From assembly GCF_054482595.1 (NCBI RefSeq), contig NZ_CM137008.1: DNA of 64,000 nt; one strand, 5' to 3'. Made by a program: the position numbers and the translations under genes. This document shows positions 1-64,000 of the stretch, in pieces (within the stretch, counting starts at the first letter, position 1; every line of letters starts with the position of its first letter). The notes under the pieces are model-generated. The model was not told the origin of the DNA. It did not search any database and was given only the letters and a program-made list of their open reading frames with translations.

Positions 1-538
<538 letters not shown>

Positions 539-622
539 TCACTTCCTGCTGAATTGATTCAGGTCAGGCCAAATGGCGGTATTTTATACACAAAATGCGG
601 GTCTGGCTCTCTTTTATACTGA

Positions 623-1525
623 TTATGAAAGCATAGACCGTTTACCCTCCCTGGGTACGACGGAACAGGGGTCCTGATGGATAATTACATCCGATCCCGG
701 AAAACGCCGTAAAATAGCCTGCTCTACCTGATCCGCCACCATATGTGCCTGAACCAAAGGCAGAGAGTCTTCCATTTCCAAATGAATCTGAATAAAGCGG
801 GTCGGCCCTGACTGCCGCGTGCGAAGATCGTGAGCGCCGCTAACACCCGGCCAGGAAGTCACGATATCAATAATTTCTTGCCGTTCCTCATCAGGCAATG
901 CGCGATCCAGTAATGACTGTACCGCCTCATATCCCATGCGTAACGCGCTATATAAAATATAGATGCCGATTCCCAATGCAAACAGAGCATCGGCGCGATG
1001 CCAGCCGTACCAGGACAACCCCAGCGCCAGCAGAATTGCGCCGTTCATCATAACATCAGACTGGTAATGTAGCATATCAGCCCGCACCGCCTGGCTTTGC
1101 GTCCGGCGCACCACCCAACGCTGAAACGAGACAAGGATAATCGTACAAATTAGCGCCACAATTGTCACGATAACCCCGACGCCTGGATCTGTCATCGGTG
1201 TTGGAGATATCAGATGTTGAATACCCGTCAAAAACAGGAATAGTGCCGAACCGGAGATAAACATACTTTGCGCCAGCGCCGCGAGGGACTCTGCTTTACC
1301 GTGACCAAACGAGTGATTATCGTCGGCAGGTTGCAGGGAATATCGCACCACCAGTAAATTCGTCAACGACGCGCCGATATCCACCAGCGAATCCACCAGC
1401 GCGGCGAGAATACTCACCGACCCGGTATACCACCATGCAAAAATTTTAATCAGCAATAGCAACGAAGCCATCGCCGTCGCAGCAATCGCCGCCCGACTGA
1501 CCAGCCGTCCATAAGATTGATTCAT
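623..1525 (-). CDS. fieF: Cation-diffusion-facilitator Fe/Zn efflux transporter
   Basis: ORF 623..1543; internal Met giving 300 aa ([13 protein letters not shown]...) matches FieF/YiiP; multi-TM CDF signature. Confidence 0.9.
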
Positions 1526-1606
1526 AAATACTCCCGCTATCAACTGACGCTAGTATAACGGAAGCAAATCATCTGCAATGCATTAAGCAGCAGGCAAATT
1601 GAGGAT

Positions 1607-1665
1607 AAAAAAAACCCCCACATCATGTGGGGGAAGACAGGGATGGTGTCTATGGCAAGGAAAAC
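1607..1665 (-). ncRNA. cpxQ: cpxP 3'UTR with rho-independent terminator (hairpin 1615..1633 plus U-run on minus strand); position of the 3'UTR-derived sRNA CpxQ
   Basis: Immediately downstream of cpxP stop (TAG at 1676..1674): CCCCCACAT-C-ATGTGGGGG followed by T8 on the minus strand. CpxQ is known to be processed from the cpxP 3' end; exact 5' end not determinable from sequence. Confidence 0.5.
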
Positions 1666-1673
1666 AGGGTTTA

Positions 1674-2174
1674 CTACTGGGAACGTGAGTTGCTACTACT
1701 CAATAGCTTCAACGATGAACTTTTTTGCCATTGCGTCACGTCACGCAACTGCTCCATTCGTTGTTGATGTTTCTCGTTTAAAACCGCTTGCTGCTCCGGC
1801 GTTAACAGGCGATACATTTGGTTGCGGACTTTTGCCATCTCAACCTGACGAGCAATTTGCTCATTCGCCATTTTTTCTGCCTGTGCGCGCACAGCGTTTT
1901 CATCAAAATTTTCTGCGGTGACAAGGCGATGCATTGTCTCCAGTTCGCTAACATTAACAGGAGGCTGTTCGTGCCGGGCCTGTTGCATAAGATCTCGCAT
2001 CTGCTGACGCTGATGTTCGGTTAAACTTATGCCGTCGAACATATGGCTCTGCGTACTGCGCTGCGTAAGTTCTTCACCCGGATGCCAGTTATCGCCTGAA
2101 CCGACTTCAGCAGCGTGGCTTAATGAACTGACTGCCAGCGTTGAGGCCATGACGGCAGCGGTAACTATGCGCAT
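1674..2174 (-). CDS. cpxP: Periplasmic Cpx-pathway inhibitor/chaperone CpxP
   Basis: 166-aa product [15 protein letters not shown]... with signal peptide and LTXXQ-type motifs; divergent from cpxRA. Confidence 0.92.
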
Positions 2175-2252
2175 CATTTGCTCCCAAAATCTTTCTGTCG
2201 CGATTCAACGATAGAGAGTTTACGATTCAGGCTGCAAACATGCGTCAGGGGG

Positions 2253-2267
2253 TGTAAAACAACGTAA
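2253..2267. promoter_or_regulatory. CpxR~P binding box GTAAA-N5-GTAAA in cpxP/cpxRA divergent promoter region
   Basis: Exact GTAAAacaacGTAAA between cpxP start (2174) and cpxR start (2324); matches published CpxR consensus. Confidence 0.7.
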
Positions 2268-2323
2268 AGTCATGGATTAGCGACGTCTGATGACGTAATT
2301 TCTGCCTCGGAGGTATTTAAACA

Positions 2324-3022
2324 ATGAATAAAATCCTGTTAGTTGATGATGACCGAGAGCTGACTTCCCTATTAAAGGAGCTGCTCGAGATGGAAGGCTT
2401 CAACGTGATTGTTGCCCACGATGGGGAACAGGCGCTTGATCTTCTGGACGACAGCATTGATTTACTTTTGCTTGACGTAATGATGCCGAAGAAAAATGGT
2501 ATCGACACATTAAAAGCACTTCGCCAGACACACCAGACGCCTGTCATTATGTTGACGGCGCGCGGCAGTGAACTTGATCGCGTTCTCGGCCTTGAGCTGG
2601 GCGCAGATGACTATCTCCCGAAACCGTTTAATGATCGTGAGCTGGTGGCACGTATTCGCGCGATCCTGCGCCGTTCGCACTGGAGCGAGCAACAGCAAAA
2701 CAACGACAACGGTTCACCGACACTGGAAGTTGATGCCTTAGTGCTGAATCCAGGCCGTCAGGAAGCCAGCTTCGACGGACAAACGCTGGAGTTAACCGGC
2801 ACTGAGTTTACCCTGCTCTATTTGCTGGCACAGCATCTGGGTCAGGTGGTTTCCCGTGAACATTTAAGCCAGGAAGTGCTGGGCAAACGCCTGACGCCTT
2901 TCGACCGCGCTATCGATATGCACATTTCCAACCTGCGTCGTAAACTGCCGGATCGTAAAGATGGTCACCCGTGGTTTAAAACCTTGCGTGGTCGCGGCTA
3001 TCTGATGGTTTCTGCTTCATGA
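2324..3022 (+). CDS. cpxR: Envelope-stress response regulator (OmpR family)
   Basis: 232 aa, MNKILLVDDDRELTSLL...; receiver domain plus winged-helix; 4-bp overlap with cpxA. Confidence 0.95.
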   Translation: MNKILLVDDDRELTSLLKELLEMEGFNVIVAHDGEQALDLLDDSIDLLLLDVMMPKKNGIDTLKALRQTHQTPVIMLTARGSELDRVLGLELGADDYLPKPFNDRELVARIRAILRRSHWSEQQQNNDNGSPTLEVDALVLNPGRQEASFDGQTLELTGTEFTLLYLLAQHLGQVVSREHLSQEVLGKRLTPFDRAIDMHISNLRRKLPDRKDGHPWFKTLRGRGYLMVSAS

Positions 3023-4392
3023 TAGGCAGCTTAACCGCGCGCATCTTCGCCATCTTCTGGCTGACGCTGGCGCTGGTGTTGATGTTGGTTTTGATGTTAC
3101 CCAAGCTCGATTCACGCCAGATGACCGAGCTTCTGGATAGCGAACAGCGTCAGGGGCTGATGATTGAGCAGCATGTCGAAGCGGAGCTGGCGAACGATCC
3201 GCCCAACGATTTAATGTGGTGGCGGCGTCTGTTCCGGGCGATTGATAAGTGGGCACCGCCAGGACAGCGTTTGTTATTGGTGACCACCGAAGGCCGCGTG
3301 ATCGGCGCTGAACGCAGCGAAATGCAGATCATTCGTAACTTTATTGGTCAGGCCGATAACGCCGATCATCCGCAGAAGAAAAAGTATGGCCGCGTGGAAC
3401 TGGTCGGTCCGTTCTCCGTACGTGATGGCGAAGATAATTACCAACTTTATCTGATTCGTCCGGCCAGCAGTTCTCAATCCGATTTCATTAACTTACTGTT
3501 TGACCGCCCGTTATTACTGCTGATTGTCACCATGTTGGTCAGTACGCCGCTGCTGTTGTGGTTGGCCTGGAGTCTGGCAAAACCGGCGCGTAAGCTGAAA
3601 AACGCTGCCGATGAAGTTGCCCAGGGAAACTTACGCCAGCACCCGGAACTGGAAGCGGGGCCACAGGAATTCCTTGCCGCAGGTGCCAGTTTTAACCAGA
3701 TGGTCACCGCGCTGGAGCGCATGATGACCTCTCAGCAGCGTCTGCTTTCTGATATCTCTCACGAGCTGCGCACCCCGCTGACGCGTCTGCAACTGGGTAC
3801 GGCGTTACTGCGCCGTCGTAGTGGTGAGAGCAAGGAACTGGAGCGTATTGAAACCGAAGCGCAACGTCTGGACAGCATGATTAACGACCTGTTGGTGATG
3901 TCACGTAATCAGCAAAAAAACGCGCTGGTTAGCGAGACCATCAAAGCCAATCAGTTGTGGAGTGAAGTGCTGGATAACGCGGCGTTCGAAGCCGAGCAAA
4001 TGGGCAAGTCGTTGACAGTTAACTTCCCGCCTGGGCCGTGGCCGCTGTACGGCAATCCGAACGCCCTGGAAAGTGCGCTGGAAAACATTGTTCGTAATGC
4101 TCTGCGTTATTCCCATACGAAGATTGAAGTGGGCTTTGCGGTAGATAAAGACGGTATCACCATTACGGTGGACGACGATGGTCCTGGCGTTAGCCCGGAA
4201 GATCGCGAACAGATTTTCCGTCCGTTCTATCGGACCGATGAAGCACGCGATCGTGAATCTGGCGGTACAGGTTTGGGGCTGGCGATTGTTGAAACCGCCA
4301 TTCAGCAGCATCGTGGCTGGGTGAAAGCAGAAGACAGCCCGCTGGGCGGTTTACGGCTGGTGATTTGGTTGCCGCTGTATAAGCGGAGTTAA
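3019..4392 (+). CDS. cpxA: Envelope-stress sensor histidine kinase
   Basis: 457 aa; two TM segments, HAMP, H-box (SHELRTPLTRL), ATPase G-boxes. Confidence 0.95.
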   Translation: MIGSLTARIFAIFWLTLALVLMLVLMLPKLDSRQMTELLDSEQRQGLMIEQHVEAELANDPPNDLMWWRRLFRAIDKWAPPGQRLLLVTTEGRVIGAERSEMQIIRNFIGQADNADHPQKKKYGRVELVGPFSVRDGEDNYQLYLIRPASSSQSDFINLLFDRPLLLLIVTMLVSTPLLLWLAWSLAKPARKLKNAADEVAQGNLRQHPELEAGPQEFLAAGASFNQMVTALERMMTSQQRLLSDISHELRTPLTRLQLGTALLRRRSGESKELERIETEAQRLDSMINDLLVMSRNQQKNALVSETIKANQLWSEVLDNAAFEAEQMGKSLTVNFPPGPWPLYGNPNALESALENIVRNALRYSHTKIEVGFAVDKDGITITVDDDGPGVSPEDREQIFRPFYRTDEARDRESGGTGLGLAIVETAIQQHRGWVKAEDSPLGGLRLVIWLPLYKRS

Positions 4393-4402
4393 ACTCCGCA
4401 TT

Positions 4403-4488
4403 TGTAGGCAGGATAAGGCGTTTACGCCGCATCCGGCATTTGAGCAGGATGCCTGATGCGACGCTGATAGCGTCTTATCAGGCCTACA
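4403..4488. repeat. REP/BIME element pair
   Basis: Convergent GCCGGATGCGGCGTAAACGCCTTATCC / GCCTGATAAGACG...CATCAGGC palindromic units between cpxA and yiiM. Confidence 0.8.
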
Positions 4489-4497
4489 CTCCGAGGG

Positions 4498-5172
4498 TTA
4501 TTTTCCCCACAACCGGCGGGAAAAATCTTCGATCTTGCCGCTCAGTCGGCGCTTTTGCATCGTCCGCGTCCAGCTTTTCGATAACCCGGCGGCGGAGAGT
4601 AAACGGTGATACTGATCGTCATCAAACGGCATATGCCATGCGATGGCGGCAGCCTCCTGCACGGTCACATCGCTGACACGGGAAACCAACTCCAGCGGTG
4701 CGTCCGCAGACACTTTCCCTGGCGCTATCACGCTATACAACCATCCCACTTTACCCGTGTTTTGCATCAACTGCGCTATATCGCTGATATCAAAATGGTA
4801 ATTGAGTTTATAGCAAGGCGAGCGCGGCTGGCTGACCTGAATTAATGCCTCTCCCCAGCGGAAAATATCGCCCATATAAACATTACTTTCCGTCAGACCG
4901 TCGGTTGAGAGATTTTCACCAAACGCAGGCGCAACAAACAACTCCGCCTGTTCCGGAAATTCCCGCGCCCAGTAGAGATAGTGCTCACGAGGATAATGAC
5001 ACAGCGCTCTGTCTGGCCCGCCGTGAACCTTTTTCTCCGCCTGCTCGTCACCTTCCAGCCCCAGCTCCGTCAGCATCAACTCACCATCAACCTGGATTTT
5101 GGCAATTGCGCTGGGTTTGCCTTCGGGATAAGCCTGAATCTTGCCTGTGTATACATCAACCGGATATCGCAT
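4498..5172 (-). CDS. yiiM: MOSC-domain protein (6-N-hydroxylaminopurine resistance)
   Basis: ORF 4498..5202; internal Met (MRYPVDVYTGKIQ...) gives the 224-aa YiiM length. Confidence 0.85.
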   Translation of the reverse strand: MRYPVDVYTGKIQAYPEGKPSAIAKIQVDGELMLTELGLEGDEQAEKKVHGGPDRALCHYPREHYLYWAREFPEQAELFVAPAFGENLSTDGLTESNVYMGDIFRWGEALIQVSQPRSPCYKLNYHFDISDIAQLMQNTGKVGWLYSVIAPGKVSADAPLELVSRVSDVTVQEAAAIAWHMPFDDDQYHRLLSAAGLSKSWTRTMQKRRLSGKIEDFSRRLWGK

Positions 5173-5320
5173 CTGTTCCCTCTCCACGAGAAATTTCCCC
5201 ATTAGACCATATTTATTTTATGTCAGGCGTGCTGTTTTCGCGGTAAGTATCCAGGCAGGAACTCAATAGCAAACCGGACGAACGTTAGTTCATCCGGCGG
5301 TGGGGATTAAGGAAGCAGGT

Positions 5321-6304
5321 TTATTTCACCGTACCTAAAATTTCGATTTTCGCCGCTCTGGCTTTGACTTTACGTGACCAGATAGAGGTAAGAATTGGCA
5401 CCAGAATCGAAGTCACAATGACTGCCGTCGCTACCAGCGAAGTTGCTGCCGGAGCCATCGGTTTAAACGCAGGCACCATTTCTGCAATCAGCACAGGTGT
5501 CGCTACCGCGGCCCCTGCGGAACTGGAAGCGGCAATTCCGGCAGTGCCATCGCCACCGCCAATCAATTTATCGGCGATAATCAACGGAATACCGGTCACG
5601 ATAATTACTGCCACACCCAACAGGATCCCCAGCAAACCTGTCTGGGCAATTACAGTCAAATCAATGGTATTGCCCAGTGCGAAGGCAAAGAATGGAATCA
5701 GCGTCTGCACCGCTTTGCTGAAAAATTCTCGTAATTCAGGGTCAAGGTTCCCCAGGGCAAAGCCCACCAGGAACGGTAATACTGCGCCGACGAAAACATG
5801 CGGTTCAAACGAGGCAATCCCGGCAGTGCCCAGAATAATCATCGTCATGAGCGGCCCGGACTCCAACGACATCAACACAAATGCCCCAGCTTCTTCTTTT
5901 GTGCCGTACTGCTGCATGATGGAAGCGTAAAGTCCGCCGTTGGTCATATCCATCGCCGCCACCAGCGCCAGCGTTGAAAGTCCGGCAAAGAATCCAACTT
6001 CAACACCATGTTCCGGAATAATGCGCGAGGCAATTGCCGCAACCACCCACGCGACGGCAATTTTAGTTACCACCAGCGTACCGGATTTACGCAGTACCGT
6101 TCCCGTCGCGCTTAATTTTATTGACGCCCCCATGCAAAAAAACCACACCGCCAGAATGGGCACCGTACCGGTAATCATCCCGTTGGTGAATGATCCAAAA
6201 TATTTCCCCGCCCCCGGCGAGAAGGTGTGGCACAGTGCGCCAAGGAATAGCGGGACGAGCATCATCCCCCCCGGGATTTTCTCAATCGAGCGTTTTATCT
6301 GCAT
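5321..6304 (-). CDS. kdgT: 2-keto-3-deoxygluconate permease
   Basis: 327 aa from [20 protein letters not shown]...; polytopic membrane protein. Confidence 0.9.
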
Positions 6305-6426
6305 TTCCATCACCTGTCGGCATATTTTTAAGGGCTGATGCGTAATTCCTCAATGGAGCATCAGTGTTGATGGAAACGAAGATAGACATTCATTTAATCA
6401 ATAAAAGTGATCAAAACCACATCAAT

Positions 6427-6441
6427 TGAAACGCTGTTTTA
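6427..6441. promoter_or_regulatory. Candidate KdgR-type operator (near-palindrome TGAAACgctGTTTTA) upstream of kdgT
   Basis: Imperfect inverted repeat about 125 bp upstream of kdgT start in an AT-rich promoter region; assignment by analogy only. Confidence 0.3.
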
Positions 6442-6563
6442 TTTTTATCGGATCATTGTTTTTATTTTGAAATTGATCACAAAAAAACCACCGCCATTGG
6501 CGATGGTTCATTTTTTAAGCTGATATGCGGCGTAAACGCCTCATTGCAGCAGACGGCAAATGA

Positions 6564-7184
6564 TTATTTTTTCGCCGCGAAACGTGCCGCTGCTTCGTCC
6601 CAGTTCACCACGTTCCAGAACTCTTTGATGTAGTCCGGACGGCGGTTCTGGAATTTCAGGTAGTAAGCATGTTCCCACACATCCAGGCCCAGAATCGGGA
6701 AGCCGGAAGCGCCAGAAATAGCTTCACCCATCAGCGGGGAGTCCTGGTTAGCAGTAGAAACCACCGCCAGTTTATCGCCTTTCAGCACCAGCCATGCCCA
6801 GCCGGAACCAAAGCGGGAAGCTGCCGCTTTTTCAAATTCTGCTTTGAAGTTATCAACGGAGCCGAAGTCACGTTCGATAGCCGCTTTCAGGTCACCCTGC
6901 AGGGTGGTGCCTTTTTTCAGACCTTTCCAGAACAGGCTGTGGTTAGCGTGACCGCCAGCGTTGTTGCGCAGTACGGTTTTCTTGTCTGCTGGCAGCTGGT
7001 CCAGTTTGGTGATCAGCTCTTCAACCGGCAGGTTGGCAAATTCTGGCAGGCTTTCCAGCGCCGCGTTGGCGTTGTTTACGTAGGTCTGATGGTGTTTGGT
7101 GTGGTGGATTTCCATGGTCTGCTTATCGAAGTGCGGTTCCAGGGCATCGTAAGCATACGGCAGGGATGGCAGGGTATAGCTCAT
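6564..7184 (-). CDS. sodA: Manganese superoxide dismutase
   Basis: 206 aa, [36 protein letters not shown]...; Mn/Fe SOD metal ligands present. Confidence 0.95.
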
Positions 7185-7258
7185 ATTCATCTCCAGTATT
7201 GTCGGGCGGCCGATTGTTAATGCCGCGTAAGCAGTTGGTTCATTATAGTTAATTAAAT

Positions 7259-7277
7259 GATATTGAAAATGATTATC
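7259..7277. promoter_or_regulatory. Fur-box-like site in sodA promoter
   Basis: Minus-strand GATAATCATTTTCAATATC resembles Fur consensus GATAATGATAATCATTATC; sodA is a known Fur target. Confidence 0.5.
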
Positions 7278-7468
7278 AATGCCGTACTTTTCGTAAGGGT
7301 ATGGTTTTGCAGGAAAATGCCCGAGATGTGAAGCAAATCACCCACTTAATGCCGTGATTGCCAGTAAATCGACAACGGCGGCAACAGGCGAAAGGTTAAT
7401 CGACAGCACGATTTTTACACTCATCTCGTCGGAGATGTGAAGCGACGAAAAATGATGAGGATAAGAAG

Positions 7469-8503
7469 ATGAGTAACGCGATTACGATGGGGATATTTTG
7501 GCATTTGATCGGCGCGGCCAGTGCAGCCTGTTTTTACGCTCCGTTCAAAAAAGTAAAAAAATGGTCATGGGAAACCATGTGGTCAGTCGGTGGGATTGTT
7601 TCGTGGATTATTCTGCCGTGGGCCATCAGCGCCCTGTTACTACCGAATTTCTGGGCGTATTACAGCTCGTTTAGTCTCTCTACGCTGCTGCCTGTTTTTC
7701 TGTTCGGCGCTATGTGGGGGATCGGTAATATCAACTACGGCCTGACCATGCGTTATCTCGGCATGTCGATGGGAATTGGCATCGCCATTGGCATTACGTT
7801 GATTGTCGGTACGCTGATGACGCCAATTATCAACGGCAATTTCGATGTGCTGATTAACACCGAAGGCGGACGCATGACGTTGCTCGGCGTTCTGGTGGCG
7901 CTGATTGGCGTAGGGATTGTAACTCGAGCCGGGCAGTTGAAAGAGCGCAAGATGGGCATTAAAGCCGAAGAGTTCAATCTGAAAAAAGGGCTGGTGCTGG
8001 CGGTGATGTGCGGCATTTTCTCTGCCGGGATGTCCTTTGCGATGAACGCCGCAAAACCGATGCATGAAGCCGCTGCCGCACTTGGCGTCGATCCACTGTA
8101 TGTCGCTCTGCCAAGCTATGTTGTCATCATGGGCGGCGGCGCGATCATTAACCTCGGTTTCTGTTTTATTCGTCTGGCAAAAGTGAAGGATTTGTCGCTA
8201 AAAGCCGACTTCTCGCTGGCAAAACCGCTGATCATTCACAATGTGTTACTCTCGGCACTGGGCGGGTTGATGTGGTATCTGCAATTCTTTTTCTATGCCT
8301 GGGGCCACGCCCGCATTCCGGCGCAATATGACTACATCAGTTGGATGCTGCATATGAGCTTCTATGTATTGTGCGGCGGTATCGTCGGGCTGGTGCTGAA
8401 AGAGTGGAACAATGCAGGACGCCGTCCGGTAACGGTGTTGAGCCTCGGTTGTGTGGTGATTATTGTCGCCGCTAACATCGTCGGCATCGGCATGGCGAAT
8501 TAA
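7469..8503 (+). CDS. rhaT: L-rhamnose:H+ symporter
   Basis: 344 aa, [35 protein letters not shown]...; 10-TM DMT-type. Confidence 0.95.
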
Positions 8504-9348
8504 TCTTTCTGCGAATTGAGATGACGCCACTGGCTGGGCGTCATCCCGGTTTCCCGGGTAAACACCACCGAAAAATAGTTACTATCTTCAAAGCCACATT
8601 CGGTCGAAATATCACTGATTAACAGGCGGCTATGCTGGAGAAGATATTGCGCATGACACACTCTGACCTGCCGCAGATATTGATTGATGGTCATTCCAGT
8701 CTGCTGGCGAAATTGCTGACGCAAAACGCGCTCACTGCACGATGCCTCATCACAAAATTTATCCAGCGCAAAGGGACTTTTCAGGCTGGCCGCCAGCCGG
8801 GTAATCAGCTTATCCAGCAACGTTTCGCTGGATGTTGGCGGCAACGAATCACTGGTGTAACGATGGCGATTCAGCAACATCACCAACTGCCCGAACAGCA
8901 ACTCTGCCATTTCGTTAGCAAACGGCACATGCTGACTACTTTCATGCTCAAGCTGACCGATAACCTGCCGCGCCTGTGCCATCCCCATGCTACCTAAGCG
9001 CCAGTGTGGTTGCCCTGCGCTGGCGCTAAATCCCGGAATCGCCCCCTGCCAGTCAAGATTCAGCTTCAGCCGCTCCGGGCAATAAATAATATTCTGCAAA
9101 ACCAGATCGTTAACGGAAGCGTAGGAGTGTTTATCGTCAGCATGAATGTAAAAGAGATCGCCACGGGTAATGCGATAAGGGCGATCGTTGAGTACATGCA
9201 GACCATTACCGCGCCAGACAATCACCAGCTCACAAAAATCATGTGTATGTTCAGCAAAGACATCTTGCGGATAACGGTCAGCCACAGCGACTGCCTGCTG
9301 GTCGCTGGCAAAAAAATCATCTTTGAGAAGTTTTAACTGATGCGCCAC
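8500..9348 (-). CDS. rhaR: AraC-family activator of rhaSR (GTG start)
   Basis: ORF track starts at an upstream ATG (319 aa), but the product aligns to RhaR from (M)[12 protein letters not shown], initiated at GTG (plus-strand CAC 9346..9348), giving 282 aa. Confidence 0.85.
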
Positions 9349-9421
9349 CGTGGCTACCTCGGCCAGAGAACGAAGTTGATTATTCGCAATATGGCGTACA
9401 AATACGTTGAGAAGATTCGCG

Positions 9422-10258
9422 TTATTGCAGAAAACCATCCCGTCCCTGACGAATATCACGCGGTGACCAGTTAAACTCTCGGCGAAAAAGCGTCGAAAAG
9501 TGGTTACTGTCGCTGAATCCGCAGCGATAGGCGATGTCAGTAACGCTGGCCTCGCTGTGGCGTAGCAGATGTCGGGCTTTCATCAGTCGCAGGCGGTTCA
9601 GGTAACGCTGAGGCGTCAGTCCCGTTTGCTGCTTAAGCTGCCGATGTAGCGTACGCAGCGAAAGAGAAAATTGATCCGCCACGGCATCCCAATTCACCTC
9701 ATCGGCAAAATGGTCCTCCAGCCAGGCCAGAAGCAAGTTGAGACTTGATGCGCTGTTTTCCAGGTTCTCCTGCAAACTGCTTTTACGCAGCAAGAGCAAT
9801 AATTGCATAAACAAGATCTCGCGACTGGCGGTCGAGGGTAAATCATTTTCCCCTTCCTGCTGTTCCATCTGTGCAACCAGCTGTCGCACCTGCTGCAATA
9901 CGCTGTGGTTAACGCGCCAGTGAGACGGATACTGCCCATCCAGCTCTTGTGGCAGCAACTGATTCAGCCCGGCGAGAAACTGAAATCGATCCGGCGATCG
10001 ATACAGCACATTGGTCAGACACAGATTATCGGTATGTTCATACAGATGCCGATCATGATCGCGTACGAAACAGACCGTGCCACCGGTGATGGTATAGGGC
10101 TGCCCATTAAACACATGAATACCCGTGCCATGTTCGACAATCACAATTTCATGAAAATCATGATGATGTTCAGGAAAATCCGCCTGCGGGAGCCGGGGTT
10201 CTATCGCCACGGACGCGTTACCAGACGGAAAAAAATCCACACTATGTAATACGGTCAT
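9422..10258 (-). CDS. rhaS: AraC-family activator of rhaBAD and rhaT
   Basis: 278 aa from [22 protein letters not shown]...; C-terminal dual HTH; upstream ATG in track not used. Confidence 0.9.
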
Positions 10259-13271
<3,013 letters not shown>

Positions 13272-13276
13272 ACACT

Positions 13277-13600
13277 GCCGGATGCGGCGCGAGCGCCTTA
13301 TCCGGCCTACAGGTCGGCAACAGTTGTAGGCCTGATAAGACGCGACAGCGTCGCATCAGGCATTGATTGCCGGATACGGCACGAGTGCCTTATCCGGCCT
13401 ACAGGTCGGCAATAGTTGTAGGCCTGATAAGACGCGACAGCGTCGCATCAGGCATTGATTGCCGGATGCGGCACGAGCGCCTTATCCGGCCTACAGGTCG
13501 GCAATAGTTGTAGGCCTGATAAGACGCGACAGCGTCGCATCAGGCATTGATTGCCGGATGCGGCACGAGCGCCTTATCCGGCCTACGGGTCGTGCATCCG
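13277..13600. repeat. Tandem BIME array: about 3.5 copies of a 92-bp unit, each holding a convergent REP pair
   Basis: Unit starts (GCCGGAT(G/A)CGGC...) at 13277, 13369, 13461 and 13553; near-identical copies, few substitutions. Confidence 0.9.
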
Positions 13601-13629
13601 ACAACACCGAATTTACAGGAACACAGAAC

Positions 13630-14454
13630 ATGCAAAATATTACCCAGTCCTGGTTTGTCCAGGGAATGATCAAAGCCACCACCGACGCCTGGCTAAAAGG
13701 CTGGGACGAGCGCAACGGCGGCAACCTGACGCTGCGCCTGGATGACGCCGATATCGCGCTTTATCACGACAACTTCCACCCACAACCGCGCTATATTCCG
13801 CTCAGCCAGCCCATGCCTTTACTGGCAAATACGCCGTTTATTGTCACCGGCTCCGGCAAATTCTTCCGTAACGTCCAGCTTGATCCTGCAGCTAACTTAG
13901 GCGTCGTAAAAGTCGACAGCGACGGCGCGGGCTACCATATTCTCTGGGGGTTAACCAACGAAGCCGTTCCAACTTCTGAACTTCCGGCTCACTTTCTCTC
14001 CCACTGCGAGCGTATTAAAGCCACCAACGGTAAAGATCGGGTGATCATGCACTGCCATGCCACCAACCTGATCGCCCTCACCTATGTACTGGAAAACGAC
14101 ACCGCGGTCTTCACTCGCCAACTGTGGGAAGGCAGCACCGAGTGTCTGGTGGTATTCCCGGATGGCGTTGGCATTCTGCCGTGGATGGTGCCCGGCACGG
14201 ACGAAATCGGCCAGGCAACTGCCCACGAGATGCAAAAACATTCGCTGGTGTTGTGGCCCTTCCACGGTGTGTTCGGTTCCGGACCGACGCTGGATGAAAC
14301 ATTCGGTTTAATCGACACCGCAGAAAAATCAGCGGAAGTGTTAGTGAAGGTGTATTCGATGGGCGGCATGAAACAGACCATCAGCCGTGAAGAGTTGATA
14401 GCGCTCGGCAAGCGCTTCGGCGTTACACCACTAGCCAGTGCGCTGGCGCTGTAA
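13630..14454 (+). CDS. rhaD: Rhamnulose-1-phosphate aldolase
   Basis: 274 aa from [25 protein letters not shown]...; class II aldolase. The track ORF (from 13459) is an artefactual N-extension through the REP array. Confidence 0.95.
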
Positions 14455-14463
14455 GGAGCAAAC

Positions 14464-14778
14464 ATGATCCGCAAAGCCTTTGTCATGCAGGTTAACCCCG
14501 ACGCTCACGAAGAGTATCAGCGTCGGCATAACCCCATCTGGCCGGAACTGGAAGCAGTGTTGAAATCTCACGGTGCGCATAACTACGCCATTTACCTCGA
14601 CAAAGCGCGTAATCTGCTGTTTGCCACGGTAGAGATTGAATCTGAAGAGCGCTGGAATGCGGTTGCCAGTACTGATGTTTGCCAACGTTGGTGGAAATAT
14701 ATGACCGACGTCATGCCCGCGAACCCGGATAACAGCCCGGTGAGTAGCGAACTGCAAGAAGTGTTTTACCTGCCGTAA
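14464..14778 (+). CDS. rhaM: L-rhamnose mutarotase
   Basis: 104 aa, [30 protein letters not shown]... Confidence 0.92.
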
Positions 14779-14787
14779 TTGCCTAAT

Positions 14788-14818
14788 GTGCCGGAGACGC
14801 CTCCGGCACAATATTTTT
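14788..14818 (+). terminator. Rho-independent terminator after rhaM
   Basis: Perfect 9-bp stem GTGCCGGAG-acgc-CTCCGGCAC followed by a T-rich tract. Confidence 0.75.
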
Positions 14819-15090
14819 AATTTCGATTTGAAAAATAAACATATTACACCTTCAGTTAATATATCCCGGTAACTTATATTTCCCCGATGCATTGTGAGTA
14901 AATCACAAAAATAATGAATAACTCATTAATGATTCATGTGGTTTATTTAAATAACCATTATGTGCATTACTCCGCAAATCTGACCTTTCACTCTGTCTCA
15001 AATTGTCATTGTTTACCGACATATCGCCTCTCATCACTTAATCGCTCCACCATTACAATTGATTAAAATATATTTCATGGAGTCCGATTA

Positions 15091-15537
15091 ATGGCAGCTC
15101 TTACTGCAAGCTGTATTGACCTGAATATTCAGGGCAATGGCGCTTATTCCATTCTGAAGCAGTTGGCGACAATGGCGTTACAAAACGGTTTTATCACCGA
15201 CTCACACCAATTCCTGCAAACCCTGCTGCTGCGCGAAAAAATGCACTCTACTGGATTTGGTTCCGGCATCGCCGTGCCGCACGGTAAAAGCGCCTGCGTT
15301 AAACAACCGTTCGTGTTATTCGCCCGCAAAGCGCAGGCTATTGACTGGAAAGCCAGCGATGGCGAAGACGTCAATTGCTGGATCTGCCTCGGCGTGCCGC
15401 AAAGCGGCGAAGAGGATCAGGTCAAAATCATCGGTACACTGTGTCGCAAAATTATCCACCAGGATTTTATTCACCAACTGCGACGAGGCGACGCCGACCA
15501 GGTGTTTGCCTTGTTAAATCAAACCCTCAGCTCATAA
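15091..15537 (+). CDS. frvA: PTS fructose-like EIIA component
   Basis: 148 aa; PTS EIIA-2 fold with conserved His motif (GIAVPHG). Confidence 0.9.
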   Translation: MAALTASCIDLNIQGNGAYSILKQLATMALQNGFITDSHQFLQTLLLREKMHSTGFGSGIAVPHGKSACVKQPFVLFARKAQAIDWKASDGEDVNCWICLGVPQSGEEDQVKIIGTLCRKIIHQDFIHQLRRGDADQVFALLNQTLSS

Positions 15538-15547
15538 GGAAGTGGCG

Positions 15548-16999
15548 ATGGAGTCATCCTTACGTATTGTCGCGATCACCAACTGCCCCGCCGGGATCGC
15601 TCACACCTACATGGTGGCGGAAGCCCTGGAACAGAAAGCCCGTTCTCTCGGCCATACCATAAAAGTGGAAACTCAAGGGTCCAGTGGCGTTGAAAACCGC
15701 TTATCCAGCGAAGAGATTGCCGCTGCCGATTACGTCATTCTCGCTACCGGGCGTGGCCTGAGCGGCGATGACCGGGCGCGGTTTGCCGGGAAGAAGGTTT
15801 ATGAGATTGCCATCTCCCAGGCGTTGAAAAATATCGACCAGATTTTCAGTGAATTACCAACAAACTCGCAGCTTTTTGCCGCAGATAGCGGCGTGAAGCT
15901 CGGCAAACAGGAAGTACAAAGCGGCAGCGTAATGAGCCACCTGATGGCGGGCGTCTCTGCGGCGCTGCCGTTTGTTATCGGTGGCGGTATCCTGGTGGCG
16001 CTTGCCAACATGCTGGTGCAGTTCGGCCTGCCGTATACCGATATGTCGAAAGGCGCGCCGTCGTTTACCTGGGTGGTTGAATCCATCGGTTATCTCGGCT
16101 TCACCTTTATGATCCCCATCATGGGCGCTTATATTGCCTCGTCGATTGCCGATAAACCCGCTTTCGCTCCGGCGTTTCTGGTTTGCTATCTGGCGAATGA
16201 CAAAGCCCTGCTCGGCACCCAGTCAGGTGCGGGATTCCTCGGCGCGGTGGTGCTGGGGCTGGCGATTGGCTATTTCGTCTTCTGGTTCCGTAAAGTGCGC
16301 CTTGGCAAAGCATTACAACCGCTGCTCGGTTCAATGCTGATCCCGTTCGTTACTCTGCTGGTTTTCGGCGTGCTCACTTACTACGTTATCGGACCGGTAA
16401 TGTCCGACCTCATGGGCGGGTTGCTGCACTTCCTGAACACCATTCCTCCATCAATGAAATTTGCGGCAGCGTTTCTGGTCGGTGCGATGCTGGCGTTCGA
16501 TATGGGCGGCCCCATCAATAAAACCGCCTGGTTCTTCTGCTTCTCACTGCTGGAAAAACACATTTATGACTGGTACGCCATCGTCGGCGTTGTCGCGCTG
16601 ATGCCGCCCGTCGCGGCGGGTCTTGCGACGTTCATTGCGCCCAAACTGTTTACCCGACAGGAAAAAGAGGCTGCCAGTAGTGCCATTGTGGTCGGTGCCA
16701 CAGTCGCAACCGAACCTGCTATTCCTTACGCTCTGGCAGCTCCGTTACCGATGATTACCGCCAATACGCTGGCGGGCGGTATTACCGGCGTGCTGGTGAT
16801 CGCTTTCGGAATCAAACGTCTGGCACCTGGTTTGGGTATCTTTGACCCGCTGATCGGCCTGATGTCGCCGGTAGGTTCGTTTTATCTGGTGCTGGCGATT
16901 GGCCTCGCGCTAAACATTTCATTCATTATCGTCCTGAAAGGATTGTGGTTACGCCGCAAAGCGAAAGCCGCGCAACAGGAGCTTGTCCATGAACATTGA
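15548..16999 (+). CDS. frvB: PTS fructose-like EIIBC component
   Basis: N-terminal EIIB Cys motif (ITNCPAGIAHTYM) plus polytopic EIIC domain; start chosen at second Met (483 aa), ORF opens at 15542. Confidence 0.88.
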   Translation: MESSLRIVAITNCPAGIAHTYMVAEALEQKARSLGHTIKVETQGSSGVENRLSSEEIAAADYVILATGRGLSGDDRARFAGKKVYEIAISQALKNIDQIFSELPTNSQLFAADSGVKLGKQEVQSGSVMSHLMAGVSAALPFVIGGGILVALANMLVQFGLPYTDMSKGAPSFTWVVESIGYLGFTFMIPIMGAYIASSIADKPAFAPAFLVCYLANDKALLGTQSGAGFLGAVVLGLAIGYFVFWFRKVRLGKALQPLLGSMLIPFVTLLVFGVLTYYVIGPVMSDLMGGLLHFLNTIPPSMKFAAAFLVGAMLAFDMGGPINKTAWFFCFSLLEKHIYDWYAIVGVVALMPPVAAGLATFIAPKLFTRQEKEAASSAIVVGATVATEPAIPYALAAPLPMITANTLAGGITGVLVIAFGIKRLAPGLGIFDPLIGLMSPVGSFYLVLAIGLALNISFIIVLKGLWLRRKAKAAQQELVHEH

Positions 17000-18059
17000 G
17001 TTACTGCAACAGTTGTGCGAAGCCAGCGCCGTCAGCGGCGATGAACAGGAAGTTCGCGACATCCTGATAAACACGCTGGAACCTTGCGTTAATGAAATCA
17101 CCTTTGATGGTCTGGGCAGCTTTGTTGCCCGTAAGGGGAATAAAGGTCCAAAAGTTGCCGTTGTCGGGCATATGGATGAAGTCGGCTTTATGGTCACCCA
17201 CATCGACGAGAGCGGTTTTCTGCGTTTTACCACCATTGGCGGCTGGTGGAATCAGTCGATGCTCAACCACCGGGTAACCATACGCACACACAAGGGAGTG
17301 AAAATCCCTGGTGTGATTGGTTCCGTCGCGCCTCATGCGTTAACGGAAAAGCAAAAGCAACAACCGCTGTCATTTGATGAGATGTTCATTGATATTGGCG
17401 CGAACAGTCGCGATGAGGTGGAAAAACGCGGTGTGGCGATGGGCGATTTTATTAGCCCGGAAGCCAATTTTGCCTGCTGGGGCGAAGATAAAGTGGTCGG
17501 CAAGGCGCTGGATAACCGCATCGGCTGCGCAATGATGGCTGAACTATTGCAGACGGTGAATAATCCCGAAATTACGCTGTATGGCGTCGGCAGCGTGGAA
17601 GAAGAAGTTGGGCTACGCGGGGCACAAACCTCGGCGGAACACATTAAACCGGATGTGGTGATTGTGCTGGATACCGCTGTCGCAGGTGATGTTCCGGGCA
17701 TTGATAACATTAAATACCCGCTGAAACTGGGCCAGGGGCCGGGGCTGATGCTGTTTGACAAGCGCTACTTCCCCAACCAGAAACTGGTGGCGGCGTTAAA
17801 AAGCTGTGCCGCACATAACGATTTACCGCTGCAATTTTCCACCATGAAAACCGGTGCGACGGATGGCGGGCGCTACAACGTGATGGGCGGCGGGCGTCCG
17901 GTTGTTGCGCTGTGCCTGCCAACCCGCTATCTGCACGCTAACAGCGGCATGATTTCAAAAGCCGATTACGATGCTCTGCTCACGTTGATACGGGATTTTC
18001 TGACCACCTTAACCGCGGAGAAAGTCAACGCGTTTAGCCAGTTCCGTCAGGTGGATTAA
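16989..18059 (+). CDS. frvX: M42-family aminopeptidase/cellulase-like protein
   Basis: 356 aa from MNIELLQQLCEASAVSGDEQ...; overlaps frvB 3' end by 11 nt. Confidence 0.88.
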   Translation: MNIELLQQLCEASAVSGDEQEVRDILINTLEPCVNEITFDGLGSFVARKGNKGPKVAVVGHMDEVGFMVTHIDESGFLRFTTIGGWWNQSMLNHRVTIRTHKGVKIPGVIGSVAPHALTEKQKQQPLSFDEMFIDIGANSRDEVEKRGVAMGDFISPEANFACWGEDKVVGKALDNRIGCAMMAELLQTVNNPEITLYGVGSVEEEVGLRGAQTSAEHIKPDVVIVLDTAVAGDVPGIDNIKYPLKLGQGPGLMLFDKRYFPNQKLVAALKSCAAHNDLPLQFSTMKTGATDGGRYNVMGGGRPVVALCLPTRYLHANSGMISKADYDALLTLIRDFLTTLTAEKVNAFSQFRQVD

Positions 18060-19807
18060 TGCTAAACGAACGCCAGTTAAAGATTGTCGATCTGCTGGAG
18101 CAACAGCCGCGCACGCCTGGTGAGCTGGCGCAACAGACTGGCGTTTCAGGCAGGACCATCCTGCGTGATATTGACTATCTCAACTTTACCCTTAACGGCA
18201 AAGCCCGCATTTCCGCCAGTGGTAGTGCGGGCTATCAGCTGGAAATCTTCGAGCGCCGCAGCTTTTTTCAGTTGCTGCAAAAGCACGATAACGACGATCG
18301 GCTGCTGGCACTGTTATTACTGAATACCTTTACTCCCCGTGCGCAACTCGCCTCGGCGCTTAATTTGCCAGAAACGTGGGTCGCAGAGCGTCTGCCCCGG
18401 TTAAAACAGCGTTATGAACGCGCTTGTTGCCTGGCCAGCCGCCCCGGTTTGGGCCATTTCATTGATGAGACAGAAGAGAAGCGCGTTATCTTGCTGGCGA
18501 ACTTGCTGCGCAAAGATCCGTTTTTAATTCCGCTGGCGGGCGTAACACGAGACAACCTTCAGCATTTATCCACGGCCTGCGACAACCAACACCGCTGGCC
18601 GCTCATGCAGGGTGATTATCTCTCCAGCCTGATTCTGGCGATTTACGCCCTGCGTAATCAACTGACCGATGAGTGGCCGCAATATCCCGGTGACGAGATA
18701 AAACAAATCGTTGAACATAGCGGTCTGTTTCTTGGTGATAACGCTGTAAGAACCCTGACAGGTTTGATAGAGAAACAGCATCAGCAAGCGCAGATAATTT
18801 CTGCCGATAATGTGCAGCGGTTGCTGCAAAGGGTGCCGGGCATCGCGTCATTGAATATTATTGATACGCAGCTGGTTGAGAACATTACCGGGCATTTATT
18901 ACGTTGCCTTGCCGCACCGGTGTGGATTGCTGAGCACCGCCAAAGCAGCATGAATAACCTGAAAGCCGCCTGGCCTGCGGCCTTTGATATGAGTCTGCAC
19001 TTTATTACGCTACTGCGTGAACAGCTCGATATTCCCCTTTTCGACAGCGATCTGATCGGTTTGTATTTTGCCTGTGCGCTGGAGCGGCATCAAAACGAAC
19101 GCCAGCCGATCATTTTGCTCTCGGACCAGAACGCAATTGCCACTATTAATCAGCTCGCCATTGAGCGCGATGTTTTAAATTGTCGGGTAATTATTGCCCG
19201 TAGCTTAAGCGAACTTGTTGCCATTCGCGAAGAGATTGAGCCGTTATTGATCATTAACAATAGCCATTATTTACTGGAAGACGCGGTAAATAATTACATC
19301 ACCGTAAAAAATATCATTACGGCTGCCGGTATCGAACAAATAAAACATTTTCTGGCGACGGCATTTATTCGCCAGCAACCGGAGCGTTTTTTCTCTGCCC
19401 CCGGAAGTTTTCATTATTCGAATGTACGCGGTGAAAGCTGGCAACATATTACCCGGCAAATTTGTGCGCAATTAGTGGCACAACACCATATTACCGCCGA
19501 TGAAGCACAACGCATCATCGCCCGCGAAGGCGAAGGTGAAAACCTGATTGTTAATCGCCTCGCCATCCCACATTGCTGGAGCGAACAGGAGCGACGTTTT
19601 CGTGGATTTTTTATTACCCTCGCCCAATCAGTTGAGGTGAATAAAGAAGTCATTAACCATGTTTTGATCGCCTGCGCCGCCGCCGATGCGCGTCATGAGC
19701 TAAAAATATTCAGCTATCTGGCAAGCGTATTGTGTCAGCATCCGGCGGAGACTATTGTCGGACTAACGGGGTATGAAGGGTTTATGGCGTTACTTCGCCA
19801 GGGGTGA
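18059..19807 (+). CDS. frvR: frv operon regulator
   Basis: 582 aa; N-terminal HTH (GELAQQTGVSGRTILRDI), large C-terminal domain; start overlaps frvX stop. Confidence 0.88.
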   Translation: MLNERQLKIVDLLEQQPRTPGELAQQTGVSGRTILRDIDYLNFTLNGKARISASGSAGYQLEIFERRSFFQLLQKHDNDDRLLALLLLNTFTPRAQLASALNLPETWVAERLPRLKQRYERACCLASRPGLGHFIDETEEKRVILLANLLRKDPFLIPLAGVTRDNLQHLSTACDNQHRWPLMQGDYLSSLILAIYALRNQLTDEWPQYPGDEIKQIVEHSGLFLGDNAVRTLTGLIEKQHQQAQIISADNVQRLLQRVPGIASLNIIDTQLVENITGHLLRCLAAPVWIAEHRQSSMNNLKAAWPAAFDMSLHFITLLREQLDIPLFDSDLIGLYFACALERHQNERQPIILLSDQNAIATINQLAIERDVLNCRVIIARSLSELVAIREEIEPLLIINNSHYLLEDAVNNYITVKNIITAAGIEQIKHFLATAFIRQQPERFFSAPGSFHYSNVRGESWQHITRQICAQLVAQHHITADEAQRIIAREGEGENLIVNRLAIPHCWSEQERRFRGFFITLAQSVEVNKEVINHVLIACAAADARHELKIFSYLASVLCQHPAETIVGLTGYEGFMALLRQG

Positions 19808-19812
19808 ATGAT

Positions 19813-19882
19813 GTCGGATGCACCGCTAACACGGCTTAACGACGTTTAGGTCGGATAAGGCGTTTACGCCGCATCCGACCTT
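19813..19882. repeat. REP element(s)
   Basis: GGTCGGATAAGGCGTTTACGCCGCATCCGACC palindromic unit between convergent frvR and yiiG. Confidence 0.75.
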
Positions 19883-19908
19883 GTATTTCTCAGCAAAAAC
19901 AAAAACGT

Positions 19909-20964
19909 TTAACGCAGGCTATTATAGTCATCAACCATTTCGTTGTACTCGCGTAACGCTCGTGGAAATGAGTCTTCGACCATCCAGCTTGTGTTTGCAT
20001 CCTGAAGATGCTCTTTATCCCAGTCAGAGTACGGGACTTTATCTCTGACGCGGCGAACATATTTTTTAGTCTCGAGTTGATACTGGTCTGCCGAATTAAT
20101 GAACGAGAAATTCATACCGCCTTTATCCGCTTCTTTGGCCTGCGCTACCAGCGTTTCCAGTTCAGAGACTTTCTTCATTGCCGCATCAACATCAAACTTC
20201 TCTTGCGATATCAGGTTATTAATTTGTTTCGCTGAAATCATGACTGCCAGAGAGTAGTAGTGGAATGTTTTCCCTTCTCTTTCTTCAATATTTTTCAGTT
20301 CCGCAAGCTGGCGCTTATCATTAATTTCCTGAATCGCCGCATGATAAGATTCTGCTACAGGTTCAAAGGCTTCCAGATTTTTTAAGAATGTCTGGTGCAG
20401 CGTTTTCCCTTTCGCAAACGCATCGTCTTTATAATTTTCCTGGGTGTAATATTTATCCATTTCGTTAATGGTATTACCCAACGCCACGGCAGCATCGATA
20501 TAACTCACCGCCACGCCATCAATTGGTTGCAGCGCAGGCGTTAACGCCACAGCACTTTTTACGCCTTTTTCACACTCAGCGAGGCTGGATTCACTAATGC
20601 CGTAGATGCCATAAACAGTACGCTCTTCACCGGTAGGCCCCTGTTTAAAATCTTTCAGCCAGTCAGCATAACGCGCCAGACTGCTCTGTACCGGGATCTG
20701 TAACTTGTTGTAGCACTTGATATAGACATCCATTTTTTCGTCGAAAACCGCTTGTTCATCGACCACCGGTTGCGCAGGTGTTTCAGGTTTAGCATCTGCT
20801 TTTGCAACGGGAGCTTCAGTAGGTTTCGCTTCAGGAGCTGGTGCGGCAGGTTGACTATTGGCAGGCGGGGGCGTTTCTGTTTCGGCTTTTTTATCATCAC
20901 AACCCGTCAGACCGAGGGCCATGATGGCGACTATAATAGCGGAAGATAATAAATTCCTTTTCAT
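19909..20964 (-). CDS. yiiG: Lipoprotein of unknown function
   Basis: 351 aa; lipobox LTGC after signal peptide, Pro/Ala-rich linker. Confidence 0.85.
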   Translation of the reverse strand: MKRNLLSSAIIVAIMALGLTGCDDKKAETETPPPANSQPAAPAPEAKPTEAPVAKADAKPETPAQPVVDEQAVFDEKMDVYIKCYNKLQIPVQSSLARYADWLKDFKQGPTGEERTVYGIYGISESSLAECEKGVKSAVALTPALQPIDGVAVSYIDAAVALGNTINEMDKYYTQENYKDDAFAKGKTLHQTFLKNLEAFEPVAESYHAAIQEINDKRQLAELKNIEEREGKTFHYYSLAVMISAKQINNLISQEKFDVDAAMKKVSELETLVAQAKEADKGGMNFSFINSADQYQLETKKYVRRVRDKVPYSDWDKEHLQDANTSWMVEDSFPRALREYNEMVDDYNSLR

Positions 20965-21072
20965 TTAATTGCCTTATAAATATATAGATAAGAGAGTGAA
21001 CATAATAAATGAAAAAAGAAAACGCCACTACACGCATTTTGTTTATAAATAAAATAATAAAATTCACGAAAT

Positions 21073-21113
21073 GAATAAGTCCTGCAATTTAATATATATC
21101 GCAGGACTTATTT
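21073..21113. terminator. Hairpin downstream of fdhD (12-bp perfect inverted repeat)
   Basis: AATAAGTCCTGC-N15-GCAGGACTTATT just 3' of fdhD stop in AT-rich spacer; no clean U-tract, so terminator function is uncertain. Confidence 0.4.
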
Positions 21114-21116
21114 TAA

Positions 21117-21950
21117 TTAATTGCTCAAACGCTGCGGATGGGTATAAACCGTTGCCCGACCCGGTTTACAAAAACCTACCAGTGTCAAATTACAGCGCTC
21201 AGCCACTTCTACAGCAAGCGTGGTCGCGGCAGACACCGCAAACAAAATCTCTACGCCGCACATCGCCGACTTTTGCACCATTTCATAACTGGCACGACTG
21301 GAAACCAGTACCGCACCTTGCTGCCAGCTTTCCCCTTCTTGTGACCGGCGGCCTAACAGTTTGTCCAGCGCCACATGGCGACCCACGTCTTCATGCCCGC
21401 CGACCAGTTCGCCAGATGGCAACATCCAGGCAGCGGCGTGAGTACAACCAGTCAGTTGCCCCACTGGCTGAAAATCGTTGAGATGACGTAATGCATCATC
21501 CAGTTTGTTGAGATCAAACGTCTGGGTGAACGGTAGCGGCTGCACCGGTTTTCCGATGTCATTAAGTTGCTCCACGCCGCATACGCCACAGCCCGTACGT
21601 CCCGCCAGCGCCCGGCGGCGCTCCTTCAACCCCATAAAGCGGCGGCTGGAAAGCTCAATTTGTACTTCAAGACCATTACAGGAAGGAACGACATCCATGC
21701 CGAAGATATCGCGCGGACTTTCTATTATCCCCTCGGAAAGCGAAAAACCGAGCGCAAAGTACTCAAGGTCTTTGGGCGACGCCATCATCACCACATGCGA
21801 AATGCCGTTGTAGACCAGCGCAACGGGAACTTCTTCCGCGACCTCATCCAACCGTGGGTGTTGTAAATCGTCACGCCGCCATAACTCAATTTGACGAACA
21901 CCTGTGATATTCATCACATTTTTGATTTCTTTTTGCTGTGTTTTTTTCAC
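21117..21950 (-). CDS. fdhD: Formate dehydrogenase maturation sulfurtransferase
   Basis: 277 aa, [28 protein letters not shown]...; divergent from fdoG. Confidence 0.92.
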
Positions 21951-22143
21951 TTTCTCTTAACCAGATAAGAACACACACACCAACATTATGGTATTCTGTT
22001 ACAAACCCTTCCTGGATGGAGGGAAATTGAGCCAATTCTGGACCTTTGCGGCCCCTTCCGCAAAGAAAAATAACTCCCACTCCCTGCACACTCAGCAAGC
22101 GAATGTAAATGGGACGTGACAATGTCGAAACAAGGAGCAATCC

Positions 22144-25100
22144 ATGCAGGTCAGCAGAAGGCAGTTCTTTAAGATCTGCGCTGGCGGTATGGCAGGCACC
22201 ACGGCAGCGGCACTGGGTTTTGCACCCAGCGTAGCACTCGCGGAAACCCGGCAGTATAAACTGCTGCGCACCCGCGAAACCCGTAATACCTGCACCTATT
22301 GTTCCGTAGGCTGTGGGCTGTTGATGTACAGCCTCGGTGACGGAGCAAAAAACGCCAAAGCATCTATCTTCCATATCGAAGGCGATCCGGATCACCCGGT
22401 CAACCGCGGTGCACTTTGTCCGAAAGGCGCTGGCCTGGTGGATTTCATCCACTCCGAAAGCCGTCTGAAGTTCCCGGAATACCGTGCCCCTGGTTCTGAT
22501 AAATGGCAGCAAATCAGTTGGGAAGAGGCGTTTGATCGCATCGCCAAACTGATGAAAGAAGACCGCGATGCTAACTACATTGCGCAAAACGCCGAAGGCG
22601 TGACCGTTAACCGCTGGCTCTCCACCGGGATGCTGTGTGCTTCCGCGTCGAGTAACGAAACCGGCTATTTAACGCAAAAATTCTCCCGCGCGCTGGGTAT
22701 GCTCGCGGTCGACAACCAGGCGCGTGTCTGACACGGACCAACGGTAGCAAGTCTTGCTCCAACATTTGGTCGCGGTGCGATGACCAACCACTGGGTCGAC
22801 ATCAAGAACGCCAACCTCGTCGTGGTGATGGGCGGTAACGCCGCTGAAGCTCACCCGGTCGGATTCCGCTGGGCGATGGAAGCCAAAATTCACAACGGCG
22901 CGAAGCTGATTGTGCTCGATCCTCGCTTTACGCGTACGGCGGCAGTGGCTGACTACTATGCCCCTATTCGTTCCGGTACTGACATTGCTTTCCTGTCAGG
23001 CGTATTGCTGTACCTGCTGAACAATGAAAAATTCAACCGCGAATACACCGAAGCCTATACCAACGCCAGCCTGATCGTGCGTGAGGATTACGGCTTTGAA
23101 GATGGCCTGTTCACCGGCTACGACGCAGAAAAACGCAAGTACGATAAATCCTCCTGGACTTACGAACTGGACGAAAACGGCTTCGCCAAACGCGATACCA
23201 CGCTGCAACATCCGCGCTGCGTGTGGAACTTGCTGAAACAGCACGTTTCCCGCTACACGCCAGATGTGGTTGAAAACATCTGTGGTACGCCAAAAGACGC
23301 GTTCCTGAAAGTCTGCGAATACATCGCAGAAACCAGTGCTCACGATAAAACTGCCTCGTTCCTGTATGCCCTCGGCTGGACGCAACACTCCGTTGGTGCG
23401 CAAAACATTCGTACGATGGCGATGATCCAGCTGCTGCTCGGCAACATGGGGATGGCAGGCGGCGGCGTTAACGCCCTGCGCGGTCACTCCAATATTCAGG
23501 GGCTGACGGACCTGGGCCTTCTGTCGCAGAGCCTGCCAGGTTACATGACGCTGCCAAGCGAGAAGCAGACCGATCTGCAAACCTACCTTACCGCCAACAC
23601 GCCAAAACCGCTGCTGGAAGGCCAGGTAAACTACTGGGGCAACTACCCGAAATTCTTCGTCTCCATGATGAAGGCTTTCTTTGGTGATAAAGCAACGGCG
23701 GAAAATAGCTGGGGCTTTGACTGGTTGCCGAAGTGGGATAAAGGCTACGACGTCCTGCAATACTTCGAGATGATGAAAGAGGGCAAGGTCAATGGCTATA
23801 TCTGCCAGGGCTTTAACCCTGTTGCCTCATTCCCGAACAAAAACAAAGTGATCGGTTGTCTGTCGAAACTGAAGTTCCTCGTCACCATCGACCCGCTGAA
23901 CACTGAAACCTCTAACTTCTGGCAGAACCACGGTGAGCTGAACGAAGTTGACTCGTCGAAGATCCAGACCGAAGTGTTCCGTCTGCCATCGACCTGCTTC
24001 GCGGAAGAGAACGGTTCTATCGTAAACTCAGGTCGCTGGTTGCAGTGGCACTGGAAAGGTGCGGACGCCCCAGGGATTGCGCTGACTGATGGCGAGATCC
24101 TCTCCGGTATCTTCCTGCGCTTGCGCAAGATGTATGCCGAACAGGGTGGCGCGAACCCGGACCAGGTGCTGAACATGACCTGGAACTACGCCATTCCGCA
24201 TGAGCCGAAGTCGGAAGAAGTAGCGATGGAGAGCAACGGTAAGGCGCTGGCCGATATTACCGATCCGGCAACCGGTGCGGTTATCGTCAAGAAAGGCCAA
24301 CAACTTAGCTCGTTTGCCCAACTTCGCGATGACGGTACAACTTCCTGTGGTTGCTGGATTTTCGCCGGTAGCTGGACGCCGGAAGGCAACCAGATGGCAC
24401 GCCGTGATAACGCCGATCCGTCTGGCCTCGGTAACACGCTGGGCTGGGCATGGGCATGGCCGCTTAACCGCCGCATTCTGTATAACCGCGCCTCCGCAGA
24501 TCCGCAGGGTAACCCGTGGGATCCGAAGCGTCAGTTGCTGAAATGGGACGGCACTAAGTGGACCGGCTGGGATATTCCGGACTACAGCGCAGCGCCTCCG
24601 GGTAGCGGCGTCGGGCCGTTTATCATGCAGCAGGAAGGCATGGGGCGTCTGTTTGCCCTCGATAAGATGGCGGAAGGTCCGTTCCCGGAACACTACGAGC
24701 CGTTTGAAACGCCGCTGGGAACTAACCCGCTGCATCCAAACGTTATCTCGAACCCGGCTGCACGTATCTTTAAAGACGACGCCGAAGCATTGGGTAAAGC
24801 CGATAAGTTCCCGTATGTCGGAACCACCTATCGTCTGACCGAGCACTTCCACTACTGGACCAAACACGCGCTGTTGAACGCGATTTTGCAACCAGAGCAG
24901 TTTGTGGAAATCGGGGAGTCGCTGGCGAATAAACTTGGCATTGCCCAGGGCGATACCGTGAAAGTCTCCTCCAACCGTGGCTATATCAAAGCCAAAGCGG
25001 TGGTGACCAAACGTATTCGTACGCTGAAAGCGAACGGCAAAGATATCGATACCATCGGTATTCCGATTCACTGGGGTTATGAAGGCGTAGCTAAAAAAGG

Positions 25101-25194
25101 CTTTATTGCCAATACGTTAACGCCATTCGTTGGTGATGCGAACACGCAGACGCCGGAGTTTAAGTCCTTCCTTGTGAATGTGGAAAAGGTGTAA
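22144..25194 (+). CDS. fdoG: Formate dehydrogenase-O catalytic subunit, selenoprotein; in-frame TGA at 22729..22731 read as selenocysteine
   Basis: Track ORFs 22144..22731 and 22780..25194 are in the same frame; reading through TGA gives a continuous ...AVDNQARV-U-HGPTVASLAPTFGRGAMTNHW... molybdopterin-oxidoreductase protein; Tat signal RRQFFK and Cys cluster at N-terminus. Confidence 0.93.
22732..22775 (+). other. Putative SECIS stem-loop directly 3' of the UGA-Sec codon
   Basis: Immediately downstream of TGA: local inverted repeat (GCAAG-tc-CTTGC within GGTAGCAAGTCTTGCTCC), in the position required for bacterial SECIS elements. Confidence 0.55.
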
Positions 25195-25206
25195 CGGAGA
25201 CGACAT

Positions 25207-26109
25207 ATGGCTTATCAATCTCAAGATATCATTCGTCGTTCCGCGACTAACGGTCTGACCCCCGCGCCTCAGGCGCGGGACTTCCAGGAAGAAGTGGCGA
25301 AACTCATCGACGTCACCACCTGTATCGGCTGTAAAGCCTGTCAGGTGGCGTGTTCAGAGTGGAACGACATTCGCGATACCGTCGGCAATAACATTGGGGT
25401 GTACGACAACCCCAATGATTTAAGCGCCAAATCGTGGACGGTAATGCGCTTCTCGGAAGTGGAGCAGAACGACAAACTGGAATGGCTGATCCGCAAAGAC
25501 GGCTGTATGCACTGTTCCGATCCAGGCTGCCTGAAAGCGTGCCCGGCGGAAGGTGCAATTATTCAGTATGCCAACGGTATCGTCGACTTCCAGTCCGAGC
25601 AGTGCATTGGCTGCGGTTATTGCATTGCGGGCTGTCCGTTCGACATTCCGCGCCTCAACCCGGAAGACAACCGCGTCTACAAATGTACGCTGTGCGTTGA
25701 CCGCGTGGTGGTTGGGCAAGAACCAGCCTGCGTGAAGACCTGCCCAACGGGCGCGATTCACTTCGGTACGAAAGAGTCGATGAAAACGCTGGCGAGCGAG
25801 CGCGTTGCTGAGCTGAAAACCCGCGGTTACGACAATGCGGGTCTGTACGATCCGGCAGGCGTCGGTGGTACACACGTCATGTACGTGCTGCACCATGCTG
25901 ACAAGCCAAATCTGTATCATGGCTTGCCGGAGAACCCGGAAATCAGCGAAACCGTGAAATTCTGGAAAGGCATCTGGAAACCGCTCGCGGCTGTTGGCTT
26001 TGCGGCTACCTTTGCGGCCAGTATCTTCCACTACGTGGGTGTCGGTCCGAACCGTGCGGATGAGGAAGAGAATAATCTGCACGAAGAGAAAGACGAGGAG
26101 CGCAAATGA
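25207..26109 (+). CDS. fdoH: Formate dehydrogenase-O iron-sulfur subunit
   Basis: 300 aa; four CxxCxxCxxxCP ferredoxin motifs, C-terminal TM anchor. Confidence 0.95.
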
Positions 26110-26741
26110 AACGACGTGACACCATCGTGCGCTACACCGCGCCGGAACGTATCAACCACTGGATCACCGCCTTCTGCTTCATCCTGGCGGCGGTGAGCGG
26201 GCTGGGCTTTTTGTTCCCGTCCTTCAACTGGTTGATGCAAATCATGGGCACACCGCAGCTGGCGCGAATTCTGCACCCGTTTGTCGGCGTGGTTATGTTT
26301 GCCTCGTTCATCATCATGTTTTTCCGTTACTGGCATCACAACCTAATCAATCGGGATGATATCTTTTGGGCGAAGAATATTCGTAAGATCGTCGTCAACG
26401 AGGAAGTAGGTGACACCGGGCGTTATAACTTCGGTCAGAAATGCGTTTTCTGGGCGGCGATTATTTTCCTGGTTCTGCTGCTGGTGAGCGGCGTGATTAT
26501 CTGGCGTCCTTATTTTGCGCCTGCTTTCTCAATCCCGGTGATCCGATTCGCGTTAATGCTGCATTCATTTGCCGCAGTGGCGTTAATTGTGGTTATCATG
26601 GTGCATATCTACGCCGCCCTTTGGGTGAAAGGCACGATTACCGCCATGGTGGAAGGATGGGTTACCAGCGCCTGGGCGAAGAAACATCACCCGCGCTGGT
26701 ACCGTGAGGTCCGCAAGACAACGGAAAAGAAAGCTGAATGA
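26106..26741 (+). CDS. fdoI: Formate dehydrogenase-O cytochrome b556 subunit
   Basis: 211 aa; four TM helices with heme-ligand His; 4-bp overlaps on both sides. Confidence 0.95.
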
Positions 26742-27667
26742 GTATTCGCATAATCCCGCAAGATGAGCTGGGTTCGAGCGAGAAACGTACGGCGGATATG
26801 ATTCCGCCGTTATTGTTCCCTCGGCTCAAGAATTTATACAACCGCCGCGCCGAGCGTCTGCGCGAGCTGGCAGAAAATAATCCGCTGGGTGATTACCTGC
26901 GCTTTGCTGCGCTTATCGCCCACGCCCAGGAAGTGGTGCTGTACGACCATCCGCTGGAGATGGATCTGACCGCGCGCATTAAAGAAGCCAGCGCACAGGG
27001 CAAGCCCCCGCTGGATATTCACGTTCTGCCGCGTGATAAGCACTGGCAAAAGCTGCTGATGGCGCTGATTGCTGAGCTGAAACCTGAAATGAGCGGCCCG
27101 GCGCTGGCAGTGATTGAGAATCTGGAGAAGGCATCAACTCAGGAGCTGGAAGATATGGCCAGCGCACTGTTTGCCTCTGATTTCTCATCCGTCAGCAGCG
27201 ATAAAGCGCCGTTTATCTGGGCTGCACTGTCGCTCTACTGGGCGCAGATGGCCAATCTGATCCCCGGCAAAGCCCGCGCTGAATACGGCGAGCAACGTCA
27301 ATATTGCCCGGTTTGTGGTTCTATGCCGGTGTCCAGCATGGTGCAAATTGGCACCACTCAGGGTCTGCGTTACCTGCACTGCAACCTGTGTGAAACCGAA
27401 TGGCACGTAGTGCGCGTAAAATGCAGCAACTGCGAGCAGAGCGGCAAACTGCATTACTGGTCGCTGGATGACGAACAGGCCGCGATTAAAGCCGAAAGCT
27501 GCGATGACTGTGGCACTTACCTGAAGATTCTTTATCAGGAAAAAGAACCGAAAGTTGAAGCCGTGGCAGATGACCTCGCTTCTCTGGTACTGGACGCGCG
27601 AATGGAGCAAGAAGGCTATGCCCGCAGTTCCATCAACCCGTTCCTGTTTCCGGGTGAAGGGGAGTAA
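26738..27667 (+). CDS. fdhE: Formate dehydrogenase accessory protein
   Basis: 309 aa; paired CxxC motifs ([27 protein letters not shown]). Confidence 0.93.
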
Positions 27668-27848
27668 TCTCTGACGTTTTCCGGGTGGCGCTGGTCGCCC
27701 GGATTACAGCTCATAGGGTGTGACGACACCATCTCTCGTATTCCGCGTTACCCATTCAAGATCATGCCGCAATTGTCTGTTTGCCTCGTTCTTCCCTCCA
27801 ACACATCGATAAGGTTATGGGTATGTCACTGATGACAAGCGTATGATT

Positions 27849-27947
27849 GCCTGATGCGCTGCGCTTATCAGCCCTACCAATAAACTTCAATATATTGAAT
27901 TTGCATGACTTTGTAGGCCGGATAAGGCGTTCACGCCGCATCCGGCA
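27849..27947. repeat. REP/BIME pair
   Basis: GCCTGATGCGCTGCGCTTATCAGCCCTAC and TGTAGGCCGGATAAGGCGTTCACGCCGCATCCGGCA after fdhE. Confidence 0.8.
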
Positions 27948-27996
27948 TGAACAACGCGCACGTTGTCAGCAATCTGATTGACATCATTTTTTCCCA

Positions 27997-28215
27997 TTAC
28001 CATTCCTCGCGCAGCTTACGCTGATATTCGACACCATCTTCCTCACACCCTTGCCAGATGCCAGGAACACTGGTTCTTGCTGTTTGCGATTGATTTATCA
28101 GGTATTGATCTACCGCTTCCCTTAATAGGTCCGCACGAGGAAGATTACGCTGCACCTCGAGATCATCAAGTTGCTTAATCACCTCATTCGATAAATCGAG
28201 TAAAATTCTGCCCAT
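27997..28215 (-). CDS. yiiF: Small ribbon-helix-helix (CopG/Arc-like) protein
   Basis: 72 aa from [39 protein letters not shown]...; RHH signature; paralogous to yiiE. Confidence 0.8.
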
Positions 28216-28332
28216 ATCTATACCTACCAGAGAGTTCATAAATATCTCGCCAATATCATTTTTGAATCTATGGAGAGAAAAGTACCCTTGTCGAATCTTT
28301 AAAGAAAGCTCATTTACGAATCATTTTTTATT

Positions 28333-28352
28333 TTTGCGAGGCGTTTTCCAGA
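28333..28352 (-). promoter_or_regulatory. Copy 1 of conserved 20-bp motif TTTGCGAGG(C/T)G(T/C)TTTCCAGA, about 120-135 bp upstream of yiiF
   Basis: tttgcgaggcgttttccaga; extended similarity to copy 2 continues through ...GTTGCAGTT. Confidence 0.5.
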
Positions 28353-28458
28353 TATGATGTAACAGTTGCAGTTATTATAAGTTCAAGTAAAACAACCTTG
28401 TATTAATACCAGAATAAGGGCATCTGGTTTTTTATATTCAAGAATAAAAAAATTTTTG

Positions 28459-28677
28459 TCATTCCTTATGATCCTTACACTGATCATAAACACCTACTGT
28501 CTCACCCCTTTGCCTGCCTCTCTTTGCTTTACGCACCGGAAATTGCTGCCGCTCCAGATATTGCTCAACCGCTTCGCGTAAAATTGCAGATCGTGAAACC
28601 TTACGCCAGCCCCGAAGCTTGTTCAGCCGTTTAATTGCCTCTTCTGATAAATGAAGAAAAACCGTATTCATCGCCAT
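28459..28677 (-). CDS. yiiE: Small ribbon-helix-helix (CopG-like) protein
   Basis: 72 aa from MAMNTVFLHLSEEAIKRLNKLRGWRKVSRSAILREAVEQYL...; GGTGG RBS; shares L.LS.E.IK.L...R..LREAV.QYL with yiiF. Confidence 0.8.
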   Translation of the reverse strand: MAMNTVFLHLSEEAIKRLNKLRGWRKVSRSAILREAVEQYLERQQFPVRKAKRGRQRGETVGVYDQCKDHKE

Positions 28678-28772
28678 TACCACCACCTTACATATATTAC
28701 TCATTAATGTATGTGCGAAAATTACGCCGGAAAATCATTTAAAAAAAGCGGATTTTTGCATGTTGTTTTGTT

Positions 28773-28792
28773 TTTGCGAGGTGTTTTCCAGA
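28773..28792 (-). promoter_or_regulatory. Copy 2 of conserved 20-bp motif, about 100-115 bp upstream of yiiE
   Basis: tttgcgaggtgttttccaga followed by ...GTGTTGCAGTTG as in copy 1. Confidence 0.5.
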
Positions 28793-29084
28793 AATAATAA
28801 GAGTGTTGCAGTTGTTTCATTTATTACTCAAAAATGGTTTAGTTATCGCCCAGGATGAGTTATGGATGCTATGAATATATTATATTCAGAGATATTTATT
28901 TGCATAATCTGAATGGTGTAGCCGAAAAACGTCAGCATCCTAACAGCACCAGGATTTAAGGTGAAATTAATCATCCATCACAGACCGGTCAGTACTGCCA
29001 CCAACCGGTCTTTACTTGTTCATCGTTATAATTTTGTTGGTAACAGTTCGGGAAACAAGGAATTCCTTCCGGAACCCCCCGGTA

Positions 29085-29177
29085 TCATCCGATAGCATTG
29101 ACGTCAATCATCAGCGCGACGATGAGTTTTTTTAATCGCATCATAGGGTGGCGACGTTCAGCACGATTACGGGTCAT
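29085..29177 (-). CDS. Candidate 30-codon small ORF downstream of the antitoxin gene
   Basis: AGGAG 7 nt upstream of ATG; product MTRNRAERRHPMMRLKKLIVALMIDVNAIG (basic N-terminus, hydrophobic C-terminus); below the size cutoff of the ORF track; no homolog recognised. Confidence 0.3.
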   Translation of the reverse strand: MTRNRAERRHPMMRLKKLIVALMIDVNAIG

Positions 29178-29262
29178 AGCAAAACTCCTGGGCAGGCGAC
29201 CACTATGCCGCTTTCACAGGAGTTCTGAATGCTAGTGCTTTCTGTATGGCATAACCATGCCT

Positions 29263-29553
29263 CTAACGGTTAAGTGCTTGCAGCACATGTTGCGGATCAT
29301 TGGCAATCGCTCGCAGCAAAGCCTTTGCAGGCCCGGTCGGTGAACGTCGCCCCTGCTCCCAGTTACGCAACGTGTCTACGCTTACAGAAATAAGATCGGC
29401 AAATTTAGATTGTGACAACCCTGAAGCGCGGCGTATTTCTTTGATTTTCATAGCATCAACTTCAAAAGTCCGCGAAGGCTGTCGCGTTCCTTCAATAATT
29501 TCATTCATCTGGGCCATGCTGTGAGTCAACCGCTCAAAAAGTGCCTTATCCAT
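29263..29553 (-). CDS. HTH-XRE family DNA-binding protein, putative HigA-like antitoxin
   Basis: 96 aa; C-terminal HTH (IKEIRRASGLSQSKFADLISVSVDTLRNWEQGRR); GAGGTGG RBS inside the upstream toxin gene; ATG directly abuts the toxin stop (TGG-TAA-ATG). Confidence 0.7.
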   Translation of the reverse strand: MDKALFERLTHSMAQMNEIIEGTRQPSRTFEVDAMKIKEIRRASGLSQSKFADLISVSVDTLRNWEQGRRSPTGPAKALLRAIANDPQHVLQALNR

Positions 29554-29865
29554 TTACCACCTCGTATTTAACAACCGGAGCATTGCTTTTTCCTGGGGAG
29601 ACAGATCATCTTTAATACCCTTACGATAAATAAGCAGTAATCTGATCTCATAATGTTTAACCTGATGAAAGTAAATAACCCTGACACCAGCACGTTTCCC
29701 CTTTCCTCCTGAAACCCATCGAACCTTTCTTAACCCACCAGTTTCAGGTATTACCTCACCATAGTCAGGATTCAAGGCCAGGAAAAACTGAAAACGACTG
29801 AATTCATCGTCGGTCAGCAGTTTTTGAACATCTTCAGTAAAAATTTCCGTTTCGATGAAGAGCAT
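29554..29865 (-). CDS. RelE/ParE-superfamily toxin, HigB-like (toxin encoded upstream of its antitoxin)
   Basis: 103 aa; pattern ...GGLRKVRW...GKGKRAGVRVIYF.....IRLLLIYRKGIKDDLSPQE... typical of HigB-type addiction-module killer proteins; gene order toxin then HTH antitoxin with zero spacing. Confidence 0.65.
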   Translation of the reverse strand: MLFIETEIFTEDVQKLLTDDEFSRFQFFLALNPDYGEVIPETGGLRKVRWVSGGKGKRAGVRVIYFHQVKHYEIRLLLIYRKGIKDDLSPQEKAMLRLLNTRW

Positions 29866-29902
29866 AATTATACGCCATTGGCTTAGAGTAACAATCCTTT
29901 TT

Positions 29903-29919
29903 GTACGTCATTGACGTAC
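29903..29919. promoter_or_regulatory. Perfect 17-bp palindrome GTACGTCA-t-TGACGTAC upstream of the toxin gene: candidate operator
   Basis: Located about 40-55 bp upstream of the toxin ATG, adjacent to TTGTTA-N16-TATAAT-like hexamers on the minus strand. Confidence 0.4.
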
Positions 29920-29986
29920 CCTTGAAACCACTAGCTTACTGATAGTGCTCCAGCAAAACCACGTCTCTGCCGGGTTTGTCTTTAGA

Positions 29987-30006
29987 TTTGCGAGGCGCTT
30001 TCCAGA
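29987..30006 (-). promoter_or_regulatory. Copy 3 of conserved 20-bp motif, about 120-140 bp upstream of the toxin-antitoxin operon
   Basis: tttgcgaggcgctttccaga; 18-19/20 identity to copies 1 and 2. Confidence 0.5.
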
Positions 30007-30093
30007 TTTTTCACGCCCGTGAATTTCCCTGTATCCATCCAGCAAAAACGGGTGTATAAGACTGTGCATTCATACAGCAAAATAAGTTCTACT

Positions 30094-31002
30094 ATGGCAC
30101 TGGAAAAAGGAATTGCAGAGTTAGTCGAAAAGTTTATCGCTGCGGGTCGCCCCTCATCGCGTCAACAAAGTATTGCGCAGCGCAGGGAGGGCTATATCGC
30201 CAGCGCTGTCCTTGCGGGTGAGACAGAAACGCGGGTAGATATTCAGACTATCGAACTTGAAGGGATGACCTTACGAATAGTGTCGCCGCTGAATGCCCCG
30301 ACATTACTCCCGACGATAATTTATTACTACGGTGGCTGTTTTGTTAGCGGCGGGTTCGCAACTCACGACAACCAGCTGCGCCAGTTAGCCTATTACGGGC
30401 AATGTCGGGTTATTGCCGTCCAGTATCGGCTGGCACCGGAACATACTTTCCCCGCCGCCCATGATGATGCGCAACGAGGTGCAGAAATAGTCTGGCAACA
30501 CGCCGAACGACTCGGCGTTGATAAACAACGTATAACTCTTGCCGGTGACAGTGCGGGCGGACATCTGGCGCTGGTAACTGCTTTGCGATTAAAGCGTGCT
30601 GGCGAGTGGCAACCGGCACAACTCATCTTAATTTATCCTATGCTTGATGCGACTGCGCATTTCGAAAGCTACATACGCAATGGTCACGATTACATCATCA
30701 CACGCGACACTTTACTGAGCGGCTTTGAGATGTATCTGCCAGGCATTGAACGCAGGCATCCTGAAGCCAGCCCTCTTTGGCGCGATGATTTCAATGGCTT
30801 GCCACCTGTACATATCATTACCGCTGAATACGACCCACTTTGCGATGAAGGTGAAGCGTTGTATCACCGCATGACAGGGCAAGGAGTGCAATGCACCTGC
30901 CAACGCTACCTTGGCGTTATCCACGGATTTTTTCAGTTAGGTGGTATCAGCGAGGCCGCGCGATCGGCACTACGGGATGTTGCCTGGAGAGCGGGAAGGT
31001 AA
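30094..31002 (+). CDS. Alpha/beta-hydrolase esterase/lipase, hormone-sensitive-lipase family
   Basis: Oxyanion-hole motif YYYGGCFVSGG, nucleophile elbow GDSAGG, downstream Asp/His (VIHGFF); start uncertain (ATG 30094 chosen; ORF opens at GTG 30019). Confidence 0.75.
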   Translation: MALEKGIAELVEKFIAAGRPSSRQQSIAQRREGYIASAVLAGETETRVDIQTIELEGMTLRIVSPLNAPTLLPTIIYYYGGCFVSGGFATHDNQLRQLAYYGQCRVIAVQYRLAPEHTFPAAHDDAQRGAEIVWQHAERLGVDKQRITLAGDSAGGHLALVTALRLKRAGEWQPAQLILIYPMLDATAHFESYIRNGHDYIITRDTLLSGFEMYLPGIERRHPEASPLWRDDFNGLPPVHIITAEYDPLCDEGEALYHRMTGQGVQCTCQRYLGVIHGFFQLGGISEAARSALRDVAWRAGR

Positions 31003-31019
31003 CTTCGGACCTGGGCCCT

Positions 31020-31048
31020 GAAAAGGTTTTCAGATTGAAAACCTTTTC
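31020..31048. terminator. Hairpin between convergent esterase and yiiD genes
   Basis: Perfect 13-bp stem GAAAAGGTTTTCA-gat-TGAAAACCTTTTC; symmetric, could terminate both converging transcripts. Confidence 0.6.
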
Positions 31049-31065
31049 AGTCAAGTAAAACGCCC

Positions 31066-32055
31066 CTACTCTTCTTCGTTCCCGCCCTCTTCATACGGGC
31101 CAAATGGCTTCGCGGGCAGAACGATATACGTGCCTTCAAACACTGCACCCGGCGTCTCGTCGCCAAAGATTTCAACTTGCATCTGCACCCGTGCTTTTCG
31201 TCCGCGCGCCAGACGGTCGAGATCGCCGCTTAAGGCACCAAGGTCGGCTACCGCATGAGGTTTACCGCTAATCGGCTTGCTGTAGCGGATATGCGCATCC
31301 GCCAGAATAATCGTTCCGCCGAGATGGCGTTCGCGCAGCATCAGCCAGATAAGCCCCCAACCGGTGAGCGTCGCCAGCGAGAATAAACTCCCGGCAAACA
31401 GCGTATGGTGCGGATTCTGATTGCCGGTTTCCGGCATGGTGGTGATAAATTTTTGCCCGGTATATTGTTGAATACGCACGCCCATTTTTTCACTAAGCGG
31501 GATATGTTCGTACCACGCCTGTTGCAGCTGCGCGCACCAGTCGCCGCGATGCAAAATATCATCCAGAGTGGCGACGGGCTTAATCATCAAAAAATGGCGA
31601 ATCGGCGTGGTGGTTGGCGTGGTGATTTCTCCCTGATTAACAAACCCCAGCTTGGCGAAAAACTCCACCGCGTCTTCACGGGCGCTACAGGTCACGCGCT
31701 TAACGCCTTCCTGACGCGCCACCGACTCCAGGGTCATCGCCATCAGCGTTCCTAACCCTTTGTCCTGCACGTCCGGGTGAACGGCCATAAAGCGAATGGA
31801 CGCTTCATTGTCGGCATTAATATACAGTCGGCCTACCGCCACCAGATTACCCTGCTCGTCGACGACCATCTGGTGATGCGCCATCGCATCCCACGCGTCG
31901 CGTTCCGAACCTTTTGGTTGATGCAGGGGCTTACGCAACATTTCCCAGCGAAACTGATAGTAACGCTCTAATTCTTCTTCTGTTTGTGGAACCCGAAGGT
32001 GATACATAGCGATACTCTCTCTTGTTTCCCGTGACAACCCTGGAAGCTGGCTCAT
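31066..32055 (-). CDS. yiiD: GNAT acetyltransferase fused to hotdog-fold thioesterase domain
   Basis: 329 aa, [44 protein letters not shown]...; I recall this gene having been renamed fabY, but that is from memory. Confidence 0.85.
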
Positions 32056-32489
32056 ACCTGCAACCAGAATGTCACGGGGCCATCATTGACCAGCGATACC
32101 TGCATATCGGCAGCGAAGCGTCCTGTTTGCGTGTTCATCTCTTGCTGGCGGCAGCGTTCGACGAAATAGTCATATAACGCCTCTGCGCGATCCGGTGATG
32201 CACCTTTGGAGAAACTTGGGCGCATCCCCCGTTCGGTATCTGCGGCGAGGGTAAACTGGGAAACCACCAGCACACTGCCGCCCGCCTGTTGCACGTTGAG
32301 GTTCATCTTGCCTTCGGCATCGCTAAAGATGCGGTAGCCGAGCACACGCTCGCACAGACGGTTTGCTTTCTGTTCGTCGTCATCCTTTTCGACACCCAAT
32401 AACACCAAAAGTCCCGCGCCAATTTCGCCCGTCACTTCTCCCTCCACGGTGACGCTGGCACGGGTTACGCGTTGAATTAATGCAATCAT
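32052..32489 (-). CDS. dtd: D-aminoacyl-tRNA deacylase
   Basis: 145 aa, [37 protein letters not shown]...; 4-bp overlaps with both neighbours. Confidence 0.95.
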
Positions 32490-33358
32490 GGTTCGTCGTC
32501 TTCTTCTTGTTCAGCTGCTTGTTTTAGTTTGCGGTATTCCCCGAGAGTGACAGTAATTTCCGCGCCAAGCAAGACGATACACCATGTCCAGTAGACCCAA
32601 ACAAAGAGAATGGGGATCACCGCCAACACGCCGTAAATGAGCTGATATGACGGAAACATGGTGATATAAAGCGCGAAACCTTTCTTTCCTGCTTCGAACA
32701 GGAGCGCGGCGACAAACGCGCCGACAATCGCGTCGCGGTTAGGTACGCGGATGGTAGGAACAATGCTGTACAGCAACCAGAAGGAGATCCACGACAACAG
32801 CAGCGGAAAAATACGCAGCACGTTATCGATGACAGTATTGAGATCGCTCGCCCAGCGCAGGGAGAGCAAATAGGAACTGATCGCCAGACTGGCCCCTGCC
32901 AGCAGCGGCCCCAGCGTTAAAATCATCCAGTACACGGCGAACGAGTAAATTTTTGGTCGCGCTCGTTTACTGCGCCAGATGGTATTCAACGCGCTATCGA
33001 TGGAGTACATCAGCAATAACGCGGTGACGATCAGCCCGCACGCCCCAACGGCGGTCATCTTGTTGGAATTGGCAACAAATTGTTCGATATACCGCTGAAT
33101 AACATCGCCAGTAGCAGGCAGAAAGTTGGCAAAAATAAAGTGACGTAACTGAATGCTGACGTCGGAAAACATGGGAAAAGCGGCGAAAAGCGCAAAAACA
33201 ACGGCAACCAGCGGCACTAATGAGAGCAACGACACATAGGCAAGGTTACCTGCCAGGGTTGTCATGTTGTCCTCATCAATGCGTTGCCAGAGTAGTTTTA
33301 GCCAGGCCCATAGTGGACGGGTACGGTGCCTGGCTTTGTCCTGAATGGTTTTTAGCAT
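32486..33358 (-). CDS. yihY: YihY/BrkB-family inner membrane protein
   Basis: 290 aa, six predicted TM helices. Confidence 0.88.
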
Positions 33359-33951
33359 AACACCTTCGCGAAATAGTCCGGGATGGTGGTTTTATCTTTC
33401 ACCAGAATACTGGTAATGCCCAGCTGATTGGCTCCTTCTATATTATCGGCGTTATCGTCGAAAAAGACCGTATCGCTGGGTGAAAAACCTTCCGCCTGCA
33501 AAACATGCTGGTAAATTCGTGCTTCAGGTTTGCGCATCCCCAGATCTTGCGACAGATAGATATGGTCAGCAGCATCACGAATTTCCGGGTATTCTTCCGG
33601 CCAGAAGGTGGTATGCAGGCGGTTGGTATTGGAAAGCACCACCACGCGATGCCCCTGCTCACGCAGTTTATGCATGATGGCGATCACTTCCGGGCGCAGC
33701 GCAACAAACACCGCCTGCCAGCCGTGAGAGAACTGCTCGTAGCTTAGCGGTAGAGCCATCTCATGACACAGCGCCTCTGCGAACGCTTCGTCGCTAATTT
33801 CCCCACGCTCATGCTGATGAAACGCCTCCCCCATATGAAAACTCTTCTTAAGCGATGCCAGCGGAATACGCGTTAAATCGCTCCAGGCTCCCAGCACACG
33901 GTTAAAGTCGATATCGACAATCACATTACCTAAATCAAAGATATAGAGCAT
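33352..33951 (-). CDS. yihX: HAD-family alpha-D-glucose-1-phosphate phosphatase
   Basis: 199 aa from [16 protein letters not shown]... (HAD motif I DxGxV); ORF opens 7 codons upstream. Confidence 0.88.
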
Positions 33952-34049
33952 TTTTGCCTCCTTTCGCGCCACAAGAAATTAACTGTAGCGGGAAAGGATG
34001 GGTTTGGCTATGTGGCAAGGTATGAAGCCAGGTTAACGGTCACAAAAAT

Positions 34050-34835
34050 CTACGCGTCTTCCTGGGGAAGAATGATTTCAATTTGGCTGTCTTGTAAGCG
34101 TGATTTTAGCGCAGCGGGCGGCAGCTCGTCGGTAAAGAGCGCAGTGACCTGTGCCACGTTACCAATTTCAACCGCCGCCGAAGCATGATACTTAGTGTGA
34201 TCGGCGACCAGCAGAATATTTCTCGCGTGCGCCATCATCGTTTTCACCACGTTAGCTTCGTTTACATCAAACTCCATCAACGCGCCATCGCTCTCAATCG
34301 CCCCAACGCTTGTTACCAGATAATCAGCACGAAAATCAGCCACAAAGGACGCCGCTGAAGGGCCAATGATCCCGCTATTATGAGAGCGCAACGTACCGCC
34401 GGGCACCATCACTTCAAAGCGCGGGTTGTGGTAAAGAATATGCGCCACACGCAGGCTGTTGGTGATTATCCGCAAATGATTATGGTTAAGTAACGCCCGG
34501 GCAACATGCTCAACAGTCGTACCAATGGTGATAAATATTGTTGAACCATCAGGAATATAGTCTGCCACCGCTTCGGCAATCGCTTTTTTTTCCTCGGTTT
34601 GCGAAACCTCACGCTGCTCGAACGCCGTATTAACGACGCTGGAAGCCCGACCCGCGCCACCGTGATGGCGCGTAATCAGGCCTTGCTCGCTTAATTTACG
34701 AATATCCCGGCGGACCGTCTGCGTGGAGACATCCAGCAGATTTGCCAGCTCATCAATATTCATATACCCACGCTCGGCGATCAGCATGAGGAGTTGGTCG
34801 TGCCGCGGGTTACCGGTTAGTTCGGTAAGGCTCAT
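34050..34835 (-). CDS. yihW: DeoR-family repressor of sulfoquinovose catabolism
   Basis: 261 aa from MSLTELTGNPRHDQLLMLIAERGYMNIDELANLLDVSTQTVRRDIRKL...; HTH plus sugar-phosphate-binding domain. Confidence 0.88.
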   Translation of the reverse strand: MSLTELTGNPRHDQLLMLIAERGYMNIDELANLLDVSTQTVRRDIRKLSEQGLITRHHGGAGRASSVVNTAFEQREVSQTEEKKAIAEAVADYIPDGSTIFITIGTTVEHVARALLNHNHLRIITNSLRVAHILYHNPRFEVMVPGGTLRSHNSGIIGPSAASFVADFRADYLVTSVGAIESDGALMEFDVNEANVVKTMMAHARNILLVADHTKYHASAAVEIGNVAQVTALFTDELPPAALKSRLQDSQIEIILPQEDA

Positions 34836-34868
34836 GAAAATTCCTCGAAAAACCATCACCCTGGCATT

Positions 34869-35765
34869 TTATACAAAAAGTGACAAAAAAGATCGGGTTT
34901 GATCACAGTCAGGGATCCCGGCTCGTCCACCGGGACGTGTGCATTTTAACGCCGCTACACCGCTGGCGAAGCGGACTGACTCCGCTAAATCCCCACTTGT
35001 TGCCAGCGCCACCGCCAAAGCGCCGTGAAAAACATCACCCGCACCTGTGGTATCTACCACATCAACTTTGAAGGCCGGTTGATGCTGACGCCCACCATTT
35101 TCCAGCCAGTCGCAGCCTGCGCTACCCTGGGTCACATAGACATGACCATTTGTGAGCGTTTGTGCCTGTTTTAGCGCACTGGCCATCTCTTTCACGCCCG
35201 TTAAGCGCGCCAGACCCGGTTCTGAAAAGGCCGCGTGATCGCTTAATGCCACCAGCTCACTGATATCCTGCGGCGTAATGTCCCCGTCCAGAACGGTCAT
35301 CACACCCGCCTGACGGGCCAGGGTGAAGGCTTTTTTAGCGCCGTCGTGCCAGCGTACATCTGCCAGCACAACATCCCACTGAGAGAAATCAATTTCCTCC
35401 AACCACTCTGCGTCAGGCAGCAGATCCGGGCTGGGGTAGTTAATGATTATCCGCTCGCCTTTGGTATCCACCATGATGGCGGATTGCGAAGATTTCGCCT
35501 GGTTATACCGTTTGGTGTAACGGGTGTTAACGCCCCAGGATTCCAGCTCTGCCAGCAGGCTGTTGCCCGTGTCGTCATCACCTACGCGACCAATAAAATC
35601 GACCTGCGCCCCCAGCCTTGCCGCCGCAACCGCTGCCGTCGCCGCTGGCCCGCCACCAACTTCCGTATAATTTCTCGCCACGTATTTACCGCTCTCCGTC
35701 GGTAACCCTTCCACGTAATAGATGCGATCCATCACGGTTATACCTACACAAGCAACACGAATCAT
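34869..35765 (-). CDS. yihV: Sulfofructose kinase (PfkB/ribokinase family)
   Basis: 298 aa from MIRVACVGITVMDRIYYVEGLP...; GAGD anion-hole motif. Confidence 0.9.
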   Translation of the reverse strand: MIRVACVGITVMDRIYYVEGLPTESGKYVARNYTEVGGGPAATAAVAAARLGAQVDFIGRVGDDDTGNSLLAELESWGVNTRYTKRYNQAKSSQSAIMVDTKGERIIINYPSPDLLPDAEWLEEIDFSQWDVVLADVRWHDGAKKAFTLARQAGVMTVLDGDITPQDISELVALSDHAAFSEPGLARLTGVKEMASALKQAQTLTNGHVYVTQGSAGCDWLENGGRQHQPAFKVDVVDTTGAGDVFHGALAVALATSGDLAESVRFASGVAALKCTRPGGRAGIPDCDQTRSFLSLFV

Positions 35766-35932
35766 GGTCATTCCTTAAACATTTTGGGATGCGTTCATTT
35801 TAATTTCACCAATTGTTTAAAAAGTGACGGCTGTCAATTTTTTGACGATAAATTACAAATACGATCAAAAACAGACAAGCAAAGCATGTCATAAATGACA
35901 AAAAGTGACATCACTGTATTCAGGAGAGGGTT
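35766..35932. promoter_or_regulatory. Divergent yihV / yihUTS promoter region with repeated AAAAGTGAC motifs
   Basis: AAAAGTGAC at 35820..35830 and 35901..35910 (third copy at 34876..34884 upstream of yihW); consistent with operators of the DeoR-type regulator. Confidence 0.5.
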
Positions 35933-36829
35933 ATGGCAGCAATCGCGTTTATCGGTTTAGGACAAATGGGTTCGCCAATGGCGAGCAATTTATTGCAGCA
36001 AGGGCATCAACTTCGCGTCTTTGATGTGAACGCCGAAGCTGTGCGGCATCTGGTAGACAAAGGTGCGACTCCCGCCGCCAACCCGGCGCAGGCCGCTAAA
36101 GATGCCGAATTTATCATTACCATGTTGCCGAATGGCGATCTGGTGCGCAACGTGTTGTTCGGTGAAAACGGCGTTTGCGAAGGCTTATCTACCGATGCGC
36201 TGGTCATTGATATGTCCACCATCCATCCGCTGCAAACCGATAAATTGATTGCCGATATGCAAGCCAAAGGCTTCAGCATGATGGATGTTCCGGTAGGCCG
36301 TACTTCTGCAAATGCCATTACCGGTACTCTGTTACTGCTGGCTGGCGGCACCGCTGAACAAGTTGAACGTGCCACACCGATCCTGATGGCGATGGGCAGT
36401 GAGTTGATCAACTCTGGCGGTCCGGGCATGGGGATCCGCGTTAAGCTCATCAACAACTACATGAGCATCGCGCTCAATGCGCTTTCGGCAGAAGCCGCCG
36501 TTTTGTGCGAAGCCCTGAATCTTCCCTTCGATGTTGCCGTCAAAGTGATGAGCGGTACCGCCGCCGGTAAAGGTCACTTCACCACTTCCTGGCCAAACAA
36601 AGTCCTCAGCGGAGATCTTTCTCCCGCCTTCATGATCGATCTTGCCCATAAGGATCTTGGCATCGCCCTTGATGTCGCCAACCAGCTGCATGTGCCAATG
36701 CCGCTGGGGGCCGCCTCACGGGAGGTTTATAGCCAGGCGCGCGCAGCGGGTCGCGGTCGCCAGGACTGGTCCGCCATTCTGGAACAGGTCCGTGTCAGTG
36801 CCGGGATGACTGCCAAAGTAAAAATGTAA
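35933..36829 (+). CDS. yihU: 3-sulfolactaldehyde reductase (beta-hydroxyacid dehydrogenase family)
   Basis: 298 aa; N-terminal Rossmann motif [14 protein letters not shown]. Confidence 0.92.
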
Positions 36830-36852
36830 CGACTGGATAAAGGAATAAATGA

Positions 36853-37731
36853 ATGAATAAGTACACCATCAACGACATTACGCGCGCATCGGGCGGTTTT
36901 GCCATGCTGGCGGTCGATCAGCGCGAAGCCATGCGCATGATGTTTGCCGCGGCTGGGGCACCCGCTCCGGTAGCCGATAGCGTTTTAACTGATTTCAAAG
37001 TTAACGCTGCAAAGGCCCTCTCGCCTTATGCCTCGGCGATTCTGGTAGATCAACAATTCTGCTACCGCCAGGTGGTTGAGCAAAACGCGATTGCCAAAAG
37101 TTGCGCCATGATTGTCGCCGCCGATGAGTTCATTCCTGGCAACGGTATTCCGGTCGATAGCGTGGTTATTGACCGCAAAATCAATCCGCTACAGATCAAA
37201 CAAGACGGTGGCAAAGCCTTAAAACTGCTGGTGCTGTGGCGTAGTGATGAAGATGCGCAGCAACGTCTGGATATGGTGAAAGAGTTCAACGAACTGTGCC
37301 ACTCACACGGTCTGGTAAGCATCATTGAGCCAGTCGTCCGCCCACCGCGTCGTGGCGATAAATTCGATCGCGAACAAGCGATCATCGATGCCGCCAAAGA
37401 GCTGGGCGACAGTGGCGCTGACCTCTACAAAGTTGAAATGCCGCTTTATGGCAAAGGTCCGCAACAAGAGCTTCTCTGTGCTTCACAACGTCTGAATGAC
37501 CATATCAATATGCCATGGGTGATCCTCTCTTCCGGTGTCGACGAAAAACTGTTCCCGCGTGCCGTACGCGTGGCAATGACGGCGGGCGCATCGGGATTCC
37601 TGGCAGGCCGTGCAGTCTGGGCATCGGTCGTCGGTTTACCAGACAACGAGCTGATGCTGCGTGACGTTTGCGCACCGAAATTACAACAACTTGGCGATAT
37701 CGTCGACGAAATGATGGCTAAACGCCGCTAA
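36853..37731 (+). CDS. yihT: 6-deoxy-6-sulfofructose-1-phosphate aldolase
   Basis: 292 aa; class I aldolase family. Confidence 0.9.
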
Positions 37732-37747
37732 GATGAGGATAAAAGGA

Positions 37748-38989
37748 ATGAAATGGTTTAACACCCTAAGCCACAACCGTTGGCTGGAACAGGAAACCGA
37801 CCGCATCTTTGATTTTGGTAAAAATTCAGTAGTGCCGACTGGTTTTGGCTGGTTAGGCAATAAAGGGCAAATCAAAGAAGAGATGGGCACCCATCTGTGG
37901 ATCACCGCTCGTATGTTACACGTTTATTCCGTTGCTGCGGCGATGGGTCGACCTGGCGCTTACTCGTTGGTTGATCACGGTATCAAAGCCATGAACGGCG
38001 CACTGCGTGATAAAAAATATGGCGGCTGGTATGCCTGCGTGAATGACGAGGGCGTGGTGGATGCCTCCAAACAGGGCTATCAACACTTCTTTGCTCTGCT
38101 GGGTGCCGCCAGCGCCGTCACAACGGGTCACCCGGAAGCGCGCAAGCTGCTCGATTACACCATTGAAATTATCGAGAAATATTTCTGGAGCGAAGAAGAG
38201 CAGATGTGCCTGGAATCCTGGGACGAAGCCTTCAGCAAAACCGAAGAGTACCGCGGCGGCAATGCCAATATGCACGCGGTGGAAGCTTTCTTGATTGTTT
38301 ATGACGTCACTCACGACAAAAAATGGCTGGATCGCGCGATTCGCGTGGCTTCCGTGATTATCCACGACGTCGCCAGAAATAATCATTATCGCGTTAACGA
38401 ACACTTCGATACCCAGTGGAATCCGCTGCCGGATTACAACAAAGATAACCCGGCGCATCGCTTCCGCGCGTTCGGAGGTACACCAGGCCACTGGATCGAA
38501 TGGGGCCGTTTAATGCTGCACATCCATGCTGCCCTGGAAGCCCGTTGCGAACAACCACCAGCATGGCTGCTAGAAGATGCCAAAGGTCTGTTTAACGCCA
38601 CCGTGCGCGATGCCTGGGCACCCGATGGCGCGGACGGGATTGTTTATACCGTTGACTGGGAAGGAAAACCGGTGGTCCGCGAACGTGTACGTTGGCCTAT
38701 CGTCGAAGCAATGGGTACGGCCTACGCGCTCTACACCGTCACTGGCGATCGCCAGTATGAAACCTGGTATCAAACATGGTGGGAGTACTGCATTAAGTAC
38801 CTGATGGACTATGAAAATGGTTCCTGGTGGCAGGAGCTGGATGCGGACAATAAGGTCACCACCAAAGTCTGGGACGGCAAACAGGATATTTATCACCTGC
38901 TGCATTGCCTGGTGATCCCGCGTATCCCGTTAGCGCCCGGCATGGCTCCAGCGGTTGCAGCGGGTCTGCTGGATATTAATGCGAAATAA
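37748..38989 (+). CDS. yihS: Sulfoquinovose isomerase (AGE family)
   Basis: 413 aa from [24 protein letters not shown]... Confidence 0.9.
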
Positions 38990-39003
38990 CTGATCTGAAA
39001 ATA

Positions 39004-39070
39004 GGGTGCGGGTTTTCCCCTCACCCTAACCCTCTCCCCAAAGGGGCGAGGGGACCGTCCGGTGCAGTTT
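39004..39070. repeat. GC-rich imperfect-palindrome intergenic repeat
   Basis: TGCGGGTTTTCCCCTCACCCTAACCCTCTCCCCAAAGGGGCGAGGGGACCGTCCGGTGCA; resembles a short E. coli intergenic repeat family; exact family not verifiable here. Confidence 0.4.
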
Positions 39071-39102
39071 TTGGGTTTGACATCAGCCTCACGGGAGGCT
39101 GT

Positions 39103-40029
39103 ATGTCGTTAATTAAGGTGCCTTGTATGCAAATCACCAATATGCATTGCAGTGGACAGACCGTTTCACTTGCCGCGGGGGATTATCACGCGACCATTGT
39201 GACCGTCGGTGCTGGTCTGGCTGAATTAACCTTTCAGGGTTGTCATTTAGTCATCCCGCACAAACCCGAAGAGATGCCGCTGGCGCATCTGGGTAAAGTG
39301 CTTATTCCGTGGCCGAACCGGATCGCCAACGGCTGTTACCGCTATCAGGGGCAGGAATATCAGTTACCCATTAATGAACATAGTTCAAAAGCCGCTATTC
39401 ACGGGCTGCTTGCCTGGCGAGACTGGCAAATTAGTGAATTAACCGCCACCAGCGTTACCCTGACAGCTTTTCTGCCGCCCAGTTACGGCTATCCGTTTAT
39501 GCTGGCTTCACAAGTTGTTTATTCGCTCAACGCACACACGGGTCTTTCCGTTGAGATCGCAAGCCAGAATATCGGCACTGTCGCAGCGCCTTATGGCGTG
39601 GGTATTCATCCTTATTTAACCTGCAACTTAACATCTGTTGATGAATATCTGTTCCAGCTTCCGGCAAACCAGGTTTATGCCGTTGATGAACACGTAAATC
39701 CGACAACGCTTCACCACGTTGATGAGCTGGATTTAAATTTCACGCAGGCGAAAACAATAGCCGCGACAAAAATCGACCACACCTTTAAAACCGCTAATGA
39801 TCTGTGGGAAATAACCATTACCCATCCACAACAGGCGCTTTCGGTTAGCCTTTGTTGCGATCAACCCTGGGTACAAATTTATAGCGGTGAAAAATTACAG
39901 CGTCAGGGACTGGCAGTTGAACCTATGAGTTGCCCGCCTAACGCCTTTAATTCAGGTATCGACTTATTATTACTGGAACCAGGAAAACCGCACCGCCTGT
40001 TTTTTAACATTTACGGACAGAGAAAATAA
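39103..40029 (+). CDS. yihR: Aldose-1-epimerase family protein (sulfoquinovose mutarotase)
   Basis: 308 aa; GGGAGG RBS 5 nt upstream of ATG. Confidence 0.88.
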   Translation: MSLIKVPCMQITNMHCSGQTVSLAAGDYHATIVTVGAGLAELTFQGCHLVIPHKPEEMPLAHLGKVLIPWPNRIANGCYRYQGQEYQLPINEHSSKAAIHGLLAWRDWQISELTATSVTLTAFLPPSYGYPFMLASQVVYSLNAHTGLSVEIASQNIGTVAAPYGVGIHPYLTCNLTSVDEYLFQLPANQVYAVDEHVNPTTLHHVDELDLNFTQAKTIAATKIDHTFKTANDLWEITITHPQQALSVSLCCDQPWVQIYSGEKLQRQGLAVEPMSCPPNAFNSGIDLLLLEPGKPHRLFFNIYGQRK

Positions 40030-40227
40030 CTTGTATTGATTAGCAGTCAAAATCATTGAAGAACATTTCACTCGCTAAAGGCAACATTATGTATCTTCAA
40101 TTTATTAAGTTAAAAACAGCTCAGCTTCTGTAAAGTTTTTATATATCAGTTTTATGAGAATCATTTTACATAAGCCTGTAATAACAGGAAGGCAACAATC
40201 TCGTTCTCAACTCTATGGAGATTAGTT

Positions 40228-42264
40228 ATGGATACGCCACGTCCACAGTTATTAGATTTTCAATTTCATCAGAATAACGACAGTTTTACCCTACATTTTC
40301 AACAACGTCTTATTTTAACCCATAGCAAAGATAATCCTTGTTTATGGATTGGCTCAGGTATAGCGGATATCGATATGTTCCGCGGTAATTTCAGCATTAA
40401 AGATAAACTACAGGAGAAAATTGCGCTTACCGACGCCATCGTCAGCCAGTCACCGGATGGTTGGTTAATTCATTTCAGCCGTGGTTCTGACATTAGCGCC
40501 ACGCTGAATATCTCTGCCGACGATCAGGGCCGTTTATTGCTGGAACTACAAAACGACAACCTTAACCACAACCGTATCTGGCTGCGCCTTGCCGCTCAAC
40601 CAGAGGACCATATCTACGGCTGCGGCGAACAGTTTTCCTACTTCGATCTGCGTGGCAAACCGTTCCCGCTATGGACCAGTGAACAAGGCGTTGGTCGCAA
40701 CAAACAAACCTATGTCACCTGGCAGGCCGACTGCAAAGAAAATGCGGGCGGCGACTATTACTGGACTTTCTTCCCACAGCCTACGTTTGTCAGCACGCAG
40801 AAGTATTACTGCCATGTTGATAACAGTTGCTATATGAACTTCGACTTTAGTGCCCCGGAATACCATGAACTGGCGCTGTGGGAAGACAAAGCAACGCTGC
40901 GTTTTGAATGTGCTGACACATACATTTCCCTGCTGGAAAAATTAACCGCCCTGCTGGGACGCCAGCCAGAACTGCCCGACTGGATTTATGACGGAGTAAC
41001 GCTCGGCATTCAGGGCGGGACGGAAGTGTGCCAGAAGAAACTGGACACCATGCGTAACGCGGGCGTGAAGGTCAACGGCATCTGGGCGCAGGACTGGTCC
41101 GGTATTCGTATGACCTCTTTTGGCAAACGCGTGATGTGGAACTGGAAGTGGAACAGCGAAAACTACCCGCAACTGGATTCACGCATTAAGCAGTGGAATC
41201 AGGAGGGCGTGCAGTTCCTGGCCTATATCAACCCGTATGTTGCCAGCGATAAAGATCTCTGCGAAGAAGCGGCACAACACGGCTATCTGGCAAAAGATGC
41301 CTCTGGCGGTGACTATCTGGTGGAGTTTGGCGAGTTTTACGGCGGCGTTGTCGATCTCACTAATCCAGAAGCCTACGCCTGGTTCAAGGAAGTGATCAAA
41401 AAGAACATGATTGAACTCGGCTGCGGCGGCTGGATGGCTGACTTCGGCGAGTATCTGCCCACCGACACGTACCTGCATAACGGCGTCAGTGCCGAAATTA
41501 TGCATAACGCCTGGCCTGCGCTGTGGGCGAAGTGTAACTACGAAGCCCTTGAAGAAACGGGCAAGCTCGGCGAGATCCTTTTCTTTATGCGCGCCGGTTC
41601 TACCGGTAGCCAGAAATACTCCACCATGATGTGGGCGGGCGACCAGAACGTCGACTGGAGTCTCGACGATGGCCTGGCGTCGGTTGTCCCGGCGGCGCTG
41701 TCGCTGGCAATGACCGGACATGGCCTGCACCACAGCGACATTGGCGGTTACACCACCCTGTTTGAGATGAAGCGCAGCAAAGAGCTGCTGCTGCGCTGGT
41801 GCGATTTCAGCGCCTTCACGCCGATGATGCGCACCCACGAAGGTAACCGTCCTGGCGACAACTGGCAGTTTGACGGCGACGCAGAAACTATCGCCCATTT
41901 TGCCCGTATGACCTCCGTCTTCACCACCCTGAAACCTTACCTGAAAGAGGCTGTCGCGCTGAATGCGAAGTCCGGCCTGCCGGTTATGCGCCCGCTGTTC
42001 CTGCATTACGAAGACGATGCGCACACTTACACCCTGAAATATCAGTACCTGTTAGGTCGCGACATTCTGGTCGCTCCGGTGCATGAAGAAGGCCGTAGCG
42101 ACTGGACGCTCTATCTGCCGGAGGATAACTGGGTCCACGCCTGGACGGGTGAAGCGTTCCGGGGCGGGGAAGTTACCGTTAATGCGCCCATCGGCAAGCC
42201 GCCGGTCTTTTATCGCGCCGATAGCGAATGGGCGGCACTGTTCGCGTCGTTAAAAAGCATCTAA
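40228..42264 (+). CDS. yihQ: Sulfoquinovosidase (GH31 alpha-glucosidase family)
   Basis: 678 aa; GH31 catalytic region (WADFGEY, GGYTT). Confidence 0.92.
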   Translation: MDTPRPQLLDFQFHQNNDSFTLHFQQRLILTHSKDNPCLWIGSGIADIDMFRGNFSIKDKLQEKIALTDAIVSQSPDGWLIHFSRGSDISATLNISADDQGRLLLELQNDNLNHNRIWLRLAAQPEDHIYGCGEQFSYFDLRGKPFPLWTSEQGVGRNKQTYVTWQADCKENAGGDYYWTFFPQPTFVSTQKYYCHVDNSCYMNFDFSAPEYHELALWEDKATLRFECADTYISLLEKLTALLGRQPELPDWIYDGVTLGIQGGTEVCQKKLDTMRNAGVKVNGIWAQDWSGIRMTSFGKRVMWNWKWNSENYPQLDSRIKQWNQEGVQFLAYINPYVASDKDLCEEAAQHGYLAKDASGGDYLVEFGEFYGGVVDLTNPEAYAWFKEVIKKNMIELGCGGWMADFGEYLPTDTYLHNGVSAEIMHNAWPALWAKCNYEALEETGKLGEILFFMRAGSTGSQKYSTMMWAGDQNVDWSLDDGLASVVPAALSLAMTGHGLHHSDIGGYTTLFEMKRSKELLLRWCDFSAFTPMMRTHEGNRPGDNWQFDGDAETIAHFARMTSVFTTLKPYLKEAVALNAKSGLPVMRPLFLHYEDDAHTYTLKYQYLLGRDILVAPVHEEGRSDWTLYLPEDNWVHAWTGEAFRGGEVTVNAPIGKPPVFYRADSEWAALFASLKSI

Positions 42265-42309
42265 TCACATCCGCCCGTGGGGAAACTCATGGGCAAAGGG
42301 AGAACATCG

Positions 42310-43695
42310 ATGAGTCACATCACAACGGAAGATCCAGCAACTTTACGCCTGCCCTTTAAAGAGAAACTCTCTTACGGTATTGGCGACCTGGCCTCTAACA
42401 TCCTGCTGGATATCGGTACGCTTTATCTTTTGAAGTTTTATACCGACGTTCTGGGGCTGCCAGGCACCTATGGCGGCATTATCTTTTTGATTTCAAAATT
42501 CTTTACTGCGTTTACCGATATGGGTACCGGCATTATGTTGGATTCCCGACGCAAGATCGGTCCAAAAGGTAAGTTCCGTCCTTTTATTCTGTATGCGTCA
42601 TTCCCGGTCACCTTACTGGCGATCGCCAACTTTGTCGGCACACCGTTTGATGTCACCGGTAAAACGGTGATGGCCACTATTCTGTTTATGCTTTACGGAC
42701 TGTTTTTCAGCATGATGAACTGCTCCTACGGCGCAATGGTTCCCGCTATCACCAAAAACCCCAACGAACGCGCCTCACTGGCGGCATGGCGTCAGGGCGG
42801 CGCTACGCTGGGCCTGCTGCTGTGCACGGTGGGATTCGTGCCAGTGATGAATCTTATCGAGGGTAATCAGCAACTTGGCTATATCTTCGCCGCCACGCTG
42901 TTTTCACTGTTCGGCCTGCTGTTTATGTGGATCTGCTACTCAGGCGTGAAAGAGCGTTATGTCGAAACCCAACCAACCAATCCGGCGCAAAAGCCTGGCC
43001 TATTGCAATCTTTCCGCGCAATTGCCGGTAACCGCCCACTGTTCATTCTGTGTATTGCCAACCTCTGCACCTTAGGGGCGTTTAACGTCAAGCTCGCCAT
43101 TCAGGTCTATTACACCCAGTACGTACTTAACGATCCCATCCTGTTGTCGTATATGGGATTTTTCAGCATGGGCTGTATTTTCATCGGCGTGTTCCTGATG
43201 CCTGGCGCAGTCAGACGTTTTGGTAAGAAGAAGGTCTATATCGGCGGCCTGCTGATTTGGGTGCTGGGCGATCTGCTCAACTATTTCTTCGGCGGCGGCT
43301 CGGTCAGCTTTGTGGCGTTCTCCTGCCTGGCGTTCTTCGGCTCAGCGTTTGTTAACAGCCTGAACTGGGCGCTGGTTTCCGACACCGTCGAGTACGGCGA
43401 GTGGCGCACCGGCGTGCGTTCGGAAGGCACGGTCTACACCGGCTTCACCTTCTTTCGCAAAGTGTCTCAGGCGCTGGCTGGTTTCTTCCCCGGCTGGATG
43501 CTGACGCAAATTGGCTATGTGCCGAACGTCGCACAGGCTGACCACACCATTGAAGGGTTACGCCAGTTGATCTTCATCTACCCAAGCGCACTGGCGGTAG
43601 TCACCATTGTGGCGATGGGTTGCTTCTACAGCCTGAACGAGAAGATGTATGTCCGCATTGTGGAAGAGATAGAAGCCCGTAAACGCACGGCGTAA
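42310..43695 (+). CDS. yihP: GPH-family sugar:cation symporter
   Basis: Start set at MSHITTEDPATLRL... (ORF opens at 42277); about 45 percent identical to adjacent yihO, so tandem paralogs. Confidence 0.85.
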   Translation: MSHITTEDPATLRLPFKEKLSYGIGDLASNILLDIGTLYLLKFYTDVLGLPGTYGGIIFLISKFFTAFTDMGTGIMLDSRRKIGPKGKFRPFILYASFPVTLLAIANFVGTPFDVTGKTVMATILFMLYGLFFSMMNCSYGAMVPAITKNPNERASLAAWRQGGATLGLLLCTVGFVPVMNLIEGNQQLGYIFAATLFSLFGLLFMWICYSGVKERYVETQPTNPAQKPGLLQSFRAIAGNRPLFILCIANLCTLGAFNVKLAIQVYYTQYVLNDPILLSYMGFFSMGCIFIGVFLMPGAVRRFGKKKVYIGGLLIWVLGDLLNYFFGGGSVSFVAFSCLAFFGSAFVNSLNWALVSDTVEYGEWRTGVRSEGTVYTGFTFFRKVSQALAGFFPGWMLTQIGYVPNVAQADHTIEGLRQLIFIYPSALAVVTIVAMGCFYSLNEKMYVRIVEEIEARKRTA

Positions 43696-43737
43696 TAATA
43701 ATAAACGACGCCCTGCGGGGCGTTATAAGGAGTGATT

Positions 43738-45141
43738 ATGTCTGACCATAATCCACTGACATTAAAACTGAATCTGCGGGAAAAAATCGCCTATGGTATG
43801 GGCGACGTCGGTTCGAATTTAATGCTCTGCATCGGTACTCTGTATCTCCTCAAATTTTATACCGATGAATTAGGGATGCCTGCTTACTATGGCGGGATTA
43901 TCTTTCTGGTGGCGAAGTTTTTTACCGCGTTTACCGATATGCTCACCGGATTTTTACTCGACTCGCGGAAAAATATTGGGCCTAAAGGCAAATTTCGTCC
44001 CTTTATTTTATATGCAGCAGTTCCGGCGGCGTTAATTGCAACGCTCCAGTTTATCGCCACCACCTTTTGTTTGCCGGTTAAAACGACGATTGCCACCGCG
44101 CTGTTTATGATGTTTGGACTTTCATACAGTCTGATGAACTGCTCGTATGGTGCGATGATCCCGGCAATTATCAAAAACCCGAATGAGCGCGCGCAGCTCG
44201 CGGCTTACCGCCAGGGTGGTGCAACCATAGGGCTATTGATTTGTACCGTGGCGTTTATTCCGTTGCAGTCGCTTTTTTCTGACTCAACCGTCGGTTATGC
44301 CTGTGCGGCACTTATGTTCTCCATTGGCGGCTTTATTTTTATGATGCTGTGCTACAGAGGCGTCAAAGAGCATTATGTGGACACAGCGCCAACCGGACAT
44401 AAAGCCAGTATTCTCAAATCTTTTTGCGCGATATTTCGTAATCCACCATTGCTGGTTTTATGCATTGCTAACCTGTGTACTCTGGCGGCATTTAATATCA
44501 AACTGGCGATTCAGGTCTATTACACCCAGTATGTGCTGAATGATATTAATTTATTGTCGTGGATGGGATTCTTCAGTATGGGATGCATCCTCGTCGGCGT
44601 ATTACTGGTGCCAGTAACTGTAAAATGTTTTGGTAAAAAACAGGTTTATTTAGCTGGCATGGTGCTGTGGGCGGTGGGTGATATACTGAATTATTTCTGG
44701 GGAAGTAACTCTTTCACTTTCGTCATGTTCTCTTGTGTCGCCTTTTTTGGCACGGCCTTTGTAAACAGCCTGAACTGGGCACTGGTACCAGATACCGTAG
44801 ATTACGGTGAATGGAAAACCGGTATTCGTGCCGAAGGTTCTGTTTATACCGGTTATACCTTCTTTCGTAAAATTTCTGCCGCACTTGCTGGCTTCTTGCC
44901 AGGCATTATGCTGACGCAAATTGGTTATGTTCCCAACATCGCGCAAAGCGATGCGACATTACAGGGTTTGCGTCAGCTCATTTTTATCTGGCCTTGTGCA
45001 CTGGCAATTATTGCTGCATTGACGATGGGATTCTTTTACACACTCAATGAAAAACGGTTTGCATTGATTATTGAGGAAATCAACCAACGCAAAAATAAAG
45101 AGATGGCGACAGAGGAAAAAACGGCTTCCGTAACGTTATAA
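43738..45141 (+). CDS. yihO: GPH-family sulfoquinovose transporter
   Basis: 467 aa from MSDHNPLTLKLNLREKIAYGMGDVGSN... Confidence 0.88.
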   Translation: MSDHNPLTLKLNLREKIAYGMGDVGSNLMLCIGTLYLLKFYTDELGMPAYYGGIIFLVAKFFTAFTDMLTGFLLDSRKNIGPKGKFRPFILYAAVPAALIATLQFIATTFCLPVKTTIATALFMMFGLSYSLMNCSYGAMIPAIIKNPNERAQLAAYRQGGATIGLLICTVAFIPLQSLFSDSTVGYACAALMFSIGGFIFMMLCYRGVKEHYVDTAPTGHKASILKSFCAIFRNPPLLVLCIANLCTLAAFNIKLAIQVYYTQYVLNDINLLSWMGFFSMGCILVGVLLVPVTVKCFGKKQVYLAGMVLWAVGDILNYFWGSNSFTFVMFSCVAFFGTAFVNSLNWALVPDTVDYGEWKTGIRAEGSVYTGYTFFRKISAALAGFLPGIMLTQIGYVPNIAQSDATLQGLRQLIFIWPCALAIIAALTMGFFYTLNEKRFALIIEEINQRKNKEMATEEKTASVTL

Positions 45142-45208
45142 ATGTCAATAGCCGCTATTTCCATCCTGGTGGGTGGCGGCCTCCCTACGTTTAAAAAATG
45201 GACTTATT

Positions 45209-45901
45209 ATGAAAAAGATTAATGCAATAATTTTATTATCTTCTCTGACCTCTGCCTCGGTATTTGCTGGCGCATACGTCGAAAACAGGGAGGCATATAA
45301 TCTTGCCTCCGATCAGGGCGAGGTTATGCTACGTGTGGGTTATAACTTCGATATGGGCGCGGGTATTATGTTAACCAATACCTACACCTTTCAGCGAGAA
45401 GATGAACTAAAACATGGCTATAATGAAATTGAAGGTTGGTATCCTTTATTCAAACCAACCGATAAATTAACCATCCAGCCCGGTGGCTTAATTAATGATA
45501 AGAGTATCGGTTCGGGTGGTGCAGTGTATCTGGACGTCAACTATAAATTTGTACCATGGTTTAATCTGACAGTACGAAATCGCTATAACCATAATAACTA
45601 TAGTTCAACAGATTTGAGCGGGGAACTGGATAATAATGACACCTATGAAATTGGCACCTACTGGAATTTTAAAATCACCGATAAATTTTCCTATACATTT
45701 GAGCCACATTATTTCATACGCGTAAATGACTTTAATAGCAGCAATGGAAAAGATCATCACTGGGAAATCACTAATACCTTCCGTTATCGCATTAATGAAC
45801 ACTGGCTGCCTTATTTCGAATTACGTTGGTTAGATCGTAATGTCGAACCGTACCACCGCGAGCAAAACCAGATTCGTATCGGGACGAAGTATTTCTTCTG
45901 A
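45209..45901 (+). CDS. ompL: Outer membrane porin L
   Basis: 230 aa from MKKINAIILLSSLTSASVFA (signal peptide); beta-barrel with terminal YFF. Confidence 0.88.
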   Translation: MKKINAIILLSSLTSASVFAGAYVENREAYNLASDQGEVMLRVGYNFDMGAGIMLTNTYTFQREDELKHGYNEIEGWYPLFKPTDKLTIQPGGLINDKSIGSGGAVYLDVNYKFVPWFNLTVRNRYNHNNYSSTDLSGELDNNDTYEIGTYWNFKITDKFSYTFEPHYFIRVNDFNSSNGKDHHWEITNTFRYRINEHWLPYFELRWLDRNVEPYHREQNQIRIGTKYFF

Positions 45902-45910
45902 TGTGAAACT

Positions 45911-45986
<76 letters not shown>

Positions 45987-45991
45987 ATTAA

Positions 45992-47257
45992 TCAAGCTTC
46001 AGCCGCCAGCATCTCTTTCTTACGTTGGCTAATTCGCTTAACCAGCATTACGGAAACCACCGCACCACAGAATGCGAAGCAGGCCATAATGCCAAACACG
46101 ATTTTGTAGCCAATAATCCCCGGATTTAAATCCAGAATGTAGCCATACAGACTGAAGCAGAACATCGCCGGAGCGTAACCAATAAAGCTACCCAACGCCA
46201 TCGCCGCGCCTGTTTTATTTTCAGCAATTTTTGCTTCGCCGATAGGTGCAAAAAATACGGCTCGCTGTGTAAAGACTATCGCGCCAAAGCCCAGCGTACA
46301 TGCCATCCCTAAATAGACCGGCATACTTTCGTGCGGCAGCATAATCAACAGTACGAGCGCAGCGGTACTGATGATAAAGGTGTAGCATAGATATTTACTC
46401 GGCGATTTCAGGATCTTATCTGAAATCATGCCACCAATCGGTCCACCAATCATTTTCAGACAGTATTGGTTAATGATGCCGTAAGCCCCCACCAGCGCAA
46501 CGGGCAATAGATAGATGTTTTTCAGGAATGGAATGAAGAATGTCAGGCCACAGTAAACCGCGTAAACGAAGAAGACGTTAAAAGCGATAAGCCAGATGGT
46601 TTTGTCTCTCAGCACCGAGGTCATACTGGTGTTTTGCGATGCTCCGTCTTCTTTTTTCACCTCAACGGACGGTGCCTCTTCTTTGTCATTCAGGACAAAG
46701 AAAATAATAATGCCTACGGCAATCACAATAAGGGAATAGAACCAGATGCCTGCTTTAAAACCCAATAAGCCACTGCCAAACCAGGTAAATACTGCCAACG
46801 CAGAAAATGCCACCACGGTATCGACAATGCCACGCCCTGTTTCGAAGAAGCCAAACAACCGACCTTGTTGTTCGCTATTGCCCAATCGACTTACCGACTT
46901 GAGCAAGACCGGCCAGTTCATCATGTCGCAAGTAACGCCAAATAGCGCCCAGACAAAGAGGATGCCCCAATACCCCGGCATTGTCGTCAAATAAACACCC
47001 AGTAATCCTGTCGCAATGAGTGAGAATGACATGGTGTATCTGCGCGGTAGTTTATCGGCAAAATAAATAGACAGAAAAAAACCCACTGTCGTGACAAATG
47101 AGTTTACCGACATAGCATTACCAATTTGACCATTGGTCAAATGGAAATATTCCTGCATCGGGATATAAAACGCATCTTTCAGCGACGGTAATTTATAAAT
47201 TGTACCGCCACACAATGTTAATAGACTAAATAACGCCCATTTCTTTTTCGTGAGCAT
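45992..47257 (-). CDS. yihN: MFS transporter
   Basis: 421 aa, 12 TM pattern. Confidence 0.88.
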   Translation of the reverse strand: MLTKKKWALFSLLTLCGGTIYKLPSLKDAFYIPMQEYFHLTNGQIGNAMSVNSFVTTVGFFLSIYFADKLPRRYTMSFSLIATGLLGVYLTTMPGYWGILFVWALFGVTCDMMNWPVLLKSVSRLGNSEQQGRLFGFFETGRGIVDTVVAFSALAVFTWFGSGLLGFKAGIWFYSLIVIAVGIIIFFVLNDKEEAPSVEVKKEDGASQNTSMTSVLRDKTIWLIAFNVFFVYAVYCGLTFFIPFLKNIYLLPVALVGAYGIINQYCLKMIGGPIGGMISDKILKSPSKYLCYTFIISTAALVLLIMLPHESMPVYLGMACTLGFGAIVFTQRAVFFAPIGEAKIAENKTGAAMALGSFIGYAPAMFCFSLYGYILDLNPGIIGYKIVFGIMACFAFCGAVVSVMLVKRISQRKKEMLAAEA

Positions 47258-47358
47258 AACATCCCCTAAGCGATTTTTAAAATCACTGTTTTAAAGGCAA
47301 TAAGATACCGACCATTCATATGGAATGGTTTTATTAACTGCGTATGAGTTAAAACTTA

Positions 47359-48339
47359 TTAGTGGTTCAGAAGATGGTTTGCCTCTTGTTTGATTTGTTG
47401 TAGTACGTTACGCACATGATTTATCTGATTAATTGCATCTTCTTTTTCTTTACGTAACCGCGCATCCAGTAAATGATTTTCTGGCAATGGTGTTTCACTC
47501 ATCTGGCGATAAGGGATCCACGGATTATCATCTTCGTCTTCAAAGCGGAACGCCGGCGCATAGTAATCAACCTCTTCTTCCAGGCCATATGCCGTCACCT
47601 GCGGCTCATCATCACCCAGGCATATAAGGTGCGTTAATAACGCTTTGAACGGCATATCACCCTGACCTGAAATACAGGCTTTATGACCCAGGCCACCCGG
47701 TTCTTTAACGATCAAGGCATCTTTGATATGGACCTGGGTAATATGCGGCGCCATCGTTTTTAAAGCGTCGATGGGATGCTCATTTGCATTGATCATGTTC
47801 GCAAAATCAAACAGTAAGGAAAGAGATTCCATCTCACTTTCTTTGACCAGCGACACCAGCTCATGGCTTTTTAAATCTTCATGCTGTTCGATCGTAAAAG
47901 TCAGGCCGCTGTCCTGATACGTTTCCCGTACATAGGCAATGTCGTTAGAGATGATCGATAATACGTCGCGCAAATTACCTTCATAACGTGGATAAAAACG
48001 TACGGACGATGCCCCAGTTTTCAACGCAATGGCGACGGCTTCGTCAATAGATGCCTTATCTGAGGCGCTGGTTTCAATATGAATATCAAGGTTCAGACGG
48101 CGGGCTTTATCCCCAAAGGCAGAGAGTTCTTTATCGTCCATATTACCAAGAGAAAAACGCTCGCCATCCAGAACATGGATTTTGACGCCACGTAGATTAT
48201 TTTCACTTGCGATATCAAGTAAATCAGCAGGCAACACTCTTTCCAGCCGCATATTTAAATGAAAGGCATAAGCATGTAAATAAAGAGGAAGAGTGTCGAC
48301 ACGTTGTAGAATCTTTCTTGCGTTATTTATTGTCACCAT
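47359..48339 (-). CDS. yihM: Sugar-phosphate isomerase/epimerase (TIM-barrel, xylose-isomerase-like)
   Basis: 326 aa. Confidence 0.85.
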   Translation of the reverse strand: MVTINNARKILQRVDTLPLYLHAYAFHLNMRLERVLPADLLDIASENNLRGVKIHVLDGERFSLGNMDDKELSAFGDKARRLNLDIHIETSASDKASIDEAVAIALKTGASSVRFYPRYEGNLRDVLSIISNDIAYVRETYQDSGLTFTIEQHEDLKSHELVSLVKESEMESLSLLFDFANMINANEHPIDALKTMAPHITQVHIKDALIVKEPGGLGHKACISGQGDMPFKALLTHLICLGDDEPQVTAYGLEEEVDYYAPAFRFEDEDDNPWIPYRQMSETPLPENHLLDARLRKEKEDAINQINHVRNVLQQIKQEANHLLNH

Positions 48340-48346
48340 AAAACAC

Positions 48347-49057
48347 CTACAGATTAATGATGAGGTCTACGGCCTCAAATCGCCAATATTCAATATCTAT
48401 CTGGACAATATTGCCTTGCTGGTCGGCGCGATGCTTTTCAATTAAGATCGCTGGCATACCCGCAGAACCGCCAAGATACTTGCTGATATCGCCCGGCATT
48501 CTGACGGGTTTGAAAATCAATTTTTTTACTACCGTCTCTTTTTGGTAGCACTTTTCCCAGACTGCAGAAAATGAGTGGTTTTCAAGTTGTTCAATAAAAC
48601 CTGGGGCAACTTCAGGATTAATATATGTTTCATGATAGAAAACTTTATGTCCTTCCAGCGCCCCCCAGCCGGTAATACGATAGAGTTCGGTTGATGGCGT
48701 CACTGCAATCAGTGGCGCAAGCGTCTGGGGAATGTCGCTGGTACGGCTTTTCTCGGTAAACCCCCAGGAAGGTTCCCGCCCTTGCTCAATTGCGGCCCGC
48801 TGAAAGCTCGCCGACAGCTCCGGGCTGTAATTAAATCGCGGCTGAGTCACGAACCACCCTTTACGATCCTTACGGAAGATTTTGGATTCTGCCTCGAGGT
48901 TCAGCAACGCCTGGCGCAGCGTCATACGTTTAATGCCCAGCAGCTCTCCCAGCTCTCTTTCTGAAGGGAGTTTTCCACCCGGCGTGGTGATGCCATCTTT
49001 CAACCACCGATCCAGTTTCTCTTTTGCATTTTCTACGGTGGATTGATTCTCCGCCAT
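48347..49057 (-). CDS. yihL: GntR-family transcriptional regulator (UTRA effector domain)
   Basis: 236 aa; N-terminal winged HTH (PSERELGELLGIKRMTLRQAL). Confidence 0.85.
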   Translation of the reverse strand: MAENQSTVENAKEKLDRWLKDGITTPGGKLPSERELGELLGIKRMTLRQALLNLEAESKIFRKDRKGWFVTQPRFNYSPELSASFQRAAIEQGREPSWGFTEKSRTSDIPQTLAPLIAVTPSTELYRITGWGALEGHKVFYHETYINPEVAPGFIEQLENHSFSAVWEKCYQKETVVKKLIFKPVRMPGDISKYLGGSAGMPAILIEKHRADQQGNIVQIDIEYWRFEAVDLIINL

Positions 49058-49273
49058 TGTTTAATCCTTTTGGTTTAAACCAGATGAAGCATCTTACGCT
49101 TACGCCAAAAAAGAAAGCAATTAACGGCGTATGACTTTGCAGATAATTGTGACAAAGCTCTCTATTGACGTAATCCCAGACTTATAAGGGAGATACTCGC
49201 ATTGGTGTGCGCTCACGACAGGTAAAAAAAAACCTGCCAGCGCTGGCAGGTTTTTTATGACTAAAAAACGAAA

Positions 49274-51097
49274 TTAATCGTCTTTCGGTGCGCGGTTGGC
49301 GCGACGACGATCGTTTTCCGTCAGGTGACGTTTACGAATACGGATAGAGGTCGGGGTCACTTCTACCAGTTCGTCATCATCGATGAACTCCAGAGCTTGT
49401 TCCAGAGTCATGCGGATAGGCGGAACCAGAACAACGGCTTCGTCAGTACCGGAAGCACGCATGTTGGTCAGTTTCTTACCGGTCAGGCAGTTTACAGTCA
49501 GGTCGTTAGAGCGGCTATGAATACCGATAATCTGACCTTCGTAAACTTCTGCACCGTGACCGAGGAACAGCTTACCGCGATCCTGCAGACCGAACAGCGC
49601 GAACGCGACCGCTTTACCCTGACCGTTAGAGATCAGTACGCCGTTCTGACGCTGACCCACTTCACCCGGACGTACGTCGTCGTAGTGGCTGAAGGTGGAG
49701 TACAGCAGACCCGTACCGGAAGTCATGGTCATGAACTCAGAACGGAAGCCAATCAGACCACGGCTTGGGATCACGTAGTCGAGACGTACGCGGCCTTTAC
49801 CGTCTGGATTCATGTTTTTCAGGTCGCCTTTACGTTCGCCCAGCGCCTGCATCACAGAACCCTGATGCTGTTCTTCAACGTCCAGCGTCACGTTTTCATA
49901 CGGCTCTTGTTTACGACCGTCGATTTCACGGAAGATAACTTTCGGACGGGATACCGCCAGTTCGAAACCTTCACGACGCATGTTTTCGATCAGAACAGAC
50001 AGGTGCAGTTCGCCACGACCAGAAACGCGGAACGCATCGGCGTCTTCGGTTTCTTCTACGCGCAGCGCAACGTTGTGTACCAGTTCTTTGTTCAGACGAT
50101 CCAGGATCTGACGAGACGTTACGAACTTACCTTCTTTACCGCAGAACGGCGAGGTGTTAACGCAGAAGAACATAGAAACGGTCGGCTCATCAACGGAGAG
50201 TGCCGGCAGCGCTTCAACGTTTTGCGTGTCGCAAACGGTGTCAGAAATGTTCAGTTCGCCAAGGCCCGTGATCGCAACGATATCGCCAGCTTCCGCCAGA
50301 TCGGTTTCGATACGTTCCAGACCGAGGTGGCCCAGCACTTTACCGACTTTCGCGTTGCGGGTTTTGCCTTCGCTATCGATGATAGTGACCTGCTGGTTCG
50401 GCTTCACTTTACCGCGCTTGATGCGGCCAATGCCGATAACGCCAACATAGCTGTTGTAATCGAGCTGAGAAATCTGCATCTGGAACGGACCGTCAAGGTC
50501 AACGTCCGGCGCAGGAACGTGATCAACAATCGCCTGATACAGCGGGGTCATGTCTTCCGCCATATCTTCGTGGTCCAGACCCGCGATACCGTTCAGCGCA
50601 GAAGCGTAAACGATCGGGAAGTCCAGCTGCTCGTCGGTCGCGTCGAGGTTAACGAACAGATCGAATACCTGATCCACAACCCAATCAGGACGCGCGCCAG
50701 GGCGGTCAACTTTGTTGATAACAACAATCGGCTTCAGGCCGTAAGCAAACGCTTTTTTGGTTACGAAGCGCGTTTGCGGCATCGGGCCGTCAAATGCGTC
50801 AACCACCAGCAGCACTGAGTCTACCATGGACATTACACGTTCAACTTCACCACCGAAGTCGGCGTGCCCCGGGGTATCAACGATGTTGATACGGTAATCA
50901 TTCCATTTGATAGCGGTGTTTTTCGCGAGGATGGTAATCCCACGCTCTTTCTCCAAATCGTTGGAGTCCATCACGCGCTCTTGGGTTTCGGCACGAGAGT
51001 CGAACGTACCGGATTGTTGGAGCAGCTTGTCTACCAGGGTGGTTTTACCATGGTCTACGTGCGCGATGATGGCGATATTACGCAATTTTTCGATCAC
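49274..51097 (-). CDS. typA: Ribosome-associated translational GTPase BipA/TypA
   Basis: 607 aa, [26 protein letters not shown]...; EF-G-like G-domain. Confidence 0.95.
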
Positions 51098-51248
51098 AAC
51101 TTTGCCTCAGGCATTAGAAATAGCGCGTTATTGTACACGGATTAATCGCACTACAAAACAGGATCACAAACATCCTCCGCAAACAAGTATTGCAGAGTCC
51201 CTTTGTGATCGCTTTCACGGAGCATAAAAAGGGTTATCCAAAGGTCAT

Positions 51249-51297
51249 TGCACCAATATGGTGCTTAATGTTTCCATTGAAGCACTATATTGGTGCA
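51249..51297. promoter_or_regulatory. Tandem NtrC-binding sites (TGCACC-N5-GGTGCA type) upstream of glnA
   Basis: TGCACCAATATGGTGCT (51249..51265) and GCACTATATTGGTGCA (51282..51297). Confidence 0.75.
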
Positions 51298-51370
51298 ACA
51301 TTCACATCATGGTGCAGCCCTTTTGCACGATGTTAAGCATGATAACGCCTTTTAGGGGCAATTTAAAAGT

Positions 51371-51386
51371 TGGCACAGATTTCGCT
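51371..51386 (+). promoter_or_regulatory. Sigma-54 promoter glnAp2 (-24 TGGCAC / -12 TCGC)
   Basis: TGGCACagattTCGCT with canonical GG-N10-GC spacing, about 85 bp upstream of glnA ATG. Confidence 0.8.
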
Positions 51387-51469
51387 TTATCTTTTTTACG
51401 GCGACACGGCCAAAATAATTGCAGATTTCGTTACCACGACGACAATGACCAATCCAGGAGAGTTAAAGT

Positions 51470-52879
51470 ATGTCCGCTGAACACGTACTGACGATGCTGA
51501 ACGAGCACGAAGTGAAGTTTGTTGATTTGCGCTTCACCGATACCAAAGGTAAAGAACAGCACGTCACTATCCCTGCTCATCAGGTGAATGCTGAATTCTT
51601 CGAAGAAGGCAAAATGTTTGACGGCTCCTCGATTGGCGGCTGGAAAGGCATTAACGAATCCGACATGGTGCTGATGCCAGACGCATCCACCGCAGTGATT
51701 GACCCGTTCTTCGCCGACTCCACCCTGATTATCCGTTGCGACATCCTTGAACCTGGCACCCTGCAAGGCTATGACCGTGACCCGCGCTCTATTGCGAAGC
51801 GCGCCGAAGATTACCTGCGTTCCACTGGCATTGCCGACACCGTACTGTTCGGGCCAGAACCTGAATTCTTCCTGTTCGATGACATCCGTTTCGGATCATC
51901 TATCTCTGGTTCCCACGTTGCTATCGACGATATCGAAGGCGCATGGAACTCCTCCACCCAATACGAAGGTGGTAACAAAGGTCACCGTCCGGCAGTGAAA
52001 GGCGGTTACTTCCCGGTTCCGCCGGTAGACTCTGCTCAGGATATTCGTTCTGAAATGTGTCTGGTGATGGAACAGATGGGTCTGGTGGTTGAAGCCCATC
52101 ACCACGAAGTAGCGACTGCTGGTCAGAACGAAGTGGCTACCCGCTTCAATACCATGACCAAAAAAGCTGACGAAATTCAGATCTACAAATATGTTGTGCA
52201 CAACGTAGCGCACCGCTTCGGTAAAACCGCGACCTTTATGCCAAAACCGATGTTCGGTGATAACGGCTCCGGTATGCACTGCCACATGTCTCTGTCTAAA
52301 AACGGCGTTAACCTGTTCGCAGGCGACAAATACGCAGGTCTGTCTGAGCAGGCGCTGTACTACATTGGCGGCGTAATCAAACACGCTAAAGCGATTAACG
52401 CCCTGGCAAACCCGACCACCAACTCTTATAAGCGTCTGGTCCCGGGCTACGAAGCACCGGTAATGCTGGCTTACTCTGCGCGTAACCGTTCTGCGTCTAT
52501 CCGTATTCCGGTGGTTTCTTCTCCGAAAGCACGTCGTATCGAAGTACGTTTCCCGGACCCGGCGGCTAACCCGTACCTGTGCTTTGCTGCCCTGCTGATG
52601 GCCGGTCTTGATGGTATCAAGAACAAGATCCATCCGGGCGAAGCCATGGACAAAAACCTGTATGACCTGCCGCCAGAAGAAGCGAAAGAGATCCCACAGG
52701 TTGCAGGCTCTCTGGAAGAAGCACTGAACGAACTGGATCTGGACCGCGAGTTCCTGAAAGCCGGTGGCGTGTTCACTGACGAAGCAATTGATGCGTACAT
52801 CGCTCTGCGTCGCGAAGAAGATGACCGCGTGCGTATGACTCCGCATCCGGTAGAGTTTGAGCTGTACTACAGCGTCTAA
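51470..52879 (+). CDS. glnA: Glutamine synthetase
   Basis: 469 aa, [31 protein letters not shown]...; adenylylation-site Tyr region present. Confidence 0.97.
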
Positions 52880-52939
52880 TAGTTGAAGTTGTACTACCCG
52901 GCGCAACAACGCCGGGATTTAGTTGCCGTGGAAACTTTC

Positions 52940-52966
52940 AGCCCATCTCTGCATGGGCTTTTTTCT
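52940..52966 (+). terminator. Rho-independent terminator after glnA
   Basis: AGCCCAT-ctctgc-ATGGGCT followed by TTTTTTCT; a second weaker hairpin (CCCGGCG-caacaa-CGCCGGG) lies at about 52898..52917. Confidence 0.75.
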
Positions 52967-53014
52967 CCGTCAATTCTCTGATGCTTCGCGCTTTTTATCC
53001 GTAAAAAGCTATAA

Positions 53015-53031
53015 TGCACTAAAATGGTGCA
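53015..53031. promoter_or_regulatory. NtrC-type palindrome at the glnL promoter
   Basis: TGCACTAAAATGGTGCA overlapping a TATAAT-like hexamer (GCTATAATGCAC). Confidence 0.65.
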
Positions 53032-53052
53032 ACCTGTTCAGGAGACTGCTTT

Positions 53053-54102
53053 ATGGCAACAGGCACGCAGCCCGATGCTGGGCAGATCCTCAACTCGCTG
53101 ATTAACAGTATTTTGTTAATCGATGACAACCTGGCGATCCATTACGCCAACCCCGCCGCGCAACAACTGCTCGCCCAAAGCTCCCGCAAATTGTTTGGTA
53201 CACCGTTACCGGAACTGTTGAGCTACTTCTCATTAAATATCGAGCTGATGCAAGAAAGTCTGGAGGCGGGGCAAGGTTTTACCGATAACGAAGTGACGCT
53301 GGTCATCGACGGGCGCTCGCATATCCTTTCTGTGACGGCCCAGCGTATGCCGGACGGCATGATCCTGCTGGAGATGGCTCCGATGGATAACCAGCGCCGC
53401 TTAAGTCAGGAACAGCTACAGCACGCCCAGCAGGTTGCTGCCCGTGATTTAGTGCGCGGCCTGGCACATGAGATTAAAAATCCGCTTGGCGGTTTACGTG
53501 GCGCGGCGCAGCTGCTCAGCAAAGCGTTACCTGACCCATCACTACTCGAATATACCAAAGTGATTATCGAACAGGCGGACCGGCTGCGAAATCTGGTCGA
53601 CCGTCTGTTGGGGCCGCAGCTGCCCGGTACGCGCGTTACCGAAAGTATTCACAAAGTAGCTGAACGCGTGGTAACGCTGGTGTCGATGGAACTGCCGGAC
53701 AACGTGCGGTTGATTCGTGATTACGATCCCAGCCTGCCGGAACTGGCGCACGACCCGGATCAAATTGAACAGGTCTTGCTGAATATTGTGCGCAATGCGC
53801 TACAGGCGCTGGGGCCGGAAGGCGGTGAAATCATTCTGCGTACCCGCACCGCGTTTCAACTGACCTTACACGGCGAACGCTACCGGCTGGCGGCGCGGAT
53901 TGATGTGGAAGATAACGGGCCAGGCATTCCGCCTCATTTGCAGGATACGCTGTTTTACCCGATGGTCAGCGGCCGCGAAGGTGGCACCGGGCTTGGCTTA
54001 TCCATCGCTCGTAATTTGATTGATCAGCATTCAGGCAAAATTGAATTTACCAGTTGGCCAGGGCATACCGAGTTCTCGGTTTACCTGCCTATCAGGAAAT
54101 AA
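53053..54102 (+). CDS. glnL: Nitrogen sensor histidine kinase NtrB
   Basis: 349 aa; PAS domain, H-box ([14 protein letters not shown]), ATPase domain. Confidence 0.95.
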
Positions 54103-54113
54103 AGGTGACGTTT

Positions 54114-55523
54114 ATGCAACGAGGGATAGTCTGGGTAGTCGATGACGATAGTTCCATCCGTTGGGTGCTTGAACGTGCGCTCGCTGGAGCGGGTTTAACC
54201 TGTACGACATTTGAGAACGGCGCGGAGGTACTGGAGGCGCTGGCGAGCAAAACGCCGGATGTGCTGCTTTCAGATATCCGTATGCCGGGAATGGACGGGC
54301 TGGCACTGCTCAAGCAGATTAAACAGCGCCATCCGATGCTTCCGGTCATCATTATGACCGCACATTCCGATCTGGATGCTGCCGTCAGCGCCTATCAACA
54401 AGGGGCGTTTGATTATCTGCCCAAACCGTTTGATATCGACGAAGCCGTGGCGCTGGTTGAGCGCGCCATCAGCCATTATCAGGAACAGCAGCAGCCGCGT
54501 AATATTCAGCTTAACGGCCCAACGACCGATATCATCGGCGAAGCGCCAGCCATGCAGGACGTGTTCCGTATTATCGGTCGGCTTTCGCGTTCTTCTATTA
54601 GCGTGCTGATTAACGGCGAATCCGGCACCGGTAAAGAACTGGTCGCTCATGCCCTGCATCGCCACAGTCCGCGCGCCAAAGCGCCGTTTATCGCGCTGAA
54701 TATGGCAGCTATCCCAAAAGATTTGATCGAATCAGAACTGTTTGGCCACGAGAAAGGCGCGTTTACTGGCGCGAATACCATTCGTCAGGGGCGTTTTGAA
54801 CAGGCCGATGGCGGTACATTATTCCTCGACGAAATTGGTGATATGCCGCTGGATGTGCAGACGCGTTTGCTGCGCGTGCTGGCAGACGGTCAGTTTTACC
54901 GCGTTGGCGGCTATGCGCCGGTGAAAGTGGATGTGCGGATTATCGCTGCCACTCACCAGAATCTCGAACAGCGAGTGCAGGAAGGTAAGTTCCGTGAGGA
55001 TCTGTTCCACCGCCTGAACGTTATCCGCGTTCATCTGCCGCCGCTGCGCGAACGTCGGGAAGATATTCCCCGTCTGGCGCGCCATTTTTTACAGGTTGCC
55101 GCGCGCGAACTGGGCGTAGAAGCGAAGTTACTGCATCCGGAAACCGAAGCTGCTCTGACGCGTCTGGCGTGGCCAGGCAACGTGCGCCAGCTGGAAAACA
55201 CCTGCCGCTGGCTAACGGTGATGGCCGCCGGGCAGGAAGTGTTGATTCAGGATTTGCCCGGCGAACTGTTTGAATCAACGGTTGCGGAGAGTACTTCGCA
55301 AATGCAACCGGACAGTTGGGCGACGCTTCTTGCGCAGTGGGCAGACAGAGCGCTGCGTTCCGGTCATCAAAATCTGCTTTCCGAAGCGCAGCCAGAGCTG
55401 GAGCGGACGTTACTGACGACCGCGTTGCGACATACGCAGGGGCATAAACAGGAAGCGGCGCGGCTACTCGGCTGGGGCCGCAACACTCTGACGCGTAAGT
55501 TAAAAGAGCTGGGGATGGAGTGA
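54114..55523 (+). CDS. glnG: Nitrogen regulator NtrC (sigma-54 enhancer-binding protein)
   Basis: 469 aa from [19 protein letters not shown]...; receiver, AAA+ ([14 protein letters not shown]) and C-terminal HTH; ORF opens 20 codons upstream. Confidence 0.95.
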
Positions 55524-55634
55524 TTCACGGCGTGTGTGTAAAGATTGATTATTGAGCGCAAATTGCTGGTATTTTGCGCTTTACTGTTCCGATAAGTTCA
55601 GTATGATCTTGCCCGGAAAACGGGGAGAGTCATT

Positions 55635-55745
55635 ATGCTGGAATCAATAATTAATCTGGTATCGAGTGGCGCAGTTGACAGCCACACACCGCAAACTGCC
55701 GTTGCTGCCGTGCTGTGTGCCGCAATGATTGGGCTGTTTAGTTGA
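55635..55745 (+). CDS. yshB: Small membrane protein (36 aa)
   Basis: GGGGAGAG RBS then ATG; product MLESIINLVSSGAVDSHTPQTAVAAVLCAAMIGLFS; below ORF-track size cutoff. Confidence 0.7.
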   Translation: MLESIINLVSSGAVDSHTPQTAVAAVLCAAMIGLFS

Positions 55746-55779
55746 GTTTCAGATTGCTGATGAAGTGCTCTTTGTTCAT

Positions 55780-55868
55780 GCCGGATGCGGCGTGAACGCC
55801 TTATCCGGCCTACAAAAGCAATATTTTCAACAGGTTTTGTAGGCCTGATAAGCGTAGCGCATCAGGCA
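55780..55868. repeat. REP/BIME pair
   Basis: GCCGGATGCGGCGTGAACGCCTTATCCGGCCTACA and TGTAGGCCTGATAAGCGTAGCGCATCAGGCA. Confidence 0.8.
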
Positions 55869-55934
55869 ATCTTGTTCTCAGCACATTGATGGCGCTTTCG
55901 TTTTCTACTTTGTAAACGAAGCGCCATTCACTAT

Positions 55935-57308
55935 TTAAATCACCCGTGAGAACTGCTGCATCCGCGCTTTCTGGCGCAGATAGGTATCAAAGCACATGCA
56001 AATGTTGCGGATCAGCAAGCGACCTTTCGCCGTCACCTGTATTCCCTTCTCATCCACATCCACCAGCCCATCTTTTGCTAACGGGGCGAGCAGCTTGAGA
56101 TCTTCCGCAAAGTAATCAGCGAAGTGCAAATCCCACTGTTTCTCAATAGGGGCGTAATCCAGACGGAAGTTGCAGATGAGCGACTTAATCACATCGCGGC
56201 GAATACAGTCATCACGCGTTAGCGCAATACCACGCCACAGCGCATTGCCTTGTTCATCCACTTGCTGATAGTACTGCTTCAACTCTTTCTGGTTCTGCGC
56301 GTAGCAGTCGCCAATCATGCTGATGGCGGAAACGCCCATCCCCAGCAGATCGGTATCGCCCTGAGTGGTGTAGCCCTGGAAGTTACGATGCAGCACGCCT
56401 TCACGCTGGGCCACCGCCAGCTCGTCATCCGGACGGGCAAAGTGATCCATACCGATAAACTGATAGCCCGATTGCGTCAGGAAGGCGATGGTTTCCTGCA
56501 GGATATCGAGTTTTTGCTGCGGACTCGGCAGGTCAGCATCTTTGATTTTGCGCTGAGCAGCAAAAATGGTCGGCAGATGCGCGTAGTTAAAGACACTCAG
56601 ACGATCGGGGTTCAGCTCCGCCACACGTTTCAGGGTAAAGGCGAAACTCTCCGGCGTCTGTTTCGGCAGGCCGTAAATCAGGTCGATGTTGGTGGAGGTA
56701 AAACCAATCTCACGCGCATGGTTAAGCAGTGCAAAGATGAACTCTTCATCCTGCTCGCGGTTAACCAGACGTTGCACTTCTTTGTTGAAGTCCTGCACGC
56801 CCATGCTCAGGCGATTAAAGCCTTCGGCGCGTAAATGATCGAGTACATCCAGTTCGATTTCCCGCGGATCGACTTCGATCGAAATCTCCGCATCGGCATT
56901 GAACTGGAAGTTTTCGCGCAGCAGCTTCATCAGGCGGCTGATTTGCGCTTTATTCAGATACGTCGGCGTTCCGCCGCCCCAGTGCAATTGGCTGACGTGA
57001 CGCCCGGCGAACAGCGGTGCACGATGGACGATTTCTTGCTCCAGCGCGTCCAGATACTGATCGGCCTTGTGCTGCTGGCGAGTAACAATCTTATTGCAAC
57101 CGCAGAAGTAACAAAGCTTATGGCAGAACGGGATATGTACGTAGAGAGATAATGGACGCTCAGGATAGCGCGCCACGGCTTGTAAAAACGCCTGTTCGCC
57201 GAAGTCTTCTGAAAACTCCAGCGCGGTCGGGTACGAGGTGTATCGTGGCCCGGAATAGTTATATTTCTGGATCAGGGCCAGATCCCAGTCGATTTGCTGT
57301 ACAGACAT
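55935..57308 (-). CDS. hemN: Oxygen-independent coproporphyrinogen III oxidase (radical SAM)
   Basis: 457 aa from MSVQQIDWDLALIQKYNYSGPRYTSYPTA...; CxxxCxxC motif (CHKLCYFCGC). Confidence 0.95.
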   Translation of the reverse strand: MSVQQIDWDLALIQKYNYSGPRYTSYPTALEFSEDFGEQAFLQAVARYPERPLSLYVHIPFCHKLCYFCGCNKIVTRQQHKADQYLDALEQEIVHRAPLFAGRHVSQLHWGGGTPTYLNKAQISRLMKLLRENFQFNADAEISIEVDPREIELDVLDHLRAEGFNRLSMGVQDFNKEVQRLVNREQDEEFIFALLNHAREIGFTSTNIDLIYGLPKQTPESFAFTLKRVAELNPDRLSVFNYAHLPTIFAAQRKIKDADLPSPQQKLDILQETIAFLTQSGYQFIGMDHFARPDDELAVAQREGVLHRNFQGYTTQGDTDLLGMGVSAISMIGDCYAQNQKELKQYYQQVDEQGNALWRGIALTRDDCIRRDVIKSLICNFRLDYAPIEKQWDLHFADYFAEDLKLLAPLAKDGLVDVDEKGIQVTAKGRLLIRNICMCFDTYLRQKARMQQFSRVI

Positions 57309-57496
57309 GCTCACTCCTTCCGATGGCGTCTCTGGCGGCTACGGCGTACCGGCGGATGCCCGTTTCGGGTCATCAGCCGGTTGCGCAGCCACTTTTGTCG
57401 CCGCGACAACCGCTGTAGTTTAACGAATAACCACACCAGATAACATATAACCGGAAGGGTTATCAGCAGAACGGGAAGGCCCACGGCGGCAATCCG

Positions 57497-58006
57497 TTAG
57501 TTGCCCCGCAGCAGACGCATCATGTCTTCTTGCTTCTCGTCTTCTTCCTCTTCTTCGTCATCGTCATAAGAGAGGCCGAGTTTCTGCATCAACTCATCAA
57601 TACGATCCAGTTTAGCATCCACCCAGGATTGCTCTTCGGCGCTCAGGGTTTCGCCTGCTTCCAGACGTTCCAGCAGCGCATCCAGACGCTCATCCGTTTC
57701 CAGTAATTCCAACTCCGCCTGCGGTGAAAGCATAGGTTTCTCACTCTTCGGTTTGTGCTGTTTGGTGACTTTTTCAGTCACGCCCAATGGAATAGGGGTT
57801 TTACTGCCAATACGTGGATCTTTTGGTGCGTTCTGGCCTTTGCTGCCTGACGTGGTGTTTCCGCCCGCTGCGCGGCTGCCCGGCGCATGACCACGACGTT
57901 TTTTCTGACGCTTGCGATCACGAGCTTCCTGATCCAGCTCCTCGCGTGTTTTTCGACGCGCTTTTGCATGACCTTTGCTGCGTGAGTTTGAAGATGATGG
58001 TTTCAT
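57497..58006 (-). CDS. yihI: Der GTPase-activating protein
   Basis: 169 aa from [26 protein letters not shown]...; highly basic N-terminus, acidic C-terminus; ORF opens 21 codons upstream. Confidence 0.88.
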
Positions 58007-58075
58007 AATGGTTCGTCTTTTAGCCGTTTTATTCAGTATAGATTTGCGGCGGAATCTAACAGAAAGCAAGCAAAG

Positions 58076-58320
58076 AAAAAAGGCGACAGATTACTCTGTC
58101 GCCTTTTTTCCTGACTCATAACCCTTAACGGGTCTTACAATCCTTGCAGGCCGCCAACACACCCTGTTTTTCCTTTAGCCGGAACAATCCGTGTTGATTC
58201 CATTTCCGTTTAATTACGTCTCCGGACGTTTGTCTTCCTGACAATCCTCTGTCTTCGCCTCCTGGCGCTCCTGACCCTCATCCTGAGTCATTGTTCCTGT
58301 TAGCGTCCTCGCTCTATGGG
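58076..58320 (-). ncRNA. csrC: CsrC small RNA (CsrA-sequestering)
   Basis: Minus strand reads AUAGAGCGAGGACGCUAACAGGAACAAUGACUCAGGAUGAGGGUCAGGAGCGCCAGGAGG...; more than ten GGA motifs; ends in hairpin AAGGCGACAGAGUAAUCUGUCGCCUUUUUU; no ORF. Confidence 0.85.
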
Positions 58321-58587
58321 TGCTACTTTACGCCTTTGCTTTAAACAAACAATCAACCGCCATCAGTATTTGCACATTTTCAGAGTTTTATATAAAAGCA
58401 ATTCACTGATTTATATAGCTTATTTGACATGCATCGCAGAATTTTCTCTGCTATTTCGCATAAAGACTATCGGCAATGTCTCACAAAGCGTATGGCTTTT
58501 ACTTACAACGCTCACGCCGAAAAATCCGCCTTTTATTATGGTTCAGGTATAATCGCCACAAAGCTTTGACTGACGGAGACGACCGCT

Positions 58588-59220
58588 TTGACTAATTTGA
58601 ATTATCAACAGACGCATTTTGTGATGAGTGCGCCTGATATTCGCCACCTACCTTCCGATACCGGAATTGAAGTGGCTTTTGCAGGCCGTTCCAACGCAGG
58701 TAAATCCAGCGCGCTGAACACGCTGACTAACCAGAAAAGCCTGGCTCGTACCTCAAAAACCCCAGGGCGCACCCAGCTTATCAACCTGTTTGAAGTGGCT
58801 GACGGCAAGCGTCTGGTTGACTTGCCTGGGTACGGTTATGCGGAAGTCCCGGAAGAGATGAAGCGCAAATGGCAGCGTGCGCTCGGCGAATACCTCGAAA
58901 AACGTCAGAGCCTGCAAGGTCTGGTGGTGCTAATGGATATTCGCCATCCGCTGAAAGATTTGGATCAGCAGATGATTGAGTGGGCGGTAGACAGCAATAT
59001 CGCCGTTCTGGTGCTGCTGACCAAAGCGGACAAACTGGCAAGCGGCGCACGTAAAGCGCAATTGAATATGGTGCGTGAAGCTGTACTGGCGTTTAACGGT
59101 GATGTGCAGGTTGAAACGTTTTCTTCGTTGAAGAAACAAGGCGTGGACAAGCTGCGGCAGAAACTGGATACCTGGTTTAGCGAGATGCAGCCTGTAGAAG
59201 AAACGCAGGACGGCGAATAA
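58588..59220 (+). CDS. engB: Ribosome-biogenesis GTPase EngB/YsxC (TTG start)
   Basis: 210 aa (M)[21 protein letters not shown]...; G1 motif GRSNAGKSS; ORF initiates at TTG with GGAG RBS; TATAAT-like -10 (GGTATAATCG) about 40 bp upstream. Confidence 0.9.
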
Positions 59221-59239
59221 TTTTCTTGCCTTAATGCTT

Positions 59240-59321
59240 GTGCCGGATGTGGCGTATCCGGCCCGTAAATTCAATAGATTACAATTCTACCGTTGGCCTG
59301 ATAAACATAGCGCATCAGGCA
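59240..59321. repeat. REP/BIME pair
   Basis: GTGCCGGATGTGGCGTATCCGGCCC and TTGGCCTGATAAACATAGCGCATCAGGCA. Confidence 0.75.
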
Positions 59322-59345
59322 TTACGGATCTTTTCTTTCGCCCAA

Positions 59346-59454
59346 TAAAAAACGCCCCAGTCATTACTGACTGGGGCGGCTAAAATATTCAGCCAAATCC
59401 GATTACGTGAAGTAAAAGGTCTGAAAGATAGAACATCTTACCTCTGTACCCTAC
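59346..59454 (-). ncRNA. spf: Spot 42 small RNA
   Basis: Minus strand reads GUAGGGUACAGAGGUAAGAUGUUCUAUCUUUCAGACCUUUUACUUCACGUAAUCGGAUUUGGCUGAAUAUUUUAGCCGCCCCAGUCAGUAAUGACUGGGGCGUUUUUUA with terminal hairpin plus U-tract. Confidence 0.9.
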
Positions 59455-59601
59455 GCGACTAACTTTACTCTTTTTTGTTCAGTTCAGAAAGCACTTTTTG
59501 TAATTTTTTTTCAGTTGTTGCATAGGAATTTCTAATAGCCATCACAAAACGTGACAGCTTATGTTGCTTACTTACGAAAAAAGGGCATGTTCAGGCGAAT
59601 C

Positions 59602-62388
59602 TTAGTGCGCCTGATCCCAGTTTTCGCCACTCCCCACTTCCACCAGCAACGGCACATCCAGACGGGTACAGTTTTCCATCAGTTGATGAATCTGCTTCGC
59701 GACGGCATCAACATCATCTTTATGAACTTCAAATACCAGTTCATCGTGTACCTGCATGATCATACGTACACGCGGTTGCTCAGCCTGTAACCACGCATCA
59801 ACGGCAATCATCGCCCGTTTGATAATGTCGGCGGCGGTTCCCTGCATTGGCGCGTTAATGGCTGCACGTTCAGCCGCTGCACGACGAGCACCATTGCTGG
59901 ATTTGATATCCGGCAGATACAGACGGCGTCCGTCCAGCGTTTCAACGTAGCCCTGCTCTTTCGCCTGAGCACGGGTGCGTTCCATATACTCCAGCACGCC
60001 AGGGTAGCGTTCGAAGTAAAGGTCCATGTACTTCTGCGCTTCTTTACGTGGAATGTTCAATTGCCGCGCCAGACCGAAAGCACTCATGCCATAAATCAGA
60101 CCAAAGTTGATCGCTTTCGCGCTACGGCGTTGCTCGCTGGTGACGGTTTCCAGTGGCAAACCAAACACTTCTGCCGCCGTTGCCCGGTGGATATCTTTTC
60201 CTTCCGCGAATGCGGTCAGCAAGCCTTTGTCACGCGAAAGATGCGCCATAATGCGCAGTTCAATCTGCGAGTAGTCCGCTGAGACAATCACATAATCCTC
60301 TGGCGCAATAAACGCCTGGCGGATACGACGACCTTCTTCGTTACGCACCGGAATGTTTTGCAGGTTAGGATCGGTTGACGATAAACGTCCCGTTGCAGTT
60401 ACTGCCTGGTGATAAGAGGTATGCACACGCCCGGTTTTCGGGTTGATCATCAGCGGCAGCTTGTCGGTGTAGGTCGATTTCAGCTTCGCCAGACCACGAT
60501 ACTCCAGAATCACTTTTGGCAACGGATAGTCCAGCGCCAGTTCTTCCAGTACCTCTTCCGACGTTGACGGCGCGCCACCCGGCGTTTTCTTCAGCGGTTT
60601 AATACCCTGTTTTTCAAAGAGAATGGTTTGTAACTGCTTGGTGGAAGAAAGGTTAAATTCTTCACCTGCAATTTCATGCGCTTTCTTTTCCAGCTCAGCC
60701 AGACGCAAGGTGAGCTCTTCAGAATGATTGTGCAGCACTTTCGGATCGATCTTCACACCGTTACGTTCAATGCGTGAAAGCACCGGCACCAGCGGCATTT
60801 CGATATTCTCGAAGACGTTCAACGGCCCTTTGTGTTTTTGCAGATCTGGCCACATTTTCAGATGCAACTGCAAGGTGACATCAGCATCTTCGGCGGCGTA
60901 ACGTCCGGCCTCTTCGAGGGCAATCTGGTTAAAGGTCAGTTGATTTTTGCCTTTACCCGCAATCTCTTCAAAAGTGATGGTTTTGTGCTTCAACCAACGT
61001 TCCGCGAGGCTGTCCATATCGTGACGCCCGGCAACGCTATTGAGAATGTAGGACTCCAGCATGGTATCAAACGCAATCCCACGCAGCTCAATGCCGTAAT
61101 TCGCCAGAATACCGCGATCGTATTTCAGGTTTTGCCCGACCTTCAGCGCCTTTTCATCTTCCAGCAGCGGTTTTAGCAACTCGAGTGCACGCTCGCGAGA
61201 GATTTGATCGGGCGCATCAAGATAATCATGAGCAACCGGAATATATGCCGCTACACCTGGCTCGATAGCAAAAGAAAGCCCGACCAGGTTAGCAGAGATG
61301 TTATCAAGGCTGTCGGTTTCGGTATCAAATGCAAATACCGGCGCTTTTTCCAGCTTCGCAATCCACGCTTTCAGTGTTTCTTCATCAAGGATGGTGACGT
61401 AGTTGTCATAAGAAATCACCGTTGCCGTCACTTCTGGCGCTTCGTCTGCAACACTGGTTTCCTGTGGCTTCGCGGCTGGTTTTGCCCCTTTGGCCTGTAA
61501 CCATTTGCCCGCTTCGACATCAGCAGTCCAGCGTTTGAACTCATACTTTTTGAACAGCCCCAACAACTCTTCCGCTGCCGGTTGCTGCACTTCCAGTTGT
61601 TCACAGGTCAGCTCCAGTTCAACGTCGGTTTTAATCGTCGCCAGCTGGTATGAGAGATAAGCAACTTCTTTGTTTTGCTCGAGCTTCGCTGCCATTGTTT
61701 TCGCGCCACGGAAGCTCAACCCAGCAATTTTTTCTGGCTCGGCATACAGCGTATCCAGTCCGCCAAGACCTTGCAGCAATGCCTGCGCGGTTTTTTCACC
61801 GACGCCCGGTACGCCAGGAATGTTATCAGAGGAGTCACCCATCAGCGCCAGGAAATCGATGATCAGTTCTGGCGGCACGCCGTACTTATTCACCACCTCT
61901 TCCGGTCCGAGGATGGTATTCGTCATGGTATTGATAAGCGTAATATTTGGCGTCACCAGCTGCGCCATATCTTTATCGCCAGTGCTGATCAGCACCGGAC
62001 GCCCGGCTTTTTCGGCTTCGCGCGCCAGAGTACCGATAACGTCGTCCGCTTCTACGCCAGAAACCGCCAGCAGCGGCAGTCCCATCGCTTTAACCATCGC
62101 GTGCAAGGGTTCGATTTGTGCACGCAGATCGTCCGGCATTGGCGGGCGATGTGATTTGTAATGTTCAAACAGTTCATCACGAAAGGTTTTTCCCTTGGCG
62201 TCAAAGACCACCGCTGCATGCGTCGGTTTATATTGCATGATCAGACTGCGCAGCATGTTGAGGACACCATACATCGCACCGGTCGGCTCGCCTGCGCTGT
62301 TAGTCAGCGGGGGAAACGCGTGATATGCGCGATAAAGATAAGATGAACCATCTACAAGGATAAGTGGATTTTGGGGGATCTGAACCAT
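59602..62388 (-). CDS. polA: DNA polymerase I
   Basis: 928 aa, [28 protein letters not shown]...; 5'-3' exonuclease, 3'-5' exonuclease and polymerase domains. Confidence 0.97.
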
Positions 62389-62511
62389 AATGTCCGTGCC
62401 TGTTTATCAGATTATGGGTAAAGGATGCCACAGACAGGATGAAAACATGAGTTTTTCACCGCTTTTCGTGAAAATCTTTTGTAGATCTTCTGGATCGCTC
62501 GCAAATCGTCA

Positions 62512-62520
62512 TGTGGATAA
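62512..62520. promoter_or_regulatory. DnaA box (TGTGGATAA) in polA upstream region
   Basis: Exact consensus 9-mer about 125 bp upstream of polA ATG; a second near-consensus TGTGGATAG at 62653..62661. Confidence 0.6.
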
Positions 62521-62751
62521 CTTTGTGCATAAATTATTTACATCGCTTTTAATTTATTATCATGCTTTTTACAGCATGATGTTTGTCTTTGTTTTTCATG
62601 CAGTTAAAAATAAATCCATCCCTAATAATTGAGATAATGGGATTTTTTCTAATGTGGATAGATATGAATTATTTTTCTCCTTAAGGATCATCCGTTATTT
62701 GGGTCGTTTTCTGCTAAAATCTGCGCCTTGCGCTTCTTTAGCGCACTGTCT

Positions 62752-63684
62752 ATGGCTAACCTTTTGAATCAATTCATTATGACGAGAATACTCGCTGCGA
62801 TAACCCTTTTGCTGAGTATCGTATTGACCATTTTGGTCACTATTTTTTGTTCCGTCCCGATCATCATTGCCGGGATTGTAAAACTATTGCTACCTGTGCC
62901 AGTCATTTGGCGAAAGGTTTCGCGTTTTTGTGATTTTATGATGTATTGCTGGTGTGAAGGTCTGGCGGTATTACTGCATCTGAACCCACACCTGCAATGG
63001 GAAGTTCACGGGCTGGAAGGGTTAAGTAAGAAGAACTGGTATCTGCTTATTTGTAACCACCGTAGTTGGGCAGATATTGTCGTACTGTGCGTGCTGTTTC
63101 GTAAGCACATTCCGATGAATAAATATTTCCTCAAGCAACAGCTGGCCTGGGTGCCATTTCTTGGCCTGGCGTGCTGGTCGCTGGATATGCCGTTTATGAA
63201 GCGTTATTCCCGCGCTTATTTATTACGTCATCCGGAGCGACGTGGTAAAGATGTTGAAACCACTCGGCGTTCTTGTGAAAAGTTTCGCCTGCATCCCACC
63301 ACCATTGTCAATTTCGTTGAAGGCTCCCGTTTCACGCAAGAAAAACATCAGCAAACCCACTCCACTTTTCAAAACTTGTTGCCACCAAAGGCGGCAGGCA
63401 TTGCGATGGCGCTAAATGTACTGGGTAAACAATTCGATAAACTGCTTAATGTTACGCTGTGTTATCCGGACAATAACCGTCAGCCGTTCTTCGATATGTT
63501 AAGCGGTAAACTGACGCGGATTGTCGTACATGTGGATTTACAGCCTATTGCCGATGAGTTACATGGCGACTACATCAATGACAAAAGCTTTAAGCGCCAT
63601 TTTCAGCAATGGCTGAACTCATTGTGGCAGGAAAAAGACCGGCTTCTGACGTCTCTCATGTCATCACAGCGTCAGAATAAGTAA
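62752..63684 (+). CDS. yihG: PlsC-family acyltransferase
   Basis: 310 aa from [21 protein letters not shown]...; acyltransferase HX4D-like motif (CNHRSWAD). Confidence 0.88.
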
Positions 63685-63724
63685 GTTTTACTCGCCTCTG
63701 AATGAGCAGAGGCGAGTGAGTATT

Positions 63725-64000
63725 TTAATGAACAAAACGTCCGGCACGAGACATAAATTCTTCTTCGCTCATCTCCTGTCCGTTAAAAACAACTTTACCC
63801 GGTGTATAACGCAGCTGCAGCGAGGCGGTATTGTTGTCAATCGTGATTAACTGAAACATCTGACCTAATGTCATCATCCCGCTGATTTGTTTATCAGCCT
63901 GCTTTTGCGCTTTTTCCGCATCCATTCCTTCAGATAAATTAAGCTGTTTTGCGGTTTCTGTGACGACATTAAGCGGTAACTTCACATCAAAATTGAGCGA
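63725..64000 (-). CDS. yihF: C-terminal fragment of a larger minus-strand gene running off the window; probably yihF by gene order
   Basis: Reading frame open to window edge; the track Met at 63985 is most likely internal; identity inferred from K-12 gene order, not from recognised sequence. Confidence 0.45.
   Translation of the reverse strand, partial: SLNFDVKLPLNVVTETAKQLNLSEGMDAEKAQKQADKQISGMMTLGQMFQLITIDNNTASLQLRYTPGKVVFNGQEMSEEEFMSRAGRFVH

Follow-up and report, generated by a model that had tools for sequence, protein, structure and literature searches.

Spot 42, the product of spf, is among the best-characterised bacterial sRNAs. It is a 109-nt Hfq-binding RNA, abundant in glucose, repressed by CRP and Hfq-dependent, and it base-pairs with galK mRNA and with further mRNAs needed for non-preferred carbon sources, in a multi-output feed-forward loop (PMC8916003). 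The same study reported that a chromosomally tagged protein encoded within the RNA, SpfP, is made and co-purifies with CRP; that SpfP binds CRP and keeps some promoters from being activated; that SpfP from a pairing-deficient, recoded construct blocks growth on galactose; and that there is a temperature effect on SpfP. The Spot 42 transcript is now classed as dual-function (PMC8916003), and spfP is intact in the copy described here.

We are all but certain that the interval 59346-59454 of the window (the whole 64,000-nt stretch of DNA that was analysed) is the chromosomal spf gene of an E. coli strain, acting as set out below. Read on the minus strand from 59454 to 59346, its 109 nt are GUAGGGUACAGAGGUAAGAUGUUCUAUCUUUCAGACCUUUUACUUCACGUAAUCGGAUUUGGCUGAAUAUUUUAGCCGCCCCAGUCAGUAAUGACUGGGGCGUUUUUUA, beginning with GUAGGGUACAGAGG and ending with GGGGCGUUUUUUA. 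The gene and its neighbours are placed as follows:

59346..59454, minus strand: spf, mature 109-nt Spot 42 RNA (Rfam RF00021 and identity to K-12 b3864)
59602..62388, minus strand: polA, DNA polymerase I, 928 aa, upstream on the same strand (open reading frame list and annotation of matching records)
58588..59220, plus strand: yihA/engB, GTPase, 210 aa, downstream and convergent (open reading frame list and annotation of matching records)
58064-58317, minus strand: CsrC sRNA in the yihA-yihI spacer (Rfam RF00084, 278.7 bits, full model)

An earlier note had read this interval as a minus-strand Spot 42 sequence of 109 nt, complete from end to end and lying between polA and engB, and had proposed a covariance-model scan, in which the lack of a match would speak against it. 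In Rfam release 15, Spot_42 (RF00021) is matched at 122.8 bits (gathering score 80, E = 3.6e-24) at 59346-59464 (minus strand); the match spans model positions 1-115 of 115 and is not truncated, and no second Spot_42 match was found in the scan of the whole window. The match is 10 nt longer upstream than the mature RNA, because model positions 1-10 precede the mature 5′ end. All 109 nt (109/109) are the same as the first 109 nt of E. coli K-12 spf (b3864), for which the RefSeq annotation covers 111 nt and runs 2 nt further (59344-59454 in the window). The full-length reading is thus borne out by the full model match and the K-12 identity, and its position by the open reading frame list together with the annotation of K-12 and other records. 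Among 5426 complete E. coli genomes, 5424 carry the 109-nt spf at 99% identity or more, as a single copy per genome, and a 901-nt stretch around it is matched in 5425, in several of them with 100% identity; the records have polA and yihA annotated under the 901-nt match.

The order along the locus is the polA stop, 147 nt, spf, 125 nt, and the convergent yihA/engB gene with csrC beyond, which follows the syntenic order of K-12 (polA, spf (b3864) with spfP (b4837) inside, yihA, csrC, yihI, hemN). Over the 381-nt polA-yihA spacer, the only difference from K-12 is one extra C (CCC in the window, CC in K-12), directly after the polA stop (window 59575-59591, minus strand), about 130 nt upstream of +1. 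The 125 nt from the spf terminator to the yihA stop are taken up by two REP-like palindromes, at 59242-59262 (GCCGGATACGCCACATCCGGC) and 59296-59320 (GCCTGATGCGCTATGTTTATCAGGC); both are the same in K-12.

The RNA encoded at the interval is divided as follows (all on the minus strand):

59407..59454, minus strand: hairpin 1, RNA nt 1-48, holding conserved base-pairing sequences (MFE and centroid fold)
59389..59436, minus strand: spfP coding sequence, 15 codons plus UGA, MFYLSDLLLHVIGFG, RNA nt 19-66 (identical to K-12 b4837)
59395..59406, minus strand: A/U-rich single-stranded linker, RNA nt 49-60, GUAAUCGGAUUU (unpaired in the MFE, the centroid and the Rfam consensus)
59378..59394, minus strand: hairpin 2, GGCUGAAUAUUUUAGCC (fold)
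59347..59377, minus strand: Rho-independent terminator, a 10-bp G+C-rich stem with a GUAA loop and a U6 tract (scan match 59378-59353)

The spf strand folds into three hairpins, in the MFE and the centroid structure alike, at -40.6 kcal/mol (z = -5.08), and none of 200 shuffles folds as well; the Rfam match (E = 3.6e-24) and the fold (z = -5.08) are both far beyond chance. The terminator hairpin and U-tract named in the earlier note are present as CCCCAGTCAGTAATGACTGGGG at 59355-59376, followed by T6 at 59347-59352. We further tested the explicit three-hairpin structure (35 pairs) on 96 distinct sequences, including that of the window: 99.0% of the cells form standard pairs, falling to 39-51% when the partners are slid by 1-3 columns, compensatory double changes occur at 9 pairs (85 cells), and 0 of 500 shuffles reach any of the observed measures. 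The folds, the terminator scan and the 96-sequence test therefore agree on three hairpins ending in a Rho-independent terminator, the architecture by which Spot 42 is recognised. Covarying pairs cluster in the terminator stem (8 of 10 pairs; 99.3% of cells paired) and at the closing pair of hairpin 2, whose G-C becomes A-U in 13 of the 96 sequences (95.3% of the cells of this hairpin are paired). Hairpin 1, with 19 pairs that are 100% paired and three one-sided changes, all wobble-compatible, is nearly invariant and therefore uninformative by covariation. An RNAalifold consensus on the MAFFT alignment had left out hairpin 2, because of indels in its loop, and was replaced by the explicit full-structure test.

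The homologous sequences come from a degenerate 25-mer placed over the conserved core, which recovered at least 120 loci in one-genome-per-species collections (Enterobacterales, Vibrionales, Aeromonadales and two Alteromonadales); among the matches listed, 119 loci had room for the full RNA and gave 97 distinct sequences. The search pattern fixes 19 bases within nt 13-37, so that invariance there is not independent evidence; nt 1-12 lie outside it and are invariant in all 119 listed loci (119/119). The 5′ pairing region is near-invariant, as expected of Spot 42: 114 of the 119 have the same nt 1-41 as the window. The conserved position between polA and yihA/engB, which is also stated in PMC3295665, was recovered as well, since 87 of the 119 listed loci show the whole arrangement of polA, spf and convergent yihA, most of the others ending at contig ends. 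In most genera spf follows polA by 140-240 nt on the same strand; in Aeromonas species it adjoins yihA with no polA upstream.

The 15-codon spfP frame, MFYLSDLLLHVIGFG, is intact in the window, starts at nt 19 and has the same translation as K-12 b4837; its start codon and the upstream GAGG lie within hairpin 1, and its UGA stop in the 5′ arm of hairpin 2. Among the matches listed, 110 of 119 homologous loci retain the 15-aa frame, and in the other 9 the stop codon is lost or moved while the RNA persists; this group includes Yersinia, the Vibrio breoganii/ezurae group, Bowmanella and Aliagarivorans. For example, the frame is cut to 10 aa or lengthened to at least 24 aa in the variants of Aliagarivorans taiwanensis (L095), V. 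breoganii (L027), Vibrio sp. UCD-FRSSP16_30 (L058), V. ezurae (L062) and Yersinia artesiana (L045). The A. taiwanensis locus (5091-5202, plus strand; 86.8 bits) and the V. breoganii locus (99.2 bits) pass Rfam, and the V. breoganii/ezurae group has a different stem (GAAUUU/AAAUUC) in place of hairpin 2. Bowmanella yangjiangensis (L077, 12965-13048, minus strand) carries a short Spot 42-like gene of about 72 nt, with yihA still downstream: its 5′ 40 nt are the same as in E. coli and the terminator follows directly, so that hairpin 2, the linker region and the SpfP stop codon are missing, and at 50.6 bits it falls under the Rfam gathering score of 80. We also considered mobile or plasmid-borne copies of spf and rejected them: the 13 PLSDB matches are chromosome-sized records or chromosomal blocks filed as plasmids. 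These blocks carry dsbA-polA-spf-yihA-yihI-hemN-glnG and are typed non-mobilizable; one plasmid-filed example is the 148-kb 'plasmid 3' of Salmonella Senftenberg (NZ_LN868945.1, L124).

Extended complementarity to the galK initiation region, a functional mark of Spot 42 in E. coli, was found with K-12 galK (the target taken was -40..+40 of the K-12 gene, the strain's own galK lying outside the window). Spot 42 nt 1-62 is predicted to form an interrupted duplex of -44.7 kcal/mol with positions -20..+40, across the Shine-Dalgarno sequence and the AUG, and the linker (nt 49-60) participates in it. No control was as good, neither among 1000 shuffled targets (0/1000; mean -21.1) nor among 993 random genomic 80-mers (0/993; mean -22.9). 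When whole-length Spot 42 was set against galK -70..+50, the duplex was unrealistic, extending over 107 nt and unfolding the terminator (-60.4 kcal/mol; controls as good: 1/500 shuffles, 4/498 genomic targets), and the nt 1-62 test took its place.

Upstream of the mature 5′ end, the following elements were assigned (all on the minus strand):

59528..59549, minus strand: cAMP-CRP operator sequence TTTTGTGATGGCTATTAGAAAT, centre -84.5 (8/10 match and published site)
59494..59514, minus strand: A-rich block CTGAAAAAAAATTACAAAAAG, -60 to -40 (most positions at least 80% conserved across genera)
59485..59490, minus strand: putative weak -35-like element TTTCTG, 17-nt spacer
59462..59467, minus strand: -10 hexamer TAAAGT, positions -13 to -8 (cross-genus conservation)

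The best upstream match to TGTGA-N6-TCACA (8/10) is TGTGATGGCTATTAGA, centred at -84.5, and the 22-mer TTTTGTGATGGCTATTAGAAAT is exactly the E. coli spf CRP site given in PMC3295665, in a passage that credits Polayes et al. 1988. The operator is not conserved between genera in 116 distinct upstream sequences, and PMC3295665 describes conservation of the spf CRP site as weak in vibrios; we therefore assign it by its identity with the E. coli site already published. Of the same 116 sequences, which come from many genera, at least 95% retain T(-13), A(-12), A(-10) and T(-8), each taken singly, and TTT at -36 to -34 reaches the same level of conservation (at least 95%). Judged by position and conservation, TAAAGT and TTTCTG would form the spf promoter; the A-rich block CTGAAAAAAAATTACAAAAAG resembles an UP element and might act as one. 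A generic sigma-70 consensus scan of 59100-59750 called no promoter because the -35 (TTTCTG) is weak, so this null result is not evidence against the promoter.

Every sequence element needed for the known mechanism is present and identical to K-12. Because of this identity the individual steps can be taken for this copy from the literature or from what the K-12 gene does. The gene would be transcribed from its own sigma-70 promoter into a 109-nt RNA ending at the intrinsic terminator. With Hfq, for which the terminator U-tract and the A/U-rich single-stranded stretches are the sequence correlates here, exposed conserved segments would base-pair with mRNAs for the use of non-preferred carbon sources at their translation-initiation regions (galK foremost, followed by srlA, nanC, xylF, fucI and others); pairing would block translation and promote decay or termination, and together with CRP this would make up a multi-output feed-forward loop. 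Translation of this RNA would also yield the 15-aa SpfP, in larger amounts at high temperature as hairpin 1 opens, and SpfP would bind CRP and block the activation of some promoters, reinforcing catabolite repression. We found no sequence-level evidence against the spf reading, and the sole correction to the earlier note is that the locus is better annotated as dual-function, spf plus spfP.

The coding part of this mechanism could be disputed, in that Spot 42 might be a regulator at the RNA level only, its open reading frame incidental and kept by RNA-level constraint, with SpfP having no physiological role in this strain. The frame overlaps the invariant pairing regions, so its conservation is inseparable from such constraint, the RNA persists in the nine listed loci (of 119) without a normal spfP stop, and in older work Spot 42 was concluded not to be an mRNA (Rice 1987, according to the passage in PMC3295665 that cites it). 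We nevertheless think this quite improbable, given the direct experiments in E. coli (PMC8916003: SpfP made, CRP co-purification, galactose growth block) on a protein whose reading frame is identical to the one here, and given that K-12 RefSeq now annotates spfP (b4837). As for an inactive relic or an assembly duplicate of spf, we found no point in support of it, and it is practically inconceivable: gene, promoter, operator and terminator are 100% identical to those of the functional K-12 gene, there is one spf copy per E. coli genome, and the window has one Spot_42 match.

The relation to polA is less simple. Within 59100-59750 the scan returned no terminator-like site besides the spf terminator, and none of the intrinsic type between the polA stop (59602) and spf +1 (59454); polA transcripts may therefore end at the spf terminator. 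This, the place of spf on the polA strand, 140-240 nt after it in most genera, and the reported influence of Spot 42 on Pol I activity (Polayes 1988, as quoted in PMC3295665) would also suit a locus that is mainly a 3′ element of polA, its hairpin and U-tract being the polA terminator and its RNA a by-product of read-through or processing, with no independent gene. It is very improbable that this is so: the -10 element and the upstream block are conserved across genera and correctly spaced from the start of the mature RNA, and regulation through the CRP operator is specific to spf (PMC8916003, PMC3295665). Aeromonas, with spf beside yihA and no polA upstream, argues against it as well. The older K-12 literature describes a triphosphate 5′ end at the mature start and Spot 42 expression from a fragment without polA. 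An independent spf gene and a polA-terminator role are not mutually exclusive, and the Spot 42 terminator could be the usual stopping point of polA transcripts, with the full Spot 42 sequence at their 3′ ends, a possible basis for the Pol I link, which we put forward as a rather unlikely idea. The passages in PMC3295665 that bear on it describe a decades-old report of lower DNA polymerase I activity when Spot 42 is reduced or spf is deleted, and quote Polayes 1988 for an influence left unexplained. If true, the effect could run through polA mRNA stability or 3′-end formation, or through Hfq loading on the shared 3′ end.

We therefore return to the independent spf gene, a feature already described, with the same sequence as the reference gene. 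The value of the result lies in correct annotation only, and an identical copy therefore adds nothing new on carbon catabolite repression. Among the matches listed, many RefSeq/PGAP records of E. coli have nothing ("none") or only spfP annotated at the interval; a scan that recovers spf with exact boundaries therefore works as intended. For example, spf and csrC are both missing from the annotation of the PGAP record NZ_AP018808.1, and its yihA-yihI spacer (L001, 4110-4276), the place of csrC in K-12, has a pseudo-CDS ('hypothetical protein; frameshifted; internal stop') that is probably an annotation artefact over the sRNA gene. Elsewhere in the window, the Rfam scan found the ES222 sRNA (RF02755; 51179-51286, minus strand; 133 bits, full model), a SECIS_3 selenocysteine insertion element (22726-22784, plus strand; 84.3 bits), which by its map position presumably lies within the formate dehydrogenase-O gene fdoG, and four copies of naRNA4 (RF02564), at 4407-4484 (plus strand) and at 13329-13399, 13421-13491 and 13513-13583 (minus strand), the three minus-strand copies standing in tandem at 92-nt spacing.

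The closest described system is spf (b3864)/spfP (b4837) of K-12 MG1655 (RF00021), which has the same 109 nt, SpfP frame, promoter and CRP operator and the same neighbours (polA, yihA, csrC, yihI, hemN), and from which this locus differs by the extra C in the polA-spf spacer, outside every assigned element. The Spot 42 genes of Vibrionaceae and Aeromonadaceae (e.g., Aliivibrio salmonicida; PMC3295665) share the 5′ 41 nt, the three hairpins, the terminator and the downstream yihA, but differ at nt 42-43 (wobble-compatible) and, by compensatory changes, in hairpins 2 and 3. Their SpfP C-terminus is GLG or ECG, against GFG here, conservation of the CRP site is weak, and Aeromonas is without the upstream polA.

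SgrS/SgrT is a dual-function Hfq-dependent sRNA of enterobacterial sugar metabolism and, like Spot 42, joins base pairing and a small protein acting in the same pathway on one transcript. The coding and pairing parts are separate in SgrS, whereas they overlap in Spot 42 (PMC8916003), and sequence and regulator are unrelated, so SgrS/SgrT is not a family member. The CRP-activated sRNA CyaR shares with Spot 42 the dependence on Hfq and direct control by cAMP-CRP (PMC8916003), but the sign of its regulation is opposite and its sequence unrelated; it too stands outside the Spot 42 family, to which the gene in the window belongs.

Follow-up and report, generated by a model that had tools for sequence, protein, structure and literature searches.

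DnaA boxes between polA and yihG belong to a conserved module upstream of polA with putative IHF-aided activation of its promoter

Several DnaA boxes lie between the divergent genes polA and yihG, and the locus raises the question of which gene they serve and by what arrangement of sites DnaA would act there. The window, that is, the whole 64,000-nucleotide stretch of DNA that was analysed, holds this intergenic region at 62389..62751 (363 bp), base-for-base identical to MG1655 4046603..4046965, and 751 bases around the DnaA boxes have a match in 5425 out of 5426 complete E. coli genomes. A first-pass annotation had described here an exact DnaA box, a near-consensus box and two GATC sites, and had proposed a DnaA input into polA expression. 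The features on which the argument turns are the following:

59602..62388, minus strand: polA (DNA polymerase I), the regulated gene, from the annotation; its start codon end is at 62388.
62422..62432, minus strand: candidate weak extended -10 TGTGGCATCCT (TGn + CATCCT), with a predicted start near 62415.
62478..62504, minus strand: alternative candidate promoter read from the sequence, TTGCGA (62499..62504), a 15-bp spacer with both GATCs, and TACAAA (62478..62483).
62484..62487 and 62493..62496, unstranded: pair of GATC (Dam) sites from the sequence, 9 bp apart, the first within AGATCT.
62512..62520, minus strand: perfect DnaA box TTATCCACA, the half of a double box nearer the promoter and the sole exact match in the 64-kb window.
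62524..62532, minus strand: partner DnaA box TTATGCACA (plus strand TGTGCATAA), separated from the perfect box by 3 bp on its upstream side.
62594..62606, plus strand: IHF-like site, TTTCATGCAGTTA against the consensus WATCAANNNNTTR, with 2 mismatches in E. coli.
62653..62661, minus strand: distal DnaA box CTATCCACA, a single box at an upstream offset of 141 bp from the perfect one and agreeing with the consensus at 8 of 9 positions.
From 62752, plus strand: yihG (acyltransferase), from the annotation, divergent from polA.

The locus is very probably the regulatory region of polA, with the DnaA double box embedded in a conserved module that would activate the promoter with the aid of IHF. The boxes of the first-pass annotation are where it placed them, with TGTGGATAA on the plus strand at 62512..62520 and TGTGGATAG on the plus strand at 62653..62661, and its two GATC sites are confirmed at 62484..62487 and 62493..62496. 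Its picture of the site was incomplete, as it missed the partner box TTATGCACA, half of the functional double box. The functional unit reads TTATGCACA-aag-TTATCCACA and occupies 62512..62532, which is 124-144 bp ahead of the polA start codon; the sequence at 62512..62520 matches TTATCCACA exactly, and that at 62524..62532 fits the stringent form TTWTNCACA. A double DnaA box, as defined by Stringer et al. 2024, consists of two boxes in the same orientation, 2 or 3 bp apart, and the pair at polA has both boxes on the minus strand, a 3-bp spacer and 1 mismatch in total. It is the sole double box with up to 3 total mismatches in the window, Markov-simulated windows averaging 0.04, and the analytic expectation for a double box with up to 1 mismatch is 2e-4 per window. 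Among single boxes, versions of TTATCCACA with 1 mismatch number 27 in the window versus 12.6 +/- 3.7 expected (0 of 100 shuffles reached 27), and TTWTNCACA occurs at chance level over the whole window (6 versus 5.5 expected).

As a separate observation, the chromosomal region near oriC has been reported to be enriched for DnaA boxes, and the excess of near-consensus boxes in the window, about 121 kb from oriC, fits that report.

Occupancy of the site is already published. Stringer, Fitzgerald and Wade 2024 reported a DnaA ChIP-seq peak at polA, at 4046831 and 123-fold over control, and listed the polA "double DnaA box" in their Table 1 as tTTATGCACAaagTTATCCACAt (PMC11317965), which is the reverse complement of window 62511..62533. 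With the polA start at 4046966 in NC_000913.3, the peak centre maps to window 62523, in the 3-bp spacer; the peak is thus centred on the double box, not between the double and the distal boxes. The footnote of that table cites NC_000913.2, yet the coordinate of the polA peak fits NC_000913.3 (PMC11317965). The polA peak is among the strongest chromosomal DnaA sites (123-fold versus 14-fold at nrdA and 5-fold at the dnaA promoter), and at the double box of purH, DnaA binding needs both half-sites and the 2-3 bp spacing (PMC11317965). In the same study, polA RNA was unchanged with tagged DnaA, in an experiment that served as a control of tag function only, and the mechanism by which DnaA activates transcription was called poorly understood (PMC11317965). 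According to published work, then, a DnaA dimer occupies the polA double box in growing cells. As to expression, three citing papers credit Quinones, Wandt, Kleinstauber & Messer 1997 with the finding that DnaA stimulates polA transcription, chiefly in stationary phase.

Both checks proposed alongside the original claim, DnaA ChIP-seq and a test of polA expression, therefore exist in print with a positive outcome, the former as the 123-fold peak inside the double box and the latter as the stimulation of polA transcription ascribed to Quinones et al. 1997 by the papers that cite it. Together they support the proposed DnaA input into polA expression. The site is that of E. coli K-12, the same locus with the same sequence and a core site without difference. 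DnaA binding at polA and DnaA stimulation of polA are already known, since occupancy and stimulation have both been published with positive results, and the core finding adds nothing new; what is added is the comparative picture of the module.

This picture was drawn from the polA loci of 80 species, from Escherichia to Pseudomonas, with the first 120 residues of Pol I as the query; the sampled species are phylogenetically related, a caveat on the favoured reading. Every Enterobacterales family in the sample has a double box of the form xxxxxCACA, 3 bp, TTATCCACA, in the polA sense and 69-176 bp ahead of the ATG; it also occurs in Vibrionaceae and, among Alteromonadales in the broad sense, in Pseudoalteromonas, Shewanella, Rheinheimera, Alteromonadaceae and Psychromonas. 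The perfect box is invariant in 32/32 Enterobacterales (one of which has TTATCAACA) and at 21 loci of Vibrionaceae and Alteromonadales, and the xxxxxCACA core with its 3-bp spacer is kept across the three orders. In the 80-species sample, the double box is absent upstream of polA in Pasteurellaceae, Pseudomonas, Halomonas and more distant groups. On this comparison, the double box is one component of a module that accompanies polA across Enterobacterales, Vibrionaceae and Alteromonadales.

The second constant of the module is the distance to the distal box. With up to 1 mismatch, this box lies at an offset of 141 or 142 bp from the perfect box in 28/32 Enterobacterales, and no other box offset and no opposite-strand box (up to 1 mismatch) recurs among the 32 Enterobacterales loci. 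Outside this order, the box stands 142 bp away in Photobacterium and Aliivibrio and 143-146 bp away in Alteromonadaceae and Rheinheimera; Pseudoalteromonas has it at 129-134 bp. The sequence between the boxes is randomised, with a mean pairwise identity of 0.27-0.32 versus 0.30 from composition across 13 genera, while its length is nearly constant (SD 1.95 bp). Because length is fixed while sequence is randomised, selection acts on the distance and not on the sequence, and the cross-species comparison revealed no conserved array of low-affinity boxes in this spacer. Taken alone, the distal box is not significant, since boxes with 1 mismatch are common (27 in 64 kb); it is the conservation across species that makes the distal box, and likewise the GATC pair, non-random. 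The sequences CTATCCACA and ATATCCACA serve as DnaA boxes at DARS2 and datA. A comparable pattern is seen within the genus in the divergent Escherichia strain Z1323HEC0067 (E. coli, 84.6% identity), in which the distal box, the flanked double box and the promoter-proximal block are unchanged and the spacer has diverged.

Other features in and around the intergenic region can be set apart from the module. An 80-aa ORF at 62390..62632 (plus strand) runs across the polA promoter region, on the strand opposite polA, and a few RefSeq annotations of E. coli place a 'hypothetical protein' under this stretch; as a gene it was rejected, isolated motif blocks in randomised sequence being a pattern expected of non-coding conservation. 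A terminator-like palindrome at 62558..62581 (plus strand), TATCATGCTTTTTACAGCATGATG with a 9-bp stem and a T-rich run after it, is located in the spacer between the boxes. In E. albertii two uncompensated changes break its stem, and it is absent from other genera, so that it was discarded as a terminator and is probably non-functional. Another terminator-like site occurs at 62825..62839, within yihG. An Rfam search of 58500..64000 returned only the Spot 42 sRNA (spf), immediately 3' of polA at 59346..59464 on the minus strand (RF00021, 122.8 bits), and the intergenic region had no match to an RNA family.

Roughly midway between the distal and the double boxes lies the IHF-like site, which on the polA strand reads as the block YAANNNNTTGATW, the reverse complement of WATCAANNNNTTR, with a T-rich stretch after it. 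The E. coli copy alone is not significant, such matches being common in A/T-rich DNA. Its position is what recurs: a motif with up to 1 mismatch stands 86-87 bp upstream of the perfect box at 14/34 loci of Enterobacterales and Vibrionaceae, versus a background of 0.003 per position, and the perfect consensus is found at that offset in 8 genera. In Alteromonadales the motif is located at about 75 bp and in the opposite orientation. The copy of strain Z1323HEC0067, TAATTAATTGAAA, has 1 mismatch and is nearer the consensus than that of K-12. The text and supplements of Kasho 2021, consulted for IHF occupancy, mention neither polA nor yihG. At about 130 bp, the fixed spacer is not long enough to loop freely, as would be expected if an IHF bend were to join the DnaA sites.

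On the promoter side of the double box, the GATC pair shows a less regular history. In 21/32 Enterobacterales, the 45 bp that follow the perfect box contain at least 2 GATCs, typically 9-11 bp apart, and the first 30 bp downstream of the perfect box hold 47 GATCs in this order, versus 4.3 expected (about 11-fold). By its sequence, the pair displays the Dam/SeqA-type feature of at least 2 GATCs about one helical turn apart. The GATC region singled out in the first-pass annotation was thus conserved as regards the pair, but not as regards the hexamer AGATCT. The hexamer was considered as an ATP-DnaA box and rejected, since other genera retain GATC and not the hexamer, a pattern that argues for Dam/SeqA input rather than for a hexamer bound by ATP-DnaA. 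Alteromonadales do not have the pair, and it has disappeared from Z1323HEC0067 and Citrobacter werkmanii, although each of these two retains the TGGCATCCT block and its three DnaA boxes; because of these absences and losses the pair is regarded as an accessory feature.

A related arrangement was observed in Photobacterium and Aliivibrio, where it is the distal box, instead of the perfect one, that three GATCs follow at a distance of 5-30 bp (TTGTCCACA...GATC...GATC...GATC). In Vibrionaceae a cluster of Dam sites is hence kept in the module, its position shifted with respect to Enterobacterales.

Closest to the gene is a promoter-like element. A consensus promoter and terminator scan of 62300..62850 returned no sigma-70 promoter, and a polA start site was looked for in the supplements of Kim 2012 and in the Cappable-seq supplements, where nothing was found. 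The comparison across species does point to a candidate: virtually every locus bearing the DnaA module has TGGCATnCT 35-54 bp before the ATG, and in E. coli it corresponds to TGG+CATCCT at 62422..62430, conserved across orders and with a hexamer that matches the -10 at 3/6 positions. It may be a weak extended -10 (TGn + CATnCT) of the polA promoter. In Pasteurellaceae, which are without the boxes, most sampled loci have cgcTATAATgc where others have TGGCATnCT, about 30-45 bp upstream of the ATG. The substitution suggests that polA turned constitutive in this family on loss of the DnaA module. The alternative candidate at 62478..62504 was missed by the consensus promoter scan; it adjoins the double box, and its TTGCG is kept in many Enterobacterales. 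Two other readings of the region were rejected by eye, namely TGGCAT as a sigma-54 element, as no -12 GC element is seen in E. coli, and a LexA box (CTG-N10-CAG).

The distance from the perfect box to TGGCAT varies in a periodic manner. The values fall into classes of 31, 38-43, 49-52, 60-63, 70-74 and 79-83 bp, with one outlier at 128 bp, and follow a period of 10.4-10.8 bp with R of 0.74 over all loci, at 10.4-10.5 bp, and 0.57 over 20 distinct distances; for the latter, the Rayleigh approximation gives p of roughly 0.002, in a test that was post hoc. Since the distances change by whole turns, the double box would be held on one helical face of TGGCATnCT, the signature of a stereospecific contact. 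The outlier belongs to Providencia vermicola, the sole locus out of helical phase, whose inter-box spacing is normal at 142 bp. If TGGCAT marks the promoter, the E. coli double box would lie near -107, a remote position for an activator that acts directly.

These elements can be assembled into a mechanism. DnaA bound at the double box would activate the weak extended -10 promoter of polA in a manner dependent on the helical face, and a bend induced by IHF would bring the DnaA at the distal box onto the double-box dimer, thereby stabilising the complex. After passage of the fork, the hemimethylated GATC pair, as a target of SeqA, may transiently modulate the control of polA by DnaA. The net effect would be to tie the supply of Pol I to the level of DnaA and to the status of replication. 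A more ambitious version, possible but rather doubtful, holds that this is an ancient, strictly spaced DnaA-IHF-DnaA module in which a single box, an IHF bend, the double box and a helically phased weak promoter succeed one another and a third DnaA loops back to the dimer at the double box; it would have persisted throughout the history of the Enterobacterales/Vibrionales/Alteromonadales lineage, with a loss in Pasteurellaceae, and might, in the way of datA, sense or alter the nucleotide state of DnaA close to the origin.

The likeness to datA also underlies the alternative that survives best, although it is improbable: that the module manages DnaA itself, through titration as a datA-like reservoir or through hydrolysis of DnaA-ATP on a scaffold bent by IHF, with any effect on polA being secondary. 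The parts of datA have counterparts at polA, all in one orientation: a double box whose halves are 3 bp apart and include a perfect TTATCCACA; a single near-consensus box that has the same direction and is 141-162 bp off; and, between them, a sequence like the IHF consensus (YAANNNNTTGATW on the box strand), which at polA has 2 mismatches in E. coli. The very high occupancy (123-fold, versus 14-fold at nrdA and 5-fold at the dnaA promoter) is in keeping with such a role, as is the location about 121 kb from oriC in a region enriched for DnaA boxes, with 27 near-consensus boxes versus 12.6 expected. The order of the parts, however, is reversed and the spacing is 141 versus 162 bp. In MG1655, datA runs from box 7 over 3 bp to box 2 (perfect), with the IHF site 65 bp on and box 3 another 97 bp on, so that its double box is 5' of the IHF site and the perfect box adjoins IHF; in the polA module the double box is 3' of the IHF-like site and the perfect box is the one farthest from it, with distances to IHF of 55 and 74 bp in place of 65 and 97 bp. 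On this comparison of sequences, the polA module resembles datA and is not a copy of it. Moreover, datA is not a promoter element. The polA module is phased to a promoter-like element across the taxa and always found directly upstream of polA in spite of rearranged neighbours, which points to a cis-regulatory role, and the literature yielded no report of DDAH or DARS activity for the polA locus.

Comparison with other DnaA-bound loci helps to delimit the architecture. The core of a DARS consists of three boxes, of which boxes I and II are in opposite orientation. A core of this type was rejected at polA, where the three boxes lie on one strand without a recurrent opposite-strand box; as all of them share one orientation, the DARS reading is excluded. 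With the left half of oriC (R1, IHF site, R5M and low-affinity array), the polA module would share a high-affinity box joined to other DnaA sites over an IHF bend, but it has no conserved low-affinity array and no unwinding element, and it is not an origin. The double boxes of purH and nrdA are likewise of high quality, with 3-bp spacers, upstream of genes of replication or nucleotide metabolism, and bound in vivo (124-fold and 14-fold, respectively). The purH upstream region has the double box only, with no distal box and no IHF consensus at up to 1 mismatch. Among the loci compared, the three-part architecture appears to be specific to polA.

The same fixed geometry decides between polA and its neighbour. 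The assignment of the boxes to the polA/yihG region in the first-pass annotation was right as to position, but the distal box goes with polA and not with yihG, as its 141-142 bp spacing is kept without yihG. That this box (62653..62661) regulates the divergent yihG, unrelated to polA, is very unlikely, despite its location 91-99 bp upstream of the yihG ATG in E. coli and a divergent arrangement that recurs in Escherichia, Citrobacter, Enterobacter, Klebsiella-like genomes, Serratia, Edwardsiella and Budvicia. The gene upstream varies: it is yihG-like in some genera, and elsewhere dsbA (co-directional), yihF, an ElbB-like gene or a cytochrome c gene. The spacing of 141-146 bp is kept without an upstream yihG-like gene in Erwinia, Yersinia, Pectobacterium, Providencia, Photorhabdus, Aliivibrio, Photobacterium, Rheinheimera and Alteromonadaceae, and the distal box, whose upstream flank is not conserved, keeps a constant distance from the double box. 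Because the three boxes persist whatever gene is upstream, the module belongs to polA. Finally, the notion that the motifs are chance matches without function in A/T-rich intergenic DNA can be dismissed: boxes with 1 mismatch are indeed frequent (27 in 64 kb) and TTWTNCACA is at chance level (6 versus 5.5), but it is refuted by the expectation of 2e-4 double boxes per window, by the retention of three boxes across orders amid randomised surroundings and by the published occupancy.

No mention was found in the accessible literature of the distal box, of the constant spacing and the IHF-like site within it, of the GATC pair, of the phasing to TGGCATnCT or of the retention across orders; a search of incomplete coverage, directed at the polA promoter and DnaA and at comparative genomics of the DnaA regulon, returned nothing relevant. 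For the favoured reading, that of a polA regulatory region in which DnaA would activate the promoter with the aid of IHF, the fixed 141-142 bp spacer, the positioned IHF-like site and the phased promoter element lead to concrete mutational predictions. If the more ambitious version is true, the ancient DnaA-IHF-DnaA module would be a defined natural system in which to learn how DnaA activates transcription.
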